From: Octopus vulgaris
Lineage: Eukaryota
NCBI GenBank assembly: GCA_951406725.2
Contig: OX597837.1
Span: 62,001-126,000, forward strand
Length of the DNA stretch: 64,000 bases
Reading direction: 5' to 3'
Part shown: piece by piece, positions 1 through 64,000 of the stretch
Layout of the letters: every line of letters starts with the position of its first letter
How positions within the stretch are numbered: position 1 is the stretch's first letter
Made by a program: the position numbers and the translations under genes
The notes under the pieces: generated by a model
What the model saw: the letters and a program-made list of their open reading frames with translations, nothing else
Database searches by the model: none
What the model was told of the DNA's origin: nothing

Positions 1-58
1 GCTAGTATATATATAAAACGATATGTTTATCTATAAATGAAACGATATATATATAGAG

Positions 59-417
59 AGAGTAAAATCTATTTGCCAACGCAAAGTGGCAGTCCTGATT
101 AGAACGATGTTACTACTTTTTTTAGCCCCAGGAAAAAATCTTTTCCAGCTGGCTATCGACGCATAACTTCGTCCTTATACTACGAACAAGGGAGCTAATG
201 TCTCCACTCAGCCTTAAACGGTACCTGCGAACCAATGGTTTCTGGACGCAGCTGTGCGTCGATAGCCAGCTGGAAAAGGTGTTTTTCTGGGACTAAAAAT
301 GGTAGTAACATCGTCCTAATCAGGACTGCCACTTTACGTTGGCAAATAGACATTACTCTGTAGCACTGTTACTACTTATCTCTCGCTCAGAGATTTAAAA
401 CTAATCGTTTTCCTCTT
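59..417. mobile_element. Fold-back (inverted-repeat) insertion of the retrozyme/PLE-terminus family
   Basis: Arms 59-163 and 255-359 are reverse complements with a ~90-bp spacer. The right arm plus tail (GATAGCCAGCTGGAAAAGG...CTCGCTCAGAGATTT) resembles 4306-4441 and 45056-45191. Flanked by TA and CA repeats. Confidence 0.7.
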
Positions 418-419
418 CA

Positions 420-486
<67 letters not shown>

Positions 487-847
487 GTAGTTGTTGTTGT
501 TATTGTTTGAATGATCAATGACATTCCAGTGGCGACCACTTCAACATTCAAAGCGTCCTTTTCGAAGGAGATGTGGTTCTTATTTCTTGGAGGCCTAGTG
601 GCCACGTAAGCGGCTTCCTCATTGACCTGACCAATTTCTGTTGCAGTCAATGGCAGTGGATCGTCAAATGTATGGTGCGACGGACAAAATGGCCTACGTT
701 TTTTTAGTTTACGTTCCATTTACGTTCCGAGATTGACTACCTTCGAGGTTGACATTAATCATTCTGGGACCATCACGATCGACTAAATCCCAAATTTGTG
801 ACCCCGAATCCATGCTGGGTCCTGTTAAAATCCCCGACAATATTAGT

Positions 848-957
848 CTTTCATCCTTTCGGGGTCGATAACTTAAGTACCAGTTGCGTACTGAGATTGA
901 TCTACACGACTGGCCTCCTCCCCCCAAATTTAGGGCATTGTACCTAGAGTAGAAAAG
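848..957 (+). mobile_element. 5'-truncated tRNA-derived SINE (family A) with 9-bp TSD
   Basis: Core CTTTCATCCTTTCGGGGTCGATAA..TAAGTACCAGTTGCGTACTG, shared with many copies in the window. TSD AATATTAGT at 839-847 and 958-966. Confidence 0.85.
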
Positions 958-1060
958 AATATTAGTAAAATAATAAATAATGAGGGCCTAGAGTTTGTTA
1001 GGTTATAGATAGGGAAAGTGAAGCAACCTTCAAATATTTCAAGTAGCGAACGGTTTAAAC

Positions 1061-1631
1061 CAATGTTTTTCAACCCCACCTTTTTTTTTTTTACATATGG
1101 ACTCCTTCAGTTCCTGTTTTGCTCAGATGGACCCTCAAAGCCATTCGATGTATAACAAAGTCACATATCTCTATAATTAAATATAATTAGGAAGTGTATA
1201 AAAAACTATTGCTTATGGCTATATTAATGTGGCTGTCCTCTAAGAGATGACGATATTGTTACTTCACCGCAGGAAAATATCTCTTCCAGCTGGTTTATTT
1301 ATTGCAAGTGGGAGATAACTCGAGCCACCCTAGTTCTGTGCGAAAAACACACTGAATAAACCAGCTGGAGGAGATATCTTCCTGGGGTTAAATGGCAGTA
1401 TCGTCATCTCTTAGAGGATAGCCACATTAAAGTGTCCATAAGCAATACTTTTTTTTTGCTTCGTGCACAGCTTCTATCTCGAACAGAGATTTTCTAACGG
1501 ACTAGTTTCCGAGTTATAAAAAACTAAAAATATTTTGTATGTTGTTTAACCGACTTATTGCAGATAACTTTTAACAACGAACCCTTACATGGAACCTGAA
1601 GGGCCATATGGACCCCGGTAGAGACTCACTG
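1061..1631. mobile_element. hAT-like MITE, interrupted by the insertion at 1209-1514
   Basis: Ends CAATGTTTTTCAACC / GGTAGAGACTCACTG. Imperfect 8-bp TSD GTTTAAAC/GCTTAAAG. Related to 51893-52155 in opposite orientation. Confidence 0.6.
1209..1514. mobile_element. Fold-back insertion of the retrozyme/PLE-terminus family with 12-bp TSD
   Basis: Arms 1209-1299 and 1355-1445. Shares CCAGCTGGAGGAGAT..CCTGGG and CTCGAACAGAGATTT with the 4183-4545 family. Exact TSD TATAAAAAACTA at 1197-1208 and 1515-1526. Confidence 0.8.
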
Positions 1632-1789
1632 GCTTAAAGGAATCTAAGTTTGCGTATATTCAGCCATGTTCGCTGTAAGGGCAGTAACGGTTCAGTTCTG
1701 ATGATTTCATGTCTTTGTGCTTGAAATATATAAAAGGTTACTCAACTTTCTCTTTTTGCGTTGTAAGAAGCTCTGCATCTTTATTGTTT

Positions 1790-2290
1790 GTTAATTTACT
1801 TCGGTATCACAATGCTTCAAAGAAACTACAACGCTCTTCTGCCAACAATATTCATTGTAGCCTCTCCGCCATTTTAACAACACGTCTCGATTATTATTAC
1901 GACAATTCCGCTTCTCTCCCAACTACCTCGTATTAAACATTATTAACACCGATACGTGTTACATTCCTGCCTCCCCCCACCGCTCTCATCTCGTCTCCAC
2001 CACTTCTGCTTTCACCTCACATTCCATTCACGAGATAGAATTACATTTCACGGCCGTACGTAATCTCGTTTAAATCTTGTTTAAATCTCGTTAAATCTCA
2101 CCCAACTTTATAACATTAACAAAATTAATTCTACTATTTTTGCTTTTTCAAGTTCTGTATGGCATTTCCTTTTCTTCCCAAAGAATTTTAACGCTTTTTT
2201 CTTTTTCTTTCTATAAATTCCATAATCTGTTGTTCTCTGTCATAACCCTTCTTTCAAACCCATCCTCTTCCTAACATTTCATAGTCAACG
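1790..2290 (+). mobile_element. Possible highly degenerate Naiad-type PLE endonuclease remnant
   Basis: Translated traces YHNASKKLQ (cf. HNASKF near 39990) and KINSTIFAFSSSVWH only. Weak. Confidence 0.25.
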
Positions 2291-2879
2291 CAATAAAGGA
2301 CTTCTATACACAGCCATAACATGGCTACAATTATTTGTCTCAGTCGTGGCGATGGTGGAGAAGGAAGACTCAGTAAATTTAATCAACTCCAGACGATGGG
2401 TTGATCGAGTCGTTAAATCATGGGATAAAAGGCTTTGCAATACTCGTTCCGGCTCTCTACGATCCAAGTTCAAATTCCAACGGCTTCAGCTTTACCTTTC
2501 TTTTTTCAGGGTCAATAAATAAAGTACCAGTCCAGTACGACAGTTCATTCACCTTCATTCATTCTCTCTCCCTCTCTCTCTTACTCGAAGAAACCGTCTG
2601 TATTTAGACTTGCGGAGGGATGGGTTTCCTCAAGTTTAAAATCACCAAAACACACCATACATGACATGCTGCCCCTACGATGCCATTATGATTTAACCCC
2701 CGCTCCACCATTTGGCTGGTACTTTATTTTAACGATCTCCATCCGAGAAGAATGAAAGGCAAAGTCGACGATGGCCAAAGAAAACGCCACAGTATTTAGG
2801 CCATCGCTCGATCGTTTCAAGAAATCAGCGGAGCCACGGACAAGGGTAGCGATGATAGATTATCTTTTATATATTGATT

Positions 2880-3105
2880 GATTCAGTCATTTGACTGTGG
2901 CCATGCTGGGGCACCACTTCGAAGGCCTTTAGTCCAACAAACTGACAAAAGGAGATTTTTTAGAGCCTGGTACTTATTCTGTCGGTCTCTTTTGACGAAT
3001 CGTCAAGTTTCGGAGACGTAAACAAACCAAGTCCGGTCTTCAAGCAGTGGTGAGGGAAAACACCGACTCAAAGGCACACACACACACACAGAAACTAAAA
3101 GAAGC
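2880..3105 (-). mobile_element. SINE family B (composite tRNA-derived), 3' part
   Basis: CAGTCATTTGACTGTGGCCATGCTGGGGCACC...GTACTTATTCTGTCGGTCTCTTTTG is the reverse complement of the tail of the 22550-22920 and 54708-55112 copies. Confidence 0.75.
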
Positions 3106-3203
3106 CCATGTGTGTGTGTGTCCCTTCTTTCCTGAGCGCCCAATAATACTTTATTTGTTCCACATCCTCGCGTTGTTGTCTTTTTGTTTTCTTGTTTGGA
3201 TTA

Positions 3204-3257
<54 letters not shown>

Positions 3258-3486
3258 TGTGTGTGTGTGTGTGTTTTTTTTATATGTGGATGTATATGTG
3301 TATTTGTGTGTGAGTGTATTTGTGTATATACATATATTTTTACTATTAAATCTAATTACCCTTTATCTAAATCTGGATATATCCATCTTTATACAGATTT
3401 AAAAATTATTCTTATTCTATTTATGGGAGGAGTACTTTATTTTCATCCCGCACCTACGTATTTGCTTTCACACTACTAATGCCTTT

Positions 3487-3579
<93 letters not shown>

Positions 3580-3634
3580 TGTGTGTATGTATAAATGTAA
3601 TTATTTTCCAAAACAAATTACACTTCATATTCGA

Positions 3635-3715
3635 GGCTCCGATGAATCTATAAGGTGTTACTCAAGTATTCATCTAAAAGTTCACTGCATCTGATAGCAG
3701 AAACAGCCGTAAGCC
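3635..3715 (+). ncRNA. Minimal type-I hammerhead ribozyme-like motif (U4C variant) in a PLE-terminus remnant
   Basis: GGCT-CCGATGA-[long stem II]-GAAAC-AGCC-GTA-AGCC. Stem I is GGCT/AGCC. Confidence 0.6.
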
Positions 3716-3959
3716 AATGAAATACATAAGACAATCGTTTGTTCCTTTGTCATTCCATTTTCTTATTACCGCTCTGTATTCGACTGACGTTTCCTTCTGA
3801 AATATACGGATATAGAGTTCTGCACCAGGTTATTAGTCTCGAAATGCTTAACTGAATATATATATGTGTGTGTGTATATGTGTGTGGGGGTGGGTGCGTG
3901 TGTGTGTATATATCTATCTATGTAATAGTGTATAAAAATTTATACACGGAGCAAGATGA

Positions 3960-4182
3960 ATTACTCGTTTACATTACGGACGAACACCCCAGATAGTATA
4001 ACTGTAATATAAATGAAACTGTGAGCTTTGGGGGGCTCGTAAGCCATTTCATTTAATTCATTGTTAATAATTCATTTCATTTCATATCATCCTTTTTATT
4101 TTTATTATATGTACCCCATATCCTGTATTGTATTGTTATGTCCCCTCTTCATTCAGGCCATTGTGCCTATAATAAAGAGAAA
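3960..4182 (+). mobile_element. Probable 3' UTR remnant of a Tx1-like retrotransposon
   Basis: Ends TGTCCCCTC..CAGGCCATTGTGCCTATAATAAAGAGAAA, resembling the 3' end of the 7729-9364 element (TGTCCCG..CAGCCCTGTGTGGTTAATAAAGAAAC). Confidence 0.4.
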
Positions 4183-4545
4183 GGTGATTGTCGTGCGCTG
4201 ATAACGGGTCAATACCCAGAAACTGCAGTCTGTGCGTATCACTTAGGTTGACGAGGGAAGGATGACCTCCCTTTGCAAATACCGATAAGGCACAGAAAGT
4301 GTGTCAATAGCCAGCTGGAGAAGATGTTCTCCTGGGACTACAAGCTACAGTAACATCCACCCTTAGTGGTCAGCCATATTGAGATGGCAAATATACTTCA
4401 CATTGTCCTGCAGTTACTGTCTATACCTCGTTCAGAAATTTATTATTGCTTGTATACACTTTTTCAAGATCAGTGACGAAAAGTCACTGGCAAAAGGATA
4501 TAAATATTTGCATTGGGACCCTTCCATCGAAAACCGGTGATTGTC
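4183..4545 (+). mobile_element. Terminally redundant ~353-bp hammerhead-containing non-coding unit (non-LTR retrozyme-like or solo PLE pLTR)
   Basis: Hammerhead at 4184-4242. GGTGATTGTC recurs at 4183 and 4536. Close homologue at 44958-45201. Confidence 0.7.
4184..4242 (+). ncRNA. Type-I hammerhead ribozyme (core CUGAUAA; G8A probably inactivating)
   Basis: GTGAT..CGTGCG-CTGATAA-C-GGGT(CAAT)ACCC-A-GAAAC(TGCA)GTC-TGTGCG..ATCAC. Confidence 0.7.
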
Positions 4546-4683
4546 ATGTGCATCGTTGAAGTGTTGCTTTTTGCGGAGTTGGAGTTTATGATATTGTGAG
4601 TTGCAGAAATTGTTATTAGAAATTGTTGTTGTTGAAAGTACTATTGTAGTTGAATTTTGAAAATTATTTTGTAGCTACCCTTT

Positions 4684-5720
4684 GTGGGTATGCAAACAAC
4701 AAGTTACGCCCAGGCTGCAGGCAAAAGCCTGTCGGCCGACATGTTGCAGCTGAAAGACGTATTAATTGAGAAGGAAGGTTTGAATAAATATTTCGAAAAT
4801 TTCAAGGTGGGAGATTGCTTACGGATCACACCGCCGGAGGAAGACACAAAAAAAACGAGGGAAAAGATTATTGTATATAGAACGTGGAGTGTGGCCAACA
4901 AGAAAATAGAAGTGGCAGAAACAGACGACATTGAGGAATGTCTTACGGAAATTAAAGACAGAACGACCTTCTACGCAAGAGGAAGGAAGTTCGCCACCGT
5001 CGAGGTGCGGTTTGAAAGAGAGGAGGAGGCCAAGAGACACGCTACCATGATATTAAGAACAGCTAGGTGGGTGCTTCCTATTGTGGAAAACGAGCAACGA
5101 AGGTGAAAATAGGAAAGGTGCCGCCGGAGTTAGAGGTAGAGAGACTTGTAGCAGCTATAATTTATAATTGTAAGGATGATGTGGACATTCTAAAGGTTGA
5201 AAAATCGAGAGACGTCAACTGGTGGGATTATGGTGAGGAAGCACTGATACATATAACCCTGCCAGATTTGTACAACATTAAGGAAGAGTTAGTGCTCCCC
5301 GACGAAACCCGACTGAGAGTCGTGGTGGAGGGGAGACCACCAATATGTTATAACTGTAAAAGAATGGGACATATGCAAGCAAGGTGTCCCCTAAGAGAAA
5401 CGCAGGCAGAAGTGGAGGAAATGTACAGTGACGCAGCGAGAGCGGAGGAAGAAGAAAAAGAGGTAGAGGAAAAAGTTGAAGAAAAAACGGCAGAAAGAAA
5501 GAGAACACCACCAAAAAGCCCAATGAAAAGTTAAGTAGAAAATGAAGGAAGAAAGACAACAGTAAGTGGAAAAAGTACAGAGATTCGAAACCAGGAACTG
5601 AAGACAATGACAATGAGTGAAGAAGGTAAAACCAGAAAAGAGAAATGCGAAGAATGGATGAGGAAGGTGATGGAGAGAGTAAATCATGTAAAACAAACAG
5701 GACGACCTACGGGAGAGAAT
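4684..5720 (+). pseudogene. Non-LTR retrotransposon ORF1 (gag-like, CCHC zinc knuckle), frameshifted; probably Tx1/L1 clade
   Basis: ORFs 4684-5106 and 5067-5534 join by a frameshift. N-terminal SYAQAA motif, KVKIGKVPPE, CYNCKRMGHMQARC knuckle and charged tail. Confidence 0.8.
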
Positions 5721-5868
5721 GTAAGAAGGTTAATTTTTTACGAAAAGATATGGAGATTGAAAAAAGATTAACAAAAACAAAAGGAAATATACTTCACTCA
5801 CACACACACACACACATATATATATAAATATATATATATGTATGTATACATATATATATATACATATA

Positions 5869-5982
<114 letters not shown>

Positions 5983-6409
5983 TGTGAGTGTGTGTGTCTG
6001 ACACACTTAAATAAACACACCTGATTATAAAGGTTTAGATGCTGGACTGAACTTCCACCTTCACATTCCCTAGATCAAAGGTCAAATCCCCCATTTGTGT
6101 CCAAATGAAATCAACTACACCCAAAACGGAGTGACACATCTGTTGACCAATTGACCCTTTCACCCCCTTACTTTATTTTGTGAATCCTAGAAAACAAGCC
6201 CAAACATCTGAAGCTGACAAACCTAAATAGACTCACCTGACTTCAAGGGTCGACATGCTTGGCTGAATTCTGAACAACCCCAAATTTAATAAATAAAAAT
6301 CTTCCATAACACCCCTCTATCACAGCATACCCTAAAACACAGCTCCATCGACCCCAGAAAATTTTAATTTAGCAGAGACTATATAAAGCCAAGACGAAGT
6401 CGAATATAC

Positions 6410-6456
6410 GACAACCCGATGATGGCTGGGCAGACCGAAACTTCGAAGTCACTATC
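6410..6456 (+). ncRNA. Degenerate hammerhead-like motif within a probable PLE-terminus remnant (~6025-6560)
   Basis: CCGATGA-T-GG.CTG(GG)CAG.ACC-GAAAC(TTCGAA)GTC with palindromic stem III. Stem I is decayed. Confidence 0.5.
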
Positions 6457-6649
6457 CTTGTTCGCAGCTAAGAGTGGTTTTGACTCTTATTTCTAGCAAC
6501 GCTGGTGCTGACCTGCACCCTTAGTCACTTCTAGTGACGTTTATACTTGTGCCTTTTGGTTTTAGATTACACACACACACACACACACAAGCACACACAC
6601 ATATGTACATGTACATATATCTACATATACCCAAATATATATGTGTGTA

Positions 6650-6715
<66 letters not shown>

Positions 6716-6729
6716 TACATATATATTTA

Positions 6730-7561
6730 CAAGATCTGATCAATAAGTATCCGGATTGTTGCTAAAGCACGCAGACTGAAGCCGCTTGGCACAGATTGAC
6801 CCTGAACTCTGTTGTGCATGCGCATTAAGTTTCAACGTTCCAGCTCACTTCCGCTGTTTACAGCAGTGCTTGGAAGGAAGGTGTGTAGCGTTTGCTCTTC
6901 GCATTGACCATGACTGAGAAAGTTGTTATGGCGATATCTGTTCAGAGACCTATGGAAAGTAGAAAGTGTATGGAGAGGAGTGTATGAGCCACACACAAGA
7001 GTCTGAGTTGTTTAGGCGTTTCCAAGATGACCAAAATGATGTCGATATTGACGAACGTTCTAGGAGATCTGGAACCAACAGAACTGAATAAAACATAGCA
7101 GTAAAACAAGAGGATGTTCAGATTAGTTGCCGTTCAATTCAGTCCATTATGATTTGGGTATGAGACGCATGTCTGCCAAGTTTGTCCCTAAACTGCTTTC
7201 AGCTGGCGAAAAGTACACTGGGGTTTCAGTTGCACAAGATCTTGTTGATTGTGTCGAGAACGGTGAAACGATTTGAAAACCTTGCGTAGGCCTCTGGGAA
7301 GGTATCGCCAAGCTTTTGGCAAAATTTGATGCAGATTCTCTGCTCAACTTCCTCAGTCACGGTCAACACGACGACAACACGCCACACGCCACACACCTTC
7401 CTTCCAAGCACTGCTGTAAACAGCTGGAGTGAGCTAGAACGTTAAAACTTTGTGCACATGCACAGCAGAGTTAAAGGTCAATTTGTGCCGAGCAACTTCA
7501 CTCTGCACGCTTTAGTTTCGTTACTATAGCAACAGTCCGGATACTTATTGATCAGACCACG
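6730..7561. mobile_element. mariner-derived MITE with two 5' ends (head-to-head)
   Basis: ~190-bp inverted arms beginning TCTGATCAATAAGTATCCGGA. The + strand encodes KVYGEECMSHTQ...DIDERS and LGMRRMSAKFVPKLL (WVPHEL-like). The - strand encodes VTEEVEQRICIKFCQKLG. Confidence 0.85.
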
Positions 7562-7658
7562 TTTATATATGTGTGTGTGTGTGTGTACAGTAAGCTATAT
7601 ATCTGTCTATCTACCAATATATATGTCTGTCTTTTTGTTTGTCTGCCTGCCTGTCTGC

Positions 7659-7728
<70 letters not shown>

Positions 7729-9364
7729 GAGCATACCCGGTTTTGTGAGTCGAGGAGCCGTAACGCTGCTGAAGAAAGATCCAAACAAGGGGGACATTAT
7801 AGAAAACTTTAGGTCCATCACTCTGCTCAATGCAGACCTGAACATTTTGACCAAGGTGTTAGCCAAGAGGTTGGCGCTTGTCATCGAGAAACTGGTCGAC
7901 AAGGCGCAAACGTGCGCCGTGCCGGGCTGGAGCATCCTAAAAGGTTGAGCAGAGGTGGCGAATACGTACATCGCGTCCATCATCTACTACCATCTGACCG
8001 TCGTACCTTGTCCCGACCCTACCATCACCAAACTGGAACGCATTCTCTTCTGCTTCTTGTGGAAAGGATGCGTCCCGATGGTCAGGCGATCCATTTGCTG
8101 TCAACACCCGTTAAAAGGAGGGCTGGGCATGCCGTGGTTGATGATGCGCAGACATGCGCTGAGACTGCGACATCTCCGGCTCTATGTAGACGACGATGAA
8201 CAGGTGTGGTCGCCGTTTGTGAGGCACGCCTTCCCGCAGCTCGTCTCCATGACCGAACTGCAGTCGTGGATCAAAAAGAGGCTGAGGAAGGGCGAATGGC
8301 ACCGCAAGTGTCGTGTTGCTCTCAAGCAACTATGCCGTCCCGGGTCGACCTTGATTGACTTCAACACAACCAAAGCATTCTATAGGGGATTAGTGGAGGG
8401 GAGGTACGACGACGATCTTGGGGCGAACCTGGGCGTCGACGAGGAATACCTGACCCGCCTTTTGAGACGACTTTCGGGCCGGGACCTATGGACAACTTCC
8501 AGAGATCCCTAGCCAAGCAGTGCTACCGAGAAGCGCTACCCGTTCGGGATAAGCTCTATAGGCATGGCTCGAGAAACACGGGGCCGACCTGCCCGAGATA
8601 CGGTCAGAGCGACGAAACCGTTCTGCACGCAATCGTGCAGTGTCCAACAATCTCCGACCTGTGGACTTATGTCAAACGACTGCTGTCACGTGTGGGACGT
8701 GTCGGTTTATCAGCCGAGTCTATCGTTAATATCGTCACGTCTCCTTCCTTCAAACGGGAAGGAAGAGCTATTTTTATCATACTTGTGGCTATGGCGAAAG
8801 AATGTATCTGGTGGACGCGCCTGAAAGGATTAGAGACAAACACTTTCCTCTCTGGTCAATCTCTCGTGAACTTCTTCAAGTATCACTTGAAGAGGAAAGT
8901 GAGAGTAGAGAGACAAGTTTTGTCTAGTGAATGTTTTACAAAAAGATGGGTGAATGTAGCAAGGATGGCACGTATGAATGACGAAGCCACCTTGAGTATG
9001 ATCCTATGAGCGGTAAAAATTTAATACAGAGAGTTACTTATTTGTAAAAAAAAAAAATAACATGTGACTTCATTGACCGAGGTTACCGTGGTCTTTTCCG
9101 TAGGCTTTTTTTCCACGGGTAAACCTCACCTGTCTTCCCCTTTACACTTTATATTGACATTTCTGTGATAACGATCCCTATTGATCAATTTTTCTTTTTC
9201 CCTTTATTTTTATTTCACCCCCTTTTTTTCTTTTGCTTTCCTCTTTCTTTCCTTTTACGATCCCTTTTGATCGAAAACCAACCCCCTTTTTTATCTCCAA
9301 AAGAAAACCTCTACCTTGTAATTTGTCCCGTCTGTGTACAGCCCTGTGTGGTTAATAAAGAAAC
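7729..9364 (+). mobile_element. Tx1/L1-clade non-LTR retrotransposon, 5'-truncated and internally deleted ORF2 plus 3' UTR
   Basis: RT N-terminus (TLLKKDP..FRSITLLNADLNILTKVLAKRL..QTCAVPG), post-RT FLWKG..GGLGMP and zf-RVT (TCPRYGQSDETVLHAIVQC). Ends AATAAAGAAAC. (ATCT)n on both sides. Confidence 0.9.
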
Positions 9365-9365
9365 A

Positions 9366-9471
<106 letters not shown>

Positions 9472-10139
9472 ACTATCTATCTATCTGCATAATATGTTTT
9501 CTTTTTACACCGTTTGTCAAAGGTTTTTCTCAGCCAATGTATTTTCGAGTGGGTGGAGTCGATTGGATGCACAGAAACACGGGTTCGGCTGAATTTGTGG
9601 GGTCGCTTAGAAGTTGCAAATTTTGCAGATTAAAATATTTTCATTTCTTTATTACCTCCATGTTTGCATGGGAAAATTTCAGCATTTTGCTGGTTTTTTA
9701 TGGTGTCTTCCTTTTAAATTTCTGCTCTATTTTTAGTTTGTTTTTCTTCATTAATTTTTTCTTTTGTTTTCGTCAAAGAATTTTCTCTAAGAATCCTATT
9801 GGAGAACAGCATCGATAAATCAAAGACAAAAAAAATGGAGAAATTGAACAATGGAATCAAATTTAATATTCAAACACGATGTGGTAATTAATTGCCCCAA
9901 AACACCACAAAGAATAGAAAATAAAAGGGAAAAAATAACAGAAAAGAAAGCAAAAAAGAACAAAAAAGCAAAACAACAAAAAATGAAATGAAAATAGCAT
10001 TGTTAAAACAACTGCAATAACAATAACAACAACAAAAAGAACGGAACAAAAAAGAGAAGGAAAATGAAAGAAAATGAAAAATAAATGATAAACCAACGAC
10101 GACAATAACAAGAAGAACATCAACAGTAAGAAAAACAAC

Positions 10140-10450
10140 AAACGTGTCACTACCGACACAACCGACACCACCACCACCACCACCACCACCACCACCACCA
10201 CAACCACCACCACCACCGTCAACAGCATCACGACGACCATCATCTCCACCATCGCCACCACTACTACTACTACTACCACTACCACCTCCACACCCACCAC
10301 ACACCACCCTCACCACCACCATCTCTAGCATCAATACAAACACCACCACTAGCACCCCTCCACCATCACCACCAACAACGTCAACATTAACACCCCTAAC
10401 AAAAATACCACTGCCACCACCACCGCCGCCGCCGCCGCCGCCACACCACA
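10140..10450. repeat. (CCA/CTA/CCG)n triplet-repeat tract
   Basis: Direct inspection. Source of the poly-Pro/Val/Gly ORFs. Confidence 0.9.
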
Positions 10451-10678
10451 AAAGTAACAACGACGACAACAAGACTTTATCGAAAATATATTTGAACCAC
10501 CTTCTTTAATGGTGAAGAACCCTTTTGTTCTTGAGAATCAGAAATTTATTCAATAGAGTAATAGTGGTGGTGGTGGCATGGGTGGGAAGAAGGGGAGTAG
10601 GGAGCGAGATGAGGAGAGAGAGAATGATAGGAGGGAGAGTGGGAACTGTTGGAAGGGGAGTGTGAAAGAGCGAGAGAA

Positions 10679-10741
<63 letters not shown>

Positions 10742-10847
10742 AGCATTGAGATTTTGGAATCAAAGAACCAGGACAACGATTGTCTTCTATTAATGTCACA
10801 GAATGGACATTTTAAACATATTTTATCTGGAAGGACTGAACAGAGAG

Positions 10848-10849
<2 letters not shown>

Positions 10850-10910
<61 letters not shown>

Positions 10911-11011
10911 GAGAAATAAATGGCGAGAGGTAGATAGAAAGACAGAGAGATAGATATATAGATGGATGAGTGTATGGATAGATTAGATAGGTAGATAGAT
11001 AGATAGATAGG

Positions 11012-11056
<45 letters not shown>

Positions 11057-11677
11057 GGATAGATAGATAGACAGCTAGACTGATAGACAGGTAGCCAGAC
11101 AGACAGGTAGACAGATAGGTAGATAGAAAGACAGAGAGATAGATATATAGATGGATGGGTGGATGGATAGATTAGATAGGTAGATAGATAGATATATAGA
11201 TAGACAGCTAGACTGATAGACAGGTAGCCAGACAGACAGGTAGACAGATAGGTAGATAGAATGATATATATAGGCAGAGAGACATAAATTGACAGTTAAA
11301 CAGATGCACAAATAGATAGATAGCTAGGATGGCAGATAGATGGATAGACAGAAAGAAAGTTAGATAGATTGATAGATAGCTAAATAGACAAACGGACAGA
11401 GACAGAGAGTTAGAGACATATTGATAGAAATAGTTTGACAGATAGCTAGATAGAGAAACAGAAAGATAGATATATAGCTAGAGAGAGAAATATACACAGA
11501 GATAAAGATAGATACTAGTTAGATACAAAGATAAATATTGATAGAAATAGACAAAGATACAAATAGACAGAGAAATAGATAAATAGATAGATAGGTCTAT
11601 AGATAGATAGAGAAATGGCGACAGACATCGAGAAAGAGAGAGAGAGAGATAGAAAGATAGATAGAGACTGAAGTATT

Positions 11678-11738
<61 letters not shown>

Positions 11739-11960
11739 GTAGAAGGATAGGTAGATATAGATTAATAGAAATAAAAATAGACAGATAGACAGATAGGTAG
11801 GTAGATACATGGGTAGATAGATAGAAAGAAAGATGAGAGAGAGAGAGAGAAACAAATAGATCATAAATAGCTAGACACAGATTTGTAAATGGATATAGAC
11901 AGATCAATAGGAAAAAGATAAATAGATATTTAGATAAAAAGATAAAGATACGATTAATCA
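10850..11960. repeat. Long degenerate (GATA/GACA)n array with internal duplications
   Basis: Direct inspection. Block GACAGCTAGACTGATAGACAGGTAGCCAGACAGACAGG occurs at ~11070 and ~11203. Confidence 0.9.
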
Positions 11961-12131
11961 AATAAATAAAGCCAGAGAGAATGCATGTGTGTAATAGAGA
12001 GGGGAGAGAGAGGGAGGAAGAAAGAGAGAGAGAGAGAGAGGAAAACGAGAGTGCATATGTGTGAATGCGAGAGAGACAATGATAAATACAGGGAGAGAAG
12101 GAGAGAATTAGAAAGAGTAAAGAAAAGCAAG

Positions 12132-12189
<58 letters not shown>

Positions 12190-12639
12190 AAAATAAGACA
12201 AGGTAGAAAATGCTATTATATTTTTATCATGAAGAATATTTTAGTACCGTTTCCAGTCTTTGCGACTTTTTCAACTTAGAGTAAAGCATGAAAACAATTA
12301 AATTGTGGAAAAATTAAACGAAATGTTCTTTTAAAAATATTTCCATAGTTTTCAAATGCAAGGGACATTATCCTTTTTTCTGTCTGTCTCTGTCTCTCAT
12401 TTTTACTCTTGTGAGTTCTAGGTAGTTGGCAACAGCTAGTAGTAGTTTGATATGAATTCCTGTCTTTGATTGTTTAAGCAGCAGTAGTAGTAAAGGTGGC
12501 CCTGAAGAAGAAGAAGAAGCAGAAGAAGAAGAAGAAGAAGAAGAAGAAGAAGAAGAAGAAGAAGAAGAAGAAGAAGAAGAAGAAGAAGAAGAATAAAAAT
12601 GCTGGAGTGGTATGATAGTAGCAGGATGTTGGTGGAATC

Positions 12640-15010
12640 CTCTCAAGTGACCTAAAAGTGACTCGTTGTGGTTCTAACAGTAGTGATTGGAATTGTTCTG
12701 AATAAATTCATGTGAAGTGACTGTTTTGAATATATCGTTTTTAATATTTGCATGGGTATTATTCTAAGGCCCTTGTAATAGTGTCATTTGTGGTAGATGC
12801 ATTCAAAAGGGGTTTATATTTTGTGATAAAGAATGACTCTTTACTAATGCGCTGACTACAGGTTGCATCATCCCTGGATTGATAGAAGGGTAAAATTCTG
12901 AAGCTGGGTTGTTTGCTATTGGCGCAAATGTCGATGTGTTCACTGAATGCTATTTTTCTGTATTTCCGAATTTTGATGGGATCTGTGTAGAGCCATCCTT
13001 TGACGTATACTGATTTTGGTTTGGCCTATGTATTGCTCTCGACGCCCAGAACAGGTTCTCCGAAGTACATGTGAAGTTGCTTTTCACTATGAAGCGTTGG
13101 CCCTGTTTGAAAGAGAACTATAATTCCTCAATTAGGTTGACGCATATACCACAGTTAGGTCTTCTGCACTTTTTTACTGATGGCTTCGGTGTTGTTGTTG
13201 AGCGTATTCGCGCTTGTGTTAGGAGACTTTTCATAGATTGGTCTTTTGCTCTTTATGATGGTGTGCGTTTGGAGGATTAAATTCATTTTGTGGTCCCTTT
13301 TTAGTTGGAGGATGGTGTTGAAGGCTTCATTGTTAAGAGGGTTGTGTGTGGAGATGTATGGTAGGGCGTTTGGTTGTAAATCCTTCTTTAATTTGGGATG
13401 TCTGAGTTCGTGGATGTTGAGTTGTAGAGTACATTGAAAACACATATTGATTAGTGATGGTGTGTAGTTCCTGGTAATGAGTGTCTCCTTTAGTTCATGT
13501 GATCGTGTATCTCTGGTGCTTGCATTAGAAACTATAGTACATATCCTTTTTGCTAGATTGAAGGGGATATTCATTCTGCTGTGTCTGGGGTGGCATGAGT
13601 TGAACGGTAGATATTGCTTGGAGTCCGTTGGCTTCTAGTATATATCTGTTTCTATTACGTTGTTAGATTTCTTAATGAGGATGTCGAGGAAGGGAAGTTG
13701 TTGATGGCTATATTCCATCATGAATTGAATGTTTACGTCAAGTCCATTTAGAAGTGCTTGAAATTCTTTAAATCTTTCTATACTTTCATGCCAAAGAATG
13801 AAAGTCATCCAGGTACCGTTTCTAGTTATTTTCTATGTAGAGAATGGGTTACTATCTTTCTAGTACCTTACCATAAAGACTGATTTATAGATATCCCATG
13901 ACTAGGTTAGCAAAGGAGGAGGGCATTCTCGTACCCATCGCAGCCCTGATTTTTGTCGATAGATTTTGTCTTTGAAGACAAAGTAGTTATTTTTCAAGAT
14001 GAATTTTAGCCCTACTATCACGAATTCTTTTTTGATGCGATATGTAAATATACACATACACATAAACGTGTGTGTGCTCATATTCACACACATACATTCA
14101 CACACATACATTCACACACATACATACATTCACACATACATTCACACACATACATTCACATACATTCACACACATACATTCTGCGATATATATTCCTTGG
14201 CGCAATTCTCTAGGCTGTGGGGGATATTAGAATAGAGGTTGACTACATCGAAGGATACTAACAGGGTGTTTTTGTTTATTGTTTCAGGAAGGTGATTGAG
14301 TATATCTAGGTCGTCCCTTATGTAGCTTTTCATATGCTTAAGGAACGGTTCTAAGAGAGTATCTAAAAAGTTACTGAGACGATGGGTTTCGCATGCGGAA
14401 TCTGCTATTATAGGTCTCAATTTGAGGTCATAAGGAGAAAAGACCTTGATTATTATGTCTGTGGCTATCCTGCATGTATTACTTATTTTCTCACTTTTGT
14501 GTATCTTAGGAATACCGTAGAATTGACTGGATTTACTTTTGAAATTGGTCGTATAATCGTGTTCCATGTCGATGAGCCCTTCTCTATAGGTTTAACATGG
14601 ATTTTAGGTTTCTCATTATTTTTTGCTGACTGTAGTGTTGGAAATTTTCATAATATGGTGTGTCTTCTAATATGGATAGTACTAGAGGTATATAGTATAC
14701 CGTGTCCATTAAGAGAACTGCACGCTCTTCATCAGCCCCTTTGATTGTTATTGTTTTATCATTTGTTCAGCTCAGCTCATTCTTTTTTGCTGAAGCTTGG
14801 CTTTTGTTTTTGTTTATGTATATGTTGATATGGGTAATTCGAGATGTGTTCACAGAAATGGTCAAGAATTTTGTTATTACCTTTCGGACTAACGATTCGT
14901 CCTCGTTGTATTTGTCGTATAGCTCCTCAGTGAATCGTAATTTTCTACAGAATTCCGCGATGTCTTCTTTCATTTCGTTGTAGTTGGGGCGTTGGTGGGG
15001 TGGGGGTATT
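12640..15010 (-). mobile_element. Penelope-like retroelement (RT + GIY-YIG), degenerate; interrupted by a microsatellite at ~14045-14180
   Basis: EMKEDIAEFCRKLRF; FYGIPKIHKS..LRPIIA..SFDVVNLYSNIPH; FILKNNYFVFKDKIYRQKSG; RYLDD at ~13805-13820; NIPFNLAKRICTIVS..LPYISTHNP. Endonuclease remnants at 12790-13150. Confidence 0.9.
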
Positions 15011-15060
15011 AACTCGAGCCTTTTTATACACACACACACATGTAAATATAAATATAAATA

Positions 15061-15262
15061 GGGCGAGCTGGCAGAAACGTTAGCATGGCGGGCGAAATGA
15101 TTAGGGGTATTTCGTCTATCTTTACGTTCTGAGTTCAAATTCCGCCGATGTTGACTTTGCCTTTCATTCTTCCGGTGTCGATAAATTAAGTACCAGTTGC
15201 GTACTGAGGTCGGTCTAATCAACTGGCCCCCACACCAAGAATTTCGGGCCTTGTGACTAGAA
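15061..15262 (+). mobile_element. SINE family A, near full length
   Basis: GGCGAGCTGGCAGAAACGTTAGC (A-box-like), GAGTTCAAATTCC (B-box) and central GCCTTTCATTCTTCCGGTGTCGATAAATTAAGTACC. Confidence 0.85.
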
Positions 15263-15336
15263 TATATATATATATGTATGTGTGTGTGTGTGTGTGTGTG
15301 TATGTATATATACAAACATATTTGCTGGAATATATG

Positions 15337-15378
<42 letters not shown>

Positions 15379-15892
15379 ACTGGCTCCTAAACGGATTGTC
15401 GTTGACCGATTCCACTTACAAGGTATTGGTCGACCTCGGGGCGTATAGCGAAAGACAATTGTCCATGGTTCCAAAGAGCCAGGTGCTACGCAGTGAGACC
15501 TGAACTCGAAGCCTCGTGATTGAGAAGCGAATTTCTCTACCGTTTTGTCATGTCTTATTCGTTTGTTAGGACCAACGCGCAACTTTTTTTTAAATTTCAG
15601 CGATGCGCAGCAAATCGTAAAAAAGCGGATTTTTTTATCCTTTGATTCACCGCACCCATCCAGCCATCTTCAATCCCGGAATTCCTGCAGAGAACGGAGC
15701 CAACTCCTTTCCCTTATCTCACACTAAAACACGTAATAAATAAATAAACTGATAAAAAAATAAACAAAGGAAGTCGTCGCAGCTGCTCAAAGACTTTGTT
15801 CAGATTAGAGGAATTTTCTTCTTTCTCCGATTGGAATCTCCTCAAGAATTGGCATTGAAAAAACAAATTAAAATTTGATAAGACTCTTCGAT

Positions 15893-15974
15893 TTAACTCT
15901 TGCATTAAACCAAGATTAACTCTTGTATTAAACCAGGATTATCTCTCTTTTTAAACCAGGATTTAATCTGGATT
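15893..15974. repeat. 23-bp tandem repeat x3 with phased GATTA motifs
   Basis: TTAACTCTTGCATTAAACCAAGA / TTAACTCTTGTATTAAACCAGGA / TTATCTCTCTTTTTAAACCAGGA, then TAATCTGGATTA. Confidence 0.75.
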
Positions 15975-16371
15975 AACGCCCAGCTTTATTTGTTTACTTT
16001 CTTTTTCTTTTTACATGGGAAAATAACATGTGGACACGTGTTAGCATTTGTGTGGGATGTGTGTGTGTATTTGATATAAGACAGAAAAAGAGGAGTGAGA
16101 GAGAGAGCATAGGTGCTTTTATACGTATGCTCTCTCTTGAGTTTGAACGTGTATGAACAAGGAGAGTAAATGTAAGTATGTGCATATATGCGTGTGTGTT
16201 TGTGTGTGTGGGGGTTAAACAGCAGGAAACTCTCAAAACTTAAGTAATTTATATAATCAAAGCGCAGCAATAAACGCACACATATGTACGTGTATTCATA
16301 CAGAATGTATGTGTGTGAATATGAGTACACACACACACACGTTTATGTGTATGTGTATATTTATATATGTA

Positions 16372-16471
<100 letters not shown>

Positions 16472-16590
16472 GAAAATAGTAAAAAGTGAAAAAACTACAG
16501 AAGGCTTGTTTTAAAAGGTTAAAAAATATATATTTGAGTCATTATGTCTGAAGAATGTTATAAATTTTTTTCATACAATGACAGTTTTTG

Positions 16591-16630
16591 AAGGAATGAC
16601 CGGTTTCGCATTCAGCTTTTCAAATTTCTT
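16591..16630 (-). ncRNA. Minimal hammerhead ribozyme, U3-A8 variant (left arm of the PLE)
   Basis: AAGAAAT-TTGAAAA-GC(TGAAT)GC-GAAAC(CG)GTC-ATTCCTT. Confidence 0.7.
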
Positions 16631-16711
16631 ACATCGTTGAGAAGTGTGAAGGAGAGTTCCAGATAAGGGGAGGTAATAAGTGATTTCTTCCGGTGTAAGG
16701 GAGATAATCGC

Positions 16712-18218
16712 TTAATATTTCTTGCCTTTTTTTTGGAGTGAGTTTCTCTGTATAAGAATGTTGGAATGGTTAAGTTTGGGCTTGTATTTTTCAATGAAGA
16801 ATGTTTCCTTGCTTAGTCTAATTTGTGTTGGTGTTCCGATAGCACATTGGTAAAATGGAAAGATTAAAAATTGTGGTAGTAGTTGCTTTGCGCATTTCTC
16901 AATGTGCTCACTAAAGGGTATCATTCTGTATTCTGGGAATGCAATCTTGTTGTCGATGCAGTGTGCATCTACGTCTGAGTGATAGTCCCGTGGACCCCAC
17001 GTAGTTTTGGTGGTAGCCCGAGCATTTTATGACATAAATTATGTTTTCAGAGGCACAAGTAAAATTAGATTTGATCATGAATTTCTGTTCCTCTTTGAAG
17101 AGGAATTCTGATCCTTCTAGCAGGTTTGGACATGTTGCATAGTTCGGTTTACCACATTTTTTTACTTTTGCATCCGTAATTTCAGAAAACAATTTTGCCT
17201 TTGTGAGAATCTTTTTAAGTGATTTAGGTTGTTTGTAGCTTTTAATGATTTGGTGTATGTTTAGAATTTCCTTTAATTTGGGGTCCTTATGAAGTATTGG
17301 TAAATTCTGAGTGATGATGGTGAAGGCTTCTTTGTTTCTGGGGTTGTATGTGGATATGTAAGGTAGTATTTTCGGGGAAGGTGTGTTGTTGTGTTGAACT
17401 TTTCTCAAAGTTTCTATGTTGATTTCTGTTGCACGTCTGATACCATCCTCTATGATTTGAGCTGGGTAATGTCTGACAATTAGGGTGTTTTTGAGTTCTT
17501 GTAGTCTAAAGTTCCTGGTATTTTGTTTTGACACTATTGTGCATATCCTTCTTGCAAGGTTGAAGGGGATGTTTGTTTTAGTGTGTCTTGGGTGGCATGA
17601 ATCAAAAAGTAGGTATTGTTTGGCGTCTGTGGCTTTGTAAAAAATGTCTGTTTCTATTTTAAGGTTAATTTTTTAAATTACTATATCCAAGAATGGGAGC
17701 TCCTTTTTGTTGTATTCCATTGTGAACTGTATATTTGGGTTTATGCTGTTCAATAGGTTTTTGAATTTTAGGAGTTTATCTGTGTTTTCATTCCAGAGTA
17801 TAAAACAATCGTCCAGGAATCGTTTCCAATTCTCTTTTATGTATTGAGAGAGGGGGTTTCCAAAGATTGATAAAGATTCCTGGTAAATGATTATTTCCAT
17901 GTATCCCATTGTTAAGTTCGCAATGACTGGTGCTGCCCTTGTACCCATAGTAATTCCGGATTTTTGACGGTAAAATGTATTGTCAAACATGAAGTGGTTA
18001 TTATGTAGGATGAATTCAATTGATTTAGTAATGAATTCTTTACTGATCCTTTTTGGTATTTCTTCCGGAAATTGGTCCAGCCAGAACTGTATTGCCTCTA
18101 GTCCATAATTATGAGGTATACTGGTATATAAGTTAACTACATCAAATGAAACCATGATTGTTACTTCCTTGGCTCTTTTTGGAAGGTGGTTTAACATATC
18201 TAAGTCATCTCTGATATG
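16712..18218 (-). pseudogene. PLE RT-GIY-YIG ORF fragment with one in-frame stop (17673-17675) and one frameshift (~16945)
   Basis: ORFs 17673-18299, 16911-17534 and 16712-16924. The frame continues through the TAA (LDIVI*KINLKIETDIF). Confidence 0.9.
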
Positions 18219-18715
18219 GCTAGAAGGATCAGAATTCCTCTTCAAAGAGGAACAGAAATTCAAGATCAAATCTAATTTTACTTGTGCCTCTGAAAACATA
18301 ATTTATGTCATAAAATGCTCGGGCTGCCACCAAAACTACGTGGGGTCCACGGAACTATCACTCAGATGTAGATGCACACTGCATTCCCAGATTGCATTCC
18401 CAGAATACAGAATGATACCCTTTAGTGAGCACATTGAGAAATGCGCAAAGCAACTACTACCACAATTTTTAATCTTTCCATTTTACCAATGTGCTATCGG
18501 AACACCAACACAAATTAGACTAAGCAAGGAAACATTCTTCATTGAAAAATACAAGCCCAAACTTAACCATTCCAACATTCTTATACAGAGAAACTCACTC
18601 CAAAAAAAAGGCAAGAAATATTAAGCGATTATCTCCCTTACACCGGAAGAAATCACTTATTACCTCCCCTTATCTGGAACTGTCCTTCACACTTCTCAAC
18701 GTAAACATAACGATG

Positions 18716-18757
18716 TAAGAAATTTGAAAAGCTGAACGCGAAACCGGTCATTTCTTA
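18716..18757 (+). ncRNA. Minimal hammerhead ribozyme, U3-A8 variant (right arm of the PLE)
   Basis: TAAGAAAT-TTGAAAA-GC(TGAAC)GC-GAAAC(CG)GTC-ATTTCTTA. Perfect 8-bp stem I, palindromic ACCGGT stem III, located 3' of the PLE stop codon. Confidence 0.8.
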
Positions 18758-18916
18758 AAAAACTATGTCATTGTATGAAAAAAATTTATAACATTCTTCA
18801 GACAATGACTCAAATATATATTTTTTTAACCTTTTAAAACAAGCCTTCTGTAGTTTTTTCACTTTTGACTATTTTCTATATATTCAACTACGTGCTTTCA
18901 CACACCAACTTTCTCA

Positions 18917-19006
<90 letters not shown>

Positions 19007-19308
19007 GGCAGTGCCCCAGCATGGCCACAGCTCGTGAGCTGAAACTAGATAAAATAAAATAAAAAATAAATACATATATATAAATTAAATTAGAGATAAA
19101 AGCACTATTAGTCAACTCAAACAGTGATAGACATAAACCAAAACATAAAAAACAAAGAATAAATATAATTAATATAATATATAATATATATATAAAATAT
19201 AAAATTTGAAATTTATATTTTTAAATTTAAAAATTTTTAAACTTAAAATTTTTTTTATAAAACTAACCAAAAAGTATAAAAAAGTTAAATATAATATAAT
19301 AAGTAAAA

Positions 19309-19407
19309 ACACTACGTACGTTTCATGGCTATAATTCAATTCGAATTACAATTAAGTTTAAATTCAATTAAAAATTCGAATTAAAATTATAGTCAATCTT
19401 CAGGTTA
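19309..19407 (-). ncRNA. Hammerhead-like motif with long AT-rich stem II in a PLE-terminus remnant
   Basis: AAC-CTGAAGA-T-TGACTATAAT...ATTATAGCCA-T-GAAAC(GTAC)GTA-GT. Confidence 0.6.
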
Positions 19408-19462
19408 ATGATAATAGTTAAATAAATAAGCAACGTTTCCCGTAAACGAAATTAAAGGACAT

Positions 19463-19527
<65 letters not shown>

Positions 19528-19699
19528 TGTATTCACGGAGATGACAGATTAGGAAGAAGGTACTCAAAGTAAAAGCTTTGAGAGTCAAGACATATGATTA
19601 ATAATAATGAGTTCGACAAAATATATTTTGTTTCGCATTAGGTTGCATATGTATATAGTTACATGTGAGTGTATGTATACTGCCGGTGCAACATGCTTG

Positions 19700-20950
19700 G
19701 ATGGCATCACCACCATATTGGAAACAAAAAGAGATGTGAAATCCTTCCTAACTCTGTTGAAGAATTTATTTTAGTCATATCGACTGCTTACCAAAGGCCT
19801 TACCTGCTCAAATGTCGCAGTCTGCCCATAGCGTAGAGTTAGACCAAGGAATTAGTGCAAAAAGGATTCCAGCCATTAGGGACCAGGCAATTTAGCCCTT
19901 GGTCGTATCTCGTTACTCCTTCAACGTTAGCCGGACGGGTATTTTGAAGCTGAGACCAAGTTGAGCCTGTCCATATCACTCTTTTCGAAGATCTTTCAAA
20001 TTGATGACAGGATCCTGTGGATATAGATATCATTGGAATGCATTTCCTCAATAAGCCAATAAAACACCTCCCAAATGTTGGCACCAATGATAATTCTATA
20101 AATGCATTATGGGATATTGTCTTTTCGTAAGAAGAACGCTTATACTGCCTTCTTTCTTTAAAGTCTGGTATTAAAATACTCTTGGACTGATCTGGTTTAA
20201 TTCCCTGGTATTTCATCTCAGATAATATTTTTCAGCCACCCTGGTATTATACTCTGGTATTATTCACTTTAGCCACTCTCTATCTTTGTTCATATAAACT
20301 ACAGTAGAGTTTCGCCAATATCCAGATATTTCTGGTACTCATTGTGTAAAAGAGAAGATAAAGATCATTGATTTAAAGATTTTTTGGTTTAGGAAGCAGT
20401 TTTCCTGCGTTCAACTAGCAAGGCATAAACACATCTTTTGGCAAAATTCCATTCTTATATCAGCTAACTGAAAATGTTATTAAATCCAGCTGTTTCCGAG
20501 TTTCTCAGAATATTTCCAGTGGAAATTGTAAGATCATCAACAAAGAAATTATGGGTTACATTCATGTTCCTTATTGTTGTACATCCAAACATATAAATAC
20601 AGGATTTTTGCAACAGAAATGGCAGCGGGAATCGTGCCAAAATCTATAAAAGCACAGAATATTGGAATATTTCTTGTGAAAGATTGATAAAATCAGAGAC
20701 AATCGTCCTGTTTTCAGTTGCGAGAAGAAAGAGATTTGATCAAATGTTTATAAATATTTCCATGGTTACAACAAAAGCATCAGGTTATGTCAAGTTGTTC
20801 CCACACCATTTCTGAATTTATTTTTACCAATCTTGTTTCATCCCCTCCCACTCTTAGGTTCTCCGTGCTCCCACAGCGAACTGCTTTGGAATTTAACATA
20901 GCTTTAGCTTTCACATCACTGGCGTTCGTAATCCTGGTGACGTCCACTTC
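19700..20950 (-). mobile_element. Degenerate R4/Dong-like non-LTR retrotransposon RT fragment
   Basis: Across frameshifts: THNFFVDDL (catalytic DD), QLDLITF..DIRMEF, VERRK, YQKYLD, EYNTRV and KTISHNAF..LVPTFG, in the order expected for RLE-type LINE RTs. Confidence 0.55.
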
Positions 20951-21409
20951 TACCCGGGATATGGACATTGCTGGCTCTCATGGTGCTCGTCTACCTTTAG
21001 GTTTTCCTTTTTTTTAAACTCTGCTAGGTACCCACACACCCTTCTTACTCTGTAAACTCGATAGGGGGAGCAGTTTAGTCGCCGACCACTCGACCATAAG
21101 CAGGTATCATAGTAGATTACATGGTTACTAATTATAGATTTTTGCCAGAATGCTATGAAATTGGTCCTGACTTGACATATAAGGAACAGGTTTGGCAACC
21201 TATTTTCAAATCGAACCACAAATACGGTTTCCATTGGTTTATAAACTTGCTGATACTATCCGTCAATATTAACTTTTGACAGAAGTGTCCGTTTTTTTTC
21301 TGTGATTGACTAGGGGTTTGAACAACAAGGCATAAAGCCTGACACATATCACAAGGCTCCACCCTTCCCACCGCCCGATGCTCAAAAAATTCCCCTTGTC
21401 TAACAGCAT

Positions 21410-21700
21410 GGATTGGTACTTTTTATCAACCGCGGAAGAAGAAAATGCGAAGTTGACTTTGGATAGATTGAAACTGAACTCTCAGAAGGCTGGAACAAAA
21501 AAATGATTTCAAATTTTGGCGTATGACAGCAATTTCGGGGAGAGGATACGTCGATTATATTGACCCAGTACTCAACTGGTACTTATTTTATCGACCCGAC
21601 TGGATGAAAGGCAAAGTCAGCCTCGGCGGCAGAACGTAAAGTTGAAAGAAAAACCACTATGCATTTTCCCGGCGCTGTAACGTCTCTGCTACCTTGAAAT
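21410..21700 (-). mobile_element. SINE family A copies (diverged)
   Basis: CTGGTACTTATTTTATCGACCCGACTGGATGAAAGGCAAAGTC. Confidence 0.75.
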
Positions 21701-21924
21701 ATATAATGTAAAGTATTTTCTTGAAAACCCTTCATATTCTACCATTTCACTGCAAGAACTTTGACCAAATGCAGTGATTCCATCAACCATGAGTGGGGAA
21801 TAGAATCAAACATATGCTTTCGGCATATCTTCCCAGCTCCACTGTTCCGTCTCTTTACACATCAGCCACTTCATTCTTGGACTCGAAATGGTCTTCGAGA
21901 AAACAGACTTTATTCTGTTAATCT

Positions 21925-22117
21925 TTTACTTGTTTCAATCATTAGATAGCGGCCACGGTGGAGCTTCGCATTGAAGGGTTTAGCCGAATAAATCGACGCT
22001 AGCAATTATTTTTAACCTTGGTACTTGTTCTATCAGTTCACGCTAAGTTACAGAGTCATAAACAAACCAACGGCGGTTGATGAGCGGTAGTAGGGGACAA
22101 ACAGAAAACCAAAAACC

Positions 22118-22156
<39 letters not shown>

Positions 22157-22483
22157 TATACGACGGGTTTCTTTCAGTTATCGTCTACTATACCCACTCA
22201 CAGGTTTTTGGTCGGCCCATGGCTACAGAAGAAGAAACTTACCACGCAGTGAGACTGAACACGGAACTATGTGGGTAGGAGGCAAATTCACACTCTATTT
22301 TGGCATGGCTGTGTGGTAAGAAGTTTGCTTACCAGCCACATGTTCTGTGTTCATTCCCACTGCATGGTACCTTGGGCAAGTATTGTCTACTATAGCCCAG
22401 GGCCGACCAAAGTTTTGTGAGTAGATTTGGTAGACAGAAACTGAAAGAAACCTGCCGCTTTCACCCTCTCTCTCTCTCTCTCT

Positions 22484-22547
<64 letters not shown>

Positions 22548-22920
22548 AACCACATGGTTCCAGGTTCATTCCTACTGCGTGGCACCTTGGGCATGTGTCT
22601 TCCACTATAGCTTCGGGCCGACCAGACCAAAGCCTTGTGAGTGGATTTGGTAGACGGAAACTGAAAGAAGCCCGTTATATATATGTATGTATATATATAT
22701 ATCTATGTGTGTGTAAATATATGTTTGTGTGTCTATGTTTGTCTCCCCAACATCTCTTGAGAACCGATGGTGGTGTGTAACGTCCCCGTAATTTAGAGGT
22801 TCGGCAAAATACCCCGATAGAATAAGTACTGGGCTTACAAAGAATAAGTCCTGGGGTCGATTTGCTCGACTAAAGGCGGTGCTCCAGCATGGCCGCAGTC
22901 AAATGACTGAAACAAGTAAG
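21925..22920. mobile_element. Cluster of SINE family B copies (- at 21925-22290; + at 22300-22455 and 22550-22920)
   Basis: GGCTGTGTGGTAAG..GGCACCTTGGGCAAGTGTC..GGATTTGGTAGACGGAAACTGAAAGAAGCCCG..GCTCCAGCATGGCCGCAGTCAAATGACTGAAAC. Confidence 0.85.
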
Positions 22921-22927
22921 TAAATAA

Positions 22928-23024
<97 letters not shown>

Positions 23025-23197
23025 TGTGTGTGCTGCTAGTCGTCGCCATTGTATTCTCATATTCCCACTTAGCAATGCCATGTGCCAAGCCATAACCATT
23101 CGTTTCCTCAACCAAATCAATTCCAGTCAGTTTTAGTCGTAACAATATTTACAATATCCAATAACCAATATCGAATTCATAACTTCACCGTAACCTT

Positions 23198-23284
<87 letters not shown>

Positions 23285-23666
23285 ATAGATAGAAATTTAC
23301 CCGCTCCCACTTCGTTCTTTTTTTTATATTCATAAGAAATTAACACGTCAACAAGATGACAGCTTGGGATGGGTCGGACAACGAGACAAAGATACAAAAT
23401 GACTTATTTCAACCAATATGGCCGTCATTTCCCTCTTCATTCTCCTTTCGGCGGACAGATTTAGTTTTTACTTTAACTTTTTTGTTGTTTGAGATAAAGA
23501 ATGTCTGTGTTTATATTTTTCATTGTGTTTGTGTCTTTCATTTTATCCGTCTTATATTTTTTTGATCGCTATCTATTGTTTGCTTGTTTGTTTGTTTCCA
23601 AGGTTGGTTTGTTACTCGGAAAATAGGCTTGATCGAATATATATATTCTAACACCCACACCCACAC

Positions 23667-23788
<122 letters not shown>

Positions 23789-23848
23789 ATATATGTATAT
23801 ATGTATACATATGTATATATATACATACATAGATATATATACATACAT

Positions 23849-23905
<57 letters not shown>

Positions 23906-24012
23906 TTGTTTGGTTCGTATACAGAAATATATATTTTTACCATACAATTATTGACTCTAAGACATCTATCTGTCTGTGTATCTGTCTGTCTGTCTATCTA
24001 TCTGGCTGTCTG

Positions 24013-24157
<145 letters not shown>

Positions 24158-24598
24158 TACACACATAAACATACATATATGTATGTGTATCTGTGTAAAT
24201 ATTTGTAGTGTGTGTATATATATTTGTAGTGTGTGAAAATAAGATGTCTATTACATAACATGAATACATATTTATGAGCATCTCGCTACACACACATGCT
24301 CGTATATATATATATATAGATGTGTGCATATGTGCTTACATGTGTGTCTGTGTGCTTGTGTGTACGTTTGCCTGTGTGTATGTGTGTGTATGTGTGCTTA
24401 TGCCAATATTTCTTTGTATATACACACTCAATTAGAATTATGAATATAAGGAAGAATATGGCAATATCATAAAAAGAAAACACAAGACGTCGATGAAATC
24501 GAATGACAAAAACCAGAAAGATTTTTGGTCTAAAGTCCATTAACTGATGAATATTATTTGACTGATGGTTTTGGTGTTGTGTAGTTGGATTAATAATA

Positions 24599-24636
<38 letters not shown>

Positions 24637-24807
24637 AATAATGATGATGATGATGATGATGATGATAATAATAATGATGATGATGATGATGATTATGAAG
24701 ATATAAGTTGTTGGCCGTAAAATGGTCCAAGACATTGAGGACAACATAAGGAAGAAAAACAAACACAGAGTGAGATTTACATCAAATAAAATGTTTTATA
24801 TTCATGC

Positions 24808-24851
<44 letters not shown>

Positions 24852-24927
24852 ATATATATATGTATACATACATGTATATATATTTATACATAACATGTTA
24901 CTACTCAATATATATATACATATACAT

Positions 24928-24989
<62 letters not shown>

Positions 24990-24991
<2 letters not shown>

Positions 24992-25154
24992 TTTTTACTC
25001 TTTTACTCTTTTACTCTTTTACTTGTTTCAGTCATTTGACTGTGGCCATGCTGGAGCACCGCCTTTAGTCGAGCAAATCGACCCTGGGACTTATTCTTTT
25101 GTAAGCCCAGTACTTCTTCTATCGGTCTCTTTTTGCCGAACCGCTAAGTGACGG

Positions 25155-25198
<44 letters not shown>

Positions 25199-25550
25199 CT
25201 ATTTTGGCATGGCTGTGTGGTAAGAAGCTTGATTACCAACCACATGGTTCCGGATTCAATCCAACTGCATGGCATCTTGGGCAAGAGTCTTCTACTATAG
25301 TCCACGGTCGACCAACAATCGGTTGTCAAGCAATGATGGGGGGACAGACATACACACACACACACACACATACACACATATTTATATGATGGGCTTTTTT
25401 CAGTTTCCGTCTACCAAATCCACTCACAAAGCTTTGGTCGGCCCGTGGCTATAGTAGAAGACACTTGCATAAGGTACCACGCAGTGGAACTGAACCCGGA
25501 ACCATGTGGTTGGTAAGCAAGCTACTTACCACACAGCCACTCCTGTGCCT
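24990..25550. mobile_element. SINE family B (- strand) interrupted by a TA run and a + strand 5' fragment of the same family
   Basis: Tail 24990-25153 (-), fragment 25205-25315 (+) and head 25315-25550 (-). Confidence 0.8.
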
Positions 25551-25989
25551 ACACACACACACGCACACACACACACACACGCACACACACACACAAACAC
25601 ACATATACGTACATATATATATATACATACACACATATATAGATATGTATATATATATATGCATATATGTGTGTGTGTGTGTGCATATATGTGTGCGTAC
25701 GCGCGTATGTAAAATGAAGGAACACGGAGAGCTTTTTTGACGACAGAAAAAAAGGATTGAATTTAATTCCGTGTAAATATCTCAGGGACAAAGACCCAAC
25801 TGCAGAACTAAACAAAGAATTATCTTTCTATTCAGATAGCGGCCATGCTGGTTGTGGAATGGACCGCAGAAGTAGAAATTGCAGGTACCAGTAGGACAAT
25901 TGGTATCGGTGTCTGTTTGAGCGATGGTAGTAGCATCTGAACGATCAGTGATCATAGTTTAGTTGTGATGGTAGGCTTTGAGCCTGAAA

Positions 25990-26160
25990 TACATGAAGGG
26001 CGGGTGTGCTGACAAGTTCCTGGTCTTTGGGTAAAAGAAAATACAGGAGGATCTGTTTAATAAGGATTTTATTTAGCATATTCCCCTCCCAAGATTCACA
26101 TACTTATTGCAGTGATCCTTCATTATTTCTAAGCCCTGTAAAAGAATTCGGAATATTAGA
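25990..26160 (-). mobile_element. mariner 3'-end remnant
   Basis: TIR-like GGGTGTGCTGACAAGTTCC. The - strand gives an HCNKYVNLGRGI-like decayed transposase C-terminus. Confidence 0.5.
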
Positions 26161-26639
26161 CCTTCGCGATACCCTTAAAGCCAGGAGCCTCTCATACAAG
26201 GTTATTAAATTTTGTAAGAATCTCTTCGTCGTTAGTCATTTTACTTCTTTATCCCGATGCTTCGAGCAAATCTCAACGATGTTTTGTTATTTATATTCTC
26301 AACTAATCCGTTGTAGAATTCGAGAGTTGTTTTAAATTTGGTGGCGTTGTCCACTCTGTGCGGTGCTGAGAGAGCTGGCAAAAGTCTAGATGTCATTTGC
26401 TCAATCTTGTTTTGTGTTTGACTCTAAGATTGCTCGGTCAACGAAATAAACTACGGAAACGCGTATCATAGCAGAGGTGCAACAATTAGCACCACATCTT
26501 CTTGGTGGTTGGCATGACGACGATGACGTTGATACAGATGCTTTTAAAGGTGAATCGGCATCAGTGCGAACCTGTGTTTTAACAACTGGACATTGGTACG
26601 GCCAAGGCTTAGCAAAATAATTACACCCCCCATCACACA

Positions 26640-27000
26640 AATATAAATATAATTATATAATTAAATTCAGGAGAAGTGAAAGATAAGCATATGTATTCCA
26701 TATGTTTACAGCTGTTTCGGAATTTGTATTCAATTACACCATTGGTGCTTTGTAGAAGATCAAGCTGAATGTAGTTCCAAATTTCACCTAACGCCGAAAG
26801 GCGGGACTTAAAGTTCCAGAGTCAACTTGATTTTCAATTCTAAGTATAGAGATTGTCCGATAATCTGTCGTTTATCTTAATTTTCGTCTGCTACAGATAT
26901 TTCTGTGCCTTCTAAATACAAAACAAGAAGAGGAGGGGATGCTCTCTCAAGAAGAATGCTGCAGTATTATGGCGATCTTGCAGTACATCTACATTAAGTA
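26640..27000 (-). mobile_element. Probable PLE 3'-end remnant with a hammerhead 3' half
   Basis: - strand GGAA...TTCC-GAAAC(AGCT)GTA. The CUGANGA half is not recognisable. Confidence 0.4.
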
Positions 27001-27086
27001 GGCTACAGTATGTATGTATATATATATATATATATATTCAGAGACATGTGTGTACATACATATATACACACTTATCTGCTTATCTA

Positions 27087-27134
<48 letters not shown>

Positions 27135-28099
27135 GAAGTGATTGATTGAATGATTGATAAATTGTCCCTAGTATTATCATTGTTTGATTAAACACTTCCT
27201 AATAAATCCGTAACTCCGTATACAGATATACCGACATTATATATTAGAGAGACAAATGTATATATATATATATATACACAAACACACACACACATATATA
27301 TATATATACACATATATAAATTCTCGTATATATGTGCATATGGGTATATGCATATGTGTGTGTATATATGTGTGTGTTTATATGTGTGCGTGTGCGTGTC
27401 AGTTAGTATGTGTGCGTGTGTGTGTGCGTGCGCGTGCGTGCATGTGTGTATTCGGACGCAGTGTGTGACGTATCGTGCAATAATTATGAAAGTCGTCTAG
27501 AAGGCTTCGATCAAAAGTCAGTCATTTATATCATAATGATCATCATCATGATCATCATCATGACCATCATTGCCACAATAACGACTACCTCCACCAGCAC
27601 CAGCATCACTACCAACACCACCATCACCACTATGACCAATACTACCACCATCACAGCCACCTCCACCATCACCACCACTGTCTTAATCATCATCACCATC
27701 ACCACCTCTACCACCATCACCACTACTACCACCATCCATCATCATCATCGTCGTAATCATCATCATCATCACCGTCGTCGTCGTCGTCGTCGTCGTCATC
27801 ATCATCATCATCATTATAGTGTCGTTAGTTATCTGGAAATGTTGATGGTAATTTTAGACGCAAGTGTTCCCATCTCACCGATTCACCACCATAACCCTTC
27901 CCCCCTCCCCGTCCCACCATCAATCACTGTTTGTCTCCGACTTTAGTCTTGCTCTTTAATCTCACTCTGTTTCTATAAACCTGTTCTGAAGATATAATGG
28001 TTGAATCATTACGCTAATGACAAGATTGCATGATCATCGCTTGGAATAGCCATTGTCAGTGGGACGGTGGGTGGATATACCTAGACACACACACACACA

Positions 28100-28147
<48 letters not shown>

Positions 28148-28482
28148 TATATATAAAATTATATATATATGCATTTATATATATATATTTTCGCATATAT
28201 GTATATATATATATATATTTACAAAAGTAAATATATATGTCATACCTAGAAAATATACTTACATAAATTTACATATGTACATGTAGACACACACACATAT
28301 ATATACATACGTCTGTACATAAAGACACATCGACATATATGTGCATATATATTAAATATATATGTATATTAGATATCGTATATATACATATATAATATAT
28401 TATATATATATCATGTTATATATGATATATGATATACGATATATATATATATATATATATATATGATCTATCTCTCTGTCTG

Positions 28483-28571
<89 letters not shown>

Positions 28572-28598
28572 ATATCTATCTATCTATCTACCTGACTG

Positions 28599-28658
<60 letters not shown>

Positions 28659-28677
28659 CTGACTGTCTATCTATCTT

Positions 28678-28801
<124 letters not shown>

Positions 28802-28853
28802 CCTCTCACACTCTCTCGCTACATATATATATATATATATATATATGTGTGTA

Positions 28854-28884
<31 letters not shown>

Positions 28885-29218
28885 TATATATATATATATA
28901 TATATATACGCATACACACACACACACACACACATATATGTACACTTAAACACACGTTACAGCATAGAAACGCACCTTTATTATTTGCCCCTTTGAAATG
29001 CCACATTTTCGCGCTGATCAAACAAGACAAGACATGATGCTATGTTTGGTAAATGGCACTAAACTTTGGCGGCAATTTCTCTGATTGACCCGTAGAAGAA
29101 GAAGAAGAAGAAGAAAAAGAAGAAGAAGAAGAAGAAGAAGAAGAAGAAGAAGAAGAAGAAGAAGAAGAAGAAGAAGAAGAAGAAGAAGAAGAAGAAGAAG
29201 AAGAAGAAGAAGAAGAAG

Positions 29219-29252
<34 letters not shown>

Positions 29253-29596
29253 GCAACAATAAGAGACCAAAGCTAGTACTAAATGGTCGCGTGGCGGCGC
29301 TGCTGCTCTGAAACTGATTAGTGATTTGGAGATTAGTGGGTTTGATGAGTTAGTAATTTGGAATCAAATGAAAGTATCTTGGCTTTGGTATGATCTGAGA
29401 GAGAGAGAGAGAAAGAGAAGGAGAGAGGGAGGGAGGGAAGGAGGGAGAGGTTAAGTGGTAAAGGAAGTGTATTGATTGGACGATCGATGGTTAAATAGAT
29501 CGATAGAAAAATGGTTAGTTAGGTGATAGATAGTAGATATATAGATAGCCGTAAGCTATTCATATTAACTTTTGTATGCATGCGCGCTCTCACACC

Positions 29597-29680
<84 letters not shown>

Positions 29681-29846
29681 CTCATACGCATACAATCTCT
29701 CACACAAACACATATATCTATATATATATATATATATATATATGTGTATGTTTACACCCATATATAGAATATAGAGAGACATCCATAGATACACTTCACG
29801 CCTTATTTTAGGGCAGACAGAAAGAGACTAAAAAAACATGAATTCA

Positions 29847-29894
<48 letters not shown>

Positions 29895-30109
29895 AACACA
29901 CACACACACGCACTCACATACACACACAACATACACACGCGCGCGCACACATATACACGCACACACACACACACGCTTCATCCGTAAAAGTGAGACGTGT
30001 GCGTTCGCTTGGATTTGTGGTTCGGCCATTCGGATTGTGGGTTTCATTCTTGGACTGGGCAATACATTGCGAAACAAATCAAAAAAATTCTTTGACCGTT
30101 CGAATCTTT

Positions 30110-30460
30110 TTCTTGTTTCTGCTTATAGACTGCGGCCATGCTGGGGCACCTTCTTGAAGAATTTTTAGTCGAATGCATCGACCCCTGTAGTTAAGTTTTT
30201 TTCCCACGTACTTATTCCATTAGTCTCCTTTTGCCGAACTGCTAAGTTACGGGGACGTAAACACATCAACACCGGTCGTCAAGTAGTGGTGGGGACAAAC
30301 GCACAAACACACACACACACACGCATGCACATATAACAATACGCGAATATACACACACATATATTCGACGAGCTTCTTTCAGTTTCCGTCAACCAAATCC
30401 ACCCGCAAGGCACTGGTGGGCCCAAGGTTATAGCAGAAGGTACTTGCCCACGGTGCCATG
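30110..30460 (-). mobile_element. SINE family B
   Basis: GACTGCGGCCATGCTGGGGCACC..GCCGAACTGCTAAGTTACGGGGACGTAAAC..CTTTCAGTTTCCGTC. Confidence 0.8.
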
Positions 30461-30499
30461 AAGTGGGAATGTTGATAAAAACTTTCTGAAAAGTATTGG

Positions 30500-30990
30500 A
30501 ACAAATGATGAAATGCTGAATCATGGTCGCCTGTGATGCTTATTTTTAAACAGGGGTTTGTTCGAAGTGGACGTCTGAGCTATAGAGTTTCTTTTTAACG
30601 ATCGCTGTAAAGCATTTGTAAGAGGCAGTGTTGAGGAAGAAGTTGGAAATACTGATAAACAAAACCTGGATGCTGCATCATGACAACGATCCTGGACATG
30701 CATCACTCCTTATCCGTAACATTTTGGCAAAAACACAGAATGTCTTTTGTTCCGCAACCATCCTACACACCGGATTTGCTTTCTGTGAACTTTTCAGATC
30801 CGCCCTGAAGTTTATCCAGTTTTCGACGATAAAAGAGATCGAAGAATCATCGAGACAAGAACTGCTAACGAATCCTGTAAATGCATCACAGAATGCGATC
30901 CAAATCTGTAAAAAATATTGGAACCAAAAATGGGGGTGGAATTATATTTCAAGGATATAAATCTTATTAAATTGTAAGTAAAACAATAAA
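30500..30990 (+). pseudogene. mariner transposase catalytic-domain fragment
   Basis: WMLHHDNDPGH (HHDNAxxH motif), shifted-frame PQPSYTPDL (YSPDL motif) and FSTIKEIEE. Confidence 0.8.
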
Positions 30991-32536
30991 TTAAACGCCT
31001 ATAGGAAGCATGACATCTCTTGATCCCGTGACCTTAACATTACGTCACATTTCGACAGTTATGTTTCTGCAACCAAGAACACGAGTTAGCAGCTTCTAAA
31101 TATATGATAACAGAAAGTGATAGTAAATTGTTTAAACTCTGAAGACGCAATTGAAATTATGGAAGACCTTCCGCACGAGATCAAAAGCTGATACAAATGG
31201 CGGAGACCAGCTTGTTGCTAGTTATCTGGCTTGGTTCGTGGTCTGAGACTACCTTCTTCACTGCTTCTCACAAGTCCTGGGTGCCTTGATATAAAAGGGG
31301 CACGGATGCAGTCCTACATCTCATCATTGATCAGTAAAGAAAAAAAAAGCAGAGCTCTATTTTATAAATAACACACAAACCTTTTCTCAGATAACAACAA
31401 CAGCAATAACAATAACAAGAACAAGCGAAAAGACGACATATTTTCCAAGAAGTTCAAATTGTATTTTTTCTGACGAAATTATTATCCTATTTGGCAGGTA
31501 AATTTAAAAACAATTTCATCCAACAATCAAAACTGAAGAGCTTGACAATAAAAAAACTCACTCAAATAAATGAATATTTGATCCTCTTTTCAGGAAACAA
31601 ACGAAAAATAAAAATGATATTGATACGGTATTATAATTATTGATTTATAATATCATAACTTTATTTATTTTATATCTTTAAAGACGACTTTCTTAAGATA
31701 AAATTGATTGTTTGTTGGTGGTTTTTATTTAACGTTTTTGTAAGTAATTTTTGACAACTTAGAGAAAAATTAATGGCGCGGACAAGTGGTACAAAATGGC
31801 CGCCAAATAATTTGGTTATCGCCTTCTTTAACGCCATTTTGTTTTTTTCAAATTTCATTTCGTTAAATTATCATCATCATCATCACCATTCTTGTTATTA
31901 TTATTGTTATTATTACTATTGTTGTTGTTGTCATCAACATCATCATCATTGTCAACATCACCATCATTATCATCATCATCGTCATCATCGTCATCATCAT
32001 CATCATCATCATCACCACAACCACCACCAATACCACAACCACTACCACCAATACCACCACCACCACCACCACCATCACCACCACCAGAACCACCACCAGA
32101 ACCACCAATACCACCAGCACCAGCACCACCACAATCATCATCGTTATATGTTGTGGTCGCTGCTGCCGTTGCTACAGTTGCTGCTGCTCTTCTTCTTCTT
32201 CTTCTTCTTCTTCTTCTTCTTCTTCTTCTTCTTCTTCTTCTTCTTCTTTTTTAGTGGAAACAAAAAAGTAATTAGGAATTTTCTTTTACCAATAATGACA
32301 AAGCCATTTATCTTTAAAATAAAAAGGAAAAGCATTTAAATTTAATTTTTTATTTTTATAAAGAGTTATTCAAACGACATTAAAGCAAACGTCTTTAAGT
32401 AGCTTTTCAAATCTTCAGATCAGGAAAAAAGTGTATTTCTTATTTATATAGTTATTTAAAAACATTTTAACCTTCTTCTTCTTCTTCTTCTTCTTCTTCT
32501 TCTTCTTCTTCTTCTTCTTCTTCTTCTTCTTCTTCT

Positions 32537-32617
<81 letters not shown>

Positions 32618-32694
32618 TCACGGCTCGTGTTATGGTTATTATAATCTAGTGTTTAATAAAGAAAGCATTATTATTATTATTATTATTATTACTA

Positions 32695-32815
<121 letters not shown>

Positions 32816-33013
32816 TATTATTATTAATATTATTATCATCATCATCATGATCATCATCATCACCTGGAAGGCGAAGAACATAATCAGCCACAATGACAAC
32901 AACATTCGAAGCAAACACCGCAGCAACAATAACAACGTTAGTTGACCCAAAAGCAAACACTTCCTGTCAACGATGAAATTTCGTGAGTCGTCAGAGAACC
33001 AGTAAATTCCATC

Positions 33014-33053
<40 letters not shown>

Positions 33054-33080
33054 ATATAGATAGATAGATATAGATATGAA

Positions 33081-33134
<54 letters not shown>

Positions 33135-33621
33135 TAATTTATATATTTCACATTTTTCGTCTTGAAATATCAATTACTAATTGTTTATTTGTTTATCTTT
33201 TATTTCAGCTTAATTTTCTTTCATAAGTCTTTTCGTTTGTGATTTTATATGTGAATGGATGTGCGTGTATACACGCTCTTACATTCACAAACGCATGCAT
33301 TCAAACAATCAAAAACATACACACAGAGACCAACACGTAATGTATGTATGGATGGATGTATTTATCTTTCTATAACACAAAATATATAATATTTGATCGA
33401 TTTTTTTTTGCCAAGAACAGTGCGGAGTTCCTGACACTGTAACGTCATGAAATTTATTCTAATTCATTATGAAGTTTGCCTCGTACCTATTTGTTCCGGT
33501 CTCTTGCGTCCCGTGTTCAAATCCTTCCGTATTGAACGTTTGTCTTTCAACCAAGCAAGTATTGGGGGAACCGATTCTTTTCAATCACTCTTCACTTTAC
33601 TCACACTCTCCCTCCCTCCCT

Positions 33622-33672
<51 letters not shown>

Positions 33673-33686
33673 CATTAAAGTTCGAT

Positions 33687-33725
33687 CTTGATGACGGGAG
33701 TTAACTCCCAAAATTTGAAAGTATA
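33687..33725 (+). ncRNA. Very degenerate hammerhead-like motif
   Basis: TTGATGA-C-GGGAG(TTAA)CTCCC-AAAA..GTA, abutting a TA repeat. G12 is lost. Confidence 0.3.
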
Positions 33726-33744
33726 TATATATATATATATTGTT

Positions 33745-33950
33745 TTCAAATTTTGGCAGAAGGCCAGCAATTTCGGGGTGGGAAAATTTGATTACATCGA
33801 CCCCAGAACTCAACTGGTTCTTATTTCATCGAATCTAAGGTGATGAAAGGCCAAGTTAACTTCGGTGCAATTTGAACTGAAAACGTAAAGACGGCCGAAA
33901 AGCCACCAGGCATTTTCCCCTGTGTGCTAATTATTCTGCCAGCTGGACAC
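33745..33950 (-). mobile_element. SINE family A
   Basis: TTCAAATTTTGGCAGAAGGCCAGCAATTTCGGGG..ATCGACCCCAG..TTTGAACTGAAAACGTAAAGACGG. Confidence 0.75.
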
Positions 33951-33976
33951 CTAAACATAACTATATATATTTACAA

Positions 33977-34280
33977 CGGTGAAGGTGTGTGGCCCAGTGG
34001 TTTGGGAGTTGCACTCACGATCGTGAGATCGAGGGTTCGGCTCCTGGATCGGGTGGCGCGTTGTGTTCTTGAACAAAGCATTTCACATAGGACCAGTTCA
34101 CTCAGCTGTAAATGGGTGTACCCTGCGACGGACTAGCCTCCGGATCAGGGCGAACGTTGGCTTGCTCGCATAGCCAGTGGGATGGCATCAACCCAAAGCT
34201 ATTAAAACGACCTAAAGCACATTGTGACCAGCGATGTATAACAACATCTGATAGTCTGGTCGATCACGTGATCACGTGAC
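33977..34280 (+). mobile_element. tRNA-derived SINE family C (tail shared with 42598-42905)
   Basis: TGGCCCAGTGG A-box, GGTTCGGCTCC B-box and tail TTGTGACCAGCGATGT..CATCTGAT..CACGTGATCACGTGA. Confidence 0.8.
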
Positions 34281-34329
34281 ATAGCAGCTTCGTCGTCCGT
34301 ACGTCCATTAATTCTACTCTCTAGGACCT

Positions 34330-34665
34330 ATAAAGCCAATATCCCAGTCAGCGCATCGTTGAAAGTCCTCCTGAATAGACTTGCCAGCTCGTTTACGTCG
34401 ACGCCAGGGTCTCCCAGAGGACGTCGTCTCACTTCCTCGTTATTTATCCTCTGTATATAACTAAAGTGGAACATCCACCGATCCTATTGCGTGATTGGTA
34501 GAGGACAGTGAGCGCCTGACGACATTCTAAGTGCCAGGCGCTCAGTCTCGGTCTAGCTTTCACCCAGGACTGCAGCTTCGTGAAAGAGACGGGCTGTCTC
34601 ACAAACAGAGCCCCCATACGTTCACCTAGAAGTCGTTGCAGGTAGTGCAACCTGAGTGCGTGTCA
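34330..34665 (-). mobile_element. Diverged Tx1-like ORF2 fragment
   Basis: HALRLHYLQR..FTKLQSWVK..WHLECRQAL..IYRG aligns with HALRLRHLR..TELQSWIK..WHRKCRVAL..FYRG of 7955-8512. Confidence 0.75.
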
Positions 34666-34786
34666 ATCTGTCTGTTTACCTGTCTGTATAGCATAGAATA
34701 TGTGTTACATTAGTTTATCAAAACATAATTAGATATATACCTAGGAGGTCATACGAATGTGTTATTCTAAACTTCTGCAGTAGCCT

Positions 34787-34879
34787 GTTGCTGCGTGTGG
34801 ACCTTCCCGTTGCTGCGTGTGGACCTTCCCGTTGCTGCGTGTGGACCTTCCCGTTGCTGCGTGTGGACCTCCCGTTGCT
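34787..34879. repeat. 22-bp GC-rich minisatellite, ~4.3 copies
   Basis: Unit GTTGCTGCGTGTGGACCTTCCC. Confidence 0.95.
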
Positions 34880-34944
34880 CAATGGATAATTCGTTTATAC
34901 GACAGGATCCTGCGTATGAAGTGTGTTCATTAAGTGGTTACAAT

Positions 34945-35575
34945 ATTTCAGTGTGGTGACGCGATGAGCTGGCAGAATAATGAGCGTGCCGAACAAAATG
35001 CTTAACGGCATTTCTTCCGATTTTAAGTTTGTAAGTTCAAATATTCGCTGAGATCGACTTTGCTTTTCATCTTTTCGCAGTCGATGAAATAAATACCACC
35101 TGAGTAATGGGGAACGATGTAATCGACTGCACCTGAAATTGCTGGTTTTGTGCCAAAAATATGAAACCTGCTTTTCAGTGTGGTGAAATGGCGAGCTGGC
35201 AGAATCGTTACCGCGCCGGACAAAATGTCTGACTACATTTCTTCCGATTTTACATGGTCAGTTGGCAAAAACGTTAGCTGGACAAAATGCTCGGCAGCAT
35301 TACGTCTGTTTTTACGTTCTGAGTTCAATTTCCGCCGAGATCGGCTTTGCTTTTCATCCTTTCGGTATCGATTAAAGAAAATACCAGCGAAACACTGGAT
35401 GGGGTCGATGTAATCGACTAGCCCTCTCCCCCAATATTCAGGCCTGAGTTCAATACTGGTGGCGTCGACGTTATCTTTCATCATTCCGGAGACAATAAAA
35501 TAAGTACCAGCTTATCAGCCAGCCTCACCCTACCCCCGCCAAATTCAGGCTTTGTGCTGGTAGCAGAAATAATGA
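34945..35575 (+). mobile_element. Tandem cluster of SINE family A copies and fragments
   Basis: Repeated GAGCTGGCAGAAT.., GAGTTCAA.., CTTTCATC..TAAGTACCAG modules. Confidence 0.75.
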
Positions 35576-35855
35576 TTAAATGTTAATAATGCAAGGTATA
35601 AAATAAAAGTAATGTAAATTATAGAATGCAAAAAGCCATGAAGAGTAGAAGATGACGCCGCCGCCGCCGCTTTGGTTTCCATTGATTTAGTTCAGTGTTG
35701 ATAAAGAATGGTTTATTGACTGCTTCCAGCATCGCGACAAAGCAAGTCTAGGTTAACCTCTCTGTTGACTTTATGTTCTGTAATCTTAAAATAATGCATT
35801 AAACTTGCATAAACTTACATTATCCAAGTTACGGTGGAACCAGGCAGTGGAATTA

Positions 35856-35908
<53 letters not shown>

Positions 35909-35936
35909 ATACATATATACACACATACATACATAC

Positions 35937-35980
<44 letters not shown>

Positions 35981-36172
35981 CATGCGCATTTAAGCTTATG
36001 TAGGTGAAATATTACTTTATAACATAAATCTGTATTCACAAATAACTGCATTATATTCGTATATATACATACGTATGTATGTATGTATGTATGTATGTAT
36101 GCACATATGTATACATGTATCTATATATATAAAAGTATCTATCTATATGTACACACACAGATGTGAGTGTGC

Positions 36173-36212
<40 letters not shown>

Positions 36213-36214
36213 TT

Positions 36215-36251
<37 letters not shown>

Positions 36252-36271
36252 CACTTTTATATACATACATA

Positions 36272-36319
<48 letters not shown>

Positions 36320-36385
36320 ATTATATGTATACATGCAGATGTGAATGTATCCTTCACCTCCCCCCCTCTCTCTCTCTCTCTCTCT

Positions 36386-36437
<52 letters not shown>

Positions 36438-37243
36438 CGAAACATATCTGTTGGTAATCGGATCACAGCAGAAGAGCTCCTTACCCTTTTGGCATCTTTA
36501 TTATATTCTTCCTTAATTCCGATTGCATTTTGTGTGTAAAGGTGAATGAATTCCTGTAGAAGCTGGAAACATAGACTGTAAGTCCTTTCCAAAGATCTTG
36601 GAAGGGCGGCGAAGCGTAAAGCGAAGAAGATTCAACATCTTCGCTTACTGTTTAAAGTTAATACATGACCTATAGAAGGGATATGGCTTGTCTTGAAAAC
36701 CACTGGACTGAGACAGGAGGAGTTGATGTTGGAAACGGAATATTTTAATACGTGTGTACGTGTGTGTGTGTGTGTGTGTATGTGTGTATGTGTGTGTCTG
36801 TGTGTGTGTAATTAAACATACGCTCAAAACATATGCACATACATATATTTGAACATGAATCTGCATTCATGCATATAAATGAGTGGCCTGTATCTTCATG
36901 TTTACATACGCACACACACACACACACACACGTGTATAAATATCTATATCTATGCATACATAAATACATATATATAAATACACACACACACACACATACA
37001 CACACACACACATACCTTCGTATATGTGTTATATGCGCGTGTGTATGTGTATGGGTGTATAGACGTATAAATATGAGTGTAAATTATATTTGAAGATGTT
37101 TGTATGAAGATACGTATTCATGTATGAACTTATCAATATTTCTAACAATACACACAAACAGACAGACAGACATATATATACATATATATAAATGCGTGTA
37201 TACACACACACACACATATATTACATATCTCTCTTTCTTTCTT

Positions 37244-37288
<45 letters not shown>

Positions 37289-38669
37289 GCACAAGTATAT
37301 GTATGTGTGTGTGTATACATTTACATGTATATTGCCTGGTATATTGAAATGTAGTGATATGAAAAACTAGCAGACAAACCTACATGTCTGGCTACACACA
37401 CACAAACACAGATATATATGTATATACACTGTCATGTACCTGACATGCTTTTGGTGCTCCCACCGTCGACACATCAAACCATTTGATCCTTTGTATTATT
37501 TTAGCCTCCAGTCTTTGGTATTCAGATTTTGTAAAGGTGGCGAGTAGAACGTGAACAGCACTTTCCCTTTCTGGCACCCAAACCACCACCACAACCACAA
37601 CCACCACCACTAGCACCACCACCACTAGCACCACCACCACTAGCACCACTAGCACCACTAGCACCACCGCCACTAGCACCACCACCACTAGCACCACCTC
37701 CACAACCACCGCCGCGCCGCCGCCGCCACCACTATCACCACCAGAACCACCACCACAACTGCCGCCACTATTACCACCACTACCTCCACCACCATTACCA
37801 TCATCACCACCAGCACCACCAACATCACCACCACCACCATCACCACGACGACGACCACCACCAGCGCCGCCATTTCTCGCCGCAACCACCCAAACACACC
37901 AGTTGCTATCATCAAGTGTCTGCAACTGCAAGTATGATGTCATCCGTAATATCACCACGCCCTCGTCACAGCGATATTATCATCGTCGCCTCAACTACCC
38001 CTTGCCCCCAAACTCACTCCGTCCACCGCCGCGCTCATCGCACACATCTGCTTCCATTATTATCGTGTCGTGTCCTACAACTCGCATCTTCACTGCTTCA
38101 TCATCATCATCATCATCATCATCATCGGCACTAACACCATCTTTATTTTCTTCTTCTTCTTCTTCTTCTTCTTCTTCTTCTTCTTCTTCTTCTTCTTCTT
38201 CTTCTTCTTCTTCTTCTTCTTTTGCATCCTCCTCCTCCTCCTCATCATCATCCTCATCATCATCATCATCGTAAAAACCAAAATAAATGCCAAACAGCAA
38301 CTAAAACACCACCACCACCACCACCACCACCACCACCACCACCACCGCCGCCGCCGCCCCAAAAATGTTTCCCCACCCCTCTCTGTTATGCTCCCCGGCC
38401 CTATAAATCCCCACAGTTATATACTTTATCAATTTTGCCCCCGTCCACTCCCGTCGCCTCTCCTTTCCGTTTATTAATTGTGATCAATGACGTCAGGTCA
38501 TTCTTTGTTGGTGTCAGTTAACAATCCTAATCTACTTAGATCTGATAAGAGCTCCCTAATTATAATTAACATGATAATATTAACTAAGCACTCCCTAATT
38601 CATTATGTCTGCTAACGTCAACCAAAGATCTTGCAAAATATATCAGATATTAATTTCACATAATTCCAG

Positions 38670-38870
38670 CAATTTTAGGAAAGCCGAGGCGGGGGGAGGG
38701 ACTAATTCGATTACATCGATCCCCTCCCCCCAAGTGCTCGACTCGTACCTATTTTATCAATCCTGAAAGGAAAAACAGCAAAGTCAAGCCCGGCGGAATT
38801 AGAACTCAAATACAAAGCTACTAAGCATTTCGTCCGGCGTGCTAACGATTCCACCAGCTCGCCGCCCTTT
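38670..38870 (-). mobile_element. SINE family A
   Basis: CGATTACATCGA..GGCGGAATTAGAACTC..GCTAACGATTCCACCAGCTCGCC. Confidence 0.75.
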
Positions 38871-38961
38871 ATAATATAACAGGTAGTGACTGTCATTAAT
38901 TCTAAGATCAACAATGAGTGAATATAGCAGCTATTTCTATTAAGAAAAATGATTACGTAGA

Positions 38962-39110
38962 GGCTTCCTGAAGCAACCGCTAAGTTATGGAGATCGAAAC
39001 ACACCAACTCGTAAAAGACATTTTCTATTCCTGAGCGTTATACTAATACATCTGTTTGTTTTGTACACCACCTGTCTTCGTCTTTTGTTTTTTTTTTCGT
39101 AAACTCTCAC
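38962..39110 (+). mobile_element. PLE-terminus remnant with degenerate hammerhead
   Basis: GGCTTC-CTGAAGC...GAAAC..GTA-AAAGAC, then a T-rich tail ending at a TA run. The tail resembles 3125-3207 (TTCCTGAGCG..TAATAC). Confidence 0.4.
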
Positions 39111-39144
39111 TATATATATATATATATATATAGGCATACATACA

Positions 39145-39455
39145 AAGAAGCTTGCTTCCCAAGCACATGGTCTCGGGTTCAGTCTTACAGCGTGGCACCT
39201 TGGGCAAGTGTCTTCTACTGTAGCTTCGAGCCGACCAAAGCCTTGTGAGTAGATTTGGTAGGCTGAAATTGAAAGAAGCTCGTCGTGTGTCTGTGTGTGT
39301 TTGTTATTTGTGCCTGTGTTTGTCCCCATCATCGCTTGACAACCGATGTTGGTGTGTTTACGTCCCCGTCACTTAGCGGTTCGGCAAAAAGCGACCAATA
39401 GAATAAGTATTAGGCTTACAAAGAATATGTCCTGGAGTCGATTTTTTCGACTAAT
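39145..39455 (+). mobile_element. SINE family B
   Basis: GAAGCTTGCTTCCCAAGCACATGG..GGCACCTTGGGCAAGTGTCTTC..TTAGCGGTTCGGCAAAA. Confidence 0.85.
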
Positions 39456-39469
39456 CACCTCTACAGTTG

Positions 39470-39998
39470 AATCGTGATTTTAAAATGTTAATTTATATTA
39501 CATGACTGGCAATTCTCTGCTTAATATAACATGAGCTAGCTCCTATATAGAAATACTCCCTATTCTCTGAGGCAACCTTACAACTGTACACGATATTTTT
39601 ATATCTACAATTAGATTTAAGCGGACAGATCCTGTTCCTTGCACAATCACATTTAATAGATCTACAACTCCTATTAATAGTATCCTCTTCACCTTCTCCA
39701 GATGTGATTTCTACATTCTCCTGTCTATTTTCTAAGTTTGCACATAGACAGCATTTTGAGCACTGCGCTTTTGAGGATTCACATCTTCTGCTTCCGGACT
39801 AAGAAGAGAGAGAGTTGACTCAAGTTTCTTTTATTTTATTGGTTGTCAAACCATAGTTCCTATCCTGAGACGTGGTCCTGTTCCTTGTGGTTTGTTCGCT
39901 CATGTTGACATTGTTGCTATTTATTGATCTATAATTATAATTCTGGTTACGATTATTGCTATTGTTCACATGGAAACAGTTAAATTTACTAGCGTTGT
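39470..39998 (-). pseudogene. Naiad-type Penelope-like element fragment (Asn-rich linker, CxCx5Cx5C finger, GIY-YIG)
   Basis: Manual translation of 39660->39496: SIKCDCARNRICPLKSNCRYKNIVYSCKVASENREYFYIGASSCYIKQRIASHVI*. Not in the ORF track. Confidence 0.8.
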
Positions 39999-41081
39999 GG
40001 TGCCCCAGCATGGCCGCAGCATCTCCAGTACCACCAGCACCACCAGCACCAGCACCAGCACCAGCACCAGCACCAGCACCAGCATCAACAGCAGCAGCAG
40101 CAGCACCACCACCACCACCACCACCATTACCACCACCACCACCACCATCATCACCACCACCACCACCACCACCAACACCAACACCAACACCACCACCACC
40201 ACCACCACCACCACCACCACCACCACCACCACCACCACCACCACCACCACCAACACCACCACCACCACTACTACCATTTCCAAAGACGACTTCGTTGGAA
40301 CATCCTCCATCGTATCTTTGCATCACCGAAATATCCCTGAATATCCCCAAATCCTTAAATTCCTCGAATCTTGAAGAATTTCCAAATCTTTCAAATCCTT
40401 CATCACTTCCTTCCGCCCTTCCACCTCCACCTGCACTCCACCGATCTATCTCATGTGTGAAACTCGACAAAACTCGTTCCTCCCATCCCCCCTTTTCCTA
40501 AATCCTCTTTTAATCCGAAACTTATGTTAAGACTCGTCAATTGAAAAATCGATTCCAAGATCAAAACATGTCGGTTTGTCAGTAAATTCTGACATTTTAA
40601 CAACTTAAAATGCTTTCTTGTGGCTTAGATTTCGCTTCGGTTCCGTAGAATTTCTGATATTCTGCTCAAGAGGTGGTGGAGGTGAAGGTGGTGGTGCTGG
40701 TGGTGGCGGTGGGTGCAGTATCTTTTACATCTGTGACATACAGAAAAGACTGATCGATCTTTACCAATAACTCCAATAAAATTACCGTTGCTGTTGCTGT
40801 TGTTGTCATTTGCGTTACTATTATTGGTATTGTTGTTGTTGTGATTGCCATCATCGTCGTTGTTGTTGTTGTTGCTCATGCTGTTGTTACGCTTGCTCAG
40901 GTTATCGACATTGCTCTTGTCGTCATTGATGATGACGATCGTGGTGATGGTAGTGGTGATGATGATGATGATGATGATGAAGACGACGACGATGGTGATA
41001 ATGTATCTTTAACGTTCACTGCCGCCCCAAAAGGCCATCACCACCACCACCACCACACACCACTACCACCATCACCATCAC

Positions 41082-41127
<46 letters not shown>

Positions 41128-41361
41128 ACCACACACACACACACACACACACACACACCACCACCACCACCACCTTAATCTATTTCTGCTGCTCTGTCTA
41201 CAAAAATCCTCTGCGATTTCGTACTCAAATGAAGCGAAAAGTGTTTCTCTCACCTCTTCGAATTCTCCGTTAAACAGGAGCGACAAGACTGGTGGCTGGG
41301 GTGGTGGTGGTGGCTGATTTGCCGTTGTAGTTGTTGGTGGTGGTCATGTTTGTATGATTCC

Positions 41362-41423
<62 letters not shown>

Positions 41424-41549
41424 GCATGTATATATACGTGTATCTATATATGTGTATATACACACACATATATATATACATACATGTATGTATATGCATA
41501 TATATGCACGCACACACACATTTAACTACATCGAACTTTCAAACCCGTT

Positions 41550-41760
41550 AAAGCTGGAGCTAATCCCGATTTCTCTGCTATCTAAGCCAGGGTTAGAACG
41601 ACCCTCACCTCTTCTGAACGGGACATCAGTTGCTGGCAGAGTTAAACTGAGGCTCATTTTCACTTGAGTGGATACAATGTGAAATAAAGTACCTTGCTCA
41701 AGGGATCAACATGCCGCTTGGGTCAAGGAACGAAAGCCATGACTTCCACCACTAGAACAT
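41550..41760 (-). mobile_element. Old CORE/V-like tRNA-derived SINE
   Basis: CAATGTGAAATAAAGTACCTTGCTCAAGGGATCAACATGCCG is the reverse complement of a CCCTTGAGCAAGGTAC core. Confidence 0.5.
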
Positions 41761-41786
41761 AGAGACACGTACACAAACATGTATAT

Positions 41787-41836
<50 letters not shown>

Positions 41837-42421
41837 ATAAATATGTAATAATATACATAAGTATGCATGTGTGTGTGTGTATATATATATATAACTGTAT
41901 GTATGGGTGTGAGATTTTTGTATTTGTATGTGCACTCGAAATGCACAAACTCGCGCTTTGTATACTGAAAGTGAGAGAGAGTGAGAGAGAGAGATAGAGA
42001 GACTTAACATATAAACGCATACGTGTGCGTGTGTGTGTAGGTAGATAGTCGGCTCTTGTTCAAAGCTTGACCAATTCCTGTTAGATATCATTTTTCTGCA
42101 CGTAAGTGGCTCCCCAGTTTCAAGAGCATTTTGCAATTTGCATTACAGCCAATGCAAATATGGCACCGCGTTGTTTGTTTTGTCTCATTAATTGATATTT
42201 AAATAGCTTTTTAGACTAGCGATGGACTTACATGTCTTATTACAAATATGGCGCATGAGCGGTTTTGCTGGAATGAATTCTATGTTGTTTGGGTCAGTTG
42301 TATGAAGATGAGTTCTGAGATGTGAAGTTAAGCCAGCCTTATGTATGAATATATAAACGAAAGCATATATTAGGTATGTGACATCGATAATGCTTATATA
42401 CATGTATATATATGTATATAC

Positions 42422-42463
<42 letters not shown>

Positions 42464-42567
42464 AACTACATCTGATGGACTGGTCGGTCACGTGATCACG
42501 TGATATACATACATATATATACATACATATACATATATATATATATATACATACATATATATATATG

Positions 42568-42597
<30 letters not shown>

Positions 42598-42598
<1 letters not shown>

Positions 42599-42903
42599 CA
42601 CGTGATCACGTGACCGACCAGTCCATCAGATGTAGTTACACATCGCTGGTCACAATGCGTTCGCATTGTTTTAGCCTTCGAATGACGCCATCCCGCTGGC
42701 TAAGCGAGCAGGCCAACAGAGGAAAGAGTGTGAGAAAGAGTGGTGAAAGAGTACAGCAGGGATCACCACCCCCTGCCGGAGCCTCGTGGAGCTTTTAGGT
42801 GTTTTCGCTCAATAAACACTCACAACGCCCGGTCTGGGAATCGAAACCGCGATCCTACGACCGCGAGTCCGTTGCCTTAACCACTGGGCCATTGCGCCTC
42901 CAC

Positions 42904-42905
<2 letters not shown>
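42598..42905 (-). mobile_element. Full-length tRNA-Arg-like SINE (family C; resembles octopus OR-type SINEs)
   Basis: - strand GGAGGCGCAATGGCCCAGTGGTTAAGGCAACGGACTCGCGGTCGTAGGATCGCGGTTTCGATTCCC (A-box, TCG anticodon-like loop, B-box). Tail CACGTGATCACGTGA. Confidence 0.85.
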
Positions 42906-42971
<66 letters not shown>

Positions 42972-43020
42972 GTGTATATATATATGTATATCTATCTGTC
43001 TATCTATATATTTATTGCAT

Positions 43021-43528
43021 AATTGATAGGAAAGACAGAGTATACTGTAAGTTTTATTATCACGACGATCGTTTCGGTTTACATCTGTACTGCTCCCTAG
43101 TAAATGGAAATCGAGTGCACTCCACAGTACAGAAGAATCCTCATCAGAGTACATAATATGTTATCATATGTATAGTTATGTACAGTGTTATCATATGTAC
43201 ATTTCGAACCCGATGAGATTTCTTCTGCACTGTGGAATGCATTCGATTCCATTATATCGTTCCTTACTCACTAGGGAGCAGTACAGATGTGAGCCGAAAC
43301 GATCGTCGTGCTAAATAAAGCTTACAATACACTCTGTCTTCCCTATAAATTATTTAAAATATGCAAAACGTGCACCGAGGAATTCCTTACGTAGATCCTG
43401 CGACTAAAATGCAGTACCGCGGATAACGTCTGGTAACCGTAAGTGGTGAACGTGCTTTTAAGGCACACTACTTGGGACATACTGAAAACAAAGGGTGGAT
43501 ACTACATTTTAGAGTCTCTTTTCTAAAC

Positions 43529-43535
<7 letters not shown>
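43021..43535. mobile_element. Fold-back PLE-terminus insertion with a hammerhead motif in each arm
   Basis: Arms ~43021-43147 and ~43210-43351. - strand CTGATGA-GG..CTGTACTG..CAGTACAG..CC-GAAAC(GATC)GTC; + strand CCGATGAG...CCGAAAC(GATC)GTC. The tail runs to a TA repeat. Confidence 0.75.
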
Positions 43536-43564
<29 letters not shown>

Positions 43565-43929
43565 GTTTATATATATATATATGCATATTGTATTTTATTT
43601 TATATTAATGCTTGTTCATTTAAATTTTGTTTGTATTAAACTTTTTGCTATGTTAATATCGTGATACAAATAAAATAAGTATCCACATACACACACACAT
43701 GAAGGTGCATAAAAAACTTTGTATTTCTATGAAGTTCATTAAATGCCATTGTTTTTCCCTTTTCAGGTAGTACATATCATGGCCTGGAGTGGAGAGTATC
43801 GTTTTTTCTTGTATCTTCATGTGTTTGCTTTTTATTAACCTTTGAAATCAGGGCAACCTTTCTGCCGCACCCTGTATATATGTTATATATACGCTTAATA
43901 GCTGCGGGATTTCGTCTTGGGAAAAGTCC

Positions 43930-44920
43930 CTTTGAAACGTCAAGTATTAAAACACACTGTATACCTCAGTGTTTGTCTGAGTCAGGCCTTCCGGCCATTC
44001 GACATTAGAACGTTTGAAATCTTGAAGAAGTATGTGAAAGGTGTCATTTAGGTTGCTTAATGCTTCTACCATCTTTTTCAGGTTGTCTTCGAACGAGTCC
44101 CCCCCTGATTTGAGGCATCTGGTAGATGATATGCAGTACATATTTGCCTTTTGGATTTGTTTGATGTTTACTATCAATATCTCAAAAACGGTGACAAACA
44201 GTCAGATGTGTTTCTGTTAGTGCTATGCATATTGCTAGATTAAATATAACTAAGTCTTTCAGGTATGGTGTTTTGTGCTGGTGGGATGTTACAAGGCCCC
44301 GGAATTCAGCCAGAACACTGGTTCAACATGTGGAAGCATCAGAAGTGGCTAACCTGGATCTTTTGATGTTTGCTTTGGTCTCTGGTATATGTTTCTTTGA
44401 CCCAATGTCTGATGTAGCCAGGTCAGCTGCCCAACCATCATCTATGCTGTGCAGCCGCTGCTGTCTGCACTCTGCCTACATATTGTTTCCTCTTTGAAGC
44501 AATCCGTGGAACACCCACATTTTCCCGAGGTGGACGCATTGTGTTTTCTGACCTGGTCTTGTGTCTTCCTTGATCCTGATAGAAGTGTTTGCCTCCTCGG
44601 GGCCAGTTCACTCTGGCTTGGCGTGAGCAAAACGGTTACCGTTCACATGGGTCTTGGAATGAGCAAATCTACAGCCCGTTTCAATGTCTCCACGTCAGCA
44701 GGTGTCGCTCGTATAGAACTTAGAGACAACTTGCGTTTCGTTGCTTTTTCAGGACCTTTGTTTTCGTACGTCCTACTTATTCTGTTCTTGCACTCATCTT
44801 CGACCAATGACCATCCTCAGCCTGTTTCAATCCTTGCTTATGTCTTGATCTTCACTGTTGGGTTCTGTTTTTCCTCCTGGGTCTTTGCTTTGTTTCTTGG
44901 GCTCACAGTTGTCCTGAATG
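43930..44920 (-). mobile_element. Degenerate CR1/L2-group LINE 5' region (Cys/His-rich ORF1 and AP endonuclease start)
   Basis: HILLQDFKRSNVEW (GDFN..W-like APE motif). Upstream RGDIETGCRFAH is CCCH-like. Confidence 0.45.
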
Positions 44921-44957
44921 GTGATGCTAGTCTAATATAATATAATATAATATATAT

Positions 44958-45328
<371 letters not shown>

Positions 45329-46353
45329 AATATATATATATATATCTTTAGAGTTAGCTTAGTCATAGCAAAATTAAAAGTAGTACATACATACACATAT
45401 ACATATGCAAACAAACATGCATGCATACATTCACACATACATACATACATGCATACATACAAAACCATACATACACATGACAACTTCCGTATAGTTTCAT
45501 TTTATGAAATTCCGTTAACAAAGTATTTGTGTATATGTGTGTGTGCGCGAGTGAGTGTACGCGTGCGTGCGTGTGTGTGTTTGTGTGTGTGTGGGGTGTG
45601 TGTGAGAGAGAGAGAATTTAACACTAGAACGAGATAGAAGGAGAACTTCTCAAGCCTTATCTGACTGCTACTTCTAGCAAAGTGGAACCAGCACGTAGAA
45701 GGTCCCGCCTCTGGGTTTGGTCGTTGGGCGGTAGGTTTTGCCAGCTGGCTGGTTTGTTGGCTGGTGATGCTCCCATTCAACATGGAATCAGTGAAGCAGA
45801 AACAAGGTGCAACGTTGTTTGAATATATCGAATGGATAATAATGAGTATGGCAGTCAACAAGTACGAAGATGTATGCATAACTATGTCTGTGGTTTGTCC
45901 GTGTATGTAGGTGTATGCATCTCTCTCTCTCTCTTTCTCTCTCTGTATACACACATATCTATAACTATATTTATATATGTATAAATGTATGAACGATGCA
46001 TATGTATCTATATGTATATGTGAATGAATATATATGTATTTGTACGTGTATAATTAGGTAATTGTTTATGTATTTATGCATGCTTATGTATACGTATGTC
46101 TATGTACGTATGTGTGTGTGTGTGTGTGTGTAGCATGATTGTATGCGTGTATGATTATATATGTACGTGTGAATACATGTGTATGTATATGTGTATGTAT
46201 TTAGGCATGCTTATGTGTATGTATGTGCGTATAGATATATGTGTATGCATGTGGTGTAACAAACAAAATAAAAACAATACGCATTTGTGCGTGTATATAT
46301 ATATAATTATGTATATGTAAGTATACATATATATCTATATACATATACATACG

Positions 46354-46408
<55 letters not shown>

Positions 46409-46409
46409 T

Positions 46410-46750
46410 CTACGATTACATAGACCCCAGTACGCAACTGGTACTTAATTTATCGACCCTGAAAGGCTGAGAGGCAAAGTCGACCTAGGCGGAATTGGAA
46501 CTCAGAACGTAGCGGCAGACAAAATACCTATTTCTTTACTACCCACAAGGGGCTAAACACAGAGAGGACAAACAAGGACAGACAAACGGATAAAGTCGAT
46601 TACATCGACCCCAGTGCGCAACTGCTACTTATTTAATCGACCCCGAAAGGCTGAAAGGCAAAGTCGACCTCGGCGGAATTTGAACTCAGAACGTAAAGGC
46701 AGACGAAATACCGCTAAGCATTTCGCCCGACGTGCTAACGTTTCTGATGC
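46410..46750 (-). mobile_element. SINE family A, partial tandem dimer
   Basis: GACCCCAGT.CGCAACTG.TACTT..TCGACCC.GAAAGGCTGA.AGGCAAAGTCGACCT occurs twice. Confidence 0.85.
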
Positions 46751-46755
46751 TCACC

Positions 46756-46794
<39 letters not shown>

Positions 46795-47066
46795 TATTAC
46801 ACACACATTCACATACACACACATAAGTCCCAAATATATCTACACATGTAGCCATATATTGTATCTATACGCATTTTTGTATGTTCTACCTGCATCATTA
46901 TAGACATCGTTACTTATATGCATACATCAGTAAGTGTAAATCTATACATTATCGACTATTCTATATATATGTGTGTGTATATATATATATTAAATATACA
47001 CACAATACACACGCAAATATATATGTATGTAGTATGTAGTATGTACGTAAGTATGTATTGTGTTTA

Positions 47067-47147
<81 letters not shown>

Positions 47148-47393
47148 TTATCTACTACATATACACGCAAACACACACATATATATCTATATATGCGTAT
47201 ATATATATACATACATATATATATATATATATACGCATCAGTACACACACATACATGTAAATGTTAACATATATATGTACATACACATAAAGTTTATGCT
47301 AACTGATGAACATTAGCATGTACATGTGTGTGTGTGTGTGTGTATCTGTGTATGTGTGCGCGTATATATGTGTGTGTGTGTGCCTGTATAAAT

Positions 47394-47426
<33 letters not shown>

Positions 47427-47782
47427 CACACATGCTTATACACGCGTAGATTACAGACAGTTGCGATTACGATTCGCTGAGTGAATCGTAATGGCAGTGT
47501 ATGTATTTGGAAGTATATTTTATGGGCCATTAGCTGTGTTGATGTATATATAAACAGGTTTGCAAGTCTAAATGGAGGTTATTGGAAAGACAAGAGACTC
47601 GCAGAGAAAACATTTCACGGTTTTAACAATTGATAAATAAATCTGGCGTACACATCACCTCCATCCTCTCTCGCGCCCCCTCTTTCTCTCTCTCTCTCTC
47701 TCACACACACATACAATTACTGTCGCAGACAACATAAACATAATATATACATATAACAAGATACACATAGATACTTCAGCAA

Positions 47783-47843
<61 letters not shown>

Positions 47844-48336
47844 TTAATAAAAGAAATAAAACATATGCATATATATAAACATATATGTACGTACCTACCT
47901 CTACATGTACATATACACGCATACACACACACACATATGTATATATCTTTACGCACACACACTGTAAAATATATAGTGTAAGACTTATATGCATAGATAC
48001 GCACTCTATAGCATATAAATAAATTAATAAATATATATATATATATATATATATACGATGCTGGAAAATCATGTATTTGAAAGTCCATAAAGATATGCAT
48101 GAACATATACACCCAGGTTAGATACAGGCACATAGACACATAAATATACGTTTATACATACACATACATCCACACGCACATACTTCCATATACACATGCA
48201 TACCTCCACATGCATTTAAGTATCTCAAAAGTTAACATTATTAATCTCAAAGGACTTATTAAGGGCATGGATACAACCCCTCCTCCACTCCTCATCAGAC
48301 ATGTATACCAATATATAACAATATATGTAACAATAA

Positions 48337-48474
<138 letters not shown>

Positions 48475-48479
48475 TTATA

Positions 48480-48720
48480 TATAGAACTGAGAATGTGTGT
48501 CTGTCTGTGTGAATCGCTAAAACTTGAGAACTACACAACCAATTTCATTCAAGTTTTACACATGCCTTACTTAGGGTCCATGTAGTGGACCCTAAGGCGA
48601 GCCCACACCAATATCATATCTTCACCACTATTTCAGTATTACGTCTTAAAAGTGAAACAAAAACATCTCTCGATTGTAATGTCAGATGCTTTCACTTTAA
48701 TAATGAAGCTATTATATAAG
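48480..48720 (+). mobile_element. Probable non-autonomous Helitron 5' fragment
   Basis: TATATAGAACTGAGAATGTGTGTCTGTCTGTGTG..AACTACACAACCAATTTC has typical Helitron-N 5' architecture. No 3' end seen. Confidence 0.4.
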
Positions 48721-48860
48721 GGAGATGAACTATTAACAGTGGACATCCATTTTGCTAGAAGAAGATCTGCTATGGTCTTACATGCTATACCACTGGTTTT
48801 CAATTCATATTAATCAAATGAATATTCAATTGTTCACCTTTATTATTTTAAATTTAAATT

Positions 48861-48910
<50 letters not shown>

Positions 48911-49224
48911 TGTATACATATACATGTATATATATATATAGATGTATATATATGGATGTATATATATATATATGGATATATATATATGGATGTATATATA
49001 TATATATATGCATGTATATATATAGATGTATATGTATACATGTATTTCTATATATATACATGTATTTCTATAGATATACATGTATATGTATACATGTATG
49101 TGTAGATGTATATATATATAGATGTACATGTAACATGTACACACATATATATATACATATATACATGCATAGATATATACACCCATACACATATACACAC
49201 CCACCTATCCACACACACATGCAT

Positions 49225-49596
49225 AGGTGCAGGTGTGGCTGTGTGATAACAAACTTGGTTCCAAAACACATGGTCCTCAGTTCAGTCCTACTCTGTGGTA
49301 ACTTGGTATGTGTCTTCTGCTATAGCCTCAGACCAACCAAAGCCTTGTCAGTGGATCTTGTAGACAGAAACTGAAAGAAATCAATTGTATATATATTTAT
49401 GTATATATGTAAGTCTATGTGTGTGTCTTTGTGTTTCTCCCTCACAACTGGTGTTCGTTTATTTACATCTCCATAACTTACTGGTTTCACAAGAAGAAAC
49501 TGATGGAATAAGTACCAGGCTTATCAAAATAAAAAAAAGAGCACTCGGCAGTGTCTCATTTTTGTTTGCCCACTCAGTTGTATCTATCAATTTCTC

Positions 49597-49672
<76 letters not shown>

Positions 49673-49975
49673 CGTGTGTGTGTGTGTGCGTGCGTGTGTA
49701 TATGTGTGTATACATATATATATATATATATATGGATTTCGTAGACAGGAACTGAAAGAAATCAATCGTATATATATGTATGTATAGATGTAAGTGTATG
49801 TGTGTGTCTTTGTCTCTGTATTTCGCCCTCTTCACTGCTTCACAAATGCTGTTCATTTATTTACATCGCCGTAACTTACTGGTTTCACAAGAACAAACTA
49901 ATTGAATAAGTACCAGGCTTATCAACATAAAAAAATCACTAGGCTGTGTCTCATATTTTTGTTTGCCCACTCAAT
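49225..49975 (+). mobile_element. SINE family B with local duplication of its 3' half across a CA/TA tract
   Basis: GTAGACAG.AACTGAAAGAAATCAAT..TAACTTACTGGTTTCACAAGAA..TTTGTTTGCCCACTCA at ~49360-49575 and ~49741-49973. Confidence 0.75.
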
Positions 49976-49978
49976 TTA

Positions 49979-51309
49979 TCTTTCTATGTATATATATATA
50001 ACACCCAAATGGGAGTTTTAACTCCCAAATTTTAGTCATTTCTTTTATGATCTAAAATTAGGTCAAAAGTACTGAATGGATCTTTAGGAAATTTGGAAAT
50101 AACATTCTATGCATATGGGCCATAACTTCCATGACAATTCATATATTTTTGCTGTTGATGAAATTTTAACCATAGATATTAGACACAAATGAAGTAATAT
50201 TTATAAAATTTCATCTTCTTACAAGTTAGAAAGACCCCTCCATGGGGATTTAATACCCACAATTTTGTCATTTTATCTAAGCAAAAACGAATACAGTTGT
50301 GCTCTTGGAAGCTGTAGGGTTACCCGAGCATAAAGCACGAGCATTATTTGTAATTCAATGGTACAACAGTGTAACAGTTCGCTTTGACATACACTTACAT
50401 TGTGATTTCTGCAATATGGTGCATAAATTGTCAAGTAAATGAGAGGCATCTTTGCCTCCACTGATTCAGTTGCAAAGTGTTGAGTAACGTTATTTGATTG
50501 CAGACCTCCTTTCAGTCTTTTTATTATCACTCGGACACACATAGTTCCCAGATGGTAACATTGATTTCAAGGCCTTCCCAGATGAGTGACTGGTTATTCA
50601 AAGACATTTATTGATTGTAAATTTATTCTGTCCAGTTACGTATCAGTATAGTGGTCATTTGAAAGCTCCAGAGGTGACACTCTCATTTCTCCTTAGCCCT
50701 CACATCACACAGTTGTTAATATTTATTTCAGTTGGGTCATGCCCTTCCAATTACTATACATTCGTAACGCATCTTACGGCTGTGCCTGTTACCTGGATGG
50801 TGATGAATCCTACATTGGGTGTGGTAACGACTAGGGTAGGGTAGCTAACTGCTTATTGTGATCATTCGTCTTTTGGTTCCCTGTAGCTTTGCTCTCTTTT
50901 ACAAACCCAGTAAACATATATTTCCTATTTCAAAGAAATTCAAACAATAGATATAAGACCCAAGTTAAAAAGATTCTCCATAATTCAACTTCTCTGGTTG
51001 ACACTAAGATGCCCACCCCAACAGGGGCCTTAACTCTCACATTTTAGAGCTCCATAACCTTCATCTTTCAGGAGCAAAATCTTTTTAACAGGTTCAATAA
51101 GACTGGAATTTTGGAATATGTGCAGTAGTATGGGATACATGTGGCACGATTACAATTTTTTTAGGGTGTGTAAAGAAGGAAATAACTCTCATCTGCAATT
51201 TTGATGAAATTTTGAAACATAGATATTCCAGTTCATTTGAGAAAATATAACTGAAAAATCTAATTCTTCAATTGCATGTAACACGGGCAACGCCGGGTAT
51301 CTCTGCTAG
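49979..51309 (+). mobile_element. Non-autonomous Helitron
   Basis: Candidate 5' A|TC at 49979. 3' hairpin CGGGCAACGCCGGG followed by TATCTCTGCTAG|T (CTAG at 51306-51309), the same terminus as 59040. Confidence 0.7.
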
Positions 51310-51530
51310 TATATATATATATATATATAGATATATATGAGCATTAGAGGTAACACTAATGAGTGTTAGAGGTAGCTTGTAATCCGGATTCACTTGTATT
51401 TCTGCTGGAATTGTCGACGACTCAATCGGCTCATCGATGAGGAACATGTTGAGGGAGATTTGCAAGAAACCCCACCCGCGAAACACAACATCTATTAACA
51501 GTCATGATGTTCACAATATATGGTCAAAGA

Positions 51531-51664
51531 TAAATGAGTCTGAGGTCGATTTTGGCTTTCATCCTGTCGGTGTCGATAAATTAAGTACCAGTTGCGTACT
51601 AGGGTCGATCTAATCGACTGGCCCCTCTACCAAAATTTCGGGCTTTGTGCCTAGAATAGAAAAG
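51531..51664 (+). mobile_element. 5'-truncated SINE family A with 16-bp TSD
   Basis: TSD AATATATGGTCAAAGA at 51515-51530 and 51665-51680. Confidence 0.9.
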
Positions 51665-51892
51665 AATATATGGTCAAAGACTTCCTTGCAACAAATCACT
51701 GTCAATTTGTGACTTCGATTGTGGATGGAAGCTTTGATCGAATGTTGTTTACATCTCGGAAATGATGGTCCCTTAAGTGTAGAACATCAACCTATCAGAT
51801 GGAATATTCCAAATTTTAACCCCGCTGATCTCTTGTGGGTTGCCTTGGTTCTCGAAGATTAGGAAATGGAAACTAATATAAATTCTCTGGTT

Positions 51893-52155
51893 CAGTGATT
51901 CTCAACCGGTGCCCACACGACCCCGGGGGGTAGGGGTGGAGTTACATGCATGATTTTGTTGTTAAAATTTGTGCAATCATCTGGTTATACTTCTGTAATG
52001 CACAAAATATTTTTACAATTTTTTTATTCAGTTCCTAATAATATTTAATTATTAAAATATTATTAGATTTTCAAAACCTCGCATAGCTAGGAGGGTCCAT
52101 CCGAGTAAAACAGAAATCAAAGGGGTCGATTTGTAAAGAATGGTTGGGAACCACT
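51893..52155. mobile_element. hAT-like MITE
   Basis: TIRs CAGTGATTCTCAACC / GGTTGGGAACCACTG. Related to 1061-1631. Confidence 0.7.
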
Positions 52156-52439
52156 GTTTTAGTCGATACTCCCAGGCGTGGTTTTACTTTCTCTCTCTCT
52201 CTCTTTCTGAATCATGGTAGTTGCCACCCAGAGAGTGGTCTTTATGCAATACAAGCATCTGTATCTCTAAGAGGTACAGATACTTTGTAATGCAGTATGT
52301 CTCTCATAAGTAGAACTGCCGTTGGAATGCTTTATAAGGAACAGAACAAAACAATCATTTCTATCTATTCTGGTGTCTAAAAGTTCTTCGGTGATGAGTC
52401 AATGGCGGTGTATACAGACTTGATTCGTTGGCAGTATAC

Positions 52440-52775
52440 AAAGTTACAAAGTTTCCATTCTAGATGGCAGGGGATTTCTTTAATCTTGGGAGTCACAGGG
52501 ATTGGGAGGTGTCCCTTGTGACTAAGGAGACTTATTTAAGGAGGCTTCTGCTCATCCAAGAAACAAAAAGGGTGTTCCAAACGTTACTTGCCCCACGACC
52601 AGGTCATTTTACCGCGACTAACAGCTGTTTCTTTCAGCAGGAGTAAAACATGTTAAAGCAGACACGTTTGAAGATCCGTTGCTGGAATGTGAGAACCTTG
52701 TTGGATGATGGAAAATCTAGCAAACACGAAGGCAAACATTGCAGCAGCAGCAGGAGAACGTAGCTGATCCCCAGA
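52440..52775 (+). mobile_element. RTE-clade LINE 5' fragment
   Basis: RLKIRCWNVRTLLDDGK (AP endonuclease motif I, WNVRT) at ~52665-52715. Confidence 0.6.
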
Positions 52776-53699
52776 GGGGGATCAGTCAAGTTCTGAAGGC
52801 GAAAGATTTATTTAAGCTCCGTAAATCAACTTTGTAGAGACAATTGAAGACAATGAAGAATGTTCAGTGGTTGAGCATAACAATAGGCATTGAACTGGTC
52901 TTTGAGAATAAACACTCTAAAACAATGTAAAGCTTGTTATAACAGAAATTTAGTCCTCTCTGTTCCAAAGGTGGATCCTTTTTAAGCTGTGAAAGTGAAG
53001 GTATACTTGAAGAGATGAAAAGTGCTTTGAGTGGAGAAATGAAAGCAACGAAGTAATCTTGTTAAGAGGAAGAGATGATTTGGAAGTCCATTGGGAGGGA
53101 AATAACTGAGAAGCTGAACAAACGAGCTTTCTATAAAGGCAGAATGAGTGCAACAGAATTAATAACAGCAACAGAAGCCACGACGATAAAATCAACTGCA
53201 ACAACAACAGGAAGAACAATGATAGAAAGAAACAAATATAAACAAAATAAAACAAAGTAAACTACAACGGAAGCAAAAGGAACAAGAATAATCAGTTCAA
53301 GAATGGGGCTAATAGTACAATATTTTAATCTTCAACAGTTTTGATGGCAAGTCAAGGAAAACAATTGGATATAAAGAAGGCGAGCGGTGGATAAAACTAA
53401 CAATAACAAACGCAACAACAAACATTGGAAGGAATAAAAAGCAGAAATATAAAGAATTAGACAAATTGATCGATTTGAAAAGGAAAATAATAATTGATGA
53501 AAACGAGAGGTGTTTGATACGAGAAGAAGAACAACTACTACAACAACAACATTAAGAATAACAATAGCGGCGTTGACTTCAGTAACAACAACAGCCGACT
53601 CTTCTGGTTCCTTACTGAAACAATCTCTGCCAACTTCGCACTGTCCTCTTTTCATTTTCTTCTCAACAAATACCTGCCCACCTCCATCGAGAAAGCCTC

Positions 53700-54012
53700 C
53701 GCCTTGACTATCCACTTTGAAATCAACTTCACACAACACACTATTGCTCAATCTCTTTTAAATCTATTTCCTTCCCACACGACGACAAACGTTACCTATC
53801 CAAAGCAGCAATACTTCTGATTACTTCAAACCGACAAACTCACTTGTCCTGACGGTGTCCGTTCAATAATACTCAAACATCGACCCGGCCCAGAATTGCT
53901 CCTATCATCAACAAACTCTTTACACGCCCATTTTCTGCTGGGACATTCCCTTCATATTCGGAAGGATGCCACATTGTGACCTATTTCAGAGAAAGACAAC
54001 CACTCAAACCTC
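53700..54012 (+). mobile_element. CR1/Jockey-group RT N-terminal fragment, degenerate
   Basis: KLTCPDGVRSIILK..PEL.PIINKLFT..FSAGTFPS, matching KAxGPDG...LF...GxFP. Confidence 0.6.
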
Positions 54013-54135
54013 AACCACATGGTTCCGGGTTCAGTCCCACTGCGTGGCACTTTGGAGGAAGTCTTCTGCTATAGCCTCAGGCCGACCAAAACCTTCTGAG
54101 GGGATTATATAGACGGAAACTGAAAGAAGCCCATC

Positions 54136-54205
<70 letters not shown>

Positions 54206-54237
54206 GTTTAAATATATATATATATATATATATATAT

Positions 54238-54674
54238 ACGTTTAAATATTTGTTGTGCAAGATTTTTTATGTGAAGTCGTGTGTTGAAACAGATATTGTT
54301 ATATTTCGGAATGGTCATATTGCCAGTTTAGCCAATAAAAACACACGCACTATATATTTGGTGTTATTTTGCTTCAGTGATATTTATTTTTTACATTAAT
54401 CTTAATCTTATTTCGGCCAAAGTTCTTTCGTCACACTCCTGTGACCGCATCAGTGGTCCTTTGTTTTCTTCTCACAAAAGGAGAGACACAAATAAGTGAG
54501 AAGAAAACAAAGGACCACTGATGCGGTCACAGGAGTGTGACGAAAGAACCTTGGCCGAAATAAGATTAAGATTAATGTAAAAAATAAATATCACTGAAGC
54601 AAAATAACACCAAATAGTGCGTGTGTTTTTATTGGGCAAACTGGCAATATGACCATTCCGAAATATAACAATAT
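54238..54674. mobile_element. Fold-back PLE-terminus insertion in a TA microsatellite with two hammerhead-like motifs
   Basis: Near-perfect arms 54293-54475 and 54496-54674 with a 20-nt loop. Motif GGACCA-CTGATGC-G-GTCAC(AGGAGT)GTGAC-GAAA(GAAC)TT-TGGCC at 54415-54459 (-); the copy at 54512-54556 (+) has CT in place of TT. Confidence 0.85.
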
Positions 54675-54707
54675 ATATATATATATATAGATATATATAT
54701 ATATATC

Positions 54708-54872
54708 AGGCGCAGGTGTGGCTGTGTGGTAAGAAACTTGCTTCCCAACTACATGTTTCCAGGTTCAGTCCACCATCTGGTACATTGGGCAAGTGTCTTC
54801 TACTATCGCTTTGGGTTGACCAAAGGCTCGTGAATGGATTTGGTAGACGGAAACTGAAAGAAGCCCGTCGTG

Positions 54873-54915
<43 letters not shown>

Positions 54916-55112
54916 TTATGTCTATGTTTGTCCAAACCACCATCGCTTGACAACCGATGTTGGTGTGTTTACATTCCCGTAATATAGCGGTTTGGCAGAA
55001 GAGACCGATAGAATAAGCACAAAGAATAAGTTCAGGGTCGATTTCTTCGACTAAAAGGCAGTGCTCCAGCATGGCCACAGTGAAATGACTGAAATAAGTG
55101 AAAGAATAAAAG
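54708..55112 (+). mobile_element. SINE family B, full length
   Basis: AGGCGCAGGTGTGGCTGTGTGGTAAG..GGTTCAGTCC..GCTCCAGCATGGCCACAGTGAAATGACTGAAA. Confidence 0.9.
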
Positions 55113-55162
55113 AATATATATATATATGTGTGTATATATGTATATATATATATATATATAAT

Positions 55163-55395
55163 AGAAATATTAAAATTACTAAGTCTCTCTAAAAGAGAAC
55201 AGCGGCAGCGTTCCCGGAAAATAATAGTTATCGCCATACTAATATGGCATTCTTATAAAAATAAGAATAAAGCTGTCCGCTTATTAGCTCCATGAGGCCA
55301 TCGCCTTAAGTTAGCTATTTGATACACAAACTGTATGCATATAACCTTCGAACAAGGGAGGTCAGTCGCTCCACACTACTTGACCGGCAGCTACA
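55163..55395 (-). mobile_element. Diverged relative of the retrozyme/PLE-terminus family
   Basis: CGAACAAGGGAG is shared with the spacer at 183-194, and AAGGGAGGTCA with the reverse complement of ~4263-4273. Bounded by TA runs. Confidence 0.4.
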
Positions 55396-55996
55396 TATAT
55401 GTATGTGTCACAAATACACATACATATATACACACACAAATATATATATATACATACTTACACACACATACATACATGGACACACATACTTACATATGTA
55501 TACATACATGCATGCATACAAGTATGTGTATAGATGCACATTTTCCACATACACACACCCACATATATATAAGAATATGTTCATATAAATGTATGTATAT
55601 GCATAATTACATACATACACAAACAAGTAGCTACGCACTGATATATATAGAAAGTATATATAAAAAACATATTCATGTTGACAGATGCACACACACACAC
55701 ACATACACACATACACAAACACTCAAACATACATTTATATATGCATGTGTATATGTTTATACATATATATACACATGTGTGTGTCTAAGTGTGTATATAT
55801 ATATGCATGTGTGTGTGTGTAGAAGTCACACCGGAATAAATGTATAAGTAAACGAATATATTCCTGTAAACTTTGTGCCCAGTCAACCGTGAAAAGTATA
55901 ATCGTGATTCCATTTCGTAATGTTCGGGCAATTATATTATCCATTGCTTTATTTACCGTCAATCTATCTTTGTATGTCAGTCTGTCTGTCTGTTTG

Positions 55997-56091
<95 letters not shown>

Positions 56092-56110
56092 CTCTTTCTC
56101 TCTATCTATG

Positions 56111-56151
<41 letters not shown>

Positions 56152-56167
56152 ATCTATCTATCTATCT

Positions 56168-57258
56168 GATGCGCAGACACGCGCTGAGACTGCGACTTCT
56201 CCGGCTCTATGTAGACGACGGTGAACAGGTGTGGTCGCCGTTTGTGAGGCACGCTTTCCCGCAGCTCGTCTCCATGACCGAACTGCAGTCGTGGATCAAA
56301 AAGAGGCCGAGGAAGGGCGAATGGCACCGCGAGTGTCGCGTTGCTCTCAAGCAACTCTGCCGTCTCGGGTCGACCTTGATTGACTTCAACACAACCAAAG
56401 CATTCTATGGGGGATTAGTGGAGGGGAGGTACGACGACGATCTTGGGGCAAACCTGGGCGTCGACGAGGAATACCTGACCCGCCTGTTTGAAACGACTTT
56501 CGGGCCGGGACCTATGGACAACTTCCAAAGATCTCTAGCCTGGCGGTGCTACCGAGAAGCGCTACCCGTTCGGGATAAGCTCTATAAGCATGGCTCGAGA
56601 AACACGGGGCCGACCTGCCCGAGATGCGGGCAGAGCGACGAAACCATTTTGCACGCAATCGTGCAGTGTCCAACAATCTCCGACCTGTGAGCTTATGTCG
56701 AACGACTGCTGTCACGTGTGGGACGTGTCGGTTTACCAGCCGAGTCTATCGTTAATATAGTCACGCCTCCTTCCTTCAAACGGGAAGGAAGAGCTATTTT
56801 CATCATACTTGTGGCTATGGCGAAAGAATGTATCTGGTGGACGCGCCTGAAAGGATTAGATACAAACACTTTCCTCTCTGGTCAATCACTCATCAACTTC
56901 TTCAAGTATCACTTGAAGAGGAAAGTGAGAGTAGAGAGGCAAGTTTTGTCTAGTGAATGTTTTAAAAAAAGATGGGTGAATGTAGCAAGGATGGCGCGTA
57001 TGAATGACGAAGCCACCTTGAGTATGATCCTATGAACCGTAAAAATTAATACAGAGAGTTGCTTATTTGTAAAAAAAATATAACATGTGACTTCATTGAC
57101 CGAGGTTACCGTGGTCTTTTCCGTAGGCTTTTCTTTCCACGGGTAAAACACACCTGTCTTCCCCTTTACACTTTATATTGACATTTCTGTGATAACGATC
57201 CCTATTGATCGATTTTTTCCTTTTGCTTTTATTTTTATACCCCCGCCCTTTTTTCCCC
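56168..57258 (+). mobile_element. Tx1/L1-clade retrotransposon, second 5'-truncated copy
   Basis: Nearly identical to ~8143-9225, with intact zf-RVT TCPRCGQSDETILHAIVQC and a premature TGA at 56688-56690. The 5' junction lies in (ATCT)n. Confidence 0.92.
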
Positions 57259-57259
57259 C

Positions 57260-58078
57260 AGCGACTGGTTAAAATTGACGAAATGCTCGAAATTAAAGAC
57301 GAAATATCTTACAACCTACAGAATTTTCTCAATAAAGCCACGAGAAAATGATGTTTTATAAACACATTCTACCAGTATACGAAGTTTAAAACTTTTTAGT
57401 TACCTAGAAATTATGTTACAAAGTGCCGTTCAAAAGGAAAAGATCCGGGCGGAGAAAGGGATTTCAAAACAAACGAATACAGACGCAAACATGAATGCCA
57501 GTACCACCACCATCACTACCACCACCAACAACATTGAAATCAGCACAAAGCCGCCCTCCGAAGACAGCACCACCAACACCAATACTACCACCACGACTTC
57601 AACTGCTACAACTAACTCCTCTACCACTAACAGCACCAAAAATAAAACAAACTTCGCGGAAGCGATAAAACAAAAGAAAACAATCGTAAAATTCACCGCG
57701 CAAGAAATAAACCACACAAAGGCACTCCTCACCAAAGAAGGAGATAAATTGCATCTCCACATTCCACAACACATCGTGCAAAACACACAAAAACAATAAT
57801 ATACAAAGTTATCAACAAGAAGACAAGACGACCAGAAAGTGCACCGCAGCAAAAAATTGAAAATACCTTCGCCCTGTATAGGATTCAAAGGAATACGTTA
57901 GTTGGTGGCATAAATTTGGCACAATCCAAGTAAGTTTCCACAATGAAAATCTAGCGAAACGATTTTCCACATTGGATCTGCATACAGATGACTTGGTGAT
58001 GATACCAACCTATTTAGGCCAGAGGATGACAAAAGTCACAATAAAAAATGTACCACCTGAAGTAGAAATACTGTATTC
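57260..58078 (+). pseudogene. Non-LTR ORF1 (gag-like) 5' fragment homologous to 4684-5534
   Basis: TNFAEAIK (cf. SYAQAA), KFGTIQVSF (cf. KFATVEVRF) and IPTYLGQRMTKVTIKNVPPEVEI (cf. SYCGKRATKVKIGKVPPELEV). Confidence 0.75.
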
Positions 58079-58603
58079 GTGTGTGTCTTCTAGGATCTCG
58101 GGCATCCTCCATCCGATTGCGCCCAAATTTGATATGTAGATACCGACGGTATCAGGACTGTATAAGTCTTGAAAAAAATTGCAAAATTCGATTCCAGGTG
58201 AGAATGCGATCGATAAAGGCGTTTTTGTCCTACCTTTCTTCCGTCAACCTGTACATAACTGCACCTGCCATTTTTTGTTGTTTTTGTACTGCTTAAAGGT
58301 ACGTTTCTTTCCTGCCAAGCTTACTGTTTAAACCATGTTTGTGTTCTCGTAGTCAACAGCCTTATCATTACTGGTACTTTAAACTCTTCGGTTGCATATT
58401 TGTGTGAATAAAATCGTTTTTCTTTGGAATAAAAAAAAAAGTCAATCTTTATTTCTTCTTTTGCTGGTGTTTCAAATTTAGGTTAAATTAGTGTTTCTCA
58501 AAGAGGAGGCATATGGGACGGTCGGACAAGTTGTTTTGAGAAAATTTGGTTTAAATATTTGGCAACTCAGCACCGCCCATTGGATGGGGGGGGCGTTTTG
58601 CTA

Positions 58604-58604
<1 letters not shown>
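58079..58604 (+). mobile_element. Non-autonomous Helitron-like element
   Basis: 3' hairpin CGCCCAT..ATGGG..GGGCG followed by TTTTGCTAG|T (CTAG at 58601-58604). Confidence 0.55.
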
Positions 58605-58635
<31 letters not shown>

Positions 58636-58637
<2 letters not shown>

Positions 58638-58977
58638 CGGAGATGTACTCGCATAGCAAGTAATTTGATCTGAGATCGTGTGCTGAAACGAAAACAATTG
58701 CAGCGTGGAAGGTGTTTATAAGCCATTTAAGAAACACACAAAAGCCGTTCGATTCACTTCAACATTTAAGTTTAATTTGTCAAAATATTTTCGTCGCTAA
58801 AATCCGCGACCTGTTCACTGACAAAGTCCGTGCTGCATCGGACTTTGTCAGTGAACAGGTCGCGGATTTTAGCGACGAAAATATTTTGACAAATTAAACT
58901 TAAATGTTGAAGTGAATCGAACGGCTTTTGTGTGTTTCTTAAATGGCTTATAAACACCTTCCACGCTGCAATTGTGT

Positions 58978-58980
<3 letters not shown>
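58636..58980. mobile_element. Perfect fold-back insertion (137-bp arms, 8-nt loop) in a TA microsatellite
   Basis: 58694-58830 is the exact reverse complement of 58839-58975. Unpaired ~58-nt tail at 58636-58693. Confidence 0.92.
58844..58893 (+). ncRNA. Minimal hammerhead ribozyme, G3-C8 variant (mirror copy at 58776-58825, - strand)
   Basis: TTTGTCA-GTGAACA-G-GTCGC(GGATTTTA)GCGAC-GAAA(ATAT)TT-TGACAAA: 7-bp stem I, 5-bp stem II and palindromic stem III. Confidence 0.8.
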
Positions 58981-59039
<59 letters not shown>

Positions 59040-60614
59040 CTAGCAGAGATACCCGGCATTGCTCGGGATTAAAACAACATAGTTTATATATATATTACGG
59101 TTATGTTGAAACATGTGATATGGAAATTGCACCATTGACGACAAAATATTTGTGGAGTAAATGATGGACTAATTCGACTAAGCGACATGTCATGCGACCG
59201 TTTCGAGTATTCCAGGCCTTAACCCGTCATGGAAAATTGGGGATAGGTTGTGTGTGATTTTTGAACGCACTGAAAAGCTGTCAGCGGATAGACTCTCCTT
59301 TGCGGCGGTTGTCGCTGCGTCTAACACGACCCATTGTTTGTTTGACAGTCGAATGAATGGATGTGCAATGGAGATATTGTACGTAAATGAATACACTCAG
59401 AAAAGGGGATGCAATAGGAGACGGCAACGGGGAAGTGAATAATTGAAATGTTGCAGAAGGCGAAGGATTGATACTGGATTGCTGGTGTGGCGTAGAATAA
59501 GAAACACAAACTGAGCCTATGCTGCAACATGAGAATATGTGGTAATGAATTACTTGAAAAAATGTGTAATGGCTTAACGCATGGTTGGTGGGAGTAATTG
59601 GAGAATATGCTTTGATATTAAAGTCCATGCAGGAAAATGCTTTGTTGATGCAGTCTCGGGGTTGTTGGTATTATGCCGAAATGGTATCCATCTTCACCAT
59701 TCACAAAGAGCAATGGATACTGGAGCACATCGTAGGATGTAGTAATTCCAAAAAACCTTTTGGTAAACAATATTCTTTGTTTCCTCTTGTGGAACAAATG
59801 CAAATAGACTCTTTTTGCTTCCCACTCTTGAGCAGCCAACATTTAATCGCTCGTGTGAGAAGTATGACTCTTCCAAGCGAAGTTCTACCACAGACAGTGT
59901 TTGACCCTGGGATATTTTGATAGACATTGCGAAGCTGATACGAATAGGAAATTGCACTCTTCTAATTGAAAAAAGAATTTCTGCTCCCAATGGAATGAGA
60001 GGGATTCTGGGTAAGAAAACATCCCCTCCTTTTCCACATCCAGAGAGAATGGTGGCCTAAATAACAAGTGGCATCATCTTCTTTACCACCGGGCGTGTCC
60101 TGTTGCAGAGTGTTGGTGGATCCAAACTTCTCAATAACATTACCAGAGTTCCATTCTGTGCGGATGTAATCTTGGAGGCTCCAATGAACTGAGAAATTCT
60201 GTTGGTTAATCTACCACCTGTTCTGGATCTGGGATTGTATCAATTGACTTATAAATGTGTGGACTTCCCGGTAGGTACCGCAGCAGCTGTTCATTAATTT
60301 TACTTGCAGTGCTATTTTTTGGAGCCGATTAAAATTGTGATAATATTTTGACCAATGGATGTAAGGAGACAATCAGTTTCTGAAAGTTACTTCGCAAAGA
60401 GTTACCTTCCTTCTCGACATAACCCAGGAACGGGTGTTTTCTGCTCTCAGGGGGCTCGTTTCTTATTATATGAAACATTTTAAGAGTCTAAAACCATCTG
60501 CGGAACGTAAACAATGTATGTTCCCAGTTTGGAGAAAATTAGTTGAAAAATACGGCCGTTATAATCTTTTACACACATACGCACATACAGACAGAACGGG
60601 ATTTATATTATAGA
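59040..60614 (-). mobile_element. Internally deleted Helitron with Pif1-helicase and Rep-region fragments
   Basis: - strand A|TC...hairpin CCCGAGCAATGCCGGG..CTAG|T. Encodes LPGSPHIYKSIDT..PTEFLSSL, LCNRTR, VFLPRIP, RVQFPIRISFAMSIKISQGQTL..FSH..CSRV, then SYDVLQYPLLFVNGEDGYH. Confidence 0.92.
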
Positions 60615-61134
60615 TATACCCTCTCAGCGAACTGACAGGTATTCTTACAGTCTTTACCTTTTCACTTCAAATTCCACCCAGTTCAACTCTGCCTTTCATT
60701 CGCTTGAAGTCATCAGAATGAAGGACCATTAAAGAACTTGCCTCAATTCTATGTACTTACCACCTCTTTGCAAAATTTCAGACCCGATGTCTTAATTAGA
60801 TAAATAACTATTATAATGGAATCACTTCCGTGTCTTGACAAACACTCATTTACATAACGGTGCAATGTTGTCTGCAGTACAATATTTACTAGAATAGAGA
60901 ACTAAAAAATAGCACCAGTAATGAATAAATAATTAAATTCACGATGTCTAATTTCAAAGTTCGAGATAAATATCAATCCGGATATCTATTTATTGATAAT
61001 CCATTCTAATAATTATTCAGATCTGATCGATCCATTTCTAGTTGTGATTGGTTATTGATCTGTTTTATTTTTGCACCGAATTTAGAGAGTAATAAAGTTA
61101 TTGTTTTTATAGGGTTTGGAGCGGGAAAACGACA

Positions 61135-61398
61135 CTATTTACAATGTCACAATATTTATAATGTCATAGTATTTATGCCGTAACGATTTTTATGTTGTCA
61201 CAGTATTTATGATGTCAGAGTATTTTTGGCTCAGCCTTTATGATGTCACTGTATTTATGATCCCACAGCATTTATAATGTAATAGCATTTATGATGTCAC
61301 AGTATATATGATATCACAGCATTTACGGTGTCATAGTGTTTATGATATCGCTGTATTTATGAAGTCACATTTATGGTGTTACATTATTTATAATGTCG
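61135..61398. repeat. Degenerate ~17-bp minisatellite
   Basis: Consensus ATTTATGATGTCACAGT repeated more than 10 times. Confidence 0.85.
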
Positions 61399-61401
61399 CG
61401 A

Positions 61402-61525
61402 AGGCGGCGAGCTAGCAGAATCGCTAGCACACCAGACGAAATGCTTAGCGGTCTGTCTTTACGTTATTAGTCCAAATTCCGCCGAAGTCGACTTTGCCTT
61501 CCATCCTATCGGGGTCGATAAATAG
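61402..61525 (+). mobile_element. SINE family A 5' part
   Basis: AGGCGGCGAGCTAGCAGAATCGCTAGC..GTCGACTTTGCCTTCCATCCTATCGGGGTCGATAAA. Confidence 0.8.
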
Positions 61526-62017
61526 ACGACACTTGCTCAAGTTGCCACGTGTGGAGTTTGAGCCACACAGCCATTACACTATCCAGGTACAATAATCTTG
61601 GAGACTGGAATATCAGTTTCTTCATGGAAAAACTTCAATGAATGACATTCGTTTTGAATTCTTTTGAGAACAACATTCTAATGGTGGTGGTTGCGGTGAT
61701 TATGGTGATGATAGTGGTGGTGGAGGTGGTGGTGGCGCTTGGAAGTGTGTTTTGATCCAAGTTTCGTCCTATGTTCTCTGACTGATTCCATCTCCTAGCT
61801 TAACGCCTCGTCATTGGTGCCCTTCAGTTCTGTTCTCCGATGTTGAAATACTCAAACTCCTCGAGACCCCAGAAACGTCACTGATGGTGTATCTCAGAGC
61901 ATCCGCCTCTGATGTGTGTCTCGGAATTACGAATTTTAGAAACCCTTCTTTTTTTATAATATGCAGAAGAAAGGTCATTCCTAGTTTTCTGGGAGTCTAG
62001 TTTTGTTTTAATCTTAA

Positions 62018-62457
62018 CTTCAAATTTTGGCACAAAGCCAGCAACTTCGCGGGAGGGGTTAAGTCGGTTATATCGATCCCAGTACTCAACTGGTACTTAT
62101 TCTTATCGACCCCGAAAGGATGAAAGGCGAGGTCGACCTCGGTGGAATTTGAACTCAAAACGTAAAGACGGACGAAATATCACTAAGTATCTAGTCCGGA
62201 GCGATAACAATTCTGCCAGCTCTGAGCCTTAATTTTGCTTTCATATTGATTCCAAATTTTGGCACAAGGCCAGCACTTTCGGAGGAGGGGAAAATCGATT
62301 ACATGACCTCCAGTGTTTGACTTGAACTTATTTTATCGACCCCCAAAAGATGAAAGGCAAAGTCGACCTCGGCGGCATTTGAACACATTTGAACATTTGA
62401 AATGTCGCTAAGCATTTTGCCCGGCGTGCTAACGATTCTGCCATCATGCCGCCTTCA
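62018..62457 (-). mobile_element. Two tandem SINE family A copies
   Basis: CAAATTTTGGCACAA.GCCAGCA..TATCGACCCC.AAA.GATGAAAGGC..GTCGACCTCGG occurs twice. Confidence 0.85.
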
Positions 62458-63705
62458 GATTTGCTTTGATATCAAAACAAATTTCCTAATCACGATACGA
62501 ACTCACCGATTATTATGTGTAAAGATAAATGTCCCTCATAAAAAACCCGAATAGAAAATGTCTTACGCTTAGTGAGGAATATTGAAATAATGCGATGAAG
62601 GAAAACAATGACCTACTTAAGAGGTTCTCTGTGTGTGTATGTGTGTGTCTGTGCACGCATGTATAAGCGTGTGTGTAAGCATGTTAGTGAGTATATATAT
62701 ATATATATATATATACGCACACACGTTAGATACAAACGTACAGAAACAGATAAAATCAACCATGATTGCAATAAAATGACATTAATACATATTATAACTT
62801 CATTTACAAACACAAACACTCACACACGCGCCTTCGCACACATACAGACACTCAAACACACACATAAAAGCCATACCTCTGTAGGTATACTTGTACAGAA
62901 TATCGAAAAATACATACGACCATATATTATCATAAGCACACACACACACACACACGCACATACAAACATACACACACACACAAACATACACACACAACAT
63001 GCACCATGCACACAAACACACGCTCATATACGCTTACACTAACACACATATATACATACAATCGTACCTGTGTTTATATAGGTATTTCGAAATATACAAA
63101 TCTACAAATATTGACATAAACATTCCCCCATCCCCACATTCGTACAAATACACACACAAACAGAAGTGTCTAACAGACGATGCCATCTTCAAGACAATTT
63201 ACCATTCTACACAGAACGAATATCTTTAACAGCAAACACTGCTCAATATCTGATAACAAAACACCAACAACACTTCTGGATTAAACACACAGACGCTTCA
63301 TTCGTTTCGTTTTTATCTTCAGGCCACCATTTTGTTTTCACACCATTTCTTCTCAGTTTTATGTTTAATTTGAGTTTTATTTTTAGTTTTTTTTTACCTT
63401 TCTTTTATAAATTTGCGCGTATGCGCACAGTCGAGCACATACCCACACATACAGACAGACAGACAAACACACACACACATGAATGTACGTATATGTATGT
63501 ATGTATGAATGTATGTATGTATGTATGTATATATATATACATACATATACGTACATTCATGTGTGAGTGTGTGTCGGTCTATATGTGTGTGTGTGTGTGT
63601 GCATGTGATATATATATATATATCTGTTTGCATATATGCGTATTTATATACATGTACTTATATATGTATATATATGCATATATATGTATATATATATTTG
63701 CATAT

Positions 63706-63744
<39 letters not shown>

Positions 63745-64000
63745 TTATAAATATATTCATTTATGTACATAATAATTATATACATATATGTGTGAATATA
63801 TATGCATAATAGATATATATATTCACAAAGGAGTGAAATAAAGAGTCAGAGAGCACGACAGAAAGAGAGGGAGAGGGAGAAAGAGGGAGAGAGAGAGGTG
63901 AAAAGAGAAAGAGAGCTCAAGAGGAAGAGAGTATATTTAATTTTTCTTTTCTCTAAATGTGTTTCTCAAAATGTGTTTCTCAAAATAATTTTCTCATTTC

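Follow-up and report, generated by a model that had tools for sequence, protein, structure and literature searches.

We describe a family of 353-bp hammerhead repeats in the genome of Octopus vulgaris and a lineage of LINE retrotransposons that inserts at one particular site in these repeats, one subfamily of which also inserts at position +1 of U2 snRNA genes. The repeat unit is very probably a retrozyme or a non-autonomous Penelope-like element (PLE), and the structure of its copies suggests that it is likely copied by Penelope-type enzymes. That the LINE targets the retrozyme site is nearly certain, and a common kind of promoter is the likely reason why it hits both retrozymes and U2 +1.

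Retrozymes of 350–390 bp are known from mussel, and further metazoan non-LTR retrozymes have been described in axolotl (330/350 bp) and coral (PMC7229834), which makes the octopus unit alone less novel than first thought; by itself it is one more mollusc retrozyme, and it is the surroundings that carry the news. Hallmarks of PLEs include partial tandems, inverted 5' copies and an optional tail (PMC8557442, section 6). Target-specific LINEs of the Tx1 group are also known, i.e., Keno (in U2), Tx1 (in Tx1D), and Tx1-Mar and SINEU-3 (in Mariner-N4) (PMC4494074).

A composite locus in the window

The window, i.e., the whole stretch of 64,000 nucleotides analysed here, contains at 3949–5797 a composite of retrozyme sequence and two LINE derivatives that carry ORF1 only, all on the plus strand. 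It begins with the 3' end of gB, a 5'-truncated ORF1-only element (3949–4182) that terminates in GCCTATAATAAAGAGAAA and is 92–95% identical to the 3' UTR following the gB reading frame in loci L033, L034, L038 and L064; no retrozyme half is found to the left of it at this locus. The retrozyme monomer of 353 bp occupies 4183–4535, as delimited by its period, family membership and junctions, and has no stop-to-stop frame longer than 80 codons, in agreement with the original prediction of a unit that encodes no protein. The monomer contains a type I hammerhead (4184–4242), recognized by its sequence and by covariation across families, with a predicted cut after 4230. Further downstream lie an ATCAGTG motif that resembles the proximal sequence element (PSE) of U1/U2 genes (4469–4489, a putative promoter core located with a U1/U2-trained matrix) and the ATCG at 4526–4529, which is the joint of autonomous LINE families in other copies and the predicted transcription start. 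Both internal hairpins noticed earlier are present (4471–4489 and 4255–4271), the former being the CAGTGAC/GTCACTG hairpin that the motif at 4469 overlaps, and the fold of the monomer (z = -2.88) is matched in stability by 0 of 100 shuffles.

The next monomer starts at 4536–4545 and is interrupted by gA, another ORF1-only LINE derivative (4546–5784; ATG at 4690, CCHC knuckle at about 5343–5390), whose reading frame is broken in the window and whose 3' part is deleted, homology to the copy in L036 ending at 5784. Exactly where this homology stops, retrozyme positions 207–219 follow (5785–5797) and then a (CA)n repeat; this exact match of 13 nt, which alone is not significant (E = 0.79), coincides with the copy end in L139 and L160 and is likely the right end of the whole composite insertion. 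Given this usual retrozyme 3' end with a CA repeat and the lack of a target half before 3949, the locus likely represents one composite copied in the PLE manner. L036 and L163/L210, in which composites are found in inverted copies, also point to composites moving as units.

As predicted, GGTGATTGTC occurs at 4183, 4536 and 44962, and it has no other occurrence in the window. The prediction had explained its repetition as the unit re-entering its own start and had denied that it is a target-site duplication. A next monomer does start at 4536, but the explanation is incomplete because the 10-mer is also a target-site duplication of the LINE derivatives, so the denial was wrong: 4536–4545 is the left-hand duplication of gA, and the first 10 nt of the monomer (4183–4192) are the right-hand duplication of the sister element gB ending at 4182. 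This dual reading of the 10-mer at 4536 follows from the ORF1-only copies elsewhere, which in several different hammerhead families are flanked by 10–20-bp duplications that include the 5' strand of helix I; the same 10-mer stands at both ends of gA in L036, L037, L038 and L032, in some cases with one mismatch. The prediction had overlooked the zinc-knuckle ORF1 element that begins at the right-hand edge of the unit and, with it, the targeted insertion that underlies it.

The second retrozyme copy in the window (44958–45206, plus strand) is 5'-truncated, flanked by TA repeats and 82% identical to the first with a 29-nt gap, and its CTGATGA core is intact. It does hold the predicted end-to-start junction, to the extent of a few bases (AACC). 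Contigs from four runs that we guess to be RNA cover the unit, mostly 4250–4435, a kind of evidence that cannot show transcription, ends, strand or circles.

A variant hammerhead with covarying stems

In the hammerhead at 4184–4242, helix I (4192–4197/4231–4236, extended by 4184–4188/4238–4242) is joined to the core CTGATAA (4198–4204), helix II (4206–4209/4214–4217), GAAA (4219–4222) and a helix III of 2 bp with a palindromic TGCA loop, and the GTC triplet ends at 4230. The predicted architecture is therefore present, though the prediction missed the variant C.A form of the family described below and the replacement of the conserved G in this copy (G8A, A at 4203), which is accompanied by C1.1U (4231). 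A change at G8 should cripple the ribozyme according to established hammerhead chemistry, and the hammerhead of the copy at 4183 is likely impaired. Canonical CUGANGA and GAAA cores with an NUH triplet are present in other family copies, e.g., L021 and the window copy at 44977. The helices of the family (6 bp in helix I, 4 bp in helix II, 1–2 bp in helix III, with a palindromic loop) fit the canonical metazoan type I hammerhead, for which such helix lengths and a palindromic helix III loop have been described (PMC4209133).

For the comparison across families we collected 77 distinct motifs, picked by core and context and not by pairing. The base of helix II (the G10.1–C11.1 position) is C.A in 50 of them and G–C in 9, and since the canonical pair is missing in the main form, the hammerhead of this family is a variant form. 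Helix I is paired in 407 of 462 cells, compared to a mean of 331 and a maximum of 350 in 500 shuffles. Helix II has 12 double changes among 23 sequences, a count reached by 0 of 500 shuffles, with the qualification that most of the 23 were pre-selected for pairing and that kinship inflates such scores. The stems of the type I hammerhead covary across retrozyme families. The Rfam hammerhead model has no match in the unit at E ≤ 10, nor at the gathering score in 20 loci, for which the C.A at the base of helix II may be responsible. The isolated 63-nt hammerhead folds no better than shuffled sequences and does not form helix III.

Copies across the genome and their likely mode of copying

An exact 22-mer of the unit has 382 matches genome-wide compared to 0 for the reversed control, and the 353-bp period holds genome-wide. 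The DNA search of the genome scored 40 of 4290 first-look candidates, and the first 30 matches listed make up our family sample of 28 loci (L138 and L143 duplicate L137 and L142 and were dropped). In all 28 loci the 3' ends fall at two sites about 50 nt apart, at unit position 212–226 (15 loci) or 258–284 (13 loci); an inverted 5' piece is found in 12/28, and 12/28 run into a TA or CA repeat. The end-to-start junction is crossed by at least 50 nt in 15 loci, 14 of which include the PSE-like motif. Copies with two hammerheads (L004, L013, L142) have seamless unit junctions; arrays longer than about two units do not occur among the loci examined, which are mostly dispersed copies of 0.6–2 units. 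Clustering of 5' ends at the cleavage site was considered and ruled out, as the sampled copies have none. As the copies read across the cleavage site and comprise up to about two units, their template was either a circle or an uncleaved multimer, the genome being compatible with both.

Partial tandems, the inverted 5' piece, two 3' ends and microsatellite targets are PLE hallmarks. A PLE reading frame contiguous with the retrozyme is found in 0/28 sampled loci, and unrelated PLE pieces lie within 1.5 kb in 2. One young PLE family is abundant in the genome; its open frames run to about 811 codons, its copies have TA targets and a minimal hammerhead-like motif, and their 3' ends fall at two sites separated by about 40 nt. 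The unit has no sequence match to this family in 30 PLE loci (the one hit is a separate neighbouring copy), so the case for mobilisation by PLE enzymes is drawn from structure; on the strength of these 30 loci the family, of which the window contains a member, was rejected as the sequence parent of the unit.

The original reading of the unit as a retrozyme or a non-autonomous PLE is supported by tandem and permuted copies, the covarying hammerhead and PLE-type ends. Permuted and tandem copies of about 353 bp with no adjacent RT frame, for which a genome search had been proposed, do exist, and the 28 sampled loci do not show the pattern that would speak against this reading, i.e., copies that always form the 3' end of a coding PLE and have neither permutations nor tandems.

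At least five further hammerhead repeat families (L042, L064, L077, L105, L106, L116, L121, L198) have a helix I of different sequence, and a CAGTG hairpin is conserved upstream. Ahead of a retrozyme copy in L007, positions 1923–2714 contain about 16 tandem repeats of 50 bp that consist of the hammerhead's 5' part (unit 1–42).

A LINE lineage that targets the retrozymes

The 3' end of an autonomous LINE was found in 2 of the 28 sampled retrozyme loci. A full-length copy with ORF1 and ORF2 frames is present in L225; L129 contains APE and RT, and homologs of the L225 element carry PF03372, PF00078 and PF13966. The best PDB match of this group is human L1 ORF2p (E = 9e-62, versus 1e-24 for R2). 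The LINE has the architecture of the L1/Tx1 group, i.e., an ORF1 with CCHC and an ORF2 with APE, RT and zf-RVT, and the label Tx1 is given to it provisionally, by this architecture.

We searched the genome with the 3' end of LINE family A, using a query that included no target sequence, and of 569 candidates 40 were scored and the top 30 used. All 30 end at the retrozyme ATCG site just upstream of the ribozyme; in 28 the sequence that comes next is retrozyme sequence of several families, and in 2 it is a target stub and another LINE copy. The LINE ends are on average 97% identical, compared to 76% for the targets, and 0 of 378 target pairs reach 97% (L214 and L221, in which another LINE follows, were left out of the comparison). 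The same independence test was used by Kojima for SINEU-3 (PMC4494074). A 14-bp duplication flanks both the full-length copy in L225 and a truncated copy in L212, and a duplication also accompanies the truncated copy in L199, which lies in a different family of retrozymes. The family A insertions at retrozymes are independent and targeted. The published mark for a target-specific LINE is more than 20% of flanks (PMC4494074), and the shared flank is found in 30/30 copies of family A, 27/30 of family B (see below) and 22/98 ORF1-only ends.

The ORF1-only elements are related to this LINE. The gA repeat is about 1.5 kb long, has no ORF2 and contains an unbroken frame of 436 codons in L036; zf-CCHC is detected in the gA reading frame of the window (E = 3.5e-5), and gA ORF1 is 30% identical to ORF1 of the autonomous LINE in L225 (E = 9e-28). 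A word search with ORF1 returned one protein of Octopus bimaculoides (47%), the Atlas offered CCHC/ZCCHC3-like proteins as leads (at about 0.9), and nothing significant was found in the PDB. Genome-wide, TGAHGA follows 22 of 98 exact ORF1-only 3' ends (two duplicates having been left out), where about 3 are expected. Among the first 30 ends, 13 are at hammerhead cores, and about 7 are in unrelated sequence, where they have duplications of their own. The ORF1-only elements are much less site-specific than the autonomous LINE.

One ORF1-only element (L059/L246; G000:C10:40599164, minus strand) has a 5' end that equals the first ~22 bases of U1 snRNA. Several ORF1-only families form head-to-tail arrays with a period of about 1.8–1.9 kb (L126, L128–L131, e.g., G000:C14:37736000-37745999), some of which end in a full APE-RT LINE, and they share an upstream element with a TATA-like word. 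An snRNA target for the array-forming family behind this TATA-like element was ruled out, there being no Rfam match.

U1 and U2 start sites and a candidate promoter

A sister LINE is joined at +1 in 2 of 25 U2 genes, U2 itself beginning with ATCG, and in 1 of the 8 U1 genes examined, where the joint reads ATAC rather than ATCG. With the 3' end of the U2-linked LINE (family B) as the query, 30 copies were classified: 19 at hammerheads, 3 at the hammerhead site in tandem, 5 at U2 +1 and 3 elsewhere. A single LINE subfamily uses both retrozymes (22/30) and U2 +1 (5/30). Two of the five U2 insertions are the loci of discovery, and as four of the five lie in one U2 cluster, as few as two may be independent. 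At the joint, U2 and the retrozymes have TT(T/C)ATCG in common. A cluster of about 25 U1-start motifs lies at G000:C18:48969167-49206631, and those checked are U1 genes.

The motif ATCAGT (with at most one mismatch) is located at -57 to -61 in 30/30 uninterrupted U1/U2 promoters and at -58/-59 in 3/3 family A sites checked. Only offsets of family A were used, for the reason that anchors of ORF1-only elements were picked by eye and their offsets are scattered. The training promoters exclude U2 loci L257 and L264 and one U1 locus, in which a LINE replaces the promoter. The best site of the resulting matrix on either strand of the monomer is 4469, 57 nt before A4526, with a score of 9.4 versus 17–23 for training sites, which is reached by 20 of 300 shuffles. 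Similarity over 70 nt between the window family and U1 is at chance level (226/300 shuffles), and between U1 and U2 it is weak, too. ATCAGTG is an arm of a hairpin and could be retained for RNA structure. We consider it slightly better than an even bet that the promoter guides LINE insertion. Use of an snRNA promoter by the newt hammerhead satellite has been reported, at second hand, in PMC2220036.

Proposed mechanism and alternatives

We favour, with moderate confidence, an account in which the retrozyme is transcribed from an internal U1/U2-type promoter, its hammerhead processes the RNA, and PLE enzymes make the new copies; the LINE, in this account, is guided to the +1 of such promoters, leaving the ribozyme whole and borrowing the promoter. 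ATCAGTG at -57 would drive transcription from the ATCG, and the hammerhead would cleave read-through RNA, perhaps in the form of a dimer, after which circles may form. A PLE enzyme would prime at unit position ~220 or ~270 and copy more than one unit, so that the external promoter would again precede the start; circular or tandem templates would thus have a reason, namely that an external promoter must travel along. The LINE would nick at +1, duplicate 10–20 bp, leave the downstream hammerhead whole and borrow the upstream promoter, and the composite could then be moved by the PLE machinery, as is likely for 3949–5797 of the window. A broader formulation, to which we give an even chance, is that retrozymes mimic snRNA genes by a U1/U2-type promoter inside the repeat, regenerated via circular or tandem templates, and that a LINE lineage tethers to the snRNA transcription complex and integrates at +1, the result being nested parasites. 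If so, there is a chain of parasites in which Penelope enzymes move retrozymes, LINEs colonise the starts of retrozymes and snRNA genes, and ORF1-only elements ride both.

Since U2 and the retrozymes both have TT(T/C)ATCG at the site, the LINE endonuclease could itself read the DNA around it, in which case the promoter match would be incidental and the retrozyme and its targeting unchanged. ATCG at the joint is common to U2 and most retrozyme families, and target choice of Tx1 is credited to the endonuclease (PMC4494074). However, the targets have an average identity of 76% and only 4–7 bases in common, a word of that length should, by our estimate (not a count), occur far too often in 2.8 Gb for a result of 30/30, and the U1 joint is ATAC, albeit in a different LINE subfamily; we regard direct reading as unlikely. 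An alternative to the circular part of our account, compatible with the LINE-targeting result, is that the unit is a linear non-autonomous PLE with a weak or vestigial hammerhead and no circle, its partial tandems being due to jumps between templates or to read-through RNA that was left uncleaved. The non-canonical C.A pair fits a weak hammerhead, copies end at ~220/270 and not at the cut site, where 5' ends do not cluster either, and of nine predicted dimers of Xenopus retrozymes, eight failed to cleave in vitro (bioRxiv 10.64898/2026.07.22.740005). Against this stand the compensatory changes that preserve both stems across families, the seamless junctions in copies of up to about two units, and the case of an axolotl hammerhead whose helix II is likewise mismatched at its base and which cleaves, better as a dimer, and gives circles (PMC7229834). 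We hold this alternative to be doubtful, if somewhat less so than direct reading by the endonuclease.

The association of the LINE with retrozymes might also be due to hitchhiking, i.e., to a single LINE insertion, or a handful of them, that multiplied along with the retrozyme; alternatively, the unit might be the terminal repeat of a larger PLE that codes for the zinc knuckle. Composites do move as units, judging by the inverted copies and by the window locus with its missing left target half, and a Chara PLE with a zf-CCHC ORF and a hammerhead is known (PMC8557442). Yet the targets come from several families and are far more diverged than the LINEs, an identity gap that largely refutes hitchhiking as the sole cause; truncated LINE copies keep both target halves and the duplication, the same LINE is present in U2 genes, and ORF1 of the ORF1-only element is homologous to that of the APE-RT LINE. 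This explanation is very improbable.

Relation to known elements

Each component has been described before: retrozymes and their links to PLEs, half-L1 elements, and Tx1 elements that target transposons or snRNA genes. We did not find LINE targeting of retrozymes, or a +1 site shared by retrozymes and U2, in the literature; Repbase, which lay outside the search, may contain these families. The parts of the octopus repeat paper (PMC13282606) available to us mention neither hammerheads nor retrozymes, and the supplements of PMC7229834 and of the Xenopus study (bioRxiv 10.64898/2026.07.22.740005) may contain cephalopod ones. New with respect to the literature consulted, where it is treated as a hypothesis, are direct genomic signs of Penelope-type enzymes moving retrozymes; to these we add the putative promoter and transcription start of an animal retrozyme, and a LINE subfamily with two unrelated targets at equal distance from a common motif. 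If promoter tethering is true, this is position-guided LINE integration at U1/U2-type promoters, which we did not find in print.

The octopus unit resembles metazoan non-LTR retrozymes, as far as they are covered by the consulted parts of PMC7229834, in size, in its non-coding tandem unit, in the type I hammerhead with a short helix III and in the coexistence of PLEs with minimal hammerheads. It differs from them in its mostly dispersed copies of 0.6–2 units, PLE-type ends, C.A at the base of helix II, candidate U1/U2-type promoter and role as a LINE target, and in being known here from DNA alone. With non-autonomous PLEs it shares 5' truncation, partial tandems, an inverted 5' piece, an optional tail and TA-repeat targets (PMC8557442; bioRxiv 10.64898/2026.07.22.740005), but its sequence does not match that of the single autonomous PLE family compared (30 loci). 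Like the target-specific Tx1 elements, the octopus lineage is an APE-RT LINE that inserts into snRNA genes and other mobile elements, with tandem insertions around the duplication, snRNA-derived heads and non-autonomous followers (PMC4494074). In contrast to the Tx1 elements in the part of that paper used here, a single octopus subfamily uses U2 as well as the unrelated retrozymes, in both cases at the same distance from a common upstream motif, and the target is a ribozyme element whose ribozyme is left whole. The ORF1-only elements recall HAL1 (half-L1) in their LINE-like 3' end and duplications (PMC5753468, consulted in part), from which they differ in their origin from the mollusc L1/Tx1 group, zinc-knuckle ORF1, partial target preference and head-to-tail arrays. 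Newt satellite 2 is likewise a hammerhead repeat with a reported, second-hand snRNA promoter (PMC2220036, in the portion consulted); the octopus promoter, unlike that one, is predicted, and we found no LINE targeting for the newt repeat. A further parallel concerns integration at promoters of Pol III genes. Ty3 and TRE5-A are tethered there via tRNA-gene factors, so that their position is set relative to a promoter and not by a long sequence, as we propose here, the difference being that the promoter class in octopus would be U1/U2.

Other features of the window

The repeat search of the window was dominated by microsatellites, and Rfam over the window returned only microsatellite-driven miRNA noise. 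Older relatives (~70%) of the central part of the unit form inverted pairs at 62–163 (minus) with 254–397 (plus) and at 1218–1293 (minus) with 1361–1428 (plus). A PLE of the young ~811-codon family lies at 16635–18701, with RT and GIY-YIG frames on the minus strand. Its inverted 5' copy is 313 nt long, and its minimal hammerhead-like motif lies near 16615. A C-terminal zf-RVT fragment of an L1/Tx1-group ORF2 is located at 55908–56687, and a long near-perfect inverted repeat with GTCACGTGATCACGTG ends and a TA-rich core at 42477–42626.

Follow-up and report, generated by a model that had tools for sequence, protein, structure and literature searches.

A head-to-head pair of Penelope-like pseudo-LTRs in Octopus vulgaris carrying a G3-C8 variant of the minimal hammerhead motif

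Within the window, by which we mean the whole 64,000-nucleotide stretch of Octopus vulgaris contig OX597837.1 that was analyzed, positions 58694 to 58830 and 58839 to 58975 are exact reverse complements of 137 bp each, separated by an 8-nt spacer (58831 to 58838). The perfect palindrome in a TA run described by the first-pass annotation is borne out, with zero mismatches between the arms and (TA)n on both flanks. The left arm is followed outward by 58 further element bases (58636 to 58693), and the right arm terminates in 4 non-element bases (58976 to 58979). Numbered from position 1 at 58838 on the minus strand, the long arm is a complete 203-nt pseudo-LTR unit (58636 to 58838, minus strand) that contains a hammerhead motif, the first 30 codons of an ORF and a tail. 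The 3' ends of the family are fixed at two places, unit positions ~145 and ~203, and the stretch between them is the 58-nt tail (58636 to 58693, minus strand). The short arm (58839 to 58975, plus strand) is an inverted pseudo-LTR covering unit positions 9 to 145 without the tail, and the unpaired spacer (minus strand) corresponds to long-arm unit positions 1 to 8, at the hot spot for 5' ends in the family. As read from the sequence, 1 nt at 58839 is common to both arms at their junction. The ORF, with its ATG at unit position 113, is the start of an RT-GIY-YIG frame (58636 to 58726, minus strand; translation of the natural tandem copy L070) that is cut off by the 3' end of the element.

The left (TA)n target run occupies positions 58605 to 58635 and the right one, followed by (GA)n, positions 58980 to 59021, neither assigned to a strand; inside the left run a target duplication is not definable. 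The TA run sits between two converging element ends (58570 to 58604, plus strand, and 59040 to 60056, minus strand). Each has a GC-rich hairpin followed by CTAG, as at the 3' ends of Helitrons. A fragment of the right-hand element (59694 to 60056) resembles the C terminus of PIF1 helicase, for which Pfam gave no match. The window also holds the C-terminal part of a LINE ORF2 (55908 to 57035, plus strand; zf-RVT match, E 1e-7), after which comes a threonine-rich open frame (57362 to 57799). Read-through RNA of the palindrome is predicted to form one long hairpin (-256 kcal/mol), in agreement with the earlier proposal that transcription through the locus would sequester the ribozyme. Folding of its transcript onto itself would render the locus inert, and it is probably an ordinary dead insertion.

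Each arm contains a type I minimal hammerhead motif, one per strand (numbering after PMC4209133). The plus-strand motif spans positions 58844 to 58893, with G3 at 58851, C8 at 58856 and a predicted cut between 58886 and 58887; the same motif lies on the minus strand at 58776 to 58825, with G3 at 58818 and C8 at 58813. Its parts are a 7-bp stem I, the core GUGAACA with a single extra G after it, a stem II of 5 bp, GAAA and a stem III whose 4-nt loop is palindromic; positions 16.1/17 are UU. We found stems I and II, GAAA, A15.1-U16.1, H17 and G10.1-C11.1 as in the type I consensus, with G3 and C8 in the place of C3 and G8, and the swapped hammerhead annotated in each arm is thus present. The 3-8 pair is Watson-Crick, G-C here and C-G in homologues, with G·G, U·G and C·A as exceptions. 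Folding of the 50-nt motif reproduces stems I and II (z = -3.3; 1/200 shuffles equally good). The predicted fold pairs G3 with U17, lengthening stem I, and this pairing may trap an inactive form. A search of Rfam up to E 10 returned 16 matches and no hammerhead family among them; these were generic hairpins below gathering scores, such as mir-1295 with 47.9 of 100 bits. Searches built on CUGANGA would miss the variant, as had been suspected. Because the two motifs lie on opposite strands, a single transcript contains one motif and its antisense, and the two motifs of the palindrome cannot make an active dimer within one transcript.

The 2.8-Gb genome holds 920 candidates for the pseudo-LTR unit, and the 40 best scored of these, the window copy included, are 100% identical over 204 to 205 nt. 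The family is young, as had been claimed, and very common in the octopus genome. The absence of mismatches between the arms had been read as evidence of a very recent insertion; the recency rests more securely on these 40 identical copies, whereas identity over 137 bp only bounds arm divergence to less than ~2.2%. Upstream of a truncated PLE copy, at L031:6780-7080, a repeat from another family also forms an inverted repeat with an interruption.

The route to the parent element led through 7 of 30 unit loci that continue upstream into a 3' UTR, one of which reaches a coding region. In a search with that protein, the longest open frame among 150 scored matches of 8,756 candidates encodes 1,025 aa, with an RT YVDD motif, a C-x3-C-x2-C linker and a GIY-YIG domain at residues 915 to 1005 (E 1.8e-5, above cut-off). 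The RVT_1 profile matched only 3 of 12 aligned relatives and not the 1,025-aa query. The ORF protein has 84 homologues at E <= 1e-20; the best (54%), named from Octopus vulgaris, is encoded at 100% in this genome. A PDB sequence search with the ORF gave 0 matches. The unit follows the 3' UTR of the ORF in 29/30 ORF-selected loci, and in the tandem copies L069, L070, L075, L081, L082, L084 and L088 it continues into the ORF. This identifies the unit as the pseudo-LTR of a Penelope-like element with an endonuclease, and the Penelope-like family proposed from the palindrome now has its parent RT and GIY-YIG ORF.

The features of EN+ PLEs found here are a single ORF with RT and C-terminal GIY-YIG, partial tandems in which the pseudo-LTR includes the ORF start, an inverted 5'-truncated copy with an optional tail and a variable target duplication (10 to 12 bp in 3/30 loci, scored by eye outside TA runs). 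A CX2-5CxxC linker between RT and EN (C-x3-C-x2-C in the translation) and a (TA)n bias were found as well; these two features define Neptune/Nematis in the available sections of PMC8557442. Judged by linker and (TA)n bias, the element is assigned to the Neptune/Nematis type, a designation that does not tell the two clades apart. Naiad/Chlamys elements were rejected, as they need an N-terminal GIY-YIG and the domain is C-terminal here. A non-LTR retrozyme, which consists of head-to-tail units lacking an ORF, was rejected too: the locus is head to head and its unit belongs to an ORF-bearing element. In a retrozyme-like array elsewhere (L085, G000:C28:4994870-4997936) the short unit is repeated head to tail at least seven times, and the tandem motifs there could dimerize within one transcript.

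We then asked how widely the G3-C8 core is shared. Genome-wide core patterns gave 5,080 matches, of which 4,682 have G3-C8, 274 have G3 with another base at position 8 and 124 are non-G3. These patterns fix neighboring bases, and a second sample was hence picked by ORF: the motif was present at 47/70 of these loci, with G3-C8 in 42 of the 47. Both samples agree with the claim that the family uses G3-C8. Between 17 older and the young ORF-selected copies, majority differences fell at 0/42 motif positions and 8/70 others (p = 0.02). The relatives differ at the core. The sister family (54% protein identity) has a homologous motif with C3-G8 and with A-U in stem II where the palindrome family has G-C; the strict descriptor missed this motif, which has C at position 9, and it was located by eye. 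A metagenome PLE (41%) likewise has a homologous C3-G8 motif, with a palindromic loop; the metagenome scan gave 2 loci from 96 candidates, one of them with a 3' UTR, and a motif search of viral contigs gave 0 matches. One copy of an old family has an identical stem II and a core that differs only at positions 3 and 8 (C3-G8). Since homologous C3-G8 motifs occupy the same place in relatives, the G3-C8 swap is natural, and the annotated double change that keeps the 3-8 pair holds in this sense. The sister family (L246, L247; P0001) is likewise a young PLE family. It has many frames of 1,311 aa that are intact, an insert rich in asparagine and the two-end design of the palindrome family.

The pair is less strictly kept than had been proposed. 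It is preserved within the family (the same 42/47), although a mobile G3·G8 sub-lineage and relatives with U3·G8 and C3·A8 speak against strict conservation. Up to 176 matches have G3·G8, as do 3/17 older ORF-selected copies; copies with G8 had no other diagnostic base in common. On C16, sampled members of a G3·G8 cluster have different junctions, and a G3·G8 master therefore went on inserting. These insertions cluster at ~1.2 to 9 Mb (G000:C16, L297 to L299), which suggests that a master whose core is mismatched hopped locally. In two old families, 49 aligned rows have U·G 28 times, C·A 7 times, C-G 6 times and other combinations 8 times at positions 3 and 8 (the rows come from 50 loci, one unaligned; counted among them are the two queries, two repeated loci and a few rows that are misaligned). 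This mixture in old relatives indicates that the 3-8 pair drifts. The old families (L301 to L350) consist of solo pseudo-LTRs related to the sister PLE, with ~970 and ~850 candidates, and have U3·G8 as their main core state beside a C3·A8 group. Counted by eye, C8-to-G changes are, in all loop subfamilies, about as common as C8-to-T (~41 versus 45 of 100 listed) and far above C8-to-A. A G3-C8 mutant is less active with C17 than with G17, according to the available part of PMC3884650. U17 is common to the palindrome family, the sister family and the old families, and it may have allowed the swap in this lineage.

Whether the motif cuts was approached through the 5' ends of truncated copies. Among young copies, 79 matches at positions 57 to 62 were collected, 17 rows with indels or duplications were dropped and the remaining 62 were counted by eye. 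Of these, 25 begin at 57, the predicted cut, compared to 22% expected under even truncation (p ~0.001). The count fell to 20/57 (p 0.015) once five switches that stem I homology explains were left out, and to 17/54 (p 0.06) once three more doubtful or paired rows were removed too. A script run on the first 30 loci, with no rows dropped, found 12 starts at 57. Pooling all subfamilies gave no clear spike at the cut, the excess coming from young subfamilies; the subfamilies include a 1-nt indel, and the 1-nt deletion subfamily dominates the control window for truncation rates, which was left out. In four small palindromes both arms begin at 57 or 58. The approximately twofold excess of starts at the predicted cut is a weak hint at cleavage, and the motif likely still self-cleaves weakly. 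Copies beginning at 57 are rare compared to copies beginning upstream of the motif, and as most copies begin upstream, they probably derive from uncut RNA (compare the available text of PMC11167929). The mobile G3·G8 sub-lineage suggests that cutting is dispensable.

The motif could instead be a hammerhead descendant that has lost catalysis and persists as a structural, promoter or protein-binding element of the pseudo-LTR, with G3-C8 reached by drift under relaxed selection. We regard this as the lesser but a serious possibility: it would account for the mobility of the G3·G8 sub-lineage, for U3·G8 and C3·A8 in old relatives, for a position 9 other than A in the sister family and for the predominance of insertions from uncut RNA, and insertion in vitro does not require cleavage, as far as the available part of PMC11167929 goes. 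Against it, two transversions recreated an exact Watson-Crick pair, the motif positions were spared the changes between older and young copies that were found elsewhere and 5' ends are in excess at the predicted cut. In keeping with a weakly cleaving motif, an engineered C3G/G8C double mutant restores cleavage partly (PMC8495972 and, in its available sections, PMC11167929).

The formation of the inverted pairs was analyzed in 85 loci, that is, 90 pattern-selected loci minus 5 (three second arms of one insertion and two tandem duplicates). The selection pattern requires an intact motif, so that the sample shows only 5' ends upstream of +15. An adjacent inverted partner was present at 53/85 loci. 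The head-to-head palindrome is the commonest insertion form of the family and not special, and that of the window is one recent, typical insertion, with a long arm of unit 0 to 203 and a short arm of 9 to 145. The 3' ends of the family cluster at 140 to 148 and 200 to 206, both within ~90 nt of the ORF start. Of 45 classifiable pairs, 43 combine a long with a short end (p = 6e-11), a further 8 pairs having an unclassifiable end, and 32 solo copies comprised 15 long, 14 short and 3 other 3' ends. In 43 pairs, the arm reaching at least 4 nt further 5' was the untailed one in 23 and the tailed one in 13, with 7 level. Simple folding back of a single cDNA is unable to yield the pairs whose untailed arm extends further, and the one-long-one-short ends best fit two separately primed cDNAs. 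Among the 85 loci, 50 5' ends lie at -4 to +3, 21 at +4 to +15, 6 at -14 to -5 and 8 further upstream (at least 15 nt). This cluster likely arose where reverse transcription, primed in the 5' pseudo-LTR, ran off its template at the start of transcription. In sequence, the hot spot itself (unit -4 to +3) looks like an initiator as well as like a splice acceptor and its branch point.

We thus propose that the RT-endonuclease would nick both strands of a (TA)n run and that each nick would prime reverse transcription at one of two internal sites, at unit ~203 and ~145. Primed in the 5' pseudo-LTR, the enzyme would run off the 5' end of the RNA, likely the transcription start at unit -2 to +2, and leave a stub, and the two cDNA ends would be joined head to head. 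The ribozyme would process tandem transcripts slowly, leaving uncut RNA as the source of most insertions. Two internal RT starts defining a tail were shown in vitro on sense RNA for an Anolis PLE, in the available part of PMC11167929.

Self-priming by fold-back, for example on an antisense template, with the outer ends set later by endonuclease cutting, is a rather unlikely origin of the inverted arms. It was proposed for rotifer Penelope on an antisense template (PMC3846280, in the part available), and would fit the many junctions that overlap by 1 to 7 nt and those located at internal palindromes. However, either arm can extend further 5' (a pattern that later cutting of both ends would also allow), solo copies use both 3' ends about equally and RT initiation at two such sites was obtained in vitro on sense RNA, as just cited. 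A requirement of ribozyme dimerization for inverted pairs was rejected, because Naiads without canonical motifs make pairs too (PMC8557442, available sections) and the sister family has no palindromic loop. Finally, contigs of four sequencing runs cover the unit and none spans the palindrome locus, but an assembly artefact, or a foldback or MITE DNA transposon with a chance likeness to a hammerhead, is extremely improbable given the same design with differing junctions at so many loci, the asymmetric ends, the linkage of the unit to an RT-GIY-YIG ORF, the variable target duplications and the homologous motifs in three other families.

Taken together, we consider it probable that the palindrome is one recent insertion of two head-to-head pseudo-LTRs, likely from separately primed cDNAs, each with a natural G3-C8 hammerhead for which cleavage is predicted to be weak and confined to the dimer. 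The locus is an insertion product of a known class, and the ribozyme variant is modestly new. Our literature search found only engineered uses of G3-C8 (Lunse et al. 2017, outside the search, may hold natural variants) and nothing on this motif in octopus. Hammerhead surveys fix C3 and G8, or U3-A8, and a G3-C8 family of ~5,000 copies is invisible to them; elements said to have no ribozyme may need to be rescanned. The swap is a natural counterpart of the classic rescue mutant, beside C3-G8 relatives in the same genome, and with the one-long-one-short rule, the way in which inverted ends are made by Penelope elements can be tested by counting in genomes. More tentative, and in our estimate doubtful, is the full combination of a natural, lineage-wide G3-C8 hammerhead cleaving in vivo, with copies starting at the cut, and twin-primed Penelope insertions running off the RNA 5' end. 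If true, each internal start site would give one cDNA, on opposite target strands, with a run-off like retroviral strong-stop DNA; the lineage would record the swap path C3-G8, U3·G8, G3·G8, G3-C8, possibly permitted because U17 was already in place and a G3-C17 trap was thereby avoided.

The octopus motif resembles the minimal type I PLE hammerheads in the available sections of Cervera and de la Pena 2014 (PMC4209133) in its location within a pseudo-LTR, the extra base between 9 and 10.1, G10.1-C11.1, the tiny palindromic stem III, the lack of an obvious loop-loop contact, the mostly solo copies and the opposite-strand pairs. Unlike those, which in these sections have only C3-G8 and natural U3-A8, it has a G3-C8 core, a longer stem I (7 bp) and U at position 17. 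Natural covariation at 3-8 is shared with the U3-A8 hammerheads (Perreault et al. 2011, PMC3088659, as far as available); there the change is a transition pair, whereas in octopus it is a purine-pyrimidine swap. Similarly to PAc, the Poseidon element of Anolis (Frangieh et al. 2024, PMC11167929, available part), two RT starts inside the ORF start define a tail, the targets are AT rich and the hammerhead lies near the start codon. In contrast to PAc, the octopus tail is 58 nt, the protein has a Cys linker and the motif is ~50 nt upstream of the ATG; C3G/G8C in PAc is a partly active, engineered rescue, and G3-C8 in octopus is the natural state. The head-to-head inverted 5'-truncated copy, the one-sided tail and the (TA)n bias are those of Penelope insertions (PMC3846280 and PMC8557442, in the parts available). 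Compared to these insertions, the octopus locus consists of no more than two bare pseudo-LTRs, the one-long-one-short rule is backed by a count (43/45) and either arm can extend further 5'.
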